Shown: piece by piece, positions 1 to 64,000 of the stretch
How the letters are laid out: each line of letters opens with the position of its first letter
How positions within the stretch are numbered: position 1 is the stretch's first letter
DNA from: Amoeboaphelidium protococcarum X5
Taxonomy: Eukaryota; Fungi; Aphelidiomycota
Direction: 5' to 3'
DNA: 64,000 nucleotides
NCBI GenBank assembly: GCA_023515725.1
Contig: JALDTO010000192.1
Location: forward strand, 558,001-622,000
Notes under the pieces: generated by a model
Database searches by the model: none
What the model saw: only the letters and a program-made list of their open reading frames with translations
What the model was told of the DNA's origin: nothing
Made by a program: the position numbers and the translations under genes

Positions 1-1052
<1,052 letters not shown>

Positions 1053-1145
1053 TTAAAATTTGAACGATCAAAATGGAAGTAAGTGAAATGACGTTGAAAT
1101 TACAGTAATTTAGCACATATACTTAAATTTACATTCTTCGATAAC

Positions 1146-1544
1146 TCAACTTCTATCAGCGCCACCACGAACCCGGCGTTATGGTCTAGACAGATTATCC
1201 AAGTACCAGACCCAGCGACCTTAGTAAGGGTAGTCTACACCAGCCTCCAAAGCCTTCAGCTTAACAATTGCTGGAGATAGCCGCATATCACCCTAATTCA
1301 ATTTCCTCTAGGAAAATCGGACAAACTTTAATCTTCTCTCTTGAGACTTGCATCGGTTATACTCGTCTCCGAATTCCAGCCACAGCTTGTCATTCGCTCC
1401 TTTGATTAAATCACGGAATTGAATGTAAATTACCTATTTTTCCTAATACGGTACATGACCTTTGTAGGCTATTATTATTAGCTTTCAGTTTTTATAAGGC
1501 CGCGTTTTATGGCCTAGTTGAACCATACGGTCAATATGGTACAT
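1146..1544 (-). CDS. Orphan ~112-aa basic protein; predicted intron 1469-1528
   Basis: Removing a 60-nt GTATGG..TAG intron removes the only TGA and gives MYHIDPYKGHVPYQEKQ...RVRGGADRS*; no recognisable family. Confidence 0.45.
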
Positions 1545-1962
1545 CAAAGCACCACTTGTATCACTTTGTTCAATTTGGAAAGAAGTAACAAAGTGTTTAG
1601 TGAACGATGATGCGAGATTGTATCAGTGACAGCTGTTCAAACGGTGATTGCAACCGCGAAACGATTTGTCACTACTGAATAGTTATTGCGTGATAGATCA
1701 AAACTTATTTCACGCTGAGAACGTGGAACAATGCCCAACTGTACAATACTTGCCTATTTACGAGGTAGTCTAACAACTATACGCGCATGACTGTTTTCTG
1801 GTATAATATTCCTAAATTTCAACACGCTCATTTGGGCGCTCGGATCGATTTTCATTCCGCTTTATTGAGAGAACCGCGGCTGGAAATACTTGCCGCGCCT
1901 CTTCATTGGTATACCGGACAATACGCTTTTATTTCAATAGGATTGCCTCACTTCAGCCAATT

Positions 1963-2739
1963 ATGGCGACACCTCTTGGTTAGAACTAGGAAAAGACTCG
2001 CAGAATAGCGGTGGTTGGATCCCGTGCTGTCGGTAAGTATATGCGCTTTCTTTATACTGTAGATGTTGGATCTATGTATACTATTTTAATGTTGTGTAGG
2101 AAAGTCTTCGCTGACACTTCAATTTGTCGAGAATAGATTCGTACAAGACTACTATCCCACTATAGAGAATACATTTAGCAAATAGTTTGTACTACAAAAA
2201 TCTGCGTTGTAACGATAGAGAGGCCCTCAGACTTACAATCTGGAAATTATAGACACTGCTGGTCAGGACGAGTACACACTGATGAGTTCATCTCACAACT
2301 TTGGCATTCACGGCTATGTGCTGGTATACAGTATTGCTAATCGAGAGTCTTTTGAACTACTCAATGTTATCCGCGATAAAGTTCTCAATTTCGGTAGTAA
2401 TTCAGTAGCCTTCTGCATAGTTGGCAATAAATGCGATCTCGAATCTAACAGGTAACATTGGATTGAAGATGCAAGTTGTTAAATTTAATCATTATTTCTA
2501 TTTTCACTCTCCGTATCAAGTGTAGAAAAGTGACCAAGTAATAAGGTGAGCAGCTGGCCAGTTAATGGGGATGTGCATTTGTTGAGGCAAGCGCCAAAGG
2601 GGATATAAACGTGGATCGTGCCTTTGAGATGGTTCTCCGTGAGATTGAAAAGAGTGAAGTTGGTGGATCATCTACGGGTAATATTTCCGCTTCAAAGAGC
2701 GGAAGTAAAGATGGCTCATCATAATGTAATATTTGTTGA
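1963..2739 (+). CDS. RHEB: Rheb small GTPase; introns 2033-2099, 2452-2525
   Basis: [34 protein letters not shown]; C-terminal CAAX (CNIC) directly after an in-frame TAA. Confidence 0.93.
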
Positions 2740-2896
2740 TATTACTGTAATTATTTTTTTCGTCTTACTGCTGCTTATAAGAATTCTTGCTACTGTTTGT
2801 CGATAAGGGTCGCGTGTGTTTACGGTAAGTGAACTTACATAGTTCGTAATACAGAGTATAGAGAAGTGGATTATCTTGGAAAATCAGTTAAGCCAA

Positions 2897-4080
2897 TCAT
2901 AATTAGACTGAATATTAGATCAGATAACCATCATCACTGACAGACACCAGTTTATCCTATTTTTCATTTAGAGCGACTTGCCATACAAGGTCGTAATGTT
3001 CTTACAATGTGAATAGACAGCTCTTAGTGCATAGACTCCATACGCGTACAGTCTTGTCCGAAGATGAGCTGATAAAGTGTACACCGTCTGCCAGCATTTA
3101 GAGTGAAAGTATCCACGGTTTCTTAACAGTACTTTGCGCTGCTGATGAAGTAGCTGGAGACACCAGTGAGGCCATTTTATCAGCATTCACGGGGTCATAA
3201 GCTTCAATCTTTCCAGAATCGCTGCCAGTCAACAGGAGCGATGAATCCCTGGAGAATGCAAGACACCTCACAGGATCATTCTAATGCGATGGCAGAGTGT
3301 GCATCAACTGCATGTCAGAAGAGTTATATATCTGCACAAGGCCAGTGACGGTTCCAATCACTAACATGGCGCCATCGGGACTGTATGCGACACTCTGTAT
3401 AAACTAACCTTTCCCAACTTCTGCTTTGCGCAAACACTTGCCATCAGATACAGAATAAATATTCAACACTCCGCGGTGAGTTCCAGCTGCTATCTGATCA
3501 CCTTTAGGTGAAATCGAAACACACCAAGCATTAGAAGGGCCAACATTGAACCTGTTCTACAATTTGAGACCGCTTTTTGCGTCATTCAACTCCCACGCAG
3601 ATAATTGACCATCCGCAGTATTTGTTAATACCACTACACATTTAATTTTCGTTAAGATTTCTATTATTTATACTTGGCACATATTAAAGTCATACGAGTT
3701 GAGTCGGTCAAATCGCGCAAGTCCATCGATACAACACCAAGATCAGAACTCTTTACCACCTACTCACATTCCATAGTCTCTCCATCCCTACACACAAATA
3801 GTAACAATAAAATTTAGATTCACCAATCCTCATTATAGCGTACCATAATTTAATTTCAGAGCCAACGCCAGCCGTTACAATCTTATTCACTCTGGTAGAC
3901 CATTTCACGCACCAAATTCCACTAGTGTGAGCTACAAAATCAAATGTATACAATCATCAATGCGAGTTGTTAGTTATAGTACAAAATCAAAGCCAACCTT
4001 CTTTGACTGATTTAAAAGTTGAAAGCTACATTAAAAATTTATTATCTTTATGAACGATAAGATCTAAACGTACTTACCAT
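2897..4080 (-). CDS. SKI8: WD40 protein Ski8/WDR61 (about 4 short introns)
   Basis: GKGQFIQSVAYSPDGAMLVIGT, DKTVRVWSL, EHYDLVWQVAL and LVSVSDDG resemble WDR61; ATG|GTAAGT first exon at 4078-4080. Confidence 0.75.
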
Positions 4081-5041
4081 GATAGCGGGGAGTCCAAACT
4101 TAATTTTTGAATTCAATTCAGCACTAATAAATGATCGTCTGAGTATTGCGCGTCGCGTCTCATTGGGCAAAAGAGATCTCTTTAAACACACAAAGGAAAG
4201 GCTCAGACGCGTGCTATCCGAAGAGTTTCAGGCTATTATGAGTGTTCAGTAAAAGCTATGGACCGCGGATTTATCCCTCTGTATGTAATCTTGATATTTA
4301 GTCTCCTGACAACTTTAAATTGGCTACTATAGGTTCTTTAGAGTTTCTTTATGATTGCGCTAAATGATGATAAACTTAATATGGGAAAGATAAAAGAGGC
4401 CTTATATCTGATATTTAAAAACTTGATCTTGGAAAGTTTGGCCCAGATTAAGTAGTGCTTTTTGGACTGATGTTATCAGTATTGGACGTGAGAGAGCCGC
4501 TCCCAGGGCTTGGCACTATTTATGATATTGCCGCAGTCTGCATTACATGGAAGATAGCTAGATATGAGTCGTGTCTGGAATGAAAAGGAAATGCGGCATT
4601 ATTGATCCTGATGTGGTGTGATCTAATGCTCCGAAAGGATTTGCAAATGAATTAGACCGAGCAAACACAAACGCTAAGTATAAACAGCACCTTTCTGGGT
4701 AAGCTGATTTTAGACTATACATGACTCCTCTGCTTTTTATTAGCTTACGTCCTTTATTAATTTACGCTTGATTACGCGTGATACACAGTGTTAAATTCTG
4801 TGACATTAAGTACGCAATATATTCGTTTAATAATGGTCAGGCTGACAGGATGTCACATCAAAGTTCAGAGTAACGCTATCGCGGCATCTTGATTGGAACA
4901 GCGTGATCAATGTAACCACGATTAATCGGTTTAAAAGCTGGTCCGAGACATGAGAGCTTCTTCTTTTGCTCCTAACTATATAATAATTATCTAAGTCATA
5001 CTCATCTGATATAATCCTTAATCCTTAAGTCTATAAAAGAA

Positions 5042-5299
5042 ATGCAATTGATCAATACTATTCTGGCTGGTGTCGTCGCCGTGATGACCGTCTCTGCTCA
5101 ACTTCCCCTGTACTGTCCTAACTTGTCTCACTACCACGCTGGTAAACTAACGCTGCAGTAGCAAGGGGCTAGTGGTACCATCTGTACGTATGCAAGCGGT
5201 GCATCCTGTAATTTGAGTCCGGCAGCTTCCGTTTGCTATATTGGCAACAAGCCATATCCTGCGAAGAACAATCCGGATGGTACTGTGACTCTGCTCTGA
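5042..5299 (+). CDS. Small secreted Cys-containing protein (85 aa), candidate effector
   Basis: MQLINTILAGVVAVMTVSA signal peptide, 4 Cys, one in-frame TAG, ends TGA; absent from the ORF track. Confidence 0.75.
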
Positions 5300-5661
5300 A
5301 CGTGATGCATGAATGTCACTACCAGATAATTATGAATTAATAAATACATAATTTAATTCACAGGCTTCATACTGATTTTGTCACTTTCTGCATATTTAAA
5401 AGCTTCATACACTTTTATTGTCACTTTTCGACTAAATTACGATCACTACATTTTCAATGTGGCTTTGATGACAGCGACGTTGAAACAATTCTCAATCGGC
5501 TCGGCTCGGCGCGTTTGAAGATTGTTGAAGCCTCACCGTTTTATAAACGTCATGCGTCACCTTCCTCCTCTCTTCTCTCTTTACTATTATTAATATTGTG
5601 CACCTTAATCATTTATAATCATAACATTATCTTGATTGATACTTTAGTTTGGCCTTTCAAA

Positions 5662-6618
5662 ATGACAAACTCATCCGATCAGTTGGTTCTGAAGCGAGGA
5701 TTAGCGTAGATGCTGAAGGGCGGCGTCATCATGGACGTGGTCGATGTTGAGTAGGCCAAGATTGCTGAACAGGCAGGTGCGTGCGCAGTTATGGCTCTGG
5801 AACGTGTACCTGCTGATATTCGTAAAGATGGCGGTGTTGCTCGGATGTCCGATCCTAAGATGATCAAAGAGATTCAAAAGGCGGTGTCTATTCCCGTCAT
5901 GGCCAAGTGTCGCATCGGCCACTTTATCGAGGCAAGAGTGTTGGAAAGTATCGGTGTGGATTACATTGATGAGAGTGAAGTTTTGACTCCAGCGGATCCG
6001 TATCTACATATTGACAAGCACCCATTCCAGATACCGTTTGTGTGTGGCTGTAGAAACTTGGGTGAAGCTTTGAGGAGAATTAATGAAGGTGCTGCTATGA
6101 TTAGAACTAAAGGTGAAGCTGGAACCGGAGATGTAATTAATGCAGTTCAACATGCAAGAAATCTGTAGAATGATATCAAGAAAGCGTAGTCACTGCTCAA
6201 GTAAGATTAGATGATTCCGGACTATCCTGTGTAGAAGCTACCTCAGGATTTCCATGATCTTGCCAAGGAGTATCGCGTACCTGTAGAGTTATTGCATCAA
6301 ACTGTGCGTGAAGGTAGATTGCCTGTGGTCAACTTTGCGGCAGGTGGAATTGCTACACCCGCAGATGCGGTGATGATGATGCACCTGGGTATGGACGGCG
6401 TTTTTGTTGGCTCGGGTATTTTCAAGTCTGCAGATCCAGCTAAACGTGCACGGGCCATCGTCCAAGCTGTAAGTCATTTTGACAACTTTGAAATTTTGGC
6501 TCAAGTTAGTGAAGGTTTGGGTGAGGCCATGGTTGGCATAAACTGTGATTAGATGTGGAAAGGCGGTGCCGCTAATGGCCAAACTGGTTATATTAAAATG
6601 AGTGAGAGAGGAGATTGA
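5662..6618 (+). CDS. PDX1: Pyridoxal 5'-phosphate synthase subunit Pdx1/Snz1
   Basis: GLA(Q=TAG)[34 protein letters not shown]-terminal MSERGD*. Confidence 0.97.
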
Positions 6619-6687
6619 TTTTAAGAGATACGTTGTTGCAAATTTATCATTCATTTTAGGTTTTTTAAGGAGAGTTCCACATTGAGT

Positions 6688-7465
6688 TCAGTACTGAGAC
6701 ATAATTGCCGTTTCGTTTCCCATGACAGTTCCGCTGTAAGGAATAGTTGCATTCAAAACAGTGGTGCTATTCACCTCAGCCATTGGAAATGTGGTGGTGT
6801 TTGTAATGGAGCCATTTTGGTACATATTTTCAAGCTACATACGTTTCCTCTTTGCAGCGCGACGCGTTCTGTATGCGCATCCAATAGCAACAAGAGTCAG
6901 AATAGCAATCAAACTAGCTGCCAGTATGATGATTAGTTATAAATCAAAACTGAGAACCTGTTGCTATTACTGATTAACAGACACTAGAGTTGTTGTAACG
7001 GCATTATATACCAAAGACGAGGAGAACTAACTTACCACCGTGGGAGCATTGAATTAAATGTTACCAGCGTATGAGGTTGTCTGACCTTACACTTGAGAGA
7101 GTGCATCATTAACTGAAGCCATCGATGCAGTTGAACTTATTGGAGCCAATGATTGCAGCGTATTACTGAATTACAGAGAGACAGAGCTAATCGTATAAGA
7201 TGCAGTTGAATCTGATAAGTCTTAAATTTAAGACGTGGCATTGGTATACAATTACGACATTGATGAGCTAGTAGACGGCAGAGGAGAAGACTATGTGCTC
7301 ACTACAGTGACTAAGGACGCCGCAAAAGCGTTCAAGCTTGACCTGGTCGTGGAGTTAGAAGGAATAGATGTCGTATTCACCATCAAGTTTGAATTAACTC
7401 CAGTTGTTGAGTGGACAATAGTGGAAGTTTATAACTAGGAAGTAGTAGTGGTAGTAGTAGTAGTG

Positions 7466-7547
<82 letters not shown>

Positions 7548-9177
7548 TAGTAGTAGTAGTAGTAGTAGTAGGAGTAGTGGTAGTAGTAGTAGTGGTAGTA
7601 GTAGAAGTCGTAGGCCTAATAGTAGAAGTCGAAATTACAGTAGATAGCACGGAGGTGGTTGTAGCGGCTTGTCCTTGAATAGCCAGTGTCACCACCTGCT
7701 CAGTGCCTCTTTCATTAAACGCAACAAACTTCAAAACAGCAAAAGTATCACCAGAAGATACTCCAAGTTAGATTGAACTCAATCCAGTATTGCCATTTTG
7801 AATTGTGATTTACGGATTAAACGTAATTTCCGACTAATTGTTAAATATTTACGAATTTACTTGAGATCCATTTACAACGCTATAGGCGACAACATTACCG
7901 CGATTGATTACTATCGACTATGAAATTATAGTGATCGGATACTTTGAACCACTTCTGTAGACGGCAATACCTTTCAACAAATCGATTAAAGATCTCGTAG
8001 TACCAACCGTTATGTTTTGTGTGATCGAGCTTTAAGACCAAGCAAATTGTCTCGCCCATGAGCCATAAAAGCGAGAAGGATTAGCAAATTAACGCAACTG
8101 TCCCATACCATCAGTCGTGTTAGAGCTGACACGGAAATACAATATTCCTGAGGCTTCTGCATCGCCCCAAGTGGAGACATAAACATAGTTTCCATACCAA
8201 ACAACTCCGTGTGGCACTTAAGCCGGCACAGAGGCTAATAACGTCACGGGTGCCTGGCTAGGACCAGTGTTTACTCTAATCAGCTAAACTTTCTACAAGT
8301 CTCGGTCAGCATAGAGCATCACATTTTCATCCAACATCAGGATTTAAACAGGCTGAGAAATGACAAATGGCACTGGCACGACATAATTGTTCACTTAGTT
8401 AAAGTTCACAGTGAAATTACTAAAAGCAAAACTAGTATTACCACCTGCATAATACTCTGTAGAGAAGAGGACTTGCCCATTGAAGAAGTCAACACAGCGC
8501 GTAGGATTGTTATTATTTTGCAATTGTTTGATTAAGATCATATCAGACGTCAAGTCCCACATGTATTTTTCACCAGACGAATACGATGCGTAATAGAGAA
8601 AGCCACTATTAACACCAGCCATTCTAGGACCCCATTACTCAACGCCGCCAAGCATAGTTGCATATTTTGTGTTCACCAATACCGGAACATAATTCTTTAT
8701 GTCATACTTTCTGAGATAAGAATCTCCAATCAGATACAAAAAACGGTCCTGGTAATCAATGGCCATGATCATGGCACTATTAATCTAGGTAATTGATACA
8801 ACAACCTATAATATGTTGGAGGCAGACGTTAGCGGCAACTAGATGGAGTACAATTAGAGTCTAGGAGTAGTATAATAACCAGGCTGAGTAGCAGCAATAT
8901 AAAGATAGACTATCTAATTCACGCTGTCGAGCACCATTTCTTAATAAGGATAGTTTCCCGTCGTCACATTCGTTATCAATCTGGGGGCACCTGTCGCAGA
9001 ATCCAAAGAAAATATCGAGCACTATGGCACTTCATGACCACAATTAACCAAGACATTCGATACAATCCTGATTGTCATAGACTGTTGGGGAGCCATACGG
9101 ACTTTTATAGATTGAGAGAGCACGCCATCTGCGATTAACGCAACCTAACACAAAATGAACAAACTAATGATTCTCAT
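6688..9177 (-). CDS. Type I membrane mucin-like surface protein (~829 aa)
   Basis: One TGA-free frame: signal peptide MRIISLFILCQVALIADG, beta-rich ectodomain, poly-Thr/Ser stalk, TM LIIILAASLIAILTLVAIGCAY followed by RTRRAAKRKR. Confidence 0.8.
7438..7605. repeat. (GTA)n/(ACT)n coding microsatellite giving about 50 Thr
   Basis: Near-perfect trinucleotide repeat inside the minus-strand surface-protein gene. Confidence 0.95.
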
Positions 9178-9447
9178 AATCCAGATGCTTATTTCTCTTT
9201 TTAGTATTGAATTTAAAGCATTACTATGTATGATAAAAGAAGTGGTAGCTACTCTAGGTCACGCAGAGTGACGATTTCATTAAGAAGTCTAAATATAGCT
9301 TTCGTTTGCGGTAATATGCTTATGAAACCGTCCAATAAAATCCATCAAATACAAACCGAATTGACATCCGACATTAAAATAGAATGTAAAAATGCTAAAG
9401 ATGAATGCGAGTACTGCAAATGAAATTATATTTATACTCAATTACTA

Positions 9448-11118
9448 TCACGACTTCCTTCTGCGACGGCTTAGTTCAGAGATGGCCATCAGACGTTCAA
9501 TCTCATCACGCCACTTCTGAAACTTCTCCTCGTGCAGAAACTTCAGCACAAAGCTCTCCATTTCCCCAGAGTTACCATCCTTGTAAAAGACTTTAATCTC
9601 ATAATCAGAGTTCCTGCTACTGGCAACAATACCTTCCATACTTGCTATTGACACTTTTCCCTTAAACTAGTAAACCAGACTTTAGCGACGCTAACTGACC
9701 GATACAGATGACGTGTCATGACTCTTTCGAGATGATAGAGGTATCGAGAATGTCTTCTTCTCCTTCTTTGGCACCTCTTTCAAACAAACCAGTATCTTCT
9801 CGAATAGGTGAACATGCATAGGCTTCTCTACATCGCGCCTGACCATAAGAAGCTTCTCATCTAGCAGCAGGTCACCGAATGTAGACAAATCATGACCACG
9901 CCAGTCTTCAACCTGGAAAGCCAAATCTTTCACTTTGACTTCATTCTCATTTCTGCGCTAAATCTCATTGATCATTCTGGTGACGCGCGATGCAGCCTCA
10001 AAGCCCAGATTCAGCTACGTTTTCACAGTCTATGGCTAATCATCGCTCATTCTCAGCAATTCACGCAGAAGCAGCGGATACTTGCACACTCGCTAGATTG
10101 GCTTGATGAGATAGGATGGCAATTGGTGATGTGGCTCCATTACATTCTCAAAAGGCTTCAGTTAATCAGAAATTTCAGCGACCATCTGTGTTGCGTTAGA
10201 ATGATTCGAGCAGTATGGACCATAAACCTTAAAAGCATTCTCGAAATCACTAAACAGAGTACCAACATTTTGACCATTAGATTCTCCATTCAGACAGGTG
10301 TCTTCAAGCACGACCAGAAATGTTCTTTAGAAATCGACAAGCTGGTCCAGATTACTGAACATTTTACGCACCTCTTCATCAGTCAGAAGTCCACTCTACT
10401 TTATAGTGTTCATATACAGCTGCAAGTACTCGAGATCCTGCACATAATTCTACTCTGTATCCAGCAGCTCCACAACAACCTTGTCGCGATTATCTTTAGC
10501 GTTGCTACTCAATCTTTAGGATGTTCTAGCAGTAGTAGGAGACTGCAATTTGTCGTCAATCAAACCTTGAGCGGTCAGCATTTCAGCAACTATTTCAACC
10601 ACATCCAGCACTTTGACAAAAGCATTAGTGTCATCGCGATACAAATCGCTAGTAGTAAAGAGGCGAGAGCTATCAATGTGGAGATTGTCTTTGCAAGCAC
10701 GCAAAAAGTTATAGACATTGGTCTGACCCAACTTTGGAGTCTCAAACACTTTGCGACATGGATGAACGATAGGAATAGCATTAGGCACCATTATATTGAC
10801 CAAAAGACATAATGCCTCGCCGTGTCTAAAGCAAGTCCACAGAGAACTAACGGGGTCCATCGGAAGAGACGAGCGGCGTTTACCACCATCATTCATATTT
10901 TCTTTATCATTATCGTCATGACCGTTAGCACCGCCATCTAGCTATGGCAGAGACGCGACCAAGGATTCCTTGAAGCCAGGCACCTAAGAGAGTCGCTCGG
11001 TCAGCAAAACACAGCGCTGATACAATGACATGTTGTTTCCATTACTTAATCTCATATTTTAGCTCTATCTCTGAGACATGACGCTACTTCTGTTTTAAGA
11101 TGTTGATACTTGAGACAT
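9448..11118 (-). CDS. CDC24: Cdc24/Scd1-like Rho GEF (CH-DH-PH), no PB1 domain
   Basis: SLYQRCVLLTERLSQVPGF, DPVSSLWTCFRHGEALCLL, ELLDTEQNYVQDLE, LIKPIQRVCKYPLLLREL, VEDWRGHDLSTFGDLLL. Confidence 0.85.
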
Positions 11119-11557
11119 TGGATTTAATCTACACACTATTATTAATATGATTATTAGTATACTGAATATGGAAATGAGTTAGAGTGAGAGCGCCCTAATC
11201 CGATAGCTTCGCCGAGTCAACAGATGATATGATACTGAGCAATGATCACCATAACAGGGACGCGACTTTATATACAGTCCTCTGTATCAACTGACCGTCT
11301 GTTTCAAAACAAAGTCGCGTCCACTGATCAATTTTCGGCGATTCCTTACCACTCTTTCCATGCTCCATTTTACCAACGTTACATCATCATCTCCGGTGAA
11401 TACTCTCAGATTGTTAGGCATTACTCTCACTCTAAACTATACAAAATCTTACCTCAAATTAACTGTCAATACAATTACACAAATACAATGATTAAAAATT
11501 GTAAATAAGAAAATGGAATTGAAGTTTACCAGGTTGAAGATCACAAAAACTATAACG

Positions 11558-12466
11558 TCAATTAATTCTCAATCCTGATTGGCGGAGAATATTTTTGGAA
11601 ACGTGTTAAGGCCCAATTAGAATCAACTGCTCTTGATAGGATCGATCAAGAAAGTTTCTATCGCAGGACTGAGCCAGCTGTAAATCTATAACACCAAGTT
11701 ATTTCTAAGGACTTGCAGCAGTTGGCAGTGATGCTTGATCGTCTGTAGTAGTGTGTTAATCCACTCGCCGAAAGTTGTACTTGGTAGTGTAGTCTATCAA
11801 AGCACCTGGCCGATAAATAGTCTTTTAGTCCACCAGTCTATCAACAAGATTCAATAAATACAACTTTAGAGCTTCTGCTAGATACCTTGTACAATCATCA
11901 GAAAATTTAACACCTTCAGATTCACTCACACTAGCCAATCTATGTTCAACTACTGAAAGATCCAGAAATTCACAATCACTCAAAAGTCCAGATTTTATTA
12001 GAGCTTGCGTATTTTAAACCTTTTTATCTACTGCCGGGAGAGATTACACAATAGTCTCATCCAATGATCGCCTCAATTCATCCAGTGTGGGAAAGTTGAG
12101 TAAAGTCTGATACATTAGAGTTTCTGCATTAGACAGCGGATCTATAATGATAACGACATTCTCATCACTCTTTAATCCACCACCGCGAACAATTTGTTAC
12201 CATTCTAGTAATTATTGATCCGCATCTTAAGTACCACCACCAACATCAGGAAGAGTGGTGTGTATGAGATAGAGCATCAATTTATTATGAACAGTAATTA
12301 GATCATCACTACCGAGAATCTCCTTTACTTGCGCATCAAATTCAGTCTTATCAATAGATGCATTAAAGAACACGTGCAATAACTACCAATACCTCTATGC
12401 ATTAACTGATGTATTAATCTAACGCTTTAATTCTGTCAAGTCAAGCAGTCGATCACTGTCAGCCAT
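11558..12466 (-). CDS. ADA1: SAGA subunit Ada1/TADA1-like (302 aa)
   Basis: DLTELKRQI..RYWQLLHVFFNASIDKTEFDAQVKEILGSDDLITVHNKLML matches the SAGA-Tad1 N-terminus; histone-fold-like CTRYLAEALKLYLLNLV; not in the ORF track. Confidence 0.72.
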
Positions 12467-12630
12467 CTCTTTTGTTTTGATGAAGCTTTGACAAAACTGT
12501 GCGCCGTTCCTTTGCTTGAAGGAAAGAAAGGGAAACGAGCGAGATTCAAACAAGGTCAGATTCTGTCAGTGTATCGTCTGCCTTCTTGTCTTCCTTTAGT
12601 AACATATATTTAAAACAGTGTTGGAGAATT

Positions 12631-13425
12631 ATGAATTACTCACCGTTGGATCAATAGTTGCTGAATGCTGTTCAGTTTGTGGATGAAGAGCCGGAACAGC
12701 AGATTGGTGGATAAAGTCAATATGCATCGGAACTGCCAGAAGAGTTGTAACGCAGCGGAAAGAGAACTGGCCCGAAGGGAGTGCTGGCTGATTATCATGA
12801 ACATTAAAGAGAGGAGCACCGTTAAAGATTTAACGAGTAGAGTTCTATAGTTTAGCAGGCTTATAAGTACTCTATGGCCCTTACTTTGCCGCAATAAGAT
12901 GTCTATCAAGGCTAACAGTAATAGTCACTAAATGACGACGACCAGCAGTTCATTGAGGAATATCGACAGAAGAGATTGCGCGACTTGAAACAACAGCAAA
13001 GTCAGCCGCGTTAAAGAGTCAAATATGGCGATTTGAGGATCATTGGAGCGTCGTCTTATGTCAGAGAAGTTGAAGATTGTAGTGGTGGGGTCAAAGTGCT
13101 GGTATTGTTGCGCGTGCGTAATTAGTTATGCCAAGAAATTAGCCAGATGTTATAGTTGATAGCCAAAAAGTATTGCTTTGCCAAATTCCTGTCAATTGAT
13201 GCTCTGGACGCGGATCCTTAATACGATCTGATTGCAATTCCATCTATTTTAGTTTATCAAGATGGTGATTTGGTTGTTAATATGACAAGATTAATTGATT
13301 ATATTCCGTCATACAAATCTGGCGAAGGTTTTGATGCTCAAGATCTTGAGTCATGTCTGTTGAAAGCTAATGCAATTGAAAGTAGGGATGCAGAAGACTT
13401 TGAGTGCACATTAAATGAACTGTGA
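12631..13425 (+). CDS. Phosducin-like protein (PhLP1 type)
   Basis: TGPKGVLADY motif, FIEEYRQKRLRDL, thioredoxin-like AIPSILVYQDGDLV. Confidence 0.85.
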
Positions 13426-13481
13426 TGTTTAAAGTGAACCGAGAAGTCTAATATATTCATGAACTTTATTACTTGACTTCA

Positions 13482-16400
13482 TCATATTAATGCCAGCTTT
13501 TCAAGAGTAATCTCTTCGATGCATTCATCCACATAATCGTTATAAAAGTCGACAGCATCACCAAATTCTGCCACAAGATGATCCTTGATCTCCCGTCGAG
13601 TCACAGTATTTAGATCAGCCTCGTGCAGTAGTAACTTGATCTCTTCTTTCAAATCCTCTTTCCCAATGCCAGACATCATTTTCAAAGTCTCATCAGAGTA
13701 GACAGACATAGCCGCAGTAGTTGGCCGAGAGGACATGGTGTACTTTGAGAATCTGCCATTAGAAGATGGCGCGTACTTTGAGGAATAGTCAGATCTAGCC
13801 ATAGATGTAGCACGACTTTGATTGGGCATTCCAGGTGACATAGGAGAAAGATGTGACTTTGGGATGATTGGAGTTCTGTCTTCTCTGAAATTAGTCGGCT
13901 TGAGCAATGCAGGACTTTCAGGACCTTGATTGTGGCTAGCATCAGACCGTTTACGAGGAGAAGATTTCACTGTGAACATACTATCGCGGTTAATTGCCTC
14001 AGGTGGTGTCGGTAGAAGTTTTCCAAACTCACTCGCAGAGGACATGGTATAATTGTCACTGACACGGCAATCTAACTATGGAGCACCATTGTAAGACTCA
14101 AGATCTTAAGCGTGCATCTGAACCGCCACTTGATCTTAACCGCCCTGATTTGCATTTAATTGCTTACGAGATGCAACTTTACGCGCCTAGCATTATTGAG
14201 GTTCAGATAGAACAAAGCTTTGCCATTGTTACAATGTCTTTGCTTCAGCCCTTCTGTTGATATATAGCTAAGAATCTGGTGAGTCTTCCATTGCACACCC
14301 ATGCCTGCCAACAGAACATTTCCATCCATTAGAATCATTACAGTCTATAACACGAATACCAGTACCTGAGAAAATACCTACCAGTGGTATCAAAATTCCA
14401 AAGAGCGGAAATCCAATCGTCAGGTGAAGTGGAACAACCAGACCGTAAACGAAGTTTCCTTTAAGTATCATGATTATCATCAAAAGGATAGAAACCAAAG
14501 CAATGCACCCAACAGATATTACATTCGAAAAATATTGAGGGTTAAGGAGAAACTACGCCAACAGATAGTAGCAGTACGCTGTGGCAGCGGGAAGTAACAT
14601 CATGGATATAGCGTCAAAGAATGCCCATAGTCTTACACCAAATGAAGCATTCTTTTCCATACTGGATGACAAAAGAGCCCATTTTTAATGAAATAAAACC
14701 TTCCATTGAGATGAGAAATCTCTAATTACAGCAATTGAAGGCAATTTTGCAGAGTCAGCCACCTTTATAGACGGATCATAACGATGTTGCATTTGTGAAA
14801 ACTACTTCATGGAAGCTGCAACTAAGGCCTACTCTTCACCTTTCCAGTGACGTACCTTTTTATCGAAGGAGCTCAAATCTTGATACCCATTACTGACCAT
14901 GGACAAGACGCGATGATGCAATAGGCAAGGTGATCCGTCAGAATTTTTCAACTTATACATCACTGCCTTATCGGATTGAATGCACAAAACTCCCAGATAA
15001 CTGCGAAGCAGGCGATTGATATGATGCTCGTCCAGGTAAGCAAAGGTACTCAATGCTTGACCAAAAGAAGATAACGAGGCCTCTGGTTTCGCAATTGGAG
15101 ATACTGATAACAAGTGATGATCATTCTCAAGAGCATGAGTTAGATCTGATATCGCACTTTAGCCAAGCACACAACCAGAATCCAGTGATAGCATACAACT
15201 GAGTTGCAGCAGGTCAATATTAAGTTTTTAATCAATCTACTCAAAAACTTCAAATTCCAGAGCTGACAACTTTGAGGTCCCAGCATTACTTAGCTTGTTC
15301 AACAGCGAGAGAAGTAATACGGTGGAGTCGAGCTTTCCGCGATGTCCCGGTTTATAATGTTCACTTCTATTGCCAACTTTGGTGACAACACAGTAAGGCA
15401 ACTTTACGCCATTAGAATTGTACACGCCGGTGAATACAAGTCCAGCATTCAATCGCCTAGAGCCATTGCCGAGAGATGTGTACTCTTTCACCTGACCATC
15501 AGGGCCATCATAACCAACAGCATCCAATAAATTGTCTTCAGTGTTTGGATTTCCATCGCTGACGGCAAACAGAAAACACCTCTGTCCACTAGCAGACTAC
15601 TATTGAGCAATGGATGATACTGATTTTTTAAGTTATTCCGTAGACTAACCATAACAATGCATCAACACAACCACACTAGATTTTGCTTAGCCTCTACTTT
15701 TAGAGGGGAAGCAACAAAGACCAACAATCAATTTAGGGAGTGAGAACAAGAGGATCAAGCCAGCAAATCCATAGAGCACCGGGTTTATTAAGGCGCAAGA
15801 TGACATTAATGACGTGTTTTGCGTGACACCAGCGAGAAATAGTTTAGACATACACCGCTAGATCTAGTCAGCCTTAGGAACAGAATTGAATTGAGCAGAA
15901 GCATCCTATCCAATATTACTTTACAACAACTGAGTCACCTGCTGTCCGAAGAAGCCAGAAGACTCGTTGAAAGAATTACCATCTTGAAGAGCAATCTATA
16001 GATATGGTGCAACATTATACACATATCCATTGAGCACAATGTATGAGGTTTCCTTTCCACCGCTTCCATTAGATTTCTGTGCCAAAATGTCAGACGTGAT
16101 AACAACGCGTCCCACAGTGGCTACTGAGACGGCTTGACGCGCGGCAGCGCTGAAGAAACACGGTCCACTCGAGCCATTCGGTAGAGGACAATTCTGAAGC
16201 AGCCCAGAGCCAGCAACACGAAAGTTGGAGTCTTCTAGCTTCCTGCGAAGCCATTCATCAGCGACTGGTTGATTGCCACCGACACACTCTTGAATATCAG
16301 GATCAGTATACGTGTTGGATTCTGGTAGACGTCCAAGCAGCGTGAAAGCTGGGAAATTGTCACTCAAATCTTTGCCTCCATTCTGACTAGCAAGGGATTA

Positions 16401-16625
16401 AATGGCTGGATCAGATAATTTACTGGTTTGAATAATTTTACCGTTTGCAATAATGCGGTCATTAACTTATTGCGCCTATCTCAATAGCATGTCGCCATTG
16501 TTACAACCATAAGAAGTGCCCAGCTGTAGTCCGGCTATCAACAGCGCGGATAATATGATAAACGCGAATACTTTCAGTATCCATGCAGGGACACCTGACC
16601 GGTAATTTAGATTTGAATCTTTCAT
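13482..16625 (-). CDS. Division-2 chitin-synthase-like protein (cyt-b5-like region, GT2 core, TMs, DEK-C) with degenerate catalytic motifs; 1047 aa
   Basis: YIVLNGYVYNVAPYL, CFLFAVSDG, YTSLGNGSRRLNAGLVFTGVY, PYCVVTKVG..KPGHRGKLDS, C-terminal DEK-C LLHEADLNTVTRREIKDHL; one frame, no myosin head. Confidence 0.85.
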
Positions 16626-17290
16626 TATTTATCGACTGGTGCAATTAATTGTAAATTTATTAAACGTGCTGCTGTAAAAGAAAGTGAGGCAAGCAATGAG
16701 ATTCAATAAATGTGATCGTCTAATCAGAGCACGCCGTCTGTAACAGCATTGCAAGCGACTGATCACTATGAATTGACCATTCAGGTGCATTGTTAAAAGA
16801 CCGAAATTACTAGAGTATGCAATATACTAAACGTTTGTAATGCAATACTTTTTCATAAATCTTATATTAATAATTCTCGAAGAATGAAGTCCAAACTGAT
16901 CTTGAACTTGAAATCTGTGGCGAATGAGGTGCCAGTCTTGTACTGTAGATAGATATCTTGTTTGGGCAACAGAGGACATTAAGGCTTTCTAGTATACTGT
17001 ATATCTCTTTTAATATATAGTGACATGATTTTGAAAGTCCTATGGAAATACCGTAAGCAAAATCGCTATAATGTACCTTATACTCAGGCGAAAGGCTTGG
17101 ATTAGTGTAACACGGTCATTTCAGATCACGCTAAATACAATTGTAACCTGCGTGACCTCTGTGCCAAGACTGATTGGCTGTAAAAGGCTTGAAGTTGCAC
17201 GTACATGATACCAATCTTTTGGAATGTGTTATATATTTATTCTTTATCTTGAAATCCCCAAATCTTGTCAAGAGACATCATACTAAAATC

Positions 17291-19255
17291 ATGCACGTAC
17301 GATTATTGATTGGAATACTAATTATCTGTTTATTGAAGCTCGATAATAATGCGCAAACTGCTAATCCTCCTGCTTAAAGCAAGGCAGGTCCAGTGCAGCA
17401 GAGGCAAGCGCCAACCTAAAAGCCTGCTCAAAGCGTGACTCCTGCAAGGAGAGCGTAAGTTGCTGCCAGTCCATAATAATAGTAATAATAATAATTACCT
17501 AGACCGCCTGCATCTGGTCAGTCAGCGTAGCCGCAAATGCTCGCTCAGAGACAAGCACCTCTCAACGCGTCTGTACCTGCCCAGGATTCCACAGTTGCAC
17601 CGCAACCTTCTGCAGATAGATAAAGTGGCAGTAATGACAACAAGCGTGTGCCGTCATAGGGTCCCCAAGCTGCACCTGCGCGTAAAATTGCGAATCCTCA
17701 GCAGCCGCGCCCAGTTTAGTCTACTGCACCAGCGCCCGTTGCTTAACCAGCTGCTGCCGACGCTCGACCTGCGCCAGTCGCTGATCAACCTAAAGCGCCA
17801 GAGTAACAAAAGTCTATTAATATACCCGAGCCTGTAGTCGCTCCTTCTGAACATGTCAAACCTGAAAATAGAGCTCGCTCATTTGGAGCTGAGACAGAAG
17901 AGATGAAAGGCTAGGCCGTCGGCGATGATAAAGCTGTTGAAAGGTTAGCTGCGCCTGAAGCTACCAAGCCAGAGCCTTAAAAACCTACTGGCGATGATAG
18001 TAAAGAGAGAATGGCTGCAGCTGATCAATCTGTCCAAGAGGAAACAGAGGCGAAATAAGAGCCTCGCAAATTAGCACCTAAAGTGGACGAGACTGTCTCC
18101 ACAGGTGGTACTAGTTCGTAATTGCCTAAGGAGTCTGAGGTGAAAGAGTCACCTCCTTCACCTAGACAAGCTGATCCACCTTTGTCCGCTGATGGTAATA
18201 ATAAAACTGAGACGCGTCCGCCGGTTGCTGAGCCGCCTTCTAAACCTGCCCCTGTTCCAGAGCCTACATAACTTCCAAGTCCTACCTAAAGCGGAGATGA
18301 TCAAAAGCCCAAAGACTCCGCAGCTTAGTAACCTGATATTCCAACACCTCCGTTGAGTGGAAATGAGGCCTCTAACACTGGATCGTCTGCTGGTGGCCTT
18401 AATGGCGGAGAGCAGTAGTAACCAGCTGCTAGTATGCCAGTAGCGAATGAGGCTCCTCAAGGGTAGGTCGCTGCTCCGTTAGAGAATTAGCTACCATAGT
18501 AATCATAGCAATTTAACAATTCTGCGCCTGCACAGATGGCGTAGCCACCATCGTAGGTGTAACCAGCGAACACCACTGTAGCAGAGAATCAAAGCGAGAG
18601 TGTGCCAAAGTCGGCTGCTTCATCCGATGCGTCTGATGTTGCTTAGCAGGATGTAGCTAATAAAGGAGTGAAGGAGCCTACTGTTAAAGAACCTGTCGCT
18701 ACACCTCCTCCTCCTCCTCCGCCTGTGTAACCGCCTGCTGTCCAGCCGTCTCCCCCTTAACCTCTTGCTCCGCCTCAAGTTCAATTGCCACCACCACCGC
18801 CTACTCCTCCAGCTACAAAAGTTGATGAAAAGAAGGAAACTGACAAGGCTTAGTCTCCCATCAGCCAGCCTTAACTCGTCAATCAATCTTAGCCATAAGA
18901 TTCATCATAGTAAAATGTTGAATTCAAAGCAGCATCTATTGACGATGTAGACGCGGTTACCGGATAGCCTCCTAGTTCTCAGGTCATTGCAGAACGAATC
19001 AAGAAGCTCCCTAACTAAGGATGGTCTAACTTTAGACGCGCGGGACCTCAATAGTAATCAGAGTCAGGAAAATAAGCACCTGCATCCTTCGGAGTATCAT
19101 CTGCTGGTGGCCTGGTTAAAGATGAGAAAACTGGTGAAAGAAAGAGGGGTCCTCTGACAATAACTCAAGCTGACATCTCCGGAGGTTCTAATCATTGTAC
19201 AATTTCCATTCTATCAGCGTCTATAGCAGTTTTATTATCGTTACTGCTTCTTTGA
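17291..19255 (+). CDS. Secreted Pro/Gln/Ala-rich low-complexity protein with putative GPI signal (654 aa)
   Basis: N-terminal MHVRLLIGILIICLL; C-terminal SGGSNHCTISILSASIAVLLSLLLL*; poly-Q encoded by TAA/TAG. Confidence 0.75.
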
Positions 19256-19300
19256 ATGATCAAAATAATATAGTTTTATTATCATATAACTTATTCATAT

Positions 19301-20615
19301 TCATTTTAATTTCAAATTTTGCCCAACAAGTTCAGATATGTTCTTAACACCACGTTAATTACATTCCTCAGCGAGGTAATCTTTAATCTCTCTAACTAAT
19401 CCCGGTCCTTGATACACCATGGCAGTATACAGTTGAATGGCAAAGGCTCCATTAAGTATAAAATCCAAGGCATCTTCACCGCTTGATATTCCACCACATC
19501 CGATGATGGTAATCTTCCCACTCGTATTCTTATAAAATTTCCTTAAAGCACTCAAACTCAATTCCTGCAAGGGACTACCAGATAAGCCGCCTGCTTCTTT
19601 AGCACCGCTCTGATTTGCTATAGTACCCGGTCTCTAAACTGTAGTATTTGATACTATAAGTCCATCAACTTTCTCTTCCAATAGAACTTAGGATATATCT
19701 GCGATTTCCTGGTCATTCAAATCTGGAGCCACCTTCAAAACTATAGCTGGCTTAGATTACAGATGATCAATAGCCTTCTTCACATCATGAATAAGACTCC
19801 TCAACGTATCCTTCTACTAGAGAGCGCGTAAATTCGGAGTATTAGGAGATGATACATTAATTACGAGATAATCAGCAAAGTCGCCAAACTTTATCGCACC
19901 TTCAACGTAATCAGAATTTGAAGACTCGGCAGAGATCTTATTCTTACCAAGATTGATGCCTAATACTTTCCCACGGACACCACTTTTATATTCAGTGTCC
20001 TTCTGTATGAAACGCTGCCTCAAACATTCAGCAGCAAAATCGGATCCTTTACAGTTGAAGCCATATCGATTAATCACCGCCTGCTCCTCTTCCAACCTGA
20101 ATACTCTCGGACGTGGATTACCCTCCTACACTTGAATCAAAGAGTAATCTATATTAATGTAAACTTTATAGCGCGACATACCTGAGGCAAAGGTGTGATA
20201 CTTCCAACCTCTACAATGCCAAATCCAGCATTGAACATTGCATCAACCACTTCCGCATTCTTATCAAATCCGGCGGCCAGGCCAACGACATTGCCCACTT
20301 TCTTTCCAAATAGCTACAAAGAGATCTTTACAGAAGTCAACTTTATATTAGTATAACAGAATAGAATCTCACCTTCACTGATAGTACAGAATCATCTTTA
20401 ACGCGGTCGACGGGAAATAGACCCATTTTAGCCAATTTAATCGCAAGTTCGTGGGACTCCTCGCCATCATAGAGCTTCCGTATGATCGGTAGGGAGACGT
20501 ACTTGTGGACAGCAGCGCGTGAATCTGTCCCATATAGATAGAGTAGACTGCCCACAGACAAAGTTCCCAGTGACCCAGCTAAAAAGGCAACCTTAGATCC
20601 TAAACGCGAACTCAT
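19301..20615 (-). CDS. URA9: Class 2 (mitochondrial, quinone-linked) dihydroorotate dehydrogenase; introns 20314-20372, 20126-20181
   Basis: [70 protein letters not shown]. Confidence 0.95.
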
Positions 20616-21008
20616 TAGAATTGTATACGATAGCGATTAAAGATGTTGCAAGATGTGAAAAATGTAATCAGATCACTGTTTCATTAATATCACTGTGTTC
20701 TTTAAAGACAATTTTTAATCAAAAATTTTACATGCTCAAGTATTGATAACAGAGGAAAAAACTCATGTAATCACCAAATTTTATGAGACATTTGTATAGT
20801 TATAGTTTACATAGTGAGATGTCATATATTGCAAGTATTACTTCTACCACTCCTCATGTGCTGCCCGTACAAAGACGCGCGTCCGAGTGAATCTCTTCGC
20901 GCATGTTTTAAAAATTCCACATTCCACCAACACAGACACACTCATACTTATATTTTTGCTACTATTAACCAATTCATACTCTATCAAAGGCTAGTTTAAC
21001 AGGAAATC

Positions 21009-21443
21009 ATGTCCCAGAATACAAATTAAATCATCTGTGAAGTTCGACAGGAAATAACTGATAAATTGAAGGAATTTAGATTTAGAAAGAGCAAGAAGAA
21101 TGCTGCATTGATTTTGAAGGTGGACAAGGATGATTTCAAGGTCAAGATTGAGTAGTTACTAGATGGCTGCACAATGGAAGATCTGGCTGAAGAATTGCCG
21201 GATAATTAGCCAAGATTCGTAGTATATTCCTACGAGTATGTTCACCAAGATGGTCGTGTCTCTTATCCTCTAATATTCTTCTACTGGTCTCCCACCACGG
21301 TGAAGCCAGAGATGCACATGCTGTACGCCTCGGCCAAGACTCATGTCGTCTAAAAGTGTGAAGTTGGCAAAGTGTATGACATTCGGGAGTTGAGTACATT
21401 CACAGAGACTTGGCTCAAAGAGAAGTTGTCATTCTTTAAATGA
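21009..21443 (+). CDS. GMF: Glia maturation factor (ADF-H, Aim7/GMF)
   Basis: [71 protein letters not shown]. Confidence 0.92.
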
Positions 21444-21576
21444 TAATTTTTTAATGTAAAAGAATTTTGAAACTCTATATAAACTTTCACCTTCCATTTC
21501 ACTAGTATCACCTCAGTATAGCATAACAGAATATTGACACTCACAATATGATAATAGTCCACCAACAGATGATAAC

Positions 21577-21954
21577 TCACTTGGTTTTACTTCTGAGCGA
21601 TACAAACTGACCGTGTCGCTTCTTGGCCGTTTTCCCGTTTGGATGCGCGCTCTGTCCGTGCACTGGGAGACCGTACGCCAACCGCTAGCCTCTCAGTGAC
21701 CCAATCTCGTAGTAGTGCTTGCAACGCGCGGCAATCTTCCTCTACAGCTCGTGTCCGACTTTATCCGGATCTTGTTCAATAGTTTTTGATATGCGCGACA
21801 GCATGTCTTCACTCAGATCTTTGACTTTACATTTCGGATGGATAGACAGTCGATTGCATATCTACACCGCCTTCGTGTCTCCAATTCCAAATATATTCCT
21901 CAGCGCGATCCTCACAAGCTTCTACTCTGGCAGATTAGCTCCAAATAGAAACAT
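21577..21954 (-). CDS. SWS2: Mitochondrial ribosomal protein uS13m (Sws2)
   Basis: LFGANLPEQKLVRIALRNIFGIG, IGSLRGQRLAYGLPVHGQSAHPNGKTAKK. Confidence 0.85.
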
Positions 21955-22194
21955 TATAATTAGCTGTTGATATAACGCTCGCGCGTCTGTGATGTAATTT
22001 TATATAAAAGCCGATTAAAAAGACTGCGAAATTAAAGAACGAATCACCTGTTATAGAGGTCCTTGTCGCGTTCAATTAAATTTCGATTTTAAAATTGAAA
22101 TTTTAGCGCTTATAATAGGATTTCCGCCATCTTGATATCATCATATTTAATTTGGTTATTAAGAAGAAAAAAAGAGAGACTTAAATTTCAAGAG

Positions 22195-23022
22195 ATGAAG
22201 GAAGACTGGCATAAGACATCACTCATAAAAAAGTAATTGTAGTAGGCTTATCGAGTAAAGGGCGAGATTAAGCCGCACGATGTTGTTAGGCGAAAGCACT
22301 TGCCTGGTAGTAGTAATGCATGGCGATACAGAGAGGGTGGTGGTGATGATGATGCGGATGGTTCAAAGCTGAATGATGGCACAGCGTTAAAATTGAAATT
22401 GGAGTCTTTCAGGTTCAGTAAAGATGCACATGTTCACTTGGATGATGAGCAGTACTGGAACGATGATCGCGATAATATCCTCAATGTTGACTTATACAGA
22501 ATAGACTTTAAGCGATTAGATTCGTTGATTACTGATTATGATGTGAATGTAGATTTTATACAACCTATCTTGTATGCCAAAGTTGATAAAACGCGTAAAT
22601 CGCATGGTATCCTTCGGTAATAGTTATCTTAGGTAACTTAGAATGCGAGTCCGTAAATAGAGTCTGACGTCTAAGGTATCGCGGAAATGGACAAGTTATA
22701 GATTAGGGATTCTCATGAATAGTAGTAGACTCTATAATAACAGTCACCTTTGCATGCATCTTCGCCTGGGTCTAGTCAAAGTTAATATCAATCAACACAC
22801 TCTGAATCTGCTGATAACTCATCATCTGTCAGCGTAACATCTCCTCTAGGTAGTGAAATGTAAAATAGCATGTCTCCGGTCTCTCAACAATCTAATCAAT
22901 AGCAAACTTAGTAGTAGCAAATAGTGGAAAAGACGGGATAAGTATCAGCAGAGTAGAAAAAGAGACCATCGGTTCTGTAAGACGTTGATCCGGAAGAATG
23001 GCTGGATGATTTGCTCGGATGA
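22195..23022 (+). CDS. Aven-like protein (tentative)
   Basis: RRKHLPGSSNAWRYRE and terminal DPEEWLDDLLG* resemble Aven-family end motifs; low-complexity middle. Confidence 0.45.
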
Positions 23023-23138
23023 TGGCTAATAAGTTACATGTTAACGCGTTCTTTGTATGAACAGATAAAGTTATCAATAATATAATGTATATTTCATTAG
23101 TAACAAGTTACTTTATCATAATTGGACAGAGCTTGCAA

Positions 23139-23926
23139 TCAATAGGAGCGATCTTTGGCAGTGCATTTCAAACTAGCCAACTGCTTCCCTTTGTAAGAGA
23201 GAGTGCAGTGCATTCGATCTCCATCAACAACTTGAGACACGCCACTCGGAGTACCCGTCAGAATAACATCACCCTCTTCCAGAGTCATTATACGACTGAC
23301 ATGCTGAATTATCGATGGAATATCGAAAAGCATATCGCGAGTATTTCCAGATTGACGAACTTGTCCATTCACTTACAGCATAAGATCGACATCATGAGGA
23401 TGTGGTATGAGACTCTTGTCTATCACATCGCTAATCGGTGTGAACGTGTCATAGCCTTTACTCTCAGTCCATGGTAGTCCACTGCGAGCCGCCAGTTGTT
23501 ACAAATCACGCGCTGTCATGTCTAGAGCCAGTGTATAGCCTCCGACTAGATCAAGCGCGTCAGACTTTGGTACGTTAAATCCGCGCTTCCCAATAACAAC
23601 ACCCAGTTCAACTACACAATTACACGGTATTGATTAAATCATCGCTTACAATCAATTGGACCCACATATCTCAGATATACCTTCGTGATGTACATTGGTT
23701 CCTTTTGGAATTAATACTTTGCTGTCATTCACACAGTATGACGAGGTTGGCTTCAGAAAGATTATTGGACTTTTAGGGACGTCATTACCAAGTTCTTTGG
23801 CATGATCGCTACACACCTGCTTAATATGTACATCAAAGAGCTGGTATAATTCATAACTAAAGCATACACATAGTTTCTGCCGACTGCCACTATCTTGCGA
23901 CCATTTCTAATAAACTGTTTCCACAT
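23139..23926 (-). CDS. FAHD1: FAH-family acylpyruvase/oxaloacetate decarboxylase FAHD1/Fmp41; introns 23809-23867, 23612-23680
   Basis: [66 protein letters not shown]. Confidence 0.92.
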
Positions 23927-24086
23927 AATGCTCTAGTGCACAAAGATACGATCACGAAGCTAAAAGTACTATCAAGCAGCAAATGCTTGAAAACGATAAT
24001 AAAAATAAAGTAAGATCCATTTAAAAATATGTATTACTCAATTTTTATACGATATATCTCATTCTCATGCCAGTACTACATTAACA

Positions 24087-27000
24087 TCAAAGCAGTGGAA
24101 CGGTATCTCCAATTTCGCCGCGTTGAATTAGCTATGCCAAATTATCAGATCCAGATCCACTTACAGCAGACGCGACATTATTGTTACCGTCCAAGTTATT
24201 GCTACCTGTGCCTTAAGCCGCATTACCAAGTGGCCGCGTAACAACAGCGACCAACTGACTCAACTGCTCCATCAAGCTAGTGTTCTATACGAATACCGGC
24301 TACTCAAACCATTCCAAAAGCACAAATAAAGGATAGCGAGCGCCCTTAAAGAAAAGATGGGTACTACTCTAACGACGATGCTCCTTTTAAGAACCTGATT
24401 TATCCTTCTTATGATGTGGCGACGATGCTTATGATGGAGAAAGACACATCTCAACAGATGCAGAGTTGAGTTTATTTTCCACCAGAAAGTACTTTGCAAT
24501 TTATTCATTCCCAGTCGCCAGATCCAACAAAAGGCCTATGCAGCGCTGGACAGCTTCAAAATACTTTTACTGACTAGTATAAGATAGATCGAGAGGCATA
24601 ATGATTTCCAACAGAGGATCTGCAGACTCTTGCTATTATTACTGTGACATTCTCTCTTTGCCTTTGCCGCCTTTATCCAAATTAGTAGACTACTGCTTCA
24701 AAGACTCAGACTCATTCGCTCCCAATCTCCACTCTCGAGCACATCGCGCCGTTATGAATATAAGAGCATTTATTATCTCCTTCCTGGCCACACTATTCTC
24801 GCACAGATTGCCAAGCAGCTGTGGCAAAAAGTGATGGTGTATAGGACGCGGAGAAAACGCAATCTTGAGCAAATCCAACAAAGAAGACAGATCCAAAATC
24901 AGAGCAGGTTCCTTGTTATTCACAGGCAACTTTTTCACAGCTTCAGCAGCTTAAGCACGTTGTCTCTATTGATTTTACTACTCTTCCGAAAGTTGATTTC
25001 TATGCTGCGCAATATTTCCCTCTGTAAACTGCAGAAAATCTTGCATCTCTGGAGGTAAATGATTAAGAAACTCAGCCATAGACTACTCCATCTAGCTCAG
25101 TGTTGGAGCATCAGTATCCATCATTGCGCCCAAAGCTGCAGATGCATTACCTGCACCGCCATCAGTTCCTTAGGCTCGGATCATTCTACGCACATCGATA
25201 GGCAGTTGCTGCAGAAATTCTTCACTTATGTCACCAGTGATAATGTTATTCGTGGTCTATTCTCTAAGATACTGACCAATTACTTCCACTCTTAAATCAT
25301 CAGGTAGAGCTTGCAAAAACATAACGTCGATACCAGTGGAAGTCAAGTCTACAGGAGTACCATATATCGTAATTACATTCTCATTCGCCGGAGCCTGACT
25401 TGAAGAAGATTAGCCACCCTCTTAAGTAGACTAAGCACTACCACTTTATTCGCTATTAGCTGCAGCCTCTGCGGCCTCTTGTGCACGTTTCTGCTATTCT
25501 GCGGCTCTATCTGCAGTTTCCTTGGCCTCTTTCTCTTCTCGTTCACGCTACTTTACCTCAGCAAGACGTTTCTATTCCTCAGCTTTCAACTTATCAGCCA
25601 CTTTGGCCGCAGGTAAAAGAGCATTGAGAACGTGATTTACAACATTCTAAGCCTAGTCACTATACTTTGCGCCAAACAAAAATTTGGCTTCCTAGAACCA
25701 TCTGTCACTGGACTTTGTAGGAAGGAATTCATTACTAAAGCTATCTTCCTTCTTCTGCTAAGTCTAGTCATAGGCAAGACCATCTACTTGGCGAGCATTA
25801 AAAGATCTACGTCCATTCTCTACAGTCACATTAATACTACGAGGATCCACATGTAGCAGTTACTCAATCATTTAAATAGCACCTTGCGCCTCTTCAGGGA
25901 GATCAGGACGACTACCAACAAGACCACGAGGTAATGTAAGACCATCAGGATTCACATCCGCTGACTGCCCACCATTTGTGAGAAAGTCTGGATTCTGTGG
26001 AATAGAATCAGCCAAAGATACAGCATTAGTACGGCCATTAATGTTGGAATAACTAGCGATTCCATCATCCATCAGTAGAGGTTATGATATTCCACCACCA
26101 GTCATACGAACCTGAAATCCAGAGTTTGCAATCTCATCAAACGCGTCAGGCCGGAAGATGGTATTCAAAGGTGGAATTCTGCGTCTCATCAAATTACCAA
26201 ACGGAGGCATACCTCCAAATGGCCGTCCTCCGATCTGAACAAATTCATCATTTCCCATCTCAATCTCATAGTCAGCCCAAGCCTAATTCTCATAATCCTC
26301 TTCATCCTCATCTTCTTCTGGATCCTCATCATCGTCGTAGTCATCTACATCTTGGTCATCATCGTGCGCATGTTCGACGGCAGCAAATAAGTCATCATCG
26401 TCAAAGTGATTCATAAAGTCAAGTTGAAAGTCTCTTTAACCGCCAGTATCTTGATCTCCACCAGCATTCGGTGGGCGGACAATGTTCAAATCCTCTATTG
26501 GCACTTCGAAAGCTAAAGACTCGCCGTGGTTGTGGCCGGCGTCATCGCCATCTTCGTCATCAGCAATATCGAGCCACTCAGGAGCATCTTCATCTTCATT
26601 GTCGTACTCTTCTCCTTCCAAATAGTCGTGACCGTGTACACTGTCACCATCATGCTCCATTTCATAGTCATCAAGATCAGAGTCGGTATCACTAATGTCT
26701 CCATCATCATCGTCAAGACTATCTTAGTCTTCGTCGTCAACAGGAGTAGCTCTAATCACGACCTCCATATCCATGTCGTCTCCAGAATTCATAGAATGAT
26801 CATCGTCGGTCTCATCGGAAACATCTGTGAAATCACCACCAGCATCTTCGTCCATCATATCCTCATCGCTGTAATAATCCTCTTCTTCACCATACTAATC
26901 TTCATCTCCATCCTCGTCAGAGGAAGTCATTCCATTTCGCCCATGATTAGCTCCTGCTGGATTCATAACTCCCAATGCGGAATCTCTGATAAATTCGTCA

Positions 27001-30000
27001 TTGTCCAGCTACAAGGAAGCAGATTAACTGCCCTACTACTCCGGCTAATCTTTCTATTGTTGCACAATGGCATCCAATAAAGAAAGACGAGATGCTTTTG
27101 GACTATTAGCCGCGGACGAGAACTTGCTGATTTTATTTCCAGATCGCGTTAAAGATTCCAATGGACGCAGTACAGCATCGACAAAATTATCAACACCAGG
27201 CAGCCCATAATCAATACCATTAAAGATGGATGTCAACAGCTGCAGAAAGTTACGCTCAAGAACAGCTCTTATCACTACCGGCTCAGATCCGGCCTGTGAA
27301 AGCTACATATTATTACTTCTTGCGGCAGTATTCCCCAGCTTAGGACTAATTATCTTCTGCAAAAGATCACAATACGCAAGCAGAGCTCCATATTTTGAAT
27401 TCATATCATTCTGTTTGTACAAGCTAAACTTCATACATCTAGCCAGTTGATCAAGAACAAACTTTCTCAATCCAGCCAAATCCTGAATAGAATTCAACAC
27501 TGGAGTCGAACGACCAGATTTTTGAGTCAGACCACCAGAAGGCGATTGCGTTTATACTTCGTCTACAGAGCACAGAGCTACCACAACATGCATAGACCAT
27601 AGAGAAACATTCAGCAGAGTTTTATCAGCCTTCGGTAGATTAGATTTGGCGTGATAATTCAAGTTAGGATACGGAATCAAACGGCGCATAAGCAGCTAGA
27701 TAAACTTTTCAAATTATCCAAGAGATCCCAGCAAATCACCGCCTTTGAACATGGCCAGGCGAGTACATGGGAATGATATAAATATCTCAGACAGCATCTA
27801 GAGGTTCAAAGACAAATTGAAACGGTCTACTTCTTTAACGCTATCTCTATCCTTAGCCGTCTTATCGTCAAAAGCCAGAATATTACGCAACAGTATGGAA
27901 ATCACAGCATTCATAGCTCCCAACTAATCAGAAGAGTTCAGACATTTCATAGTCTCCCCGACAAAGTCAAACTTCTTCTCTTCTACATTCTGCTAATCTT
28001 CTTAAATGGAATCCGATGCTTTGAAAACGGCATTAATTGACTGGATCTAAACAAAAATACCATTCTTGGAATACTGAGTGAGCTTGCACTAATCTTTCGC
28101 GGCATCCACAAAAGACTATGGATGTCTGATTATAGCAGCAGCAAAGTTCTTGACGAACAAACTAACATCTGTAGTACGTTGACGCGGAGTATTGAGCCAA
28201 GTATTGATATCAGATGCAAAGCAAAGTCGAAGCATATCCGGTGACTCAACAATATGCCTGACAAGAACACAAACTAATGCAGATAATCCACGAACGTGCA
28301 GTTACTGAGAACGCTCGAGGATAACTTCTAGAGCACTTTTTCCATCATTGTTAGCTGCGGTCAACAACTGCTGAATAACACCGTTAACTCGTGAGGACAA
28401 TACAAAAAGGCGAACAACTTACACCATTAGATCACCGTTAATCACCTTATCATCACACAGTAGAGAAATTACGACAGAACAGAGTTTAACAATCAAATCC
28501 TTCACTTTCTCTGACAACTAAATTTTCACAACCATATTAGGCTAATAGGAATCATCATGATCAGTAAGATCAGTCACCGTTTCTTTAACAATCTAGAAAA
28601 ATGGCTTGACGAGATATTCGACAATAGCCAAAATACAGCAGATCAAATTACGAGACAATACGCTATCCACGTCTGTCACTTACTATAATTTATGAATAAA
28701 CTCTGCGGCACTAGTTAAGATGCTCACTGCAGTATTTTCTTCACTAGACTTTTGCTAGAAAGATTGCACCAATACAACGGCAAACGATAACTTATTCTAG
28801 GCGGACTTGAGTTAATCAGCACTTTCAAGATTATCCAAAGTCAAAGAGGTAATGACACAATCATTAAACACATTTACAAGCAAATCCTACTTTTTAGCAT
28901 AAACTTTCAAGATTAGATTCTTAAATCCACTAAAGTCATGACCAATGCGACTAATAAACTCTTTCATATGATTTGATATAAATTCCCTGAGATTATCTCT
29001 AGCTTCTTTCAAATCCTTAAGATACTGCGCGGACTCAATCTGCTTCTGTGTCAACTCTGTTTTTTCTTCTTCACCTTAACTCTTATCCTCCTCATCTTCT
29101 GACATCTGATCGTCGTCACTATCAACATCTTCGTAATCATTGTCACCATCATCTGATATCGCATCCTCATCCATGGCATCATCTCTGTTCAAAGTAGGTA
29201 CATCAGTGCTAGATCCTGCAGCAGGAACATCAACTAGCGCTGGCATATCGTCTGTATTTGCAGGTGCCTATCTATAATTACCGCCAGCACCGATATTCAA
29301 ATTCAACGAAAGCAGATGATCATACGCTTCTTCAACATTGTTACCATATTGCTAAAGAACACTTAAACAACGACGTCTACTAAATCCGAGATTTATAAGT
29401 CTTTCAATGTCTGCCTCGCTGACATCTAAATTGCGAACCACAGTGGCACCGGGTACTATCTACCTGATCTCCTCAACAATCTTTGAGACTTCAGAAAACT
29501 AGGTATTAGATTCGCGATCTGCGTCAAAGATGTTGGTAAACACGTTCATAAACAATCTCTAAGTATCCGGTTTGATCTTTGCAAAATCCAAAACCTTCAT
29601 TATCGGCGCCAGCTTAGTAATGCACATCAAACGGCAATTGACTAAAAACTAATGGGGACTAAAGTCTATCTCAATGACTGGAGCCCCCAACTCTCGATTT
29701 TTCCCCAAAAAGTACTAAGTATGTTTGGAGTCATGAATAGATTTCGACGCACAAAACAACTAGAATACCATCAACAAATTATTTAGCAGTCCCTCGCATT
29801 TCTATATGCCAAGCTTTTACTCTTTGTCAACCATCCCTACAACATCTTCAGTGAGATCCAGATACTCTGCCAAATTTTTACCAAATATATCCAGAAAAAG
29901 CTCAAGACCACCATGATTGACAAAAGTCACTGCAGTAATGGTCTGTAGCATATCCACAGATCTCTCATCAGTGATCAGCGTCTAAAGAAACCCAGTGCCA

Positions 30001-33000
30001 ATCTGCAAATAATGATACCTCACCACACCTTTAGTGGCTGGAACACGATCCCATTGCAACATAGCTAAACATTATTTAACAAACAGCTCGGAAATGGTAA
30101 TAGCAAGCGGTCTTTACTCGGTCTTCATCCTCTTGGGAGGAAGAAGTATTTTAGATAGACCTTGAAGCAGAGGCACAATAAAGGCCGTAGTTTAAGACAG
30201 GAGGTAGCGAAGAGCTTTCACATTTCTTACTCTAATATCATAAGGATTCGGATACTTGCGATCCTCCTTCTTCTGGGGAACTTTTCCCTCAGCATTAACC
30301 TGTACTCCCGCCAACTCTTTAGGTACCTCTTTTCGAAAAAACTAGATTTCTAACGCACAAAACTTATAAAGCTCAAACACTTGACGCAAAACAAATAACC
30401 CAGCGTCAGTTGAGAAACAGCTAACCATATCAAAAGCAGAGGTGGCCTACAACATCATCGGAGAACTAAAGACGTCACAAAGAGCGCCGACATGAGCATG
30501 AACAGAGGCCATGGCTCTAAAATTCTCCCGACCTTGCTCAACATGCAAAGGATCCGATCCAGAAATCAGATCTATATACTTGGCGAAGATTGACTTCTAA
30601 TCAGAGCATTTAAACAATTGCTGACACCCATCAAATGCCGTAGAAGTTTTCTCTAGCAGACAAGTCAGTACTTGACGGATATCAATGCCAGACATTACGC
30701 GCAAGACACTAGAGCAACTGAAGCTCGCCAGTGAAGATCCAAAATCATACGGCAGCGATGGAAGAGAGTACAAATCTAACAGCGCTTCCAAGCCACCCAT
30801 CTTCATAAAATCGCCAGCATGACTTTCCGTCTAAAAGAATCCTTCAGCAAAACGAGCACAAATATCCACAAAGCACATAATAGGAGATTCATGTGTCTCA
30901 TCCTTAGTGGCAACGTCTTCATCAACAAATTCAATAGCGCCTACATAAGCACCAGCCTCATAGGTGAGCAATTAATGTCCAGACTTTATCGGATCACGAC
31001 CGACAACATCGACTCCAGACGTACGACCAAAGACGGCAACTTTGAGCAAGATATCCCTGAATGACTTTAAAATATCGTCCTTCAAACGCGGATGATGTCT
31101 AACCAGCTCATCAAACGACGTACCCAATGCTGAACTAGCATCCTCATCAAGCAGAGGTCTGATATGCTCGCTAGACATAAAGGTATTAAAGAAGTTAGGG
31201 AACGGATTCATCGCATGTACCTTGTCAAGAGCAGATGAATTCAGACATATAGCACCAAGAGTGTACGGAATAGAGAACAATAAATCAAATGAAGCTGGAT
31301 ACTCCAAATTCAACACTCCAATAAACTAGTCCACAACCCCTTTGTCCTGTAAGACAGCAAAAGCAGCTGGCTCATTGTGTATCATGGAGCCAAACAAGTT
31401 ATACGCCATCGCAGTTATAACAGCACCAAAAGCGTTCACATTCTTCATGACAGACAGTATTATATCAGGCAATGGGGATTCTACAAGATTTCTAATACGA
31501 TCATTACCACCCTGACTCTGCATTGTGTGAATGATAAATCGCACCAGACTTTTAAACAGAGAAATCCTGTTGTACGGGATCTTTTCAGACGATACGTTGG
31601 GACTCTTTTTACCAACACCGATAGACACAGGAGAGGTGCCTGTAGAGGAGGGCTGCATATTAGTGTCATCAACCATCATCATATATACACTTTCCTATTC
31701 TATGGCAGGAGACGCTTATGATTTTTCATAATCCAGGCAGACATCCAGCTCCTATTTAATACATCTGACAATAATATTGAATCCGTCTGCATCAGCAATC
31801 GCGTCAAAGACACCAGTGACATTACTTGCATACGAGACAGTATCCAGAATCGTGGCTAGCTTGGTAAAAATTCTCAAGCTCTCCTTTGGCAAAGAATGTT
31901 GGAAAGCACTCAGCACCACTGGTACAATACCGGCTTGGACTAACTAATTACCATAATCTTTATTAGCTAGCAGAGTGGAGATTAAGCACAACAAAGAGTC
32001 CATGAAATTACAGTCTAATCTTCTATCAGCATCATTCCCAATATTGCAAGCATCAATAATAGATTTACGTAACAAGAATAGTAGTATTCCATGAGAAGCA
32101 CCCAGATTCAGCACTCCCATCAAGTCATTAACCTTGCCACGATGCTAACACATTGCCTCAAACAGTACCAGGGCAGCTGCTTATATAGATGACGGAACAC
32201 TAAAATTAGACTGCTAAACTGAATCAAGCAGACCTGCAACATCTTTCATCACAAATGAACATCTGTCAAATAGCTCAGCATTTGCAATCACCTCCTGAGA
32301 CATGAACGTATACAAAGCCATAGCGAGCAAACGAATTCTCAACAACTATAACCGGGTCTGGTACGTCTACATCCCATTGACAAATCTGAGTGAATGCAAT
32401 AGTTGAACCTGCATTTCCTGAGGCACTTTGTATTTCTAAACAAGGCTGTTAAATTGCTCCATCACATTGTCAGCATAAGGAACTTTAAATTTTATAAAGC
32501 CATTTCCACTCGATGCACCACCAACATCGACCAGATTCTCCTCAACTCCAGATGAATCTTATTATTATTACTATTATTATAAAGCTTAAGATCTGTAAAA
32601 GGAGAATATCATATCAGCATCTTTCACTTTATGCTCCGGATTACAGACATCTTTAAGAGAAGAATTCGATTGCCAGGCGAGTGATAACGAGCGCAGAGCT
32701 GCAGTACTTACATGAACAACAACGCCCTAAGTCTTGAACGGTCTCACAGACACTGATCGCTAAGCAGGACGGACTAGAAGCTTAAGCACACACTCCAGTA
32801 CATCCAGATCATTTACACCCAAAAGACAATTCAGATTATCATAGGAATTATACACTCCCCTATTCATGGCATTCTCCAGCAACATGCGAGACATTGTGAG
32901 AACGGCAATAAGAGTCTACTTATCAGCAGCTTCCATCTAACCGAGCTAAACCTTCAGTCGATCACGAGTGGCCACAATCTTCTTGTCATCTTTGCGGTAG

Positions 33001-33326
33001 AAACCACCAGCCATGTCCAGAGCGCCATTCTAATCATCATCAGAAGACAACACGAGTGGAACAGTTCCCAGCTCATACTTCTTGATCATATCAGAATAAA
33101 ACTAGTCAAAGCAGTCCAGAACTGACACAAAATGATACATGTCCACTTTAGGATACGTCCATTCTAAAGTGCTCACTTCCACGCTCTGACCACAACGCAA
33201 AAACTTGTCAATTATGGAGACCCATTCACGGGGATCACCACTAGCATTGACAATCTTTCGAATAAAAGTCTTAAAAGCCTATGGAGGATTACTCAAACGT
33301 TTTGGAGGACTCTTTGTAATCTTCAT
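24087..33326 (-). CDS. TOM1: Tom1/HUWE1-like giant protein (DUF908, DUF913, UBA, acidic tract, UBM/DUF4414) without HECT domain; 3079 aa
   Basis: MKITKSPPKRL, WTYPKVDMYHFVSVLDCFD, LLENAMNRGVYNSYDNL, IHNEPAAFAVLQDKG, FDELVRHHPRLK, UBA IERLINLGF, UBM IDVMFLQALPDDLRVEVI; ORF-track fragments share one frame ending at TGA 24087. Confidence 0.88.
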
Positions 33327-34343
33327 TATTTATTCAATCACCACCTTTGTGTAATGTGAACACTTTTAAATTGATGAAGGGAGAAGAAATAGGATTTTAT
33401 CATCAAAAGAGAGAGACAGAGAGAGAGAGAAAAGCCAAAACGAATCCTGATCGCGCCTGACTCAGAAACGACTTTGAGCATTGCGCAAGAACGAAATTGT
33501 GGAACCAACAACGATCACAGCACGGAATAGTCGGTTCCGTACTGACTGAATAGTCTTCTAGTAATATGGATTATTAATTTTGCAAGTTTTTTTTCATTTC
33601 AGATACTTGGATACACTATCAAGTGTACAATAAATCGTAGGACAGAGCTTATTGGACGCGGATGAGTAACTTTGAGGCAGACATTTTACAAAAGATGCCT
33701 ATAACCAAAGCGCGTACAACTCAGGAAACATGTGAATGACTTGATAATCATCAATTGATGTTATACGATTTTATGCGCCGATATTTGTAGGATATATATC
33801 AATCAACTCAAACGGGTTTGCTATAAAGACGCGTCGTTTCATGATACAAAGCTTCGTAGTCATTCCTCACTCCCTTACATTCCTGAGTCTTTGACTGACT
33901 GAGTTGACTGAGCTGGGAAAGTGTGGTCGCTGGATGTTCAGTAGTATTATATTAGATTGCCGTGGTATGAAACGTTTTCGAATCAATCGTTTTTACAAAA
34001 TCGGAAGTCATCACTGATTGCCCAATTCACACAACACGATAATGGTATATAGAAAGCATACATGAAGCTAGCAGATTTTGATGATTTAAAATTGCAGCGA
34101 ATACAGCAAGTAAAATCAATTTTAATCTTCATCAGCGCGTAAATCTTTAAAAAGTTGTCTTATTACTGATGTACACTGAGTGATGCCTATGACGGGACGA
34201 ACGCATTATCGCTCCGTTCTACTTCACATTCGTCTTTGTTGATCGCGCAGTAAAAACAGTCGTGTTATATTCATATTTTGTCTGAACAATATTAGCATCT
34301 GGATATATTTGAGTCTGTAAATTTAATAAGATTGAATACAATA

Positions 34344-35909
34344 ATGACAGACCAAGTGGTGTAAGGAAAAGTCTTGATTGAAGAAGACGTGCTTGAAGAT
34401 GATACTGCTGAGTAACAATAGCAAAGCTAACCACCAGCACCTGCGGGTCATATTCCTTAATCGAAAGCCGTAATTAAATAGCACCGAAAATGCGTGACTG
34501 CCCTCAGTTTTACACCGTAAGGCAACCATCTGATTACGGGATCTAGGGATTATAGTGTCCATCTGTATGATTTCAATCAAATGGACCAGTCGCTGTAATC
34601 TTATAGGTAGATATACCCATGGGATGGATACCACATTCATGATTTATAATTCAATCGGAAGGGAAATGCGTTCATCTGTTGCAGTGGAGCATCTAGTGTC
34701 AAGCTGTTTAATCGCGATGGATCAGAGCTGGTTGAGTTCTAGAGTGGTGATATGTATCTGAAGAATTTGAAGCGCTGCTCTGGTCATATTTCCGCTGTAT
34801 CTCAATGCTTATGGAGTCCACATGATGAGAGCGTATTCGCCACCGGGTCCACAGATTCCACGATACGTATATGGAGTGTGGAGTAGAAGCGATAGAGTAA
34901 GGAGTGTTATGAGCTGCCTAGTAAGAAGAACTACTCCATTGGACGACTGGATAACGCGGTCAACTCAATCTGCTTTAAAGATTCGAGCGGTAACATTGTG
35001 ATGGGTGCAGGATAATTGAATGGATCTATATTTGGTTTTGATAGACGGACACCTCACATGAGACCGTGTATATAGATTGAGAATGCGCACACACCTGGCA
35101 ATGAGATTTGTAGTATACTCACTTTGAGTAAAGATTCCAATACGTTATTGAGCAGGTGTACTGATGGATCATTAAAGTCTTTTGATTTACGCGGTTTAAA
35201 GCAGTGCTTGAATGAAGTGAATGATTTATCGTGTTCGTTCCCAGAAGCCAATATTATCACTGATCCTACTGAAAAGTATGTTCTTGTTCCCGTATCTGGC
35301 GATTCGAGATAAGGAATTCCCGGGTCTTTATCCATTCATGCTATATCTGATCTCTCATTGGTAGATACAATCTCTGATTTTAGTAGTTCAGTCGTGCGAC
35401 TGTGTTGGAATGAATAATCAAACCAAGTTGCCGTGGGGTGCAGTGATGGTTCAGTGTCTATATTATATGATGATGATGATCATTAAGATGATGGTGCTGC
35501 TCAACACAAATAGACAAACAAGCAGAGAAAGTGGGTTGGCATTCTGAAAGCATTGCATAAATCTGTGAAGAGAAAAGCATAAAAAGATCATGATCCTCAT
35601 CAAACAATCTATACTCCTGATGATAATGGCTTCTTTCGAGAGCATAATGACTGGAGAAAAGAGAAGAGGAAATAGAAGATGCTGGAGCGTTAATAGCAGA
35701 ATAAGATAAGAAAACTTGACGAGGCTGCATCATTACCGAAAGGCTTCGTTCCATCCAAGAAGATTAATCTCATGCAAGATCCGGACTAGGATTCTTCAAC
35801 GCGTTAATAGTCTGGATCATCATCAAAATATATAGCAGAAGATCCGCGCAAAGAGTTGTGGAAGTATTCTTAATAAGAGGATGAGGATGTTAGTGCCGAT
35901 GACATGTGA
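34344..35909 (+). CDS. WDR70: WD40 protein WDR70-like
   Basis: LITGSRDYSVHLYDFNQMD, LFNRDGSELVEFQSGDMYL..GHISAV, AEDPRKELWKY. Confidence 0.8.
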
Positions 35910-36050
35910 ATATAAAGATTGAATTCAAGAATATATAGAAAAATTGCGTGATAATATCATGTGAGTTTAGTATTTTGCTTTTCATGTATTCTTCAAGTTA
36001 TTCGCTTCCAAGTGGCCCGTCAGATCCCCATACGATTGCTAAAAGTAACT

Positions 36051-37598
36051 TCAGACGTTTGGAGATATCATGAAAGATACCAAATCAAACTTGGTGACAA
36101 TATGCTTCACTGCGCCATTACCACTGGCATCCTCGGTGACTATAGCAGAGCTGTGCTTATCAAAGAACTTGATCATGTCCACCAGAGGTGTCTCTGGAGT
36201 CACAGGCACAAATCCGTTAGATTTGTCCACTCTGTACATGACTTTACTCACGGCATCGCCAAGAGTTGCACGTCCATGGCTAACTTTAGATAGAATGTTG
36301 CCCAGAGTGACCAGGCCGAGCACTTTACCATCTTTCGAATCAATTACAGGCACTTGATCAAAGTTTTTGGTTTTCATAATCTTGGCCGCCTCCTGGCAGC
36401 TGGTAGAAGAGTTGACGCAGACAGCTTGCGGCAGATTCAGATCTTTAATCTTGGCCGGTCCAAACTAGAACATTGTCTCCTTAGTGAGCGGACTGAGAGG
36501 TTCTTCAATGTAAGAGCTGGCAGACTGCATATTGATAAACTTGTTATTCGCCATCCAAGTATCATTCAGAAACTTGCTCATATAATTTCTAACAGAGTCA
36601 GCAAACAGGACTACGGCGACAAAATCTTTATCTCCAGCGCGACCATACTCTTTGATAGCCCTCATAGCTCCGTCCATTGCGGATCCACTAGAGCCACCAC
36701 ATAGAATACCCTCCTCGCGAATCAGACGGCGACTGTACGCAAAAGAGTCCTTGTCATTAGATTTGTACCATTTATCAACAACTGATCTGTCCAGTACGCG
36801 TGGTATAAAGTCATATCCAATACCTTCAACCTTGTACGAGGCAACAGATGAATTCAGAGACTCTGGCAAGGCCAAAATACTTCCATGCGGATCGACGCCA
36901 ACCACAATGCACTTTGGACACTTCTCACGCAATTTCCTGCCAATACCAGCAATAGTTCCACCGGTACCGGCACCGCAGATGAACATATCAATCTTACCAC
37001 CACATGCAGACAGAATCTCTTCAGCAGTGCCATCATAATGCGCCAGCGGATTGTAAGGATTCGAATACTGGTCCAAAATCACAGAATTTGGAATTTCCTT
37101 ATTCAATTTCTAAGCCACAGAAATATGACTCTCCGGACTATCGAACGCTGCCTCAGTTGGTGTACGAACAATCTCTGCCCCGAGAGCCTTCAGAACATCC
37201 ACCTTCTCCTAGGACATCTTCTCTGGCATAGTAATGATCGCTCTATATCCTTTCACCGCCGCGCACAAAGCTAATCCAATACCAGTGTTACCCGATGTTG
37301 GCTCAATGATTGTGTATCCAGGCTTAAGTCTACCATCGCGCTCAGCCTCTTCTACCATTCGCTTTGCAATTCTATCCTTGACCGATCCACCGGCATTGAA
37401 AAAATCACATTTAGCGTACACTTGACACTGGACTCCCTCTGATTGTGGAATCTTGTTCAACTTTACCAGCGGGGTGTTGCCGATGTGATCAAGGATGGTG
37501 CCACAAACCTGGGCTTTTTTCGAGTTTGCGCAATCCAACACCTGATGTCTATGCGGATCCTTCTCAGTAGTCGTGTTAGGAGACCAGGTGCAAGTCAT
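36051..37598 (-). CDS. CBS: Cystathionine beta-synthase with N-terminal heme motif and C-terminal CBS domains
   Basis: [48 protein letters not shown] domains; N-terminus CTW..PHRH. Confidence 0.96.
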
Positions 37599-37759
37599 AT
37601 TGTTGCTTCTACTTTGATAATTGTATATAGAGTTGATAAATCGGGACGAATAAGGAACCAAGTAAAAAGTATGAGAAGTTCTGTGAGAAATAATCGGCAA
37701 ATCAGGAACGGCTAAGTTTTCAAACTTTTTTTTCTCGATTTCTTCTGACAGCGGTGTTG

Positions 37760-37793
<34 letters not shown>

Positions 37794-37800
37794 GAGGAGA
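37760..37800. repeat. (AG)n/(ACAG)n microsatellite in a divergent intergenic region
   Basis: gagagagagacagacagacagacagacagacagagagg; similar AG tracts at about 33408-33430 and 61678-61695 upstream of other genes. Confidence 0.8.
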
Positions 37801-38014
37801 GCGATGAACCAACAACAACAACAAATGAAGATTGATGAAGATCGCCCGTCTCTTTCGCCTTTGTTGTTGACTGATCTTACTGTTGGCGAAGAGGGAGAAG
37901 CTAGAAATTAGATTTTGCATTGCCTTGTCCATTGAATAGTTCCTTCCGACTTTCTCTTTATCAATTCATTCATATAATTAGGAGTAATCACAAAACGGTC
38001 AGTTCTTTTATGAG

Positions 38015-39475
38015 ATGGATATTTTGAAAGATAAAGTTTTGAGAGATGGAAGGTAGCGGTGGATAGATCGGGAGTTGAGAAAGAGGGAAGATGCGTATAC
38101 ATCGCATGCTGAGTTGAACGTATTCATCGGAACTTGGAATGTGAATGATAAATTGTGCAAAGACAGTCTTCGGACATGGCTGAGTGAGTAGTCTGATATC
38201 TATGTGATTGGCCTGCAAGAGATGGACATGTCGACTGAGAGTGTCCTATTGACAGAGACTCCGAAATAGCTCTAATGGCTCTCCCTTATCACGTCTAATC
38301 TACCCAGGAAATCTAAGCTCTTGGTCTCTAAATAACTAGGAGGATTATTTTTAATGATATTTCAGAGTGCGCAATGTAAATTGAATGTGGATAAACAGTT
38401 TGTGGTTGATGTAAAGAGCACCGGAGTAATGTCGCTGGCCAATAAAGGCAGCATAGGCGCCGTGATTAAAATTGAAGGATCTACTCTGTGCTTTATCAAT
38501 AGTCATTTCGCTGCAGATACAAATATGCTGGAGCGGCGTAATTGGGAGTATTCGGAGAGTAGGAGTAAATTGTTTAATGGCAGGATGGATGTTTGTGATT
38601 ATGTTTTCTGGTTTGGTGATTTAAATTATAGGATTAATCTGCCACATGATCAAGTCAAGTAATTGCTCATGGATACTGATGGTAATAATAACTTTCAGGA
38701 ATTGCTTTATCATGATCAATTGCGAATTGAGATTGAACGAGGTGGAGCATTTAAAGATTTCACAGAACGGGATATTCAGTTCTAACCATCTTACAAATAT
38801 GATCCTGGAACTAATATTTATGATTCTACAGAAAAGATGCGTACACCATCATGGTGCGACAGGATATTGTACAGAGTCAGGGATAAAAATAAGCTTCAAG
38901 TTCTTTTATACGATGTGGATATGAATATGAAAATTTCTGATCATAAACCGGTGAAGGCCTTCTTTCGACTCTAATAAATTAAAGTGCCGGATCCCGTAAA
39001 AAAGCAGGAAGTTGTATGGGAACTTATGAAGTTGCTGGACAAGTATGAGAATGATGCCATACCTGACGTGTCAATAAGCTCCCACTCTGTAGAGTTTAAT
39101 GATCTCTCGCTATTTAATGGAAATGCTCTGCAAGATGGATCGTCTCTGACCAGAGTCATTGAAGTCAAGAATGTCGGAAGATCACTGGCTAAACTTAAGT
39201 TTATTCCATCTCATTAGACCTCAATTGTATGTCCTAAATTCTTGAAGATTAATGCACTTGACTTCTCGATTATGCCAGGCGATTCTTTTAATGTGGAAAT
39301 CACGCTGGCTCTTGACACTCACACTCTCTCAGAGATGAACGCGTCAAAGAATTTCACTCTGGATCGAATACTTATACTTCATGTGGAGAATGGGAAAGAT
39401 ATGTTTATTAGTGTGCTGGTGAATTGCAAATCCTCTAGCAGTAGTAGACCAATCAGTTAGCCTTCTAGCGTATGA
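38015..39475 (+). CDS. OCRL/INPP5B-type inositol polyphosphate 5-phosphatase with ASH domain (start uncertain)
   Basis: FIGTWNVN, GLQEMD, NKGSIG, FINSHFAA, FWFGDLNYR, PSWCDRILY, SDHKPV, LDRILILHVENGKDMFI. Confidence 0.85.
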
Positions 39476-39567
39476 TGTTTATATAAATGTATATTTGCAT
39501 TATTACAGCAATAGAGTATTTTATTTAAAATTGAATAGGTTTATTTTATATAGTTGTTGACATTATA

Positions 39568-39942
39568 TCACCGGTCAGTTATGAACTTTATGGACGCGTT
39601 TGTTAACAAAAGTATGCCGTTTTGCATGTAACCGTTTTGAATAGTAATGAATTGACCCTGCTTCAAGTCGTTACTTAACAATCTGCATCGTTCCAACTCT
39701 GCAGCCTTGATTTCCTACTTGCCATCACTTAACACAAGCATGTATAGAGGATTCTTGATTTCTGCATTTCTGGACTTTTATGCATTATCGTCTTCTTTAT
39801 CATCCGGCACATCATGCTGAGTATTGCAGTTGTATGGTTTGGTTATATCTTTCACACTTTTGATCTAGAGCTTCACCAGTGCATTTCCACCTTGATCTTT
39901 AAGAATCGACTTGTGGAGTTTATTGGCATTACTCTACAACAT
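39568..39942 (-). CDS. RMI1/TDRD3-type OB-fold protein (5' end uncertain)
   Basis: VKLQIKSVKDITKP..LYMLVLSDGKQEIKAAELERCRLLSNDLKQGQFITIQNGYMQNGILLLT. Confidence 0.65.
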
Positions 39943-40062
39943 ACTTAAATCGTGGTGACTCAGTTCAGCAGGGTGACGGTAATCTAACACTCAGTGTGAA
40001 AAACAGTTGAAACAAAAGTAGTACGAAGAACAGTAAAAAAGAAAGATGAATAGTCTTCAAAT

Positions 40063-40683
40063 TCAATTAACAATCAAATGAGAAGTGTCATTCCATTTCA
40101 TTACAGATAGAACATAGTCGTATTGAGAGTGAGCAGAGACTATGAATAAGAAATGGGATCCGTTCTTGGGAAGAGTAACAATGTCGTTAAACTAGCGCGT
40201 ATTGTCATCGTTAGGGGAGATGCGCGCCGACACAGACATTGCAGACAAGTATTATTTAATCAAACCTCCGTGAGTGAAAATAACAACGTCATCTACTCTC
40301 TGTCTAAATCCATCTTGAACATACGAATCGATCGAACTTTTGGATCTTTATGAAAACTGTTCCCACGATTCACCATCATTTTAATTGACAAGTGCAGAGT
40401 ATTCTTGTCCTTCTAATCTTCCAAAATATTTGTCGCGAAATCTTTAATCAAATTTTACAAGATGATGCAGATGACGTGGCATTGCATGTAAACAAGTATT
40501 TTAACACCGCGAAAGATCGCTTGAAGCAATCAGCAGTCGATCTCCGGCAGCCCATTCAATAATATTCTTCATCCTTGAAGCTTAATTTAACCCAGTATCA
40601 GACAGTGGGATATCCAAATGTCCCTGAATAATCTTCTTTGCATTGAAAGCCGTCTCAGTATGCCGTATTAAACTTAATCTCAT
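40063..40683 (-). CDS. Histidine phosphatase / phosphoglycerate mutase family (TIGAR/GpmB-like)
   Basis: LIRHTETAFNAKKIIQGHLDIPLSDTG, SSDLSR, FGRLEG, FTHGG, WNDTSHL. Confidence 0.85.
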
Positions 40684-40864
40684 CTGATCTTTATTTCTTC
40701 AGCTTGGTGCAACAACTCACATACGGTGCGCTCGCCAGAACGATCTTTGAATCTATTTCAAATCTCAATGAAAACACTTTTCTCTTCGTTCCTTTCCTTC
40801 AAAGTGGCATAGTGACGACATTTAACACTCGCAATAGAATTAGATCCTCCTTAGATTTATCAAA

Positions 40865-41065
40865 ATGCCTTTGGTTAGAATTTCATCCGGTACTAGTCAG
40901 GTGGTGAGAATGAATTATCTCCCTAAGTTGTTGGGCTGGTCTGTGGCTTTGGGCTCTGGTGTGCTTTACATGGGAGAGTGCATTCCTAGATTGAAGAAGG
41001 ACATCTTCTACAACATCCCACTCATTGGCAACAACTGGGAAGAGTACAAGGATTGGAAAATTTGA
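40865..41065 (+). CDS. QCR10: Cytochrome bc1 subunit Qcr10/UQCR11
   Basis: PKLLGWSVALGSGVLYMGECIPRLKKDIFYNIPLIG. Confidence 0.8.
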   Translation: MPLVRISSGTSQVVRMNYLPKLLGWSVALGSGVLYMGECIPRLKKDIFYNIPLIGNNWEEYKDWKI

Positions 41066-41190
41066 AGATTTATAGTAAAAAATACTGATATAATTATATA
41101 TATATAAGAGTATCTCGGTAATATGCACACTTTTATAATCATTTAAAGATTCAAGTTTTAATCTCTCTCGCTCACTGGTACCTTTCATCA

Positions 41191-42090
41191 TCAATTGGAT
41201 CCCATAATCTTTTCAAATTCAGAGTAGAGCAGCGGATACTTTACGCCAATAATCTCGTACACGTTCTATAGCGTAACTGAGGAAGATTGCTATCTCTAAT
41301 TGTATTTCTTCACATTATTATACAGATCAGTGTACTCTTGATAAGATAAGATCTTTTTCAAGTGCTTGAAGAATTCTCTCGCGTCGACGGAGCTTACTTG
41401 CTTCTACCGTTGTGAGTATTACTACTATTATTATTACTAATCACGATCAAATACAGTTCTTCTAGAGGCAGATGTTGGAGATCTTACATCATTTATATTC
41501 ACATCTTGACCAAAGTCTGCCGGGAAATTACTATTATTATTGTTGTTGTCAATGTTGTTATTATTATTCAGATTCAGAGTCCTATTATTGAGGGCAGTGC
41601 TAAATCTGAAGGTGTTGGATTAATCTCGAAGTATCGATGTAGCATTGCCGGCAAGTTCATGCCCAGCTTATGACTATGTAAACGGCTAATAACTCACAGA
41701 TCTTCCACCTTATACCGTATGAAGGTGATGTGAGGAGTGAGGGAGGGAGAACTCTGGCGGAACCTCGAGACCACTTTCAGAGAACGATTATAGCACTGTT
41801 GAGCGGAATTAATTCAACTTATTCAAGTTCTTGTTTAAATCGGTCAACTTCTAATTCAGCTCCTAATTCTCGTCAACCAGCTACTTATTCTACCGCTGTA
41901 AATCTTCTATCAATGCTCGGTGTCTGGCATTCTCTCCACGCAGCGAAACAACCTCCGTCTCTTTCAAAGCCAGTCGCTTGCTGTATGCCTCCCTGATCAG
42001 TCTCACACCGGCTTCAAACTCATTATTATCGCCTCCATTTTAGGTATTCATAATTCCGCTCTATACTTCATATCGATGACTACTACTCAT
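41191..42090 (-). CDS. Coiled-coil protein with At4g15545-like C-terminal helical domain (299 aa)
   Basis: FEAGVRLIREAY, coiled coil, LNQFRSTVLQSF, VDAREFFKHLKKILSYQEYTDLYNNVKKYN..LYSEFEKIM. Confidence 0.6.
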
Positions 42091-42335
42091 TGTTCGTATT
42101 ACTTCTAAATACTATGGGCTGCTGTAAGTCCAAGTTGTGCAAACTTTTGTTTCACTTATGCCGAAAAGAGACGTTGTTTCACAAAAGTAGAGCTCTCTCA
42201 TAGTGATGCGAAGGCAATGACACCTAAGTAAATCAAGACAAGACACAATGGTATTTACAATACACGAAAAATACGGAAACAGCACAATTTATTTCAAGAT
42301 ATCATCTCATGGATATAAATACAAAGCGAAAAATT

Positions 42336-42721
42336 TCAATCTGAGGCAGTTACCCACGGCTTTCTATCCATCGGACACTGCTGCTGCGATGACGGAGAGG
42401 CGATCCATTTCAGTAAGCAATGCATATGAAAGCAATGCTTGCAATGTCCCACAACTACACACTATGAATATTTATATCTTGTTGTCTTTTAAAGCGAGAG
42501 ACTCAGTGTTATCTTACTCAATGGGCAGTCATCACCAGGGAATCGACATTACGGACATGCTGAATCATACGGACTTCTGCATATTCCACAAATGTCTTCA
42601 TTAGGTACATCCCATTTCCACTTGGCAACAGCATTCCAATCTACACTATATTATACTAGGTGAATACCTATTTAGTTTCAATGAGCAACATACTCTTTAT
42701 AGTAACTTGCAATCGCGTCAT
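42336..42721 (-). CDS. APC11: APC/C RING subunit Apc11; introns 42641-42693, 42455-42517
   Basis: [55 protein letters not shown]. Confidence 0.93.
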
Positions 42722-42942
42722 CACGCTCCTCTTCTTATTTCAATGCGACTAAAATGCGATTGATCTGCTGCAAGAGCGAGAAAACTTTCTTTAGCGAAAT
42801 TCTCTCTTTATTTTGTTGTTGAGATTGCACTCAAAGTATTGCGTATTGGAGGATAGTTTACCTACTTGATTTTAAGCGTACGCTCTTGAGAATACAGAAT
42901 ATATTTTACTAGAGTTGTTATCAACTGAATAATAATAATAAA

Positions 42943-43200
42943 ATGTCAGCGCTATTTCCGTAGAATAAATGGGACGGTCCTCGATTTAAAGACCCTTGGT
43001 ATAGAGCTGAGGAGTGGAGATACAAACACCCATTGGTGGCGAGCAAGTTCACATGGAGATAATTGCTCCCTGGATTTGGATATGCCAGTGCTGCGTTCGC
43101 TGTCTACTGCGTCGCTGATTACTTTCTTTTTGCAGATAAGCACGGTCATCATGGGCACTCACATAACGATGGGAAATCGTCTCATGGAGAGAAGCATTGA
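42943..43200 (+). CDS. NDUFB3: Complex I accessory subunit NDUFB3 (B12)
   Basis: KDPWYRAEEWRY, LLPGFGYASAAFAVYCVADY, His-rich tail. Confidence 0.88.
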
Positions 43201-43358
43201 ACTATTATTATACTGAAGAATACATCTTATTCAATGTAGAAAGGTTTTCAACTTGTAATCTTTGATCTATATGTATATATTTAGATAGCCTGAGAGGTAA
43301 GGAAGTCATTTCATGTTAGATGGTTGGTTTATAGATGAGTTCGCGATAGAGTAAAAGC

Positions 43359-44021
43359 TCACAACTTGAACGAGTCGTTAGAGGCAGATGAAGACTGCAA
43401 TTGATGACCGTATTTTTCTGCCTATCGAAGTTTTTACGCGCTTCCTGTTAGAATTGGTATCTACATAATTGGAGTACATTATTAAACGGCAGGTATGAGT
43501 ACATTAGGTGAAAATTCTGCGGTGGTAGTATGGGAAACTTACCCATTATCTCGGATTCGCTGGATTCATCACCCAATCCATGTCTGATACGTTAGGCTAC
43601 AAGCTGAACAACATATTGAACTGCCCAGTGCGCACAATACTACCACCATCTTTCTTCACATACACTGAGATTTAATCTTTGAACAGCCTAGTGCGGCCAC
43701 CACTTATTCGCACAATATCCATGTGCTTAAATGCAAGTCCGGCCTCACCAACCAGATATAAAGTGACACTTCCCGACGAGTCACTCAACGTGAACTGGTA
43801 GAACTCCAAATCCTGACCACCTCTACTAGCCTCCTACTTCACATCAGTTATTATACCACACAGTTACAAGCTAGTCATATTTGGTCTAACATGCGCTACA
43901 TTTATAATGATGAGAATATAGGTAAATTATAAATCATAAATGTGAACAGATCGATTCTGATTTGGCGAGACTTACCTATAGGTATGCCATAATCAGGTTG
44001 CCAGTCTCCAGCAACAGGCAT
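43359..44021 (-). CDS. SOSS-B/NABP (hSSB1-like) OB-fold ssDNA-binding protein; introns 43896-43975 and about 43461-43542
   Basis: IAHVRPNMTSLQLCGII, LSDSSGSVTLYL..DIVRISGG, GSIVRTGQFNMLFSLQPNVS. Confidence 0.75.
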
Positions 44022-44285
44022 AGGTACCCGCAAATCTTCCGGGACAAAGGAGAAAACTTTTTAATAATTGGGATGCGACATTTAATACACAGTTAATGGC
44101 TCTATTTGAAGAAGAATAATTAGAGTTTATGGTATTATGCTGGCTGTAGCTTGATCGAAATTGTATGGTAAAGTGGATCTCGACTAATGAAATCCCCCTA
44201 ATTTTTGTCGCTTTTTACTGTAAAACACAGTAAGCCGCTCGCTTTAATAAAGGACTGCTATAGCGCGCGGTATTTGTAGACGCTG

Positions 44286-45506
44286 ATGATGTAGCTCTAC
44301 ACTGTTTTTGTGCTGATTTTACTTCTATAGCTAAGCCATTCAAGGCTATTGGATATTTGCAGTCATAATTTGAAGAATTTTGGCATCACCAAGGCATAAT
44401 CATATTATGGTCGCCTGTTGCAAGTTGTGATTGATGAGATCCTGGACTGCGACGTGTTTATAGCGCAAGAGATTCAAGATGTCAGCTTTCAGGTGATCAA
44501 TTTAATGCTGGCTCGTCTAAACGAAAGATCTGGAGATGATCCGTACAATATAGCGATTAGTCCTCAGCTGGGAGAGGGAGGTTATCAAGAATAGATGATC
44601 GTATTTTATAAAAGTCGCTCAGTGCAATACCTGTTAGGTAAAGAAGTGAAGACTGCAGGCGTCAAGAGAAATCCTTACGCGATTGTATTTGAAGCGCGTC
44701 CAGACGCTCGTGAGTTGCAATAATAGCGGAAGCAGCAGAATGGATGGAGTAGAATTTTTAGTTTTGGCAGGTAAAAGGTGCGTAAACCATTTCGCTTTAT
44801 GCTACTTACTACGCACGTCTCACCAAAAGATGCTCCGGAGGAATTGCGATCACTGTCTTTTAGGTACATGAATATTTTACGTAGTGATCTTGCCTCTGAT
44901 CTGTCTAACATTGTTCTTATTGGAGACCTTAACGCTGACGCGCCATATTTGACCATTGCTGATAAATCTAAAATTCCGTTATTTGACCGGTCCAAATATA
45001 ATAATATTATCATCGGTGATAATTCAATGACAAAGGAGAATGTACCGAAAATGCTGGACCGTGCATTTACTCACAAATTACTTGAGGAGTCGATTGTTCC
45101 TCTGTCTGGACATGTGGTAAAGATTGGATCCCGCGATTTTGATTACGTTCGTATGAGGGGACTTACTGCATAGTAAATTAGTGATCACTACGCGATAAGA
45201 TTTTAATTGGACACTTCCAAAGTGATCGAAGAAACTCTAGCGGATCAGGCGAATGATCTCAATATGGCCTTTGCTGATATGAAGTTGAGTGAAGCTGTGT
45301 CAGATATTGAACAGCGATCACGCTCTATTGCAGATCCCGACAGAACAGCTTTTAAGAATAAGCCGGTAAAGCGCGATGTATCCGCGTAAGCATTGCTTAG
45401 AGTTCCAGGGAAATTTCAAATACCTCATTCGCAATCTTTAAATCGACGATTCAACTCAAGAGTGTTTGGCTAAAGCAGCGCTGTGCCTAAAATAATGACT
45501 CTATGA
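44286..45506 (+). CDS. Secreted DNase I-family nuclease, paralog A (406 aa)
   Basis: Signal peptide; ICSHNLKNFG, AQEIQD, YQEQMIVFY, KRNPY, THVSP, GDLNAD, LDR, SDHY. Confidence 0.85.
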
Positions 45507-45717
45507 TAATCCATTATATTTTGCAATCTTAGTGTTCTAGTTAACTAATTTCCACATCGTGTCAACTTTAATCTGAGCCATAGTGTTCAGTAATGGTGTG
45601 GCGTTTGTGAAACTAATCGATTTACGGGGCGCGTGTGGCGCATTCTGAACAAAGTCTTGATTATCGCAGTACAAAGCATCTTTTACATCTCACATTGAAC
45701 CTGATTCAACTAATAGT

Positions 45718-47118
45718 ATGCAAGTCGTACATGTGGTTGTGAGTCTCCTGGCCGCTATCGCTGCTGTATGTGCTAGTCACATTAAGGTTTGTAGTCATAA
45801 TCTACAGCGCTTTGGGCCATTGAAAGTTCAGTAATATGATGGGAAGATTTTATCTGTGATCCTGCAGGAGATAGCCTCATGTGATATCTTCATAGCTCTG
45901 GAGATGACTGATTTATCATAAAAGTCTTATCAGATCTTGCAATAGCAGCTTTATAACCGCTATAGAAAGTTGAAGTTTCTCTCAATACTGAGTCCTATGG
46001 TTGGTAGCGGTCGATATACGGAGCAGGTGGCCGTATTCTACCGCGCGGATAAAGTTGAACTCATTGGTAGCGCAGAGTTGCAGATTGAAGACGCGAATCG
46101 TAACCCGTATGCTGTAAAGTTCCAAGTTAAGTAAGGTTTTTGGTTCCCCGTGTACTTTAAGTTTATGCTCATCTGCGTGCATACCAGTCCAGACAATGTC
46201 CTAAAAGAGATGAAAGGACTGGACCAGCGATACTCATCTCTACTCAACTAAGAGGTGTACAATGACTACTCATCCATAGTGATCGTTGGGGATCTTAATG
46301 CTGACACGCCGAGTCTTACAGTTGAGGATAAGAAATCTTTGTAGATGTTCGACACGAACAAGTATAATGAGATTATAACGGATGGCGGATCGACAATGAC
46401 GCAAGGCGCGACTGTGAAGAAGTATGACCGTGCCTTTACTCATTAAGTGTTTAAGCACTCAATAGTACCTCAGTCAGGCCGAGTGATGCGCATCGGATCA
46501 CCTGAAGTTCGCGGCATTAATATGCATAACCTGTATCCTAGAATGATTAGTGATCATTATGCTATAATGTTTACTCTGGATACCTCTAAGGTGATTCGCG
46601 ATGTGCGCAAGGAGATGGAGGTATACAAGCAGGTCATTAAGGCTAAGAAGGCTGAGGAGCTGCGTCAATTGCGCTTGCTATAGAAATAGGCTTCACAGTA
46701 GGCCAAACTGCAGTTAAAGAAGTTGGAAGACTTGTAAAAGTTGAAATAGCGTCCGTAATAAGTACCGCAATCGTCTAGATAAGCTGAACGCGAAAGTATA
46801 GTTCCTGAATCAATGCTTGAAGCCTTGCCAGTCGCTCCAATGAAGTAATAGAGCATTAGCAAAAGTAAATCCGCGCCGAAAGCTCGTTCATAAATTAATT
46901 TGAAGCCTGTTATCAAGCCTATGAAATAAGAGCAGTCTTCGTAAAGAGAGAAGAGAAGGCGAAAGCGCCCTGTTAGTTATGCTGACGACGATGATATTTC
47001 AATTGGAGACGATGCTGAATATGAGACAGATGGTGACTTGAGAAAAGGTACTAATGACGATCCAGATTTTGATTTGAAAGAAATTGCATATATGGATGAA
47101 GGATATCAGTCCGAATGA
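45718..47118 (+). CDS. Secreted DNase I-family nuclease, paralog B (466 aa) with coiled coil, NLS-like motif and acidic tail
   Basis: Signal peptide MQVVHVVVSLLAAIAAVCA; CSHNLQRFG, YTEQVAVFY, RNPY, VHTSP, GDLNAD, YDR, SDHY; tail REKRRRKRPVSYADDDD. Confidence 0.85.
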
Positions 47119-47157
47119 AGCAAATTAATGCATAATGAATATATTCAATAAGAGCAT

Positions 47158-48279
47158 TCAATTAACTTTACTTTTAGCCTTGGTTTATCTAATCCCTCCA
47201 TTATTACCATTGGCATCTTTAGAACTAGCTTTAGAAGTATTCAGACTCTAGACTATTTTAGATCTTCGTGTCATGAAAGCTTCTAAGCCAATGCCAGTAA
47301 AAACAACACCGACAGCGATCCATTGACTGAGATTAAGTTCATGATTAAACCAGAACACGGACAGTATCATGGACAGCATCTTTCGAGTGACATTAACCGT
47401 AACGAGAACCAGAGAGCCAAATCTCTCCAGAGTGTAAAAAATGAACAATTATCCTACTGATCCAAAGAAGCCAAATATCACGACATCGACCACAGAATCT
47501 GGATAAGTGGACAAGAACTTCAAAGCTTCTAGCAATGCATTTGAGCCGTCCGCATTCATAATAGGAGTAACTGCACCCAGGTAGAGTGACATCAAGAGCG
47601 ATGATATGAGATTCATGTAAAACATCATATGTGCACCGTTCACCTCTTTGTACCGACTAAAGATATTATCCTATGTACTGTTGGTAACTCCATCAAGGAG
47701 CAGATTGATAGCTAGGAGAACAAGTCCATACACGCTGCTTTATCGCGCATCGACCGTACCAGGCTTAGTGGGATGCATGAAGGTGAATATACACACGCCG
47801 GCAGTGATCAAAAGAACACTAGCATACTTGTACCATTCGTGAACTTTGCGATAGAGTACATAGCTCATTATGATAACTGGAAGCAGTTTACAGCTCTTGG
47901 CTAGAATCATTGTGGGATAATCAACATGCTTCAGACTCTCATAGCCAAATGGAGATGCAATCGTAGAGAGAACGGCCACCTTGACAAAATCCAGCAAGAG
48001 TTGAGCGGATGGCTTTAAAAGTAGAGATTCAGATTACTATGCAACTTTTCCAGTTGGCGTTCGCCGCTATCTTAAATACATATATACGATAGACACTATG
48101 CTGGCGATGAATGCTTGCACACAATTCAAGAACACGAAATGCTTAAAATAAGCTGGCTAATGCTACTTCAAATGGTCATCATGCGCATAGTACGGCGTAG
48201 TGGACACCCGCTCCTACAGCAATCCCCAAGACAGGAAGCATCCATAAATTCCAGCGATACAAAATGCTAATTCATACAT
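47158..48279 (-). CDS. HUT1: Nucleotide-sugar transporter Hut1/SLC35B1
   Basis: GIYGCFLSWGLLQERV, SLKHVDYPTMILAKSCKLLPV, FGSLVLVTVNVTRKM, KxKxx end. Confidence 0.92.
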
Positions 48280-48420
48280 TTGATTTCGCTACCAATAAGA
48301 TTATATCTCGTTCTCCGATGCTTAGCCGTAGTTAATTGAGAGAAAGCTTTTAAGTTGACTGAAAGAGAAAGCGACAATGCAGGTAAAGGGGAAATCTCTA
48401 TCATATCAATAAAAAGCCTA

Positions 48421-49382
48421 TCATTATTGCATTTCTTAACAAATCTAATCTTGCATTCCATTGGAGCTGAATGGTTAATGCCAGGCTATTTCTTCAGTAT
48501 ATCTGCCGCTCAAGACGCAGCTCTAGGAGCAGGTGTAAATCATGATGCTTCCAAAATCCAAGGATTTCGTGTCCCGATGATCAAGTCCGAGATAGTTTAG
48601 AATTTGAGGCATCAGTTAAAATTCAAATGTTCTCTCAGATTTGCAGTTTAGACACTGCGGTATACTTTTCTACTGTGGAATATTCTACTCGCTTACATAT
48701 AATGGCTCAGGATTGAGGCAATCTACAGAACGCGCATACCGCAGCACCTAATCCAGATCGTTTCTTATTCTCTTTTGAAACTTCAAAAACATTCGATCGA
48801 CGCCAGTCTCACTATCTTCACACTCTTCCATTGTATCATCGTTGTTGATATCATCAGTATTAACGGGAGTATTCAGTTTCTAGGCAGCTAATGCTCTAGC
48901 GATGTCATCTGCATTATCAATATTAATAGATGATTCCTCTTCAGACAATATGTAGCTTTCTTAGTACGGAGAATCACTGACCAGATCGCTCATATCTTCA
49001 AAACTGTCGCAGATTACATCTTCAGCCCATTAAGCGCGAATGACACGTATAGCTTCATTTCTACCTTCAATCATACAAGTTGAATCGCGACACACAAAAA
49101 CGTAGATCACTCGGTGAAACGCGTAATTATCCACTTCATCATCTGGAGCATACAACTACAGTAGCAGATTCATCAATTTACCACATCTTCCACATTTACA
49201 AGGATCCAATTTGACTACATTATTCTAATCTTTTGGTGCAATCTACATACTTGAGCTTTGACACATTATAATTAGGATAAGAATATTAATCAAATTATTA
49301 CCGGTAAACCACCAAGTTTACTGACAGTAAAATCCTTTATATCAGGTCGCTCAGTATCAACAAATCCCAAAACGACAGTCAT
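48421..49382 (-). CDS. PDCD2/PDCD2L (Tsr4-like) protein; intron 49243-49301
   Basis: SKLGGLP, LLLQLYAP, FHRVIYVFVC, FEF(Q=TAA)LMPQILNYL, LDFGSIMIYTCSQSC. Confidence 0.85.
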
Positions 49383-49736
49383 AATTTTATATTTACGTGA
49401 AGAATTAAATTTGAATGCGATGGTACTACGGTAGTCTGCTAAAATTTTGTAGATTTTTCTAAATCAAAGCTCATGTGCGTATTCTCTGTGTCGTTTCAGA
49501 AACTTTTCATCTCCTCTTTAATTTAACTCTTCCTCTCTTCTCGCCTCCTTTCATCTCCTCGTCTTCTCTTTCTCTAATTCTGTCTCAACAAACGTTCATT
49601 TCTGTTGAAACAACTTCTGCTTTCAAAGACTCTCATTGCCAATACTTCTGGCATTGTATCATATCTATAGATTCCTTGTTTAATCTAGGTGCAGAGTTTA
49701 TATAGAATATTGCTTTTTATTAAATTCTTTAAATTC

Positions 49737-51494
49737 ATGTCTAGGCCTACTACTGGAAAGAGTGGGGTGAGTAGTATTCAGCGTACTTCAAGTGTTCGGG
49801 CGTTTGGTAGAGATTTGGCTCAGTCGCAGAAGATTGCGATTGCTGCATCAAACACGGAGCGGAAACACTCTAGTGATGGTTTGTCTAAGAATTTTTATGA
49901 AGATAGTTTTCGGCCTGTCTATGAGCCAATGAAGAACAGTCAGTCGTCACCTCCACCTCCTGTTTCTTCTGCACTCAAATCCACCTCTATTTAAAACTCA
50001 TTGAGTAAAAGTTATAGCTCCTACAGTAGTAATAACAACAACAACTATGATAATAGTGGAAATAATTATGCTTATAGGTAGAAAAATGTAGATTCTCCTC
50101 GTATATCTCCTCGGAAGACTAATACATCGTCTTACAATAGTTAGAGTAACTCTGAGTTGGAGTCTCTTCGTGGCCAGATATCATTGTTAGAGTCTAGTAA
50201 TGAGTAATTTCAGTCTAGACTGGATAGTATGTATAGAGATTTCAGTTAAGCGTTGAATAGATAGTAGGCAGCATTTTAATTTAAGCTTGATCAAGTGGTG
50301 GATAGTCAGAACTCCATCTCCAGAGATTAGAATCACAGTAATAGTTTGCAGATGAAATGTAAAACTATGGAGCAGTAGTTGCGTTAGTTGGAGAATTTAT
50401 TCAACACTATGCAGAGATAGAATGACTCTGGTCAAGTGGCACGATTAGAAAAGATGGTGGATAGACTTGGTTCTTAGGTAACAAGTTTAGAATAGCAGAT
50501 ATAGCAGCAGTCATCTGTTACTTCTCAGCAGTCTAGATTACAGAATCAACTCAACACCATCTAAAGCAAAGTTGTCGAGATTGAGAACAAGCTGTATGAT
50601 CAAGAAAAGCAGGTATCAGTTTATAACATACCCGGATTGCATAAAGCCATGGCAAAGTTACAAACTGAATATTCAACCATTGAGCAGAACCAAGAGTTTC
50701 TGAATTAAAAGATGACTAAATTGGATGCTCTTGCTAAATAAGTAAAGTAGTTACAGACTAGTCTTGAGAATGGACAATCATAATATTTTCGTAATGCTAG
50801 TCAATCTGCTGAGTATGATGATAATAAAATTTTTGAGTAATTGGAATCTTTGAATGAAATTGTTAGAAAGCTGGATGAGAGAATCTCTTTATCAGAGTAG
50901 AAGTTGCACGAAGAGCTGATTGTGAATTTGAAGAAGATCATGGCACAGATTTCAAAGTTGTAAAGTGGCACTTAAAACACAGAAGATTCTACTCAACTTT
51001 CGTAAGTAAATCATCAAGAAATTACGAAGCTTCGTGATGAGCTGGCTTCGATTAGAAAATAAGTCTCTGCTCGCGGAATATCCCAGCCAGACACCAAATG
51101 GAAAGATTCGATTGAGAATAGAGTGAAAGTGTTGGAGAATATGGTCCACAATGTAGCATCCACTGTTACAGCTGATGGCCGCTTTAATAAAATTTAAAAA
51201 TCATCTTCCCTTATTGCTACAGTCAGTGAACCAGAGAATGATATCAACTATGGCAAAAGAAGCACCCTCCTCAGTCCCACTGATGCTTACTCGTCTATGA
51301 AACGGCCAAGTGCCAGACAGAATGAAGCTGCGAGCAGAGAGTCATTAATGTTTATCGGAAGTAATTACGCGCTTGATCAAGAACAGAGACCGACGATGGG
51401 AAGTGACGAGTATTTGTAGAATGAGCCGTTCCTTGAAGATTTGGATGAGTTGGACGAAGGTCACACTCTGGTGAATGAAGATTAAATGATATGA
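49737..51494 (+). CDS. Gln-rich coiled-coil hypothetical protein (~585 aa)
   Basis: Long TGA-free frame with heptad-like Q/L/E/K segments; no recognisable family. Confidence 0.65.
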
Positions 51495-51753
51495 AAGTTT
51501 TTGGTTATTACTTTGTTATGCTTTCACTTAGGATACTCTATTCCAATGAATCTATGCCAAATCTAGCTCCTTATCATCATCTAAACTTAACACAGTGTAT
51601 GAGCGCAATTGAGTAGTTTTACACATTCAAGATCAGCGCGTCACACTCTTGGAAGAGTATGAACGATAAATGACCGTTTCGAGTGGTTTTGAAACAGAAA
51701 CTCGTTCCTTTTTGGATGTTTCAAAGAATTGAAAAACTGGTTAAGACAGTGCA

Positions 51754-52706
51754 ATGCAGACTGAAATATTTGAAACTGTCATGATACGATTGGAACAGCT
51801 AACTCATAAAGTGATCAATAATTCTATCTAATCGAAAGAGCTTAAGTCGTAATTAGAGAATCTGATATCGCAGTGTGGGAGCGAGTTTTAGGATAACCCA
51901 TTCAATCATTGGTTCTTATATCTGGCAATTTAATCTGACTAGAAAGAGATTTGGGATTTACTTTCACAGTATGTGCTATAACTAGATAATAAATGGACTA
52001 AGATTAATGAGAATTATGACAGAATCGAAGAGCATAATGCCATGACGGATTCAGTTAAATGGCAAATGTTGAAACAAACTGGACTTGCTGATTTCCTCCC
52101 TCGATCTTCTTTACATTAAAACTCAGATATATAGGATATTAATGCTTTAATTGGTGATTTATTGATGCATCCTTAATCTGTGTAAGTCGATAATTTACAG
52201 CATGTCTTGAAAGATAATCCTTAGTTGAGTCTGACAATTTAAATGACTTCATAAGAGTTTCAAGAGTTGCTCGCTGCACATAGAAATCTCTGTATAAGTA
52301 TAGTGTAATGCTTGTAAAAATTTAATGCATTCGATCACTTGCTCCATTGGACTTATCTCACACTATCATGCTTTGAATTCTATCTCCAATTGCTGAGAGA
52401 TGATGTGATAGGCATGTAAGAGATTCACTTGATATTCAGTGACTCGATATCAAAGCTCGAACGCGTCACTGATCAAGTTGAAAAAGTCAGATAAGTCCGA
52501 CTTGTAAAAATTCACTAAAAATACGGTTAAAATAATGTTATGATGATAATATTATGTAGATTTGTATGTTTGTGAGGTAGCTAATGTCACATAAAGACAA
52601 AATCAGTATTGCAGATTTAAGGTATGCTCTTGATCCATTTCTGGTGGAGCATTCCAGAGTTCCTGAGGCTGTGGAGTTGTATAAGCGGCTTCTCGCTATG
52701 ACATGA
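51754..52706 (+). CDS. CNOT11: CCR4-NOT subunit CNOT11-like; intron 52504-52559
   Basis: Spliced C-terminus KVRQVRL|ICMFVRQLM..FLVEHSRVPEAVELYKRL matches DUF2363. Confidence 0.7.
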
Positions 52707-52755
52707 TGGCGTCACTAGCAATAAAAGTTAAGCAACAATATCCAAGTCAGTATAA

Positions 52756-53535
52756 TCACTCTGAATTTTTCATTGATAGTAAATACTATTCAATTTCAGG
52801 GAACTCGCAAATGGAAGCATACGAGATAGGAGTCTCCCCTTCACTATCCTCTGCATTGATATCAGCACCACACTCTCCAACAAGAAACTTTACAATTTCC
52901 AAGTTCCCTTGATCAACAGCATGATGAAGTAATGAAGTATTACAAGAATCGCGTACTTGGACATTATCTTTGTTTACCAATTCCCGTACTTTGGCCAAAT
53001 CACCAGCAAGTACTGCTTAAAACAAACGATTAACCTCAGGATCTTGGCTAAACTTCTCATCACTCTAACCATCCTCCGCTCTTTTTTCAGCACTATTACT
53101 TGGTGAAGTATCAAATGATGATAACTGCTAGTCTACTGCGAGCTATTATGCAAGAGAACTGCTAGACGACGATGGATCAATACTAAGATCATTCTTCACC
53201 AGATCCAGGTATCGTCGCTGAGCTTCTTCTTTATCCATATCACCCAAATCCTACCATGCTTTCTACTTGGCCTCCTGCGCATTCAAAGGACCAATGACAC
53301 TGGACACAATACTCAACAGCTTCCCAGTCCATGTGGAATTTCTCTCCTCCTGCTCATCCATATCTGTGGCTCGGGCAAACTCATCGTCTGCATACCTACC
53401 GCTCGTGCCCTGCTTGTACAGTGCATACAACTGCAAGCGAGTGCTGTTGGATAAGTGGCTCAGCTTTCCGTCAACTGCTTGCTGTTAAACGAACTGAGAC
53501 GCTCTCTTGAAATCTGTACTCAGTTATGCGCACAT
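52756..53535 (-). CDS. Acyl-CoA-binding plus ankyrin protein (ACBD6-like)
   Basis: RLQLYALYKQGTSG, AKQKAWQDLGDMDKEEAQRRY, ankyrin TSLLHHAVDQGNLEIVKFLV. Confidence 0.85.
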
Positions 53536-53822
53536 TTCTAATTTGTGTTTTTGTATCAAACAGAAACAAAGATCTAAAAACCGCGCGTGCATTTTGAACA
53601 CTTGAAACTAATAATGATTTGATCGTGGTTGGTATCAATTGATATTTTGAATGATTATACATTCTCTTTACTATAGTACCATAGGTATCATTTGATATAG
53701 AATGAAGTGCAATTAATTGGTTCAAGTGTTAATTCAAGTCAATAATTACGGACTCGATTCTCTTTCCTCTTTAGCGGATCATTAAAACGTTTGAAAATTG
53801 ATCAAACCTCGTATAAGATAAA

Positions 53823-54929
53823 ATGGTGTCTATTGACGTGGAATAGACTTAGATCTTAGACGTATAGTCCGCTGACTAGCAGTTACCTCCTAACAATAAT
53901 AATGATAAGTAAAGAGCGAAAGATAGAAAGAGAAAGTCTGATGGTGGTGCATTATCTGAGCGCGATGCTAAAAAGAAGCTTCGTCAAGAGCGAAAGTTGA
54001 AGAAGAAACTCAAGGTCTCCGAACTATTGGAGCTACCCGTGGAAGATGTCAGTTCTATCGGCGCGTTAAACCCGGAGAAAAAGTAGAAATACAATAATAA
54101 TCTGGGTGTATGGATTGGAAATCTCGCTTTCAGTACCAAGGCTGAGTAGTTGAAAAAGTTTTTGATATCGCATCAGACTACACCATCGGCTATAACGCGT
54201 TTGAAAATGCCACATTAGAAGTTGAGTGGTTAGTAGCTCTTTAATAAAGGATTTGCTAAAGTGTACTTTGAGTCTGAAGATGGTGTCACCCAGGCAGTGA
54301 CATTGTCCGAATCAGACTTTGAAGGTAGAAAGCTGCTGATCAAGCGTATAGATAATTTTGAAGGCCGACCTGATGAAGAGTCGCGCGTCATTGGTAGTGG
54401 CGGTGAGGATGGCAATGGTAAGCTGTCGGGTAAGTCCACCCACCTAGTACCAAACACGAAAATATTTATTGGTAATCTGCCGTTTGATACCAAGCTGGCG
54501 GATGTGCAGTAATGGTTCTCTCAGTATGGCCCGATCGCTAATGTCCGTCTCGCTCAGTTTGAAGACTCTGGAAAGTGTCGCGGTTTTGGGCACGTTATCT
54601 TTTATAACCTGGAATCAGCTAAATCTGTTATCAATGCATCCACCCAAGGACACTTGAAGGTGGAGTTTAAACGCAAGAGTCAGGATGATGATTCCACACC
54701 AGCTGAGAGCGTAGAGTGTAAAGTCAAAGTGGAGTATGGAGCTAAACACGACGCCAAGACATTCTCTAATGTCAAAAGAAATCGTGATTAAAATAGGTCG
54801 GGATTTAAAGATAGACATGCTAGGCGCGATAATTATCAAGTCGGACAGGATTCACCTGCTATTTAATAGTAATAATAATAGTAGCAGAAACCTCAAAATA
54901 CAAAGATTGTCTTCAGTGACGATGACTGA
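53823..54929 (+). CDS. Nucleolar two-RRM protein, Nop13-like
   Basis: GVWIGNLAFST, NKGFAKVYF, LSESDFEGRKLLIK, IFIGNLPFD, FEDSGKCRGFGHVIF, KIVFSDDD*. Confidence 0.8.
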
Positions 54930-55089
54930 TAGATACAGTAGGCTGATGCTTTCAATATCTCGCTTCATGACTGAGACTGAAATTTTTAATAAAATTTAAA
55001 GTGCACCTAAACAGACATAATGTATATTCACATTCTATTTGAAATTCCCTTCCACTAATCCATTATCCAAGCATCAATCAATCAATCAG

Positions 55090-55647
55090 TCAATCAAATG
55101 TTATAAGCTCATGCTCGACCACCACTAACTAAAGATGAGAAATTGATGTAAAGTCAAATGAAGAAAGCTTACCTTCTTTCTACAAACGGGGCCTAGCCAT
55201 GGACGAGGAAGACTGAGGATTCATTTTCTATGCATTAAATCCAGCTGTGGTGGATGATGTAGCTCCAATAGGTGGAATGTAATCACTGGCTGATGATTAT
55301 GATCTCTCAGCCAACTCCTCCTCTCGAGCCACCTTGGCATTGAGCCAACTTTACCAAGAGCAAAACACCAGAAAGAAAGCGTAAACCGCTGCAGCTATAA
55401 AGCAATTATTCGCCGCAGTCTCAGTGTCTTCAATAGGTTCCTTGCCTTTAGTGAGAACGTGGTTGCCTTACTTTATAAGCGATCCCAACACTAACTACAT
55501 CAATGTGATAACAGTCACCAATACATGTGGGTGGATGTAAGTTTAGCTGTAATAAAATCTCAATTAAAATCATACCAAGAATACAATGCCAAAGGCACTA
55601 AGTCCAGAACAATAAATAGACTATATCCGACTCACATAAGGCTTCAT
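55090..55647 (-). CDS. V-ATPase subunit f / RNASEK homologue; intron 55495-55575 (3' end uncertain)
   Basis: MKPYVSRIQSIYCSGLSAFGIVFL|LVLG..AANNCFIAAAVYAFFLVFCSWQ resembles the two-TM subunit f family. Confidence 0.75.
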
Positions 55648-55988
55648 GATACTATACCCTTGGACTCTAGAAATTTATGCAGGATTTTACGGCAAAAGAA
55701 CGATTTAACTGCGAGCTGAAAGAGATTATTGTGCGCGCAAAGACTTTTCACTAAAGAAGGGACGAGCTTATCAGAGCAAGAGAGAGAAATCGAGAGAGTT
55801 GTCGTTGTGGACTTTATTATTCTGTCTGAAAAAGATTTTTTCCCCGTCTCTGTTCCTTAGGAATTCCGCCGCCTGCCAACTTTCACTTCACTTTCCTTTC
55901 GATCCTCCAACGCTAATCATCATCATCATTATTCTTAATACCATTTACAGTAGAGTTTTCTTATAACTAATAAAAACTATTATATAAA

Positions 55989-56351
55989 ATGCCGGGAAAT
56001 ATGCCATTGTTGGAGGTGGACAACTGGTTGCACCAGGTTACTTGCTTGTATGCTGCAGCCATTCCTATATACATCTTTGTGAACAATCACCTGGGCCCAA
56101 AGACGATGGAGCCAATGTTCTGCCGTGATTTCCTCATGTCTCACTTTGAGAAGATTGCCTCTGCTCCGTCTGCAGTCTAGGCTGCACAAGCTGGTTCATC
56201 ATCAGCATCATCTGCCACTACTGCATCATTTGTGCCAAAGCTGTAAAAGTTGCCATTTGCCAGATTTGGTAATGCCGCTTTCGGTAGCGGAAATGTTCGT
56301 TCCCGCGTCGCTGGAGTCACCTTGAAGGGATTGGCTGCTCTCTTTAAATGA
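55989..56351 (+). CDS. ATP8: Putative nucleus-encoded ATP synthase subunit 8 with C-terminal targeting-like extension (120 aa)
   Basis: From Met at 56001, MPLLEVDNWLHQVT..I...I.......P........RDF aligns without gaps to yeast Atp8 as recalled (M1,P2,L4,Q12,T14,I21,I25,P33,R42,F44); uses the nuclear code (TAG/TAA=Gln). Confidence 0.65.
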
Positions 56352-56810
56352 GAATTTAATGATTTAATGTTGGAATCATATGAAATAAATGCAGATCTAG
56401 TTCTCTAGTACTGTTTTCAGTCTTTGTACATTTGGATGTAAAACTACATGGTGGAAAGTTGGTACTTTTATTAGTGCTTCGTAATCGCCTACCACTGTCA
56501 GTTACTGCAATACAACATACGATCACAGAACGATTCAAAATGTTAAGTATGACGTAAATCGCTTTAACAGGTACACGTATATATGCGAAATCGCCCAATT
56601 ATCACTCTATATATGAACTAAATGATATCATAGTTGAACGAAGGGCGCGCGTGTAGAGACTGTTCAAATAATAAGGCTCAACTTTCGAGACGCCTTTGCG
56701 CGCTTTTTATCTCTTTGCCGTTGTTACACAGAGGTGTTGCGCGTAAAATTACAGTCGCTGTCGTCAAAATTATTCCCTTAACTCGTGGTTACTTACTTAG
56801 TAGGAGTGTT

Positions 56811-57836
56811 ATGAGCATGCTGTCAAAGGCAAAGAAAATTGGTACGCATAGTGGCACCTTCCATGCGGATGAGAGCTTGGCGTGTTGGATGTTGAAGCAG
56901 ACTAAAGAGTTTGCCGATGCAGAGATTGTCCGCTCCCGTGACCCGTCTGTGCTTGATCAGTGTGATATTCTGGTGGATGTTGGTGGTGTGTATGATCCAG
57001 CGAAGCATAGATACGATCATCATTAGAGGGAATTTAATGAGTTCATGTCTATCGGAGGCACTGATTACAAGGTTACCAAACTGTCTTCTGCCGGTCTTAT
57101 CTATCGTCACTTTGGTAAAGAGGTGTTGTAGAGTATCATGGATGACAACAGTTAAATCACTGGATTGACTGCAGGCGCTGATTATAAGGCTGACATTGAC
57201 GTGGTGTACAAAAAGGTGTATGATGACTTTATCGAGGCTATGGACGCCATCGATAATGGAGTATCGCGTTACCCGGACACGGTGAAGGGAAAGTACCGTG
57301 AGAGTACACATTTGTCTGCTCGCGTTGGACGCCTTAATCCATGGTGGAATTAGGATGACTCTGATATGGATGAACGCTTTGCCAGAGCAATGTAGATTTG
57401 TGGCGAGGAATTGAGAGATCGCGTACTGTTCATCTCCAAAGCATGGCTACCAGCTAGAGACTTGGTTAAGAAGGCGCTGGATGATCGATACAAGGTGGAT
57501 AAGAGTGGAAAGATTTTGGTCTTTGATCAATCGCTACCTTGGAAAGAGCATCTGTTCGATCTTGAACAAGGTTTGGATATCTATGAAGAACGGCCTCTAT
57601 ATGCTCTATACCCTGATTGGAGTAACAAATGGCGTGTACAATGCATTCCCCTATAAAGTGAAGGATTTACCAACCGTAAGCCTCTGCCGGAGTCATGGCG
57701 TGGATTGCGTGATGAAGCCCTGTCTCAGCACATTGGTATCCCTGGCTGTATATTCGTACACGCTGCTGGCTTTATTGGTGGTAACGCTACCAAGGAAGGT
57801 ACTCTTCAAATGGCTATCAAGGCTGTTTAAAGTTGA
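56811..57836 (+). CDS. MYG1: MYG1 exonuclease
   Basis: IGTHSGTFHADE, DVGGVYD, YDHH(Q=TAG)R, KLSSAGLIY, DAIDNG, FVHAAGFIGG. Confidence 0.95.
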
Positions 57837-57978
57837 TCATTGATCAAATTTTGGAGTATAACATGAAAAATTGCTTTGCATATAATAGGGAGCGTATTAA
57901 ATTTGATCGCAGCTTTAATTTGATCTTTTCACCTGTCTTGTCATTTCATCGCGCGTTGCAACTTTTAAGTCGTCAAGT

Positions 57979-59429
57979 ATGAAGCATTTATTATAGTCAA
58001 TCGCATCCACCACCCTCTTGCTAGCTTTGATGCTAGCGCAAGTCTGCGCATCATCACCTGCTACTAGTACTTTCGGTAAATAGGTGCTAGTGGTTGCAGA
58101 TAAGGGAAGCGTGGCACAAGTTGAAAAGGATTACAGCTAATTTTGGTCTCAGCTAAAGAGTATGTCCTATATAACATTCTTCCAATCTATTTTCACAAAT
58201 TAATACTGTATGTAGAGCGAGATTTTAATTTGACTTTTGCTGATGTGTCCACCGCTGAGTTGTTCAAGTATGGTTAGAAGACGTGCGATAACTTGATTAT
58301 GTTCTCACCTGAAGTCTAGTCGCTGGGTGGCAGCGGCGGTAATAATAGCAAGTTCAGTGCTAGCGATGTTATTGCCTTTGTCGGTCAGGGAGGTAATGTG
58401 TTGCTGACTGCATCATCCACCTCTGGCTCAGCAGTTCGTAAATTGGCTTTAGAGTTTGGATTTGAGTTGGATCCCAGCGGTACTTTATTAGCGGGCGCGA
58501 GCGACAAGGTGGTGGATAAGTCTCTTGATGCTGAGTATGGTAGTGGTAGTGGTAATATGACTGTTATAAAGGTGGATGTTGATTCCGAGTTGCCATTCCT
58601 TACCAAGTCTGGTGGTAGTGGTTAGGTGTTATTCCACGGTATTGGACATCGCTTGGTCGAACATAACAACTTGGTGTTCCCTGGCTTGAAAGTTGATTCT
58701 AATTCAGTCGATATTATTGACTCCAAGACTGGTACTAAGAAGAAGACTACGGGAGATGATAAAGATAATGTTCTAGTAGGTCTATCATAGGCAAGGAACA
58801 ATGCAAGAGTGTTATTTACCGGTTCTATGGCCATGTTTTCTGATAAGTTTATGAAAGCGGATGGCTAGAGTGGTAATGCTCAAGTTGTTACCTAATTAAC
58901 CAGTTGGCTATTCCAGGAAGTTGGTTAGATCAGAGTAAAGTCTGCAAATCACCATAGATTGAATGAGAAGAAGCCACTGAAATAGTACAGAATCAAGGAT
59001 CCATTTGTGTATGAGATTGAACTGGAAGAACTAGTGAACGGTAAATGGCGCCCATTCTAGTTGCCATCCAAGGATGATAAGGTGCAGTTGGAATTTGTAA
59101 TGTTGGATCCATTTATCAGAACTAATCTGGTGCCTTCGCAGGGTGGAAAGTTTGTGACGCGCCCGGATTTAATCCTACCTGATGTCCACGGCGTATACAC
59201 CCTCAAGGTCGAGTACAAGCGCAGAGGTTACTCGTACATTGTGCAGAAGGATGTGGTTAGTATCGTGCCGTTTAGACATAATGAGTATCCGCGATTTCTG
59301 GTAGCTGCGTATCCGTATTATGCTAGCGTGGGACTGAGTATGAGTGTGTTCATCTTATTCACCATGTTCTATCTGTATTATCAAGATCCAAGTGTAACAT
59401 CAGCGAATGAAGGCAAGAAGAAGAAATGA
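57979..59429 (+). CDS. WBP1: Oligosaccharyltransferase subunit Wbp1/OST48; intron 58160-58215
   Basis: Signal peptide, QARNNARVLFTGS, VQLEFVMLDPFIR, PDVHGVYTLKVEYKRRG, RHNEYPRFLVAAYPYY, TM, KKKK end. Confidence 0.95.
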
Positions 59430-59587
59430 GATTGATCATTATCATCATTGACATTTAGTACTGACTGTTAATTACAAGATTATCAATTCACTAGGAATTA
59501 TTATTAACATTTACAACAAGATTAAATCCTTTATATTACAGTCGGATCAACATCAACTGAATTACATCAAACTATCTGATTAAAATT

Positions 59588-61507
59588 TCACTTTTTAATC
59601 TTGTAGAACTAAGTCATAAAGTGAATCTTGGTGCAAATTTCTTGAGCTTCGGACGGAGACTGAGCATCAAATTCATAAGTCTTTGTATCCTACTTGCCGT
59701 TGTCGTTCACAATAACCATTTTGAACGTGGTACTCTTCTTGGCCTATTTACAGCTCACTATATTAGCAATATGGAATGAGACAGTCTTGACCGAGTCGAA
59801 AAAGTTTCGATTCTCAGGCGGCATAAAGTAGATGTAGTCACCATCTATGGCCATGATGCGCTCAATCTTGGACATAATCATTGGCATCTTACGTGTGACA
59901 TTGTATCGCTTGTACACACTGGTATACTCATCCGGAATATACTGAGGCTCATCATAATCCACATCCTGCTCCATCTCTTCCGGTGGCCGCAAGAATATAT
60001 CTCCAGCAGATGGACCTCGATCCTTCTTCAATAAGCAGAGCTCCGTAAGTCCGGATGCTCCTATTGTTTTATCCAGAGGAACATCCGTCTTGGTATCAGC
60101 CATTTTCAAAGTATAATCAGACGGATCAATCTTTCTCTTCTTGGCACAGAACGCAAGAACATCACCCAGAAGCATATCTGCAGGCACAGATACCGTAGTA
60201 GTCTACTTGACTTCCAGAGTACTGTACAAATGGACTTTGATAAATAGTAGCGATGATCGAACATTTGGATTTCTATTCAAATCCATCATTGATAGCGACT
60301 AATCAGGTCTGTTGTTGTTAGATTTACTTGCAGAAATAGGAGGTAGAGGGGTTTTGCCACTGACAGGAGCAGGAGCATTTCTTTTATCATTACTGGTAAT
60401 ATTAGGACCGAAAGCAGAACTCTATCCAGTCTACTATTACTACTATTACTGTTGTTAATCTTACCGCTGCTTCTAAAGCTTCTACTGCATATTCTCACTT
60501 GGACATACGGCAAACTGGTCGAATGCGAACTTTTAAATCTTTCTATTCCTCTCCAGAGCAGGAAAATCCTCATCCACCTCTCCCTCGTCTTCCACTATCC
60601 TCAAATTCCAAAACTGAACCAACTATTTACCATCCGAGTTACTACTAGCAATAGCGGGCAATCTCTTCTCTTCCACGTAGCAGTATAGAGCATATCCGAC
60701 CACATCTTCCACCGATGCATCACGCTTGACCACTATAATACTAGCCTTGGTAGCCTAGGCCGATGATGGAAAGTATATGCGCAGAGTTACAGGGGCCAGA
60801 TCACCTCTACCACATATATGACTATAATCTTTGAATGGATTTGCATTCTGAGCACCACTCTTAACTTTGGCCGTAAGTAGAGATTTAGTCTGCTGCACTG
60901 GGACAACTTGGACTGGTGTAAATTCCAACAACTAAGCTTTTATAGCATTCAGACTATCTGCAGATTTCAACTTTTCCAGTGATGCTTTATCTGGAATAGG
61001 TGGTGGTTATGGTAAAGCAATCGCAGGTTATTATTATTACTACTACTAGTATCTCAAATCCTTCTTACTAGTATTGACACCCTGAGATTAATCCACTCTA
61101 GATTATTACAATTGTTATGACTAATGCAAGCCAACTCTGAGCTTGTTAATCTTCAAGACATCACTAGTAATATGCTAGATATTAGGACTGTAACACATAC
61201 TCTTCTCTTTAACATCCTCAGTCACATATGCATTCTAAAAATCAAAGAACAAACTCTACAACTACTGCTACTACTACTATACAGATGCAGTATTATTATC
61301 ACCGGCAGCGGAATAGTTCTACAATGTGATCTCCATCGAATCACTATCAAGACTTCCTGAGATACTCTGCTATTACTATTGTTACTATCTAAGAGTTGGA
61401 TCAATATTGGGAAATGTAATGATACGTTCAGCCAGAGGATCATCACTCTTCAAGTACATGGACCTAATCTACTAGATAGTCCACTCTGAATCTGTAATCA
61501 AAGACAT
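59588..61507 (-). CDS. SIN1: TORC2 subunit Sin1/Avo1
   Basis: MSLITDSEWTIQQIRSMYL..ERII, NPFKDY, CRIM RMVNSGSVLEFEDSGRRGEVDEDFPALER, PH domain YKRYNVTRKMPM..ERIMAIDGDYIY. Confidence 0.88.
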
Positions 61508-61895
61508 TATTATTCTTGCAACTACCTAACTTTCTTAGGATTGAGAGACTGGATTAATTAGAAGATATTATTACGGAGAGTGCAATTTTATAATATGACA
61601 ACAACTACCAGCAATAGTAAAACGTTCAATTTCTTTATTGAAACGAACAAAAGAAAAGGAAAAGAACAAGTAAGAAAGAGAGAGAGAGAGAGGGGAGAAT
61701 GAACGATAGTTTCTATAAGGGAAGAAAGCGGAAGGATCTCGCATGCCGTTCGCCCTCTACAGATTGTTCTTCTTTTCTTGAGTGCTAGTAGGTAAGAAGA
61801 TTAAATTTTTGTGATTTATCATTCCATCTAGGGAATCTACTTCATTGTACTCAGTACTGATTCAAAGCAAAATTTATAATCGGTTAACGTCAAAA

Positions 61896-62321
61896 ATGGT
61901 TGAGTCGTAATAAAGCGAAAAGGTTCCCAAGCTGGCAGCTGCTGTGATGGCTGTCATGTAGAGTATGGGCGTGCGGGAGGCCGATCCTACTGTAATACAT
62001 CAATTGATGGAGTTGACTTCGCGGACTACGCGTAAATATCTGGATAAGGCCAAGGTGCTGGCTAATCATGCTGGGCACAAACAAGTGGAATTGGAGGATT
62101 TGCAATTGGCCATTCGAATGGTTACTGAGAAGGAGTTTGTGATGCCTCTGCCGCGGGAGGTTTATGCCAGGATGGCGAATGATATTAATCGATAGCCACT
62201 ACCTCTGTTTGATGAAAAGTATGGTCTACGATTACCTCCTGAAAGAGACTGTCTGACTTAGCCAAATTACCGATTGTTGCATTAGAAAGAGTAAGATGAT
62301 AATAACACCATGAAGGATTGA
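61896..62321 (+). CDS. TAF9: TFIID/SAGA subunit Taf9
   Basis: SMGVREADPTVIHQLMEL, VELEDLQLAI, PLPRE, INRQPLP..GLRLPPERDCLTQPNY. Confidence 0.9.
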
Positions 62322-62445
62322 ATGCATGCATGAATGAATCAATGTAAATTTATTATTGTTGTATGACTGTTCAATCAGATTTAGATTTGATTAGACATGC
62401 AGGCTTATGAGGTAAATGGATGGACAACAGCGCTAGTGATAATCA

Positions 62446-64000
62446 TCATTTTCGTTGGGATTTCTTTTATGCTTTAGCTTGCTGAGCAACCTGCTAGAAG
62501 CTCTGCTGAATTACAGCCGTTTGCTATTGCTATTGTATAAGCGCTTCATTGATGGGAGGTAAGTTTTGCGGGACAGCTTTGCCTTTTGACCGAGCCATCG
62601 CACCACCAAGCCGCTCTTGTAATTACTTCTTTCTCTCTTGCTTGAGCTGGATAGCATTCACCTTCAGCTTAGTCACGGCCTTGTTCTGCATATTAGCGAG
62701 TACATTGGAACTGTAGAATTTAGATTACCGTTCATTGTTACTTAGGGCCACCGTATTCAGACGCTCCTCTGTCAGCGTTGGTGCTTAGCCATGAGCGCGC
62801 GACTTGGCATCCAACTTGAGCATAAGTTCATCCTGCTAACTGCCTTCATAAGGTTTATTAGGAAGATTGAAGTGCGTAGCAGGTACCATGGAGCCATTGT
62901 AAAAGATTACAGATTGATTCTTACCAGAGTTATGCTCCACCATATCCATGAGAGTCTTACGCTTATCCTTCCTACTGCTACCTCCATTGCTCTTTTTCTA
63001 TCTCGGCGGCAAGAGTTATTACTGAGGCTAAACCTATGGCGCATTGACTAGCTATTGCACATCACCATTTTATTAGATTAACGGGTGTTGCTACGTTGCC
63101 ATTGGCTAATCATTCGAAAAGGTGGCAGCACGCTGTCTTTGTTCCATTAGAGGAGCAGAATCTGATTAAATCGGCGTTTATTAGTACATAGGATGGTATA
63201 CTGGCTACTACGGACTTTACAAAACATACTGCTGATTATGGGGATACTACATCTATCCGGCATCATAAGGTTATACTATATACGGACTTGCTACATTTAC
63301 CTGCTGTTGATGATAAGCTGGTTATTACTCCGCATACAAATGAGGATGCGAGGCCATTTGCTGAGGATCTTATATAAGCACTTATTAGGTGGGCATCGGA
63401 GACTAATTCAAAAGAAGAGGACTTTGATCCTGAAAGATTGCAGATTGCATCATCATATTCTTCAATTAAGCCTCCAGACCACCTTGCTATTTCTCATCAT
63501 CAACAGTACCATTCACATAACGCGTAGTCTTGGGCCTCAGATCATCTTCACTTGACTCTTCAGATGAAGACCAATCTGATGAAGATGACGATTCAGTAGA
63601 GGTAGTGGATGCAGTTACAGACGATGCTGAACTCATAGATTCATCAGAGGAGAGCTAATTATCCTGTGCATCAGAATCCGAGGCTAATAAAGACTGGTTC
63701 AGTGCGCTTATCGAACCAGATGAGGATTTAGCTCCTGTTTGTAGAGTACTATTAGCAGATGAGGTGGCACTGGAGAGATACTAAATGGGAGGCGATTTTG
63801 ATTATTGTTTCATGCCATCCTTCAGTTATTTCTACTGGATCAGATTCACGCCTTTCGAGTATCTCAGACCAATTGGTTACTACTCATCCTACTGGATTTA
63901 CTTCTGCTACTCTTGCAGCATTTCATCATCGGATGCACCTTCAAGGATAGCCTTCACAGTCCTTAAGCGTTGTACCACGAAATCACGCGCCATCTCGACA
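62446..64000 (-). CDS. 3' part of a large Gln/Ser/acidic low-complexity protein (5' end outside window)
   Basis: TGA-free frame from the window edge (VEMARDFVVQRLRTVK) to KKSQRK*. Confidence 0.6.

Follow-up and report, generated by a model that had tools for sequence, protein, structure and literature searches.

The downstream member of a tandem pair of DNase I-like genes, hereafter paralog B, encodes a protein that we propose is a secreted nuclease aimed at chromatin in the nucleus of the algal host. Judging from its sequence features, we place the chance that this reading is correct at just below even. Specifically, the protein would be exported into the algal cell, either past the host plasma membrane or after this membrane has fragmented, and a KRRRKR run in its C-terminal tail would mediate its import into the nucleus of the host by way of importin. 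There, acidic-aromatic motifs at the end of the tail would grip histones H2A-H2B in the fashion of DEF/Y chaperones, and the nuclease domain would cut host chromatin. Such an attack might serve both to silence the host and, ahead of its consumption, to release phosphate and nucleotides.

Gene, leader and nuclease domain of paralog B

Paralog B is a single 466-amino-acid open reading frame (ORF; positions 45718-47118, forward strand) within the 64,000-nucleotide stretch of DNA that was analyzed, here called the window. The frame is intact only under NCBI code 6, in which TAA and TAG specify glutamine. Translation with table 11 was rejected, because it yields short ORFs and breaks the gene for paralog B into fragments, whereas table 6 yields long, full conserved genes. 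The 466-residue translation is identical to an NCBI protein model, as is the 406-residue translation of the upstream paralog A. Copies of paralog B with 93-94% identity carry the name Amoeboaphelidium protococcarum, an aphelid parasitoid of green algae. Across positions 43200-47500, each of the single DNA runs X1 and X5 holds two versions of the locus that differ by several percent and have similar depth, a pattern like that of a genome that is hybrid or has been duplicated.

The original prediction placed a signal peptide on paralog B, and a hydrophobic leader is indeed present at amino acids 1-19 (45718-45774), where the best 10-residue Kyte-Doolittle mean is 2.9. This predicted signal peptide aligns with the leader of DNase I, and its end coincides with the first residues of the mature DNase I, with AVCA↓SH proposed by eye as the cleavage site. 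Its hydrophobicity is retained in all three copies of paralog B. Moreover, no leaderless start is available, because the next in-frame methionine, M63, comes only behind the catalytic residue E62 and within the fold itself.

Both the retained leader and the position of M63 argue against action of the enzyme in the parasite's own nucleus, which would require that the leader be bypassed or that the protein return from the endoplasmic reticulum. A role of this kind, for example in the removal of excess nuclei or DNA when spores are cleaved, would agree with the NLS-like run and the chromatin-protein-like acidic end described below, and DNase1L3, for which such action in apoptosis has been proposed, offers a precedent. 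The missing cysteines, also described below, fit any reducing compartment. We nevertheless regard an own-nucleus function as very improbable.

The assignment to the DNase I family draws on several lines of evidence for the domain at amino acids 20-289 (45775-46584). Among PDB sequences, the top match is DNase gamma (7KIU, E 2.7e-16), followed by DNase I. A Foldseek search with a structure model (mean pLDDT 80) of P0003, a copy with 93% identity, returns DNase I and DNase1L3 chains exclusively in its first ten ranks (E 2e-23 to 2e-19; TM(target) 0.84-0.89 for DNase I), and the next family appears at E 1.7e-13. The protein encoded in the window also carries E62, R128, H155, D192, N194, D237, S278, D279 and H280, none of which varies across the 58 aligned rows, as well as N28. 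Neither paralog reaches the curated cut-off of 24.5 bits for the Pfam family Exo_endo_phos (13.6 bits for B and 21.8 for A), which we read as divergence because the structure and PDB sequence matches are clear. By its modeled fold and its active site, paralog B belongs to the DNase I family within the EEP superfamily. A homodimer prediction for amino acids 20-348 of copy P0003 returned a score of 0.00, which is evidence neither way.

Structure, constraint and motifs of the C-terminal tail

Paralog B continues for 177 residues beyond the nuclease domain. The first segment of this tail (amino acids 290-343, 46585-46746), named a K/Q coiled coil in the original prediction, is a long K/Q/E-rich alpha helix of about 50 residues in two AlphaFold models, spanning residues 290-343 in one and residues 296-343 (pLDDT 90-98) in the other, which is of copy P0003. 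The helix thus stands as a prediction, whereas the coiled coil is unsupported, because the heptad pattern is weak and even the best register has hydrophobic residues at only 8 of 17 a/d positions. The helix is probably a spacer. Disorder follows it for about 120 residues as judged by pLDDT, first in a mildly basic linker (amino acids 344-409, 46747-46944; pLDDT mostly <50). The next segment, REKRRRKRPVSYADDDD, starts at 46945 as predicted (amino acids 410-426, 46945-46995) and combines by pattern and Pfam comparison a classical-NLS-like run, a V-x-Y motif and KR/RR sites. It overlaps an acidic end (amino acids 422-466, 46981-47118) that contains the predicted DDPDF (amino acids 447-451, 47056-47070) and is closed by a TGA codon.

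This tail is coding and partly constrained. Among the three copies, 4 of 53 helix positions are variable, and the linker in other copies carries two 9-nucleotide insertions, both in frame. Ratios of replacement to synonymous change, derived from 40 of 44 listed differences that were pooled over runs and left uncorrected for kinship, vary along the tail. Amino acids 406-434 show six synonymous and two replacement differences (pN/pS 0.09), and amino acids 352-405 of the linker show ten of each (pN/pS 0.28). The distal acidic part is fast-changing, with three synonymous and nine replacement differences (pN/pS 0.66) and with 10 of 32 positions variable in amino acids 435-466.

Contigs from runs X6 and X7 behave as RNA, because they contain a CT..AC joint in a neighboring minus-strand gene that is absent from the DNA runs X1 and X5; the RNA-like nature of X6 and X7 is judged from this splice joint. 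One 1,656-nucleotide contig in each of these runs extends unspliced from 46324 through the whole tail, and gives no single transcript because it continues into the convergent neighbor. This neighbor encodes a UAA-family nucleotide-sugar transporter and ends at 47158, leaving 40 nucleotides between the two gene ends. The RNA-like contigs join across both, so the 3′ ends of the two genes probably overlap. A further gene nearby (43306-44089, reverse strand) encodes an OB-fold, single-strand-binding-like protein with introns at 43896-43975 and 43461-43542 that appear as CT..AC joints, and one ORF call runs through the second intron.

The original prediction of a strong monopartite NLS agrees with what we observe, in that all three protein copies contain KRRR at residues 412-415, which fits the K-[KR]-x-[KR] core and lies in a disordered region, making it a predicted import signal. 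A natural variant, K416N, leaves this core unaffected; asparagine is present in copy P0004 and in contigs of three of the four runs. In 20,000 shuffles of amino acids 344-466, seven K/R in eight residues arise in 0.1% of cases, and the basic-V-x-Y-x-acid pattern arises in 0.09-0.6% of shuffles of the same region, although both patterns were picked post hoc. Paralog B alone, out of 38 ORFs in the window (one of them read on the wrong strand), carries a run of six K/R or the basic-V-x-Y-x-acid pattern.

The likeness of this segment to chromatin proteins that had been proposed earlier, namely the shugoshin C-motif and the Top2 tail, fares poorly. A Pfam search with the last 72 amino acids of paralog B finds one family, Shugoshin_C (PF07557), at E 0.12, and the match covers profile positions 2-14 of 24 and scores 12.6 bits against a cut-off of 23.3. 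Thus half a motif is matched: the basic run and the V-x-Y that follows it are shared with the SGO motif, whereas the second half of the profile and other shugoshin features are absent from paralog B. None of 25 control fragments matches Shugoshin_C, but several match apparently unrelated families at E 0.009-0.14, and a score of this size is therefore what chance produces. For Top2, no match appears at E values up to 10 in Pfam or PDB sequences, although short motifs can escape both searches.

For the acidic part, a closer functional parallel than shugoshin may be the DEF/Y motif of H2A-H2B chaperones, although the fit by analogy is approximate. Four D/E-x-x-F/Y motifs are present in this end (DAEY at 432, DPDF at 448, EIAY at 455 and DEGY at 460), a count with P 0.005-0.015 against shuffles for a motif picked post hoc. 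The eight anchor residues of these motifs are identical in all three protein copies. Written as DDAEY, DDPDF, EIAY and DEGY, they are near matches to the DEF/Y definition of consecutive D/E before an aromatic residue. DEF/Y motifs bind H2A-H2B, and the Epstein-Barr virus protein BKRF4 mimics them, although flanking DEF/Y motifs in BKRF4 are unable to replace the key one (PMC6544321, PMC9477414). Paralog B resembles Spt16, Chz1, Swr1, YL1, ANP32E and BKRF4 in having an acidic disordered stretch with repeated acid-then-aromatic anchors. It shares no sequence homology with these binders and its motifs are approximate, and none of the binders is fused to a nuclease in the excerpts of these two reports.

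Might the tail be a lineage-specific low-complexity extension that has no targeting role and whose motifs arose by chance? No tail homologue is found among 7,994 scored candidates, save the 93% identical copy, and the best-matching stretch ends before residue 335 in all 150 listed representatives of the 537 relatives at E<=0.001. In JGI metagenomes, 26 distant loci with 22-34% identity match up to residue 314 at most. Neither the candidates nor the listed representatives nor the JGI metagenomes thus supplied an orthologue sharing this tail by which deep conservation could be gauged. Tails of at least 60 residues, of many kinds, occur in 43 of 148 listed relatives. These findings, together with the post hoc choice of patterns, would suit an extension of this sort. 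The low pN/pS of amino acids 406-434, the in-frame indels, the unchanged aromatic anchors and the rarity of the basic run in shuffles (P 0.001) all speak against it, and we consider chance the least probable of the explanations weighed here.

The earlier reading of the basic run as an NLS omitted that this run is also the sole KR/RR cluster of paralog B. All four KR/RR sites of the protein sit within it, and REKR is retained in all three copies. Many effectors of fungi are processed by Kex2 at KR, RR or LxxR sites (PMC8528282). If the run were instead a kexin- or furin-type cut site, then cleavage after REKR in the course of secretion would free an acidic (net -11), DNA-mimicking safety peptide and leave behind an active and strongly basic (net +20) nuclease, and the likeness to an NLS would be incidental. 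Like the Kex2-processed fungal effectors (K2PP), paralog B has a signal peptide and a disordered segment with KR/RR sites. However, the residues after the possible cuts are RR, RK, KR or PV, whereas cleaved Kex2 sites favor acidic or small residues after the cut and disfavor basic ones (PMC2515848). The sites of paralog B should thus be poor kexin substrates, because basic residues trail the possible cuts. Known effector pro-domains are also typically N-terminal (PMC8528282), and overall we find the processing explanation quite unlikely for this protein.

Paralog A (44286-45506, forward strand; supported by both the ORF and the NCBI model), by comparison, is a better fit to the K2PP pattern. 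This 406-residue tandem copy comprises a leader, a DNase I domain that is 37% identical to that of paralog B, and a tail of its own. The basic insertion reported for it is confirmed at 44727-44789 as 22 basic and aromatic residues in a loop of the nuclease domain. Paralog A, said in the original prediction to lack the tail of paralog B, has no K-[KR]-x-[KR], but it is not tail-less, as it ends in a different tail of 96 amino acids. Two kexin-type sites occur in this tail, PVKR↓DV (45369-45374) and LNRR↓FN, and both are retained in two of two copies, the second being P0006. The first matches the favorable acidic/small P1′/P2′ preference, so the same preference that argues against cutting in paralog B argues for cutting here, which suggests that the tail of paralog A is trimmed during secretion. 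Different destinations for the two proteins, as originally proposed, are plausible because paralog A is without the NLS pattern and has two good kexin-type sites.

The cysteine pair and relatives of the two paralogs

Most secreted members of the family retain a cysteine pair, which we take to be their structural disulfide. It is replaced by T and K in paralog B, and by A and K in paralog A. This loss in both paralogs is a new observation of the present analysis, and leaderless forms are often likewise without the pair. Specifically, both cysteines are retained in 102 of 111 leader-bearing relatives versus 13 of 30 leaderless ones (Fisher P 4e-8, with rows that are not independent and kinship uncorrected). 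These counts come from a domain alignment of 150 rows, from which 6 rows were removed as aphelid or duplicate and 3 because of gaps, and in which leaders were called crudely. Nine leader-bearing relatives also go without the pair. No N-glycosylation sequon is present in either paralog, and 23 of the 111 leader-bearing relatives have none either.

Loss of the pair from proteins that keep a leader fits, at the level of sequence, export of the enzyme to a reducing compartment as its place of work, and it counts independently toward such a site of action. The change is not specific to the bearer of the NLS, since paralog A shares it.

The same losses bear on the possibility that paralog B is a digestive chromatinase, acting in the food vacuole or in the dying host without any import. 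Its tail would then only aid digestion of protein-bound DNA, the basic part holding DNA and the acidic part removing histones, in the way that heparin assists DNase1. In aphelids, the contents of the host are taken up into a central vacuole (PMC3975115, PMC3577820). The digestion of complexed DNA by DNase1L3 outside cells has been attributed to its basic NLS tail, although one study disputes this, and polyanions promote chromatin digestion by DNase1 (PMC8323900, PMC10242134). On the other hand, a luminal DNase I would not ordinarily have lost both its cysteine pair and its sequons, and a disordered tail of 120 residues would be exposed to vacuolar proteases. Those DNase1 enzymes that have been assayed work best at pH 6.5-8 (PMC8323900, PMC10242134). 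A digestive role therefore has some merit, but we judge it unlikely.

DNase1L3 also sets a limit on what the combination of leader and NLS implies. The original prediction held that this combination makes most sense if the protein acts in the nucleus of another cell. This is too strong, because DNase1L3 has a signal peptide and NLSs, and clears extracellular chromatin (PMC8323900, PMC10242134). What stands is that the basic run nearly equals an NLS known from a secreted parasite protein, considered below, and that the cysteine loss fits work in a reducing compartment. DNase1L3 (DNase gamma, 7KIU) resembles paralog B in the DNase I fold and active site, the signal peptide, the basic C-terminal NLS and chromatin as the likely substrate. 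The two are about 25% identical, and they differ in that DNase1L3 keeps the cysteine pair, whereas paralog B does not and has a 177-residue tail that includes a long helix and turns acidic at its end.

Phylogenetic trees of 90 and 60 rows place paralogs A and B in a long-stemmed clade of their own (support 100) whose sister is unsupported. Orthology with DNase1L3 was rejected, since paralog B does not group with vertebrate DNase1L3 in these trees and its tail is long and acidic at its end. The NLS of paralog B thus probably arose independently of that of DNase1L3, given that the trees support no kinship.

A similar plan is evident in a metagenomic DNase, P0017/P0156 (ENA; contigs of 134 and 138 kb), which has a leader, a DNase I domain, a basic linker, an acidic stretch and a KKRKR...KKKSR end, and which is among the nine leader-bearing relatives that have no cysteine pair. 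Among 148 listed relatives, 16 of which are rows without the end motif that defines the tail, P0017 alone combines an acidic stretch with a strong basic cluster in the tail. It is 25% identical to paralog B and carries the acidic part before the basic part, the reverse of the order in paralog B. It also has a kexin-type site, LVKR↓DC, and may therefore be listed with paralog A in favor of the processing explanation given above.

A pairing of P0017 with the aphelid proteins was considered and rejected, because a FastTree value of 0.887 was unreproduced by IQ-TREE (SH-aLRT 34; 90 rows). No close relatives of P0017 were found, and viral contigs gave 0 matches. Since kinship is unsupported and close relatives are absent from these searches, the shared plan may be convergent, and P0017 is possibly a nucleus-aimed DNase of another organism. 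An alignment query of the viral contigs returned one tail-less DNase, a leader-bearing member of the DNase I family encoded at 2989-3840 of an IMG/VR contig (L027), close to an ORF that looks integrase-like by eye.

Routes to host chromatin and the biology of aphelids

How would a secreted enzyme reach the nucleus of the host? Electron microscopy of strain FD01 places the parasite between the host wall and the host plasma membrane, with this membrane in fragments by day 4 (PMC3577820). FD01 was later named A. occidentale, a congener, and phagocytosis is its proposed mode of nutrition (PMC3577820, PMC3975115). Because the parasite sits outside the host membrane in this congener, a secreted enzyme needs a crossing step, which the original prediction also passed over. 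No translocation motif was found in paralog B.

A precedent for such a route comes from schistosomes. H-IPSE is a secreted schistosome protein with the sequence SKRRRKY that enters host cells and nuclei (PMC5695104), and this sequence is nearly identical to the basic run of paralog B. H-IPSE and M-IPSE, the 'infiltrins' of Schistosoma, resemble paralog B in being secreted by a parasite and in having a monopartite C-terminal NLS. They differ in that their host is an animal, that they are not reported as nucleases in the excerpts of PMC5695104, and that their behavior is shown by experiment, whereas that of paralog B is a prediction.

A fuller version of the proposal that paralog B is aimed at host chromatin would make it the first candidate for a host-nucleus nuclease effector of an aphelid. 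On this account, the enzyme would have shed its luminal disulfide and gained a tail for chromatin attack, composed of a spacer helix, an NLS and histone-chaperone-mimicking anchors; the algal nucleus would be destroyed before phagocytosis, and P0017 would have reached the same plan independently. This version is tentative and on the whole somewhat unlikely.

The word 'DNase' is absent from the text and one supplementary file of a dual-transcriptome study (PMC8657485), in which effectors were matched by similarity to known ones, and 'nuclease' is absent from PMC11767097. Our literature searches, whose coverage lay outside the genome paper of the species and its supplements, returned nothing related for Amoeboaphelidium protococcarum together with nuclease, nor, by title and start of abstract among the papers listed, for a secreted parasite DNase I with an NLS.

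Other genes in the window encode candidate surface or effector proteins, as judged from their sequences. All three have a leader and no Pfam match: a cysteine-rich protein of 85 amino acids (5042-5299, forward strand), a Thr-rich, mucin-like membrane protein (6688-9177, reverse strand) and a protein rich in Pro and Gln whose C-terminus is hydrophobic (17291-19255, forward strand). The window also encodes a chitin synthase-like protein (13482-16625, reverse strand) with Chitin_synth_2, CHS4 and DEK_C matches. EDR and QRRRW are chitin synthase motifs, and neither was seen by eye in this protein, which may be a catalytically dead paralog.

Paralog B is a concrete candidate for how aphelids disable the algal cell, a process about which little is known. 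It bears on whether phagotrophic relatives of fungi use translocated effectors, and it does so in a pest of algal mass culture. If its acidic anchors do bind H2A-H2B, then paralog B would represent a case in which nature has fused a nuclease to a mimic of histone chaperones.

What the first reader, a model, noticed from the sequence alone, without database searches (positions are those of the whole stretch)
55989..56351. Nucleus-relocated ATP8 with an inverted C-terminal mitochondrial presequence-like tail
Seen: residues 5-49 align without gaps to yeast mitochondrial Atp8 as I recall it (MPxL, Q12/T14, P33, R42, F44), with a less hydrophobic TM (YAAAIPIYIFV). A Ser/Ala linker follows, then an acid-free Arg/Lys/Ala/Gly tail (PKLQKLPFARFGNAAFGSGNVRSRVAGVTLKGLAALFK*) that reads backwards like a presequence (KFLAALGKLTVGAVRSR...). 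The ORF uses the nuclear TAR=Gln code and lies among intron-bearing nuclear genes. Established: atp8 is normally mtDNA-encoded in fungi and animals; Atp8 has N-terminus in the intermembrane space and C-terminus in the matrix; C-terminal presequences (yeast Hmi1) can drive C-to-N import. Inference: a natural endosymbiotic transfer in which reverse import plus stop-transfer gives the native topology while keeping the MPxL region free. Relevant to allotopic expression.
Basis: partly seen in the sequence, partly recalled or inferred. Interest (0 to 1): 0.92.

Follow-up and report, generated by a model that had tools for sequence, protein, structure and literature searches.

The report
Nuclear ATP8-like gene in an aphelid
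A small, conserved and probably transcribed nuclear gene of the algal parasite Amoeboaphelidium protococcarum is probably the ATP synthase subunit 8 gene missing from its mitochondrial DNA. It carries a basic C-terminal tail where an N-terminal import signal would be expected.

Summary
Window 55989-56351 (+) is a 120-codon, TGA-terminated ORF with two in-frame TAR codons, in Amoeboaphelidium protococcarum, which reads TAR as Gln. GenBank calls it a hypothetical protein.

It is a real gene:
- A homeologous copy differs by 7 synonymous and 3 conservative changes plus a 6-nt in-frame indel, while the flanks decay.
- A metatranscriptome contig covers just this gene.
- Seventeen relatives lie on aphelid-like nuclear contigs, some with shared synteny.

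ATP8 identity is supported but not proven:
- Pfam ATP8 models and PDB sequence searches give nothing.
- A profile-profile comparison with ATP8 and alphaproteobacterial b' sequences harvested here gives probability 86-92%, P 1e-6 to 5e-6. The alignment is gapless and starts at ATP8 residue 1.
- That score is far above column-shuffle and real-membrane-helix controls, and it stays in register without the MPxL columns.
- The 28.4-kb mtDNA contig and three aphelid-like mt contigs have atp6, and all but one partly held contig have atp9, but none has atp8. An ATP8 profile found nothing elsewhere in the assembly.
- Nuclear subunits b and d are present.

The acid-free, basic tail (net +6 to +8) is conserved across the family. 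Its role as a C-terminal import signal is untested inference.

My odds: ATP8 orthologue about 0.6; C-to-N import about 0.25.

The parts
55989..56351 (+). Complete intronless CDS, 120 codons plus TGA, read in the TAR=Gln nuclear code; identical to database protein P0025
   Evidence: homeolog comparison
55989..56000 (+). Four-residue N-terminal extension (MPGN) before the conserved internal Met-Pro; other family members have MGG, MG, MS or MHG here
56001..56012 (+). MPLL, the counterpart of the ATP8 MPQL motif. Met and Pro are present wherever the N-terminus is correctly called; the ATP8 Gln is replaced by Val, Leu, Ile or Met.
56025..56081 (+). Weakly hydrophobic predicted membrane helix (residues 13-31), aligned to the ATP8 transmembrane helix
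56097..56099 (+). Invariant Pro37, which is Pro33 in ATP8 numbering (the helix-ending kink proline of yeast subunit 8); a Lys or Arg follows in all members but one
   Evidence: PMC4980432
56100..56162 (+). Conserved post-membrane segment (residues 38-58, motifs EP.F.RDFLMAHFEKI) holding Arg46, which is ATP8 Arg42; the model continues the helix through it
56163..56234 (+). Ser/Ala/Thr-rich, length-variable, low-confidence linker. It contains the in-frame TAG (56178-56180) and the 6-nt indel between the homeologs.
56235..56348 (+). Acid-free basic tail (residues 83-120, six Lys/Arg in the last 36) with the in-frame TAA (56244-56246), a conserved P..LP..FAR motif and a terminal amphipathic helix (103-118) ending L-A-A-L-F-K
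55934..56394 (+). Extent of a colinear 476-nt contig from a freshwater metatranscriptome (about 95% identical, homeolog-like); it runs from 55 nt upstream of the ATG to 43 nt past the stop
56384..56389 (+). AATAAA hexamer 33 nt after the stop; the RNA-library contig ends 5 nt beyond it

Best explanation
The ORF encodes the nucleus-encoded ATP synthase subunit 8 (Atp8/A6L, descended from the alphaproteobacterial b' subunit) of Amoeboaphelidium protococcarum. The gene left the mtDNA in an ancestor of an aphelid-like clade. Three things changed after the move: the membrane helix became less hydrophobic, a 2-4 residue extension was added before the old start Met-Pro, and a roughly 60-residue C-terminal addition appeared, made of a flexible Ser/Ala linker and an acid-free basic amphipathic tail. 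Shown here: the gene is real, conserved, nuclear and probably transcribed; it shows in-register profile similarity to ATP8/b'; atp8 is absent from the mtDNA contigs of this clade. Inferred: the N-terminal 45-55 residues sit in Fo next to subunit a, with the N-terminus in the intermembrane space. Also inferred: the basic tail supplies the mitochondrial targeting information that an N-terminal presequence cannot supply without disturbing the MPxL end. The tail would either lead import C-terminus first, with the membrane helix arresting in TIM23, or act as an internal or terminal matrix-targeting-like signal. The stated confidence is for the ATP8 identity. I rate the specific C-to-N import route at about 0.25.
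For: (1) It is a real gene under constraint. The homeolog on C212 is 96% identical, with 7 synonymous and 3 conservative changes, a 6-nt in-frame indel and both TAR codons kept, while the flanks fall to 73-88% identity with indels that are not multiples of three. An RNA-library contig is bounded by the gene. There are 17 relatives at 39-54% identity. Those looked up lie on nuclear-type contigs with shared RRM / PAK / MYG1 / OST48 synteny. (2) hhalign of the family N-domain against ATP8/b' gives probability 91.5%, P 8.6e-7, gapless 1-43 to 1-43. The tool-level run of A4 against A5 gives probability 85.7%, P 5.4e-6, residues 5-48 to 1-44. None of 300 column shuffles reaches the score of 31 (maximum 24). 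With MPxL fixed and the rest shuffled the maximum is 19. Without the MPxL columns the alignment is still in register at score 22.6, P 6e-5. 75 real membrane-helix decoy windows from Atp6 reach at most 9.9. (3) A family HMM run against 9,639 ORFs from 84 mitochondrial and alphaproteobacterial loci ranks ATP8/b' N-termini 1-4, and they take 15 of the top 30 places, aligned from model position 1. (4) The mtDNA contig C346 (28.4 kb) has atp6, atp9, cox1-3, cob and nad genes, but no MPQL ORF, no Pfam ATP8 hit and no ATP8-HMM hit. Three other aphelid-like mt contigs also lack it, while control mt loci score 67-71 bits. No conserved unassigned small ORF is shared among these mtDNAs. An ATP8 profile finds nothing in the 23.6-Mb assembly. 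(5) The stalk partners b and d are encoded in the nucleus. (6) Reduced helix hydrophobicity and the acid-free basic tail fit a relocated inner-membrane protein. (7) Literature: subunit 8 is defined by MPQL in the intermembrane space, a membrane helix ended by Pro33 and a hydrophilic C-terminus, and it derives from the bacterial b subunit (PMC4980432). Natural atp8 transfers exist but are rare (PMC10809612). Hmi1 carries its targeting signal at the C-terminus (PMC5881500).
Against: Pfam ATP8 models (PF00895, PF05933, PF02326) give no hit at E<=10 for the protein's pieces or for 7 relatives. phmmer and a family profile find no PDB chain, although many ATP synthase structures that include subunit 8 are deposited. 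My own ATP8 HMM scores the window protein at only 4-6 bits, E 7-39 at Z=10,000. Most HMM-versus-sequence retrieval power comes from MPxL: without those columns only 2 of the top 30 are ATP8/b'. The Gln that is invariant in MPQL is not kept. The membrane helix is only marginally hydrophobic (19-aa window 0.78-1.58). The AF2 model has low confidence, pLDDT 57. There are no localisation, proteomic or binding data. The mt contigs are not proven complete, and two of the three relatives' contigs were only partly held.
Confidence: 0.58

Rival explanations
1. A lineage-specific small single-pass membrane protein unrelated to ATP8, for example an ER or plasma-membrane type III (N-out) protein with a cytosolic basic tail. 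Its N-terminal likeness to ATP8 would be chance or convergence. Aphelid ATP synthase would then either lack subunit 8 or use an undetected one.
For: No Pfam or PDB sequence-level hit. Single-sequence scores against an ATP8 HMM are insignificant. Retrieval depends largely on four residues. There is no N-terminal presequence. Acidic residues before and a basic residue after a weak hydrophobic helix would also give N-out insertion at the ER. The protein language-model atlas gave no look-alike.
Against: The profile-profile match is in register over 43-44 columns from ATP8 residue 1, far above the shuffle and real-helix controls, and it persists without MPxL. Met-Pro is kept inside the protein in all members whose N-terminus is correctly called. 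The family occurs in a clade whose mtDNAs lack atp8. Subunits a, c, b and d are present, so a subunit 8 is expected.
Confidence: 0.3
2. It is ATP8, but the C-terminal tail is not an import signal. The tail would be a matrix-side extension that binds the peripheral stalk, as the longer mammalian and plant subunit 8 C-termini do, or a membrane-surface helix. Targeting would rely on other features such as the helix itself, internal signals or Tom70.
For: Mammalian subunit 8 contacts b and d through its C-terminus, and plant subunit 8 is as long as a b subunit (PMC4980432). Canonical ATP8 C-termini are also basic. The conserved P..LP..FAR motif looks like a binding motif rather than a generic presequence. 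Internal MTS-like segments are widespread (PMC5881500).
Against: The tail is separated from the ATP8-like domain by a variable, low-complexity linker. It is acid-free with net charge +6 to +8 and forms a terminal amphipathic helix, which is presequence-like composition. No other candidate targeting element is visible. The segment just after the membrane helix is acidic, unlike Bcs1-type signals.
Confidence: 0.3
3. The ORF is not a functional gene: a chance open frame or a pseudogene.
For: It is short, and under the standard code it would stop after 63 codons.
Against: The synonymous-biased divergence between homeologs, the in-frame indel and the decaying flanks. Seventeen homologues at 39-54% identity, with conserved synteny where neighbours were looked up. 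An RNA-library contig. GenBank gene models in two strains.
Confidence: 0.02

Closest known systems
Mitochondrially encoded ATP synthase subunit 8 (fungal Atp8, animal A6L, plant/protist YMF19; Pfam PF05933, PF00895, PF02326)
   Same: An N-terminal Met-Pro-x-Leu is followed at identical spacing by an acidic residue (5), an aromatic residue (9), Gln12, a membrane helix, Pro33 with Lys/Arg34, and Arg42. The profile-profile alignment is gapless and in register. A basic C-terminal side fits the expected N-out / C-in orientation.
   Different: It is encoded in the nucleus in the TAR=Gln code. The Gln of MPQL is replaced by a hydrophobic residue. There are 2-4 residues ahead of the Met-Pro. The helix is much less hydrophobic. 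About 60 extra C-terminal residues form a linker plus an acid-free tail. It gets no hit from the Pfam models.
Alphaproteobacterial ATP synthase b' subunit (the ancestor of subunit 8; PMC4980432)
   Same: The same N-terminal motif and membrane helix register. b' sequences harvested here contribute to the matching profile and are retrieved by the family HMM.
   Different: b' continues as a long charged coiled coil of 150-200 aa. The aphelid protein has a short conserved helix, a disordered linker and a basic tail.
Other natural relocations of atp8 to the nucleus, and engineered allotopic ATP8
   Same: A nuclear gene for subunit 8. The review PMC10809612 counts fewer than 6 natural transfers and reports that allotopic atp8 works in yeast and sometimes in human cells. 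Lower hydrophobicity matches the hydrophobicity rule discussed there.
   Different: Allotopic designs place a cleavable presequence at the N-terminus (my own knowledge of the field, not checked here). This protein has none and instead carries a basic C-terminal tail. I know of no report of such a transfer in the fungal lineage (Holomycota). There the absence of atp8 from Rozella and sanchytrid mtDNAs has been read as loss (PMC8371127).
Hmi1 helicase of yeast (C-terminal mitochondrial targeting signal)
   Same: Presequence-like targeting information at the extreme C-terminus (PMC5881500 citing Lee et al. 1999). The tail here is acid-free, basic and helical at the extreme C-terminus.
   Different: Hmi1 is a soluble matrix enzyme. 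No membrane stop-transfer is involved. There is no sequence relationship, and the function of the tail here is untested.
Bcs1 / Pam18-type N-out inner-membrane proteins with an internal signal after the membrane helix (my own knowledge)
   Same: The same target topology (N-terminus in the intermembrane space, C-terminus in the matrix) without an N-terminal presequence.
   Different: In those proteins the positively charged signal directly follows the helix. Here the 25 residues after the helix carry 3-4 acidic residues, and the basic segment lies about 50 residues further on.

Membership tests
ATP synthase subunit 8 (ATP8/A6L/YMF19) | N-terminal MPQL motif | tested here: inconclusive
   Met, Pro and Leu/Phe/Met are kept (Met-Pro in all members whose N-terminus is correctly called). 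The Gln, invariant in my 11-38 ATP8/b' sequences, is Val, Leu, Ile or Met. The motif is preceded by 2-4 residues.
ATP synthase subunit 8 (ATP8/A6L/YMF19) | Single membrane helix right after the motif, ended by a conserved proline (Pro33 in yeasts) | tested here: met
   Invariant Pro37, which is Pro33 counted from the Met-Pro. The AF2 model has a helix from residue 13, at low confidence. The hydrophobic window is present but weak. Definition taken from PMC4980432.
ATP synthase subunit 8 (ATP8/A6L/YMF19) | Match to curated family HMMs (PF00895, PF05933, PF02326) | tested here: not met
   No family at E<=10 for the three pieces of the protein or for 7 relatives. My own ATP8 HMM gives 4-6 bits for the window protein, and at best 15 bits for one relative.
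ATP synthase subunit 8 (ATP8/A6L/YMF19) | Profile-profile similarity in register with ATP8/b' | tested here: met
   Probability 86-92%, P 9e-7 to 5e-6, gapless from residue 1. No shuffle (0 of 300) and no decoy (0 of 75) reaches the score. Still in register without MPxL.
ATP synthase subunit 8 (ATP8/A6L/YMF19) | Conserved Arg42 and a positively charged matrix-side C-terminus | tested here: met
   Arg46 (ATP8 Arg42) in most members, Lys, His or Tyr in four. The tail has net charge +6 to +8.
ATP synthase subunit 8 (ATP8/A6L/YMF19) | It is the only subunit-8 candidate in an organism that has the rest of Fo and the stalk | tested here: met
   atp6 and atp9 are on the mtDNA, and b and d are in the nucleus. 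No atp8 on the mt contig or in the assembly. Caveat: completeness of the mtDNA is not proven.
ATP synthase subunit 8 (ATP8/A6L/YMF19) | Physical position in Fo beside subunit a, N-terminus in the intermembrane space | not testable with these tools
   The one complex prediction gave no verdict and is not evidence either way. This needs proteomics or cryo-EM.
C-terminal mitochondrial targeting signal (Hmi1 type) | Acid-free, basic, amphipathic helix at the extreme C-terminus | tested here: met
   0 Asp/Glu and 6-8 Lys/Arg in the last 36 aa in 14 of 18 members. Terminal helix 103-118 in the model. Peak hydrophobic moment 0.3-0.6.
C-terminal mitochondrial targeting signal (Hmi1 type) | Necessary and sufficient for import; import starts from the C-terminus | not testable with these tools
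   Needs import assays with a tail deletion and tail-passenger fusions.
Tail-anchored membrane protein | C-terminal hydrophobic segment long enough to span a membrane (about 18 or more uncharged residues) | tested here: not met
   The longest run in the tail free of charged, amide, His and Pro residues is 6-15 aa, and only 6 in the window protein, where a Lys interrupts it.
Bcs1-type internal signal | Positively charged amphipathic segment directly after the membrane helix | tested here: not met
   Residues 38-58 carry conserved Glu41, Asp47 and Glu54.

The most novel reading that the evidence does not exclude
Aphelids solved the allotopic ATP8 problem in an unusual way. The protein keeps a near-native N-terminus and is imported C-terminus first, through a conserved acid-free C-terminal presequence-like tail. 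Its weakened membrane helix then arrests in the inner membrane to give the native N-out / C-in topology. This would be a natural, clade-wide example of reverse stop-transfer import of a former mtDNA-encoded Fo subunit. The same route might explain 'lost' atp8 in other Holomycota such as Rozella and the sanchytrids.
Probability: 0.25. Interest if true: 0.85.

Novelty: new variant of a known kind. Interest (0 to 1): 0.62.

Why it matters
atp8 is among the genes that rarely leave mtDNA: a recent review counts fewer than six natural transfers (PMC10809612). In the fungal lineage its absence from some mtDNAs has been written off as loss (PMC8371127).

If this family is subunit 8, the 'missing atp8' of an aphelid-like clade turns into a relocation. 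That would give a natural example from the fungal lineage of what had to change for nuclear expression: lower helix hydrophobicity, a retained Met-Pro start fossil, and targeting information placed at the C-terminus.

This bears on two questions. One is why some genes stay in mtDNA. The other is how to design allotopic ATP8 constructs for mtDNA disease models, which so far rely on N-terminal presequences. It also gives annotators a profile for finding the gene in environmental aphelid genomes.

Tried and rejected
- **Pfam scans.** The three stop-free pieces and 7 relatives gave no family at E<=10.
- **PDB sequence searches.** Piece 1 by phmmer gave only a chance viral glycoprotein hit at E 1.5. 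The family profile gave nothing.
- **Protein atlas look-alikes.** No usable hit.
- **Whole-genome search with Pfam ATP8 models.** PF05933 matched nothing anywhere, controls included, so it is uninformative. PF00895 gave two sub-threshold hits full of stops. I replaced these with my own ATP8 profile.
- **Complex prediction, Atp6 plus residues 1-66.** 'No answer': score 0.00, ESMFold2, my alignments not used. This is not evidence either way.
- **AlphaFold2 with the 17-sequence alignment.** Mean pLDDT 56.8. Because confidence is low and the protein is essentially one long helix, I ran no fold search.
- **Metagenome scan with an Atp6 alignment.** It returned only distant mitochondrial and alphaproteobacterial loci, none aphelid-like. 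These were useful as a source of true ATP8/b' sequences but not for aphelid mtDNAs.
- **ATP8 as a homology-search query.** I did not type ATP8 sequences from memory.
- **Candidate cryptic mt atp8 ORFs on C346.** The 52-aa ORF at 17210-17365 and the 41-aa ORFs have no Pfam or ATP8-HMM match and no conserved counterpart. The ORF at 1225-1347 is the last cob exon.
- **Tail-anchor and Bcs1-type readings of the tail.** Rejected on sequence grounds.
- **How the protein was handed to tools.** As stop-free pieces, or as the database entries P0025 and P0018 that the tools themselves returned. In scripts I translated with the organism's own code, table 6.

Full report
**What is there.** Window 55989-56351 (+) is an ATG-to-TGA frame of 120 codons, with an in-frame TAG at 56178 and an in-frame TAA at 56244. 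The window uses TAR as a sense codon. Reading only TGA as stop gives 121 frames of 150 aa or more, one of 3124 aa, against 9 under the standard code. The window is G000:C192:558001-622000 of a 23.6-Mb, 346-contig assembly. Database matches name the organism as Amoeboaphelidium protococcarum. The code-6 translation is identical to protein P0025. That protein sits in the cluster of KAI3633301.1 (P0018), a 'hypothetical protein' of that species. The mitochondrial Atp6 is 100% identical to the UniRef entry for the species. No in-frame ATG lies upstream of 55989 after the TGA at 55827.

**It is a real gene.**
- A second copy on contig C212 is 96% identical. Within the ORF the two copies differ by 7 synonymous and 3 conservative replacements and one 6-nt in-frame indel in the Ser/Ala linker. 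Both TAR codons are kept.
- The flanks drop to 73-88% identity with indels that are not multiples of three.
- A 476-nt contig from a freshwater metatranscriptome lies colinear on 55934-56394. It carries the homeolog's 6-nt deletion, shows no joints, and ends 5 nt after an AATAAA at 56384. It comes from an RNA library and its bounds fit a small unspliced mRNA, but contigs cannot prove transcription.
- An exhaustive phmmer search with the first 63 residues found 7 relatives (E 1e-19 to 7e-13). A profile search raised this to 17, of 92-137 aa and 39-54% identical.
- All relatives are unnamed environmental or assembly-derived proteins. Those whose contigs I looked up lie on nuclear-type DNA.
- Synteny is shared. 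An RRM gene lies upstream. A PAK-type kinase, MYG1 and OST48 lie downstream on a 138-kb scaffold. The window has RRM (53802-54926), this ORF, MYG1 (56553-57833) and OST48 (58125-59426).

**Anatomy of the family.**
- A 2-4 residue extension (MGG, MG, MS, MHG; MPGN here). Two gene calls that seemed to start at Met-Pro or later in fact have an upstream ATG.
- A Met-Pro followed by x-Leu-Glu, then Asn-Trp-Leu-x-Gln.
- A weakly hydrophobic helix.
- Asn-Asn-x-x-Gly-Pro-Lys/Arg, then a conserved EP.F.RDFLMAHFEKI segment.
- A length-variable Ser/Ala/Thr linker.
- A P..LP..FAR motif and a basic terminal helix.

AlphaFold2 with the family alignment gives a low-confidence model (pLDDT 56.8) with one long helix (13-57), a disordered linker and a terminal helix (103-118).

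**Is it ATP8? Evidence against, at the HMM-versus-sequence level.** Pfam's three ATP8 families give nothing at E<=10 for the protein's pieces or its relatives. A family profile finds no PDB chain. An ATP8 HMM that I built scores the window protein at only 4-6 bits.

**Is it ATP8? Building a comparison set.** I did not rely on remembered sequences. I harvested true ATP8 and alphaproteobacterial b' N-termini from 80 atp6-bearing metagenome loci plus one mt contig.

**Is it ATP8? Profile-profile evidence for.**
- Probability 91.5%, P 8.6e-7, score 31, a gapless alignment of family columns 1-43 to ATP8 1-43.
- The tool-level run gives probability 85.7%, P 5.4e-6, residues 5-48 to 1-44.
- No column shuffle of 300 reaches the score (mean 9.4, maximum 24).
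- With MPxL fixed and the rest shuffled the maximum is 19.
- With the four MPxL columns removed from both sides the alignment is still in register, score 22.6, P 6e-5.
- 75 real membrane-helix decoy windows cut from an Atp6 alignment reach at most 9.9.

**Is it ATP8? The reverse direction.** A family-only HMM searched against 9,639 six-frame ORFs ranks ATP8/b' N-termini 1-4, and they take 15 of the top 30 places. That enrichment depends mainly on MPxL: without it only 2 of 30 remain, both in register.

**Is it ATP8? Shared positions.** These are the ones the structural literature treats as characteristic: the N-terminal motif, the membrane helix and the kink proline 33 (PMC4980432). Gln12, Lys/Arg34 and Arg42 are also shared. 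The Gln of MPQL is not kept.

**Genomic context.**
- The mtDNA is contig C346: 28,427 bp, 22.6% GC, all genes on one strand, no TGA in coding regions, and only four tRNA genes found.
- It carries cox1-3, cob, atp6, atp9 and seven nad genes. It has no ORF starting MPQ-, no Pfam ATP8 hit among nine unassigned ORFs, and only noise against my ATP8 HMMs.
- Aphelid-like Atp6 proteins form a distinct environmental clade (210-216 aa, 54-85% identical; the next relatives are at 39% or less).
- Three long mt contigs of that clade also lack an ATP8 gene, while fungal and protist control loci score 67-71 bits.
- No unassigned small ORF is conserved among these mtDNAs.
- An ATP8 profile finds nothing in the whole assembly.
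- The nuclear genome encodes stalk subunits b and d, each in two homeologous copies.
- The organism therefore has an ordinary opisthokont-type complex V with a hole at subunit 8. The family under study occurs on aphelid-like nuclear DNA.

**Signs of relocation.** The family's helix is significantly less hydrophobic than that of the comparison set, 13 short ATP8-type sequences mostly from mtDNA (1.23 against 2.01, p 7e-6). The conserved internal Met-Pro reads like a fossil of the ancestral start. The last 36 residues have no acidic residue and 6-8 basic residues in 14 of 18 members. The hydrophobic run in the tail is only 6-15 residues, so it is not a second membrane span or a tail anchor. The segment right after the helix is acidic, so it is not a Bcs1-type signal.

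**Mechanism.**
- Shown: gene reality, conservation, nuclear location, the ATP8-like N-domain, atp8-free mtDNA contigs, and the conserved basic tail.
- Inferred: the protein is subunit 8. It needs its N-terminus in the intermembrane space near subunit a, so it cannot easily carry a conventional N-terminal presequence, and the acid-free C-terminal tail supplies targeting.
- A C-terminal targeting signal has a precedent in Hmi1 (PMC5881500).
- Whether import starts from the C-terminus and the helix stops transfer is untested. So is the alternative that the tail mainly binds the stalk, as longer subunit 8 C-termini do (PMC4980432).
- The single complex prediction returned no verdict.

**Comparison with the known, and novelty.** The closest family is ATP8/A6L/YMF19 and its b' ancestor. 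Most structural hallmarks and the profile-profile test are met. The curated-HMM test and the Gln of MPQL are not. I therefore call it a probable, divergent member rather than a proven one.
- Natural atp8 relocations are known but rare (PMC10809612).
- In Holomycota, absence of atp8 from Rozella and sanchytrid mtDNAs has been described as loss (PMC8371127).
- I found no held paper describing a nuclear atp8 in aphelids. The 2022 aphelid genome paper is not in the searched library, so earlier mention cannot be excluded.
- GenBank labels the protein hypothetical.

**Verdict.** My odds:

| Reading | Probability |
|---|---|
| The family is the relocated subunit 8 | about 0.58 |
| An unrelated lineage-specific membrane protein | about 0.3 |
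| Not a gene | about 0.02 |
| Reverse-import mechanism | about 0.25 |

Interest is 0.62: a new variant of a known kind, and directly testable by complex V proteomics and import assays.

Noticed in passing
G000:C346 (L010, L012, L011), whole contig: The mtDNA contig (28.4 kb, 22.6% GC) shows only four tRNA genes by ARAGORN: Trp-CCA, Gln, Asn and Tyr, clustered at 5641-6226. It uses no TGA codon in 14 coding regions (46 TGG). This suggests heavy tRNA import and a standard-like Trp code.
   Followed up: partly
G000:C346:25583-25806 (L011:5583-5806): A tandem repeat between atp6 and nad4L translates as repeated PKTDSDRI units in one frame. It is probably a non-coding minisatellite.
   Followed up: no
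L098:2876-3668 and 12632-13201; L099:7504-8196; contig of P0062: Aphelid-like environmental mt contigs carry fragments of family-B DNA polymerase genes (PF03175). These look like remnants of integrated linear mitochondrial plasmids.
   Followed up: no
Proteins P0028-P0075: Aphelid-like Atp6 proteins are 210-216 aa, about 35 aa shorter than their nearest relatives. They form a sharply separated clade (54-85% against 39% or less identity) with dozens of environmental members, which implies much unsampled aphelid diversity.
   Followed up: no
window 53802-59426 and L015:8346-15572: The gene order RRM protein, ATP8-like gene, MYG1, OST48 is shared between the window and a 138-kb environmental scaffold. 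The scaffold has an extra PAK-type kinase between the ATP8-like gene and MYG1.
   Followed up: partly
window 55093-55569 (-): A TGA-only open frame on the opposite strand just upstream of the gene contains a hydrophobic stretch. It may be another small membrane-protein gene, and the two homeologs are about 95% identical over part of it.
   Followed up: no
G000:C233:465080-465568, C214:637320-637808, C98:1576158-1576475, C211:22499-22801: ATP synthase subunits b and d are each present as two diverged copies with in-frame TAR codons. This is consistent with a hybrid or polyploid genome in which most genes have a homeolog.
   Followed up: no
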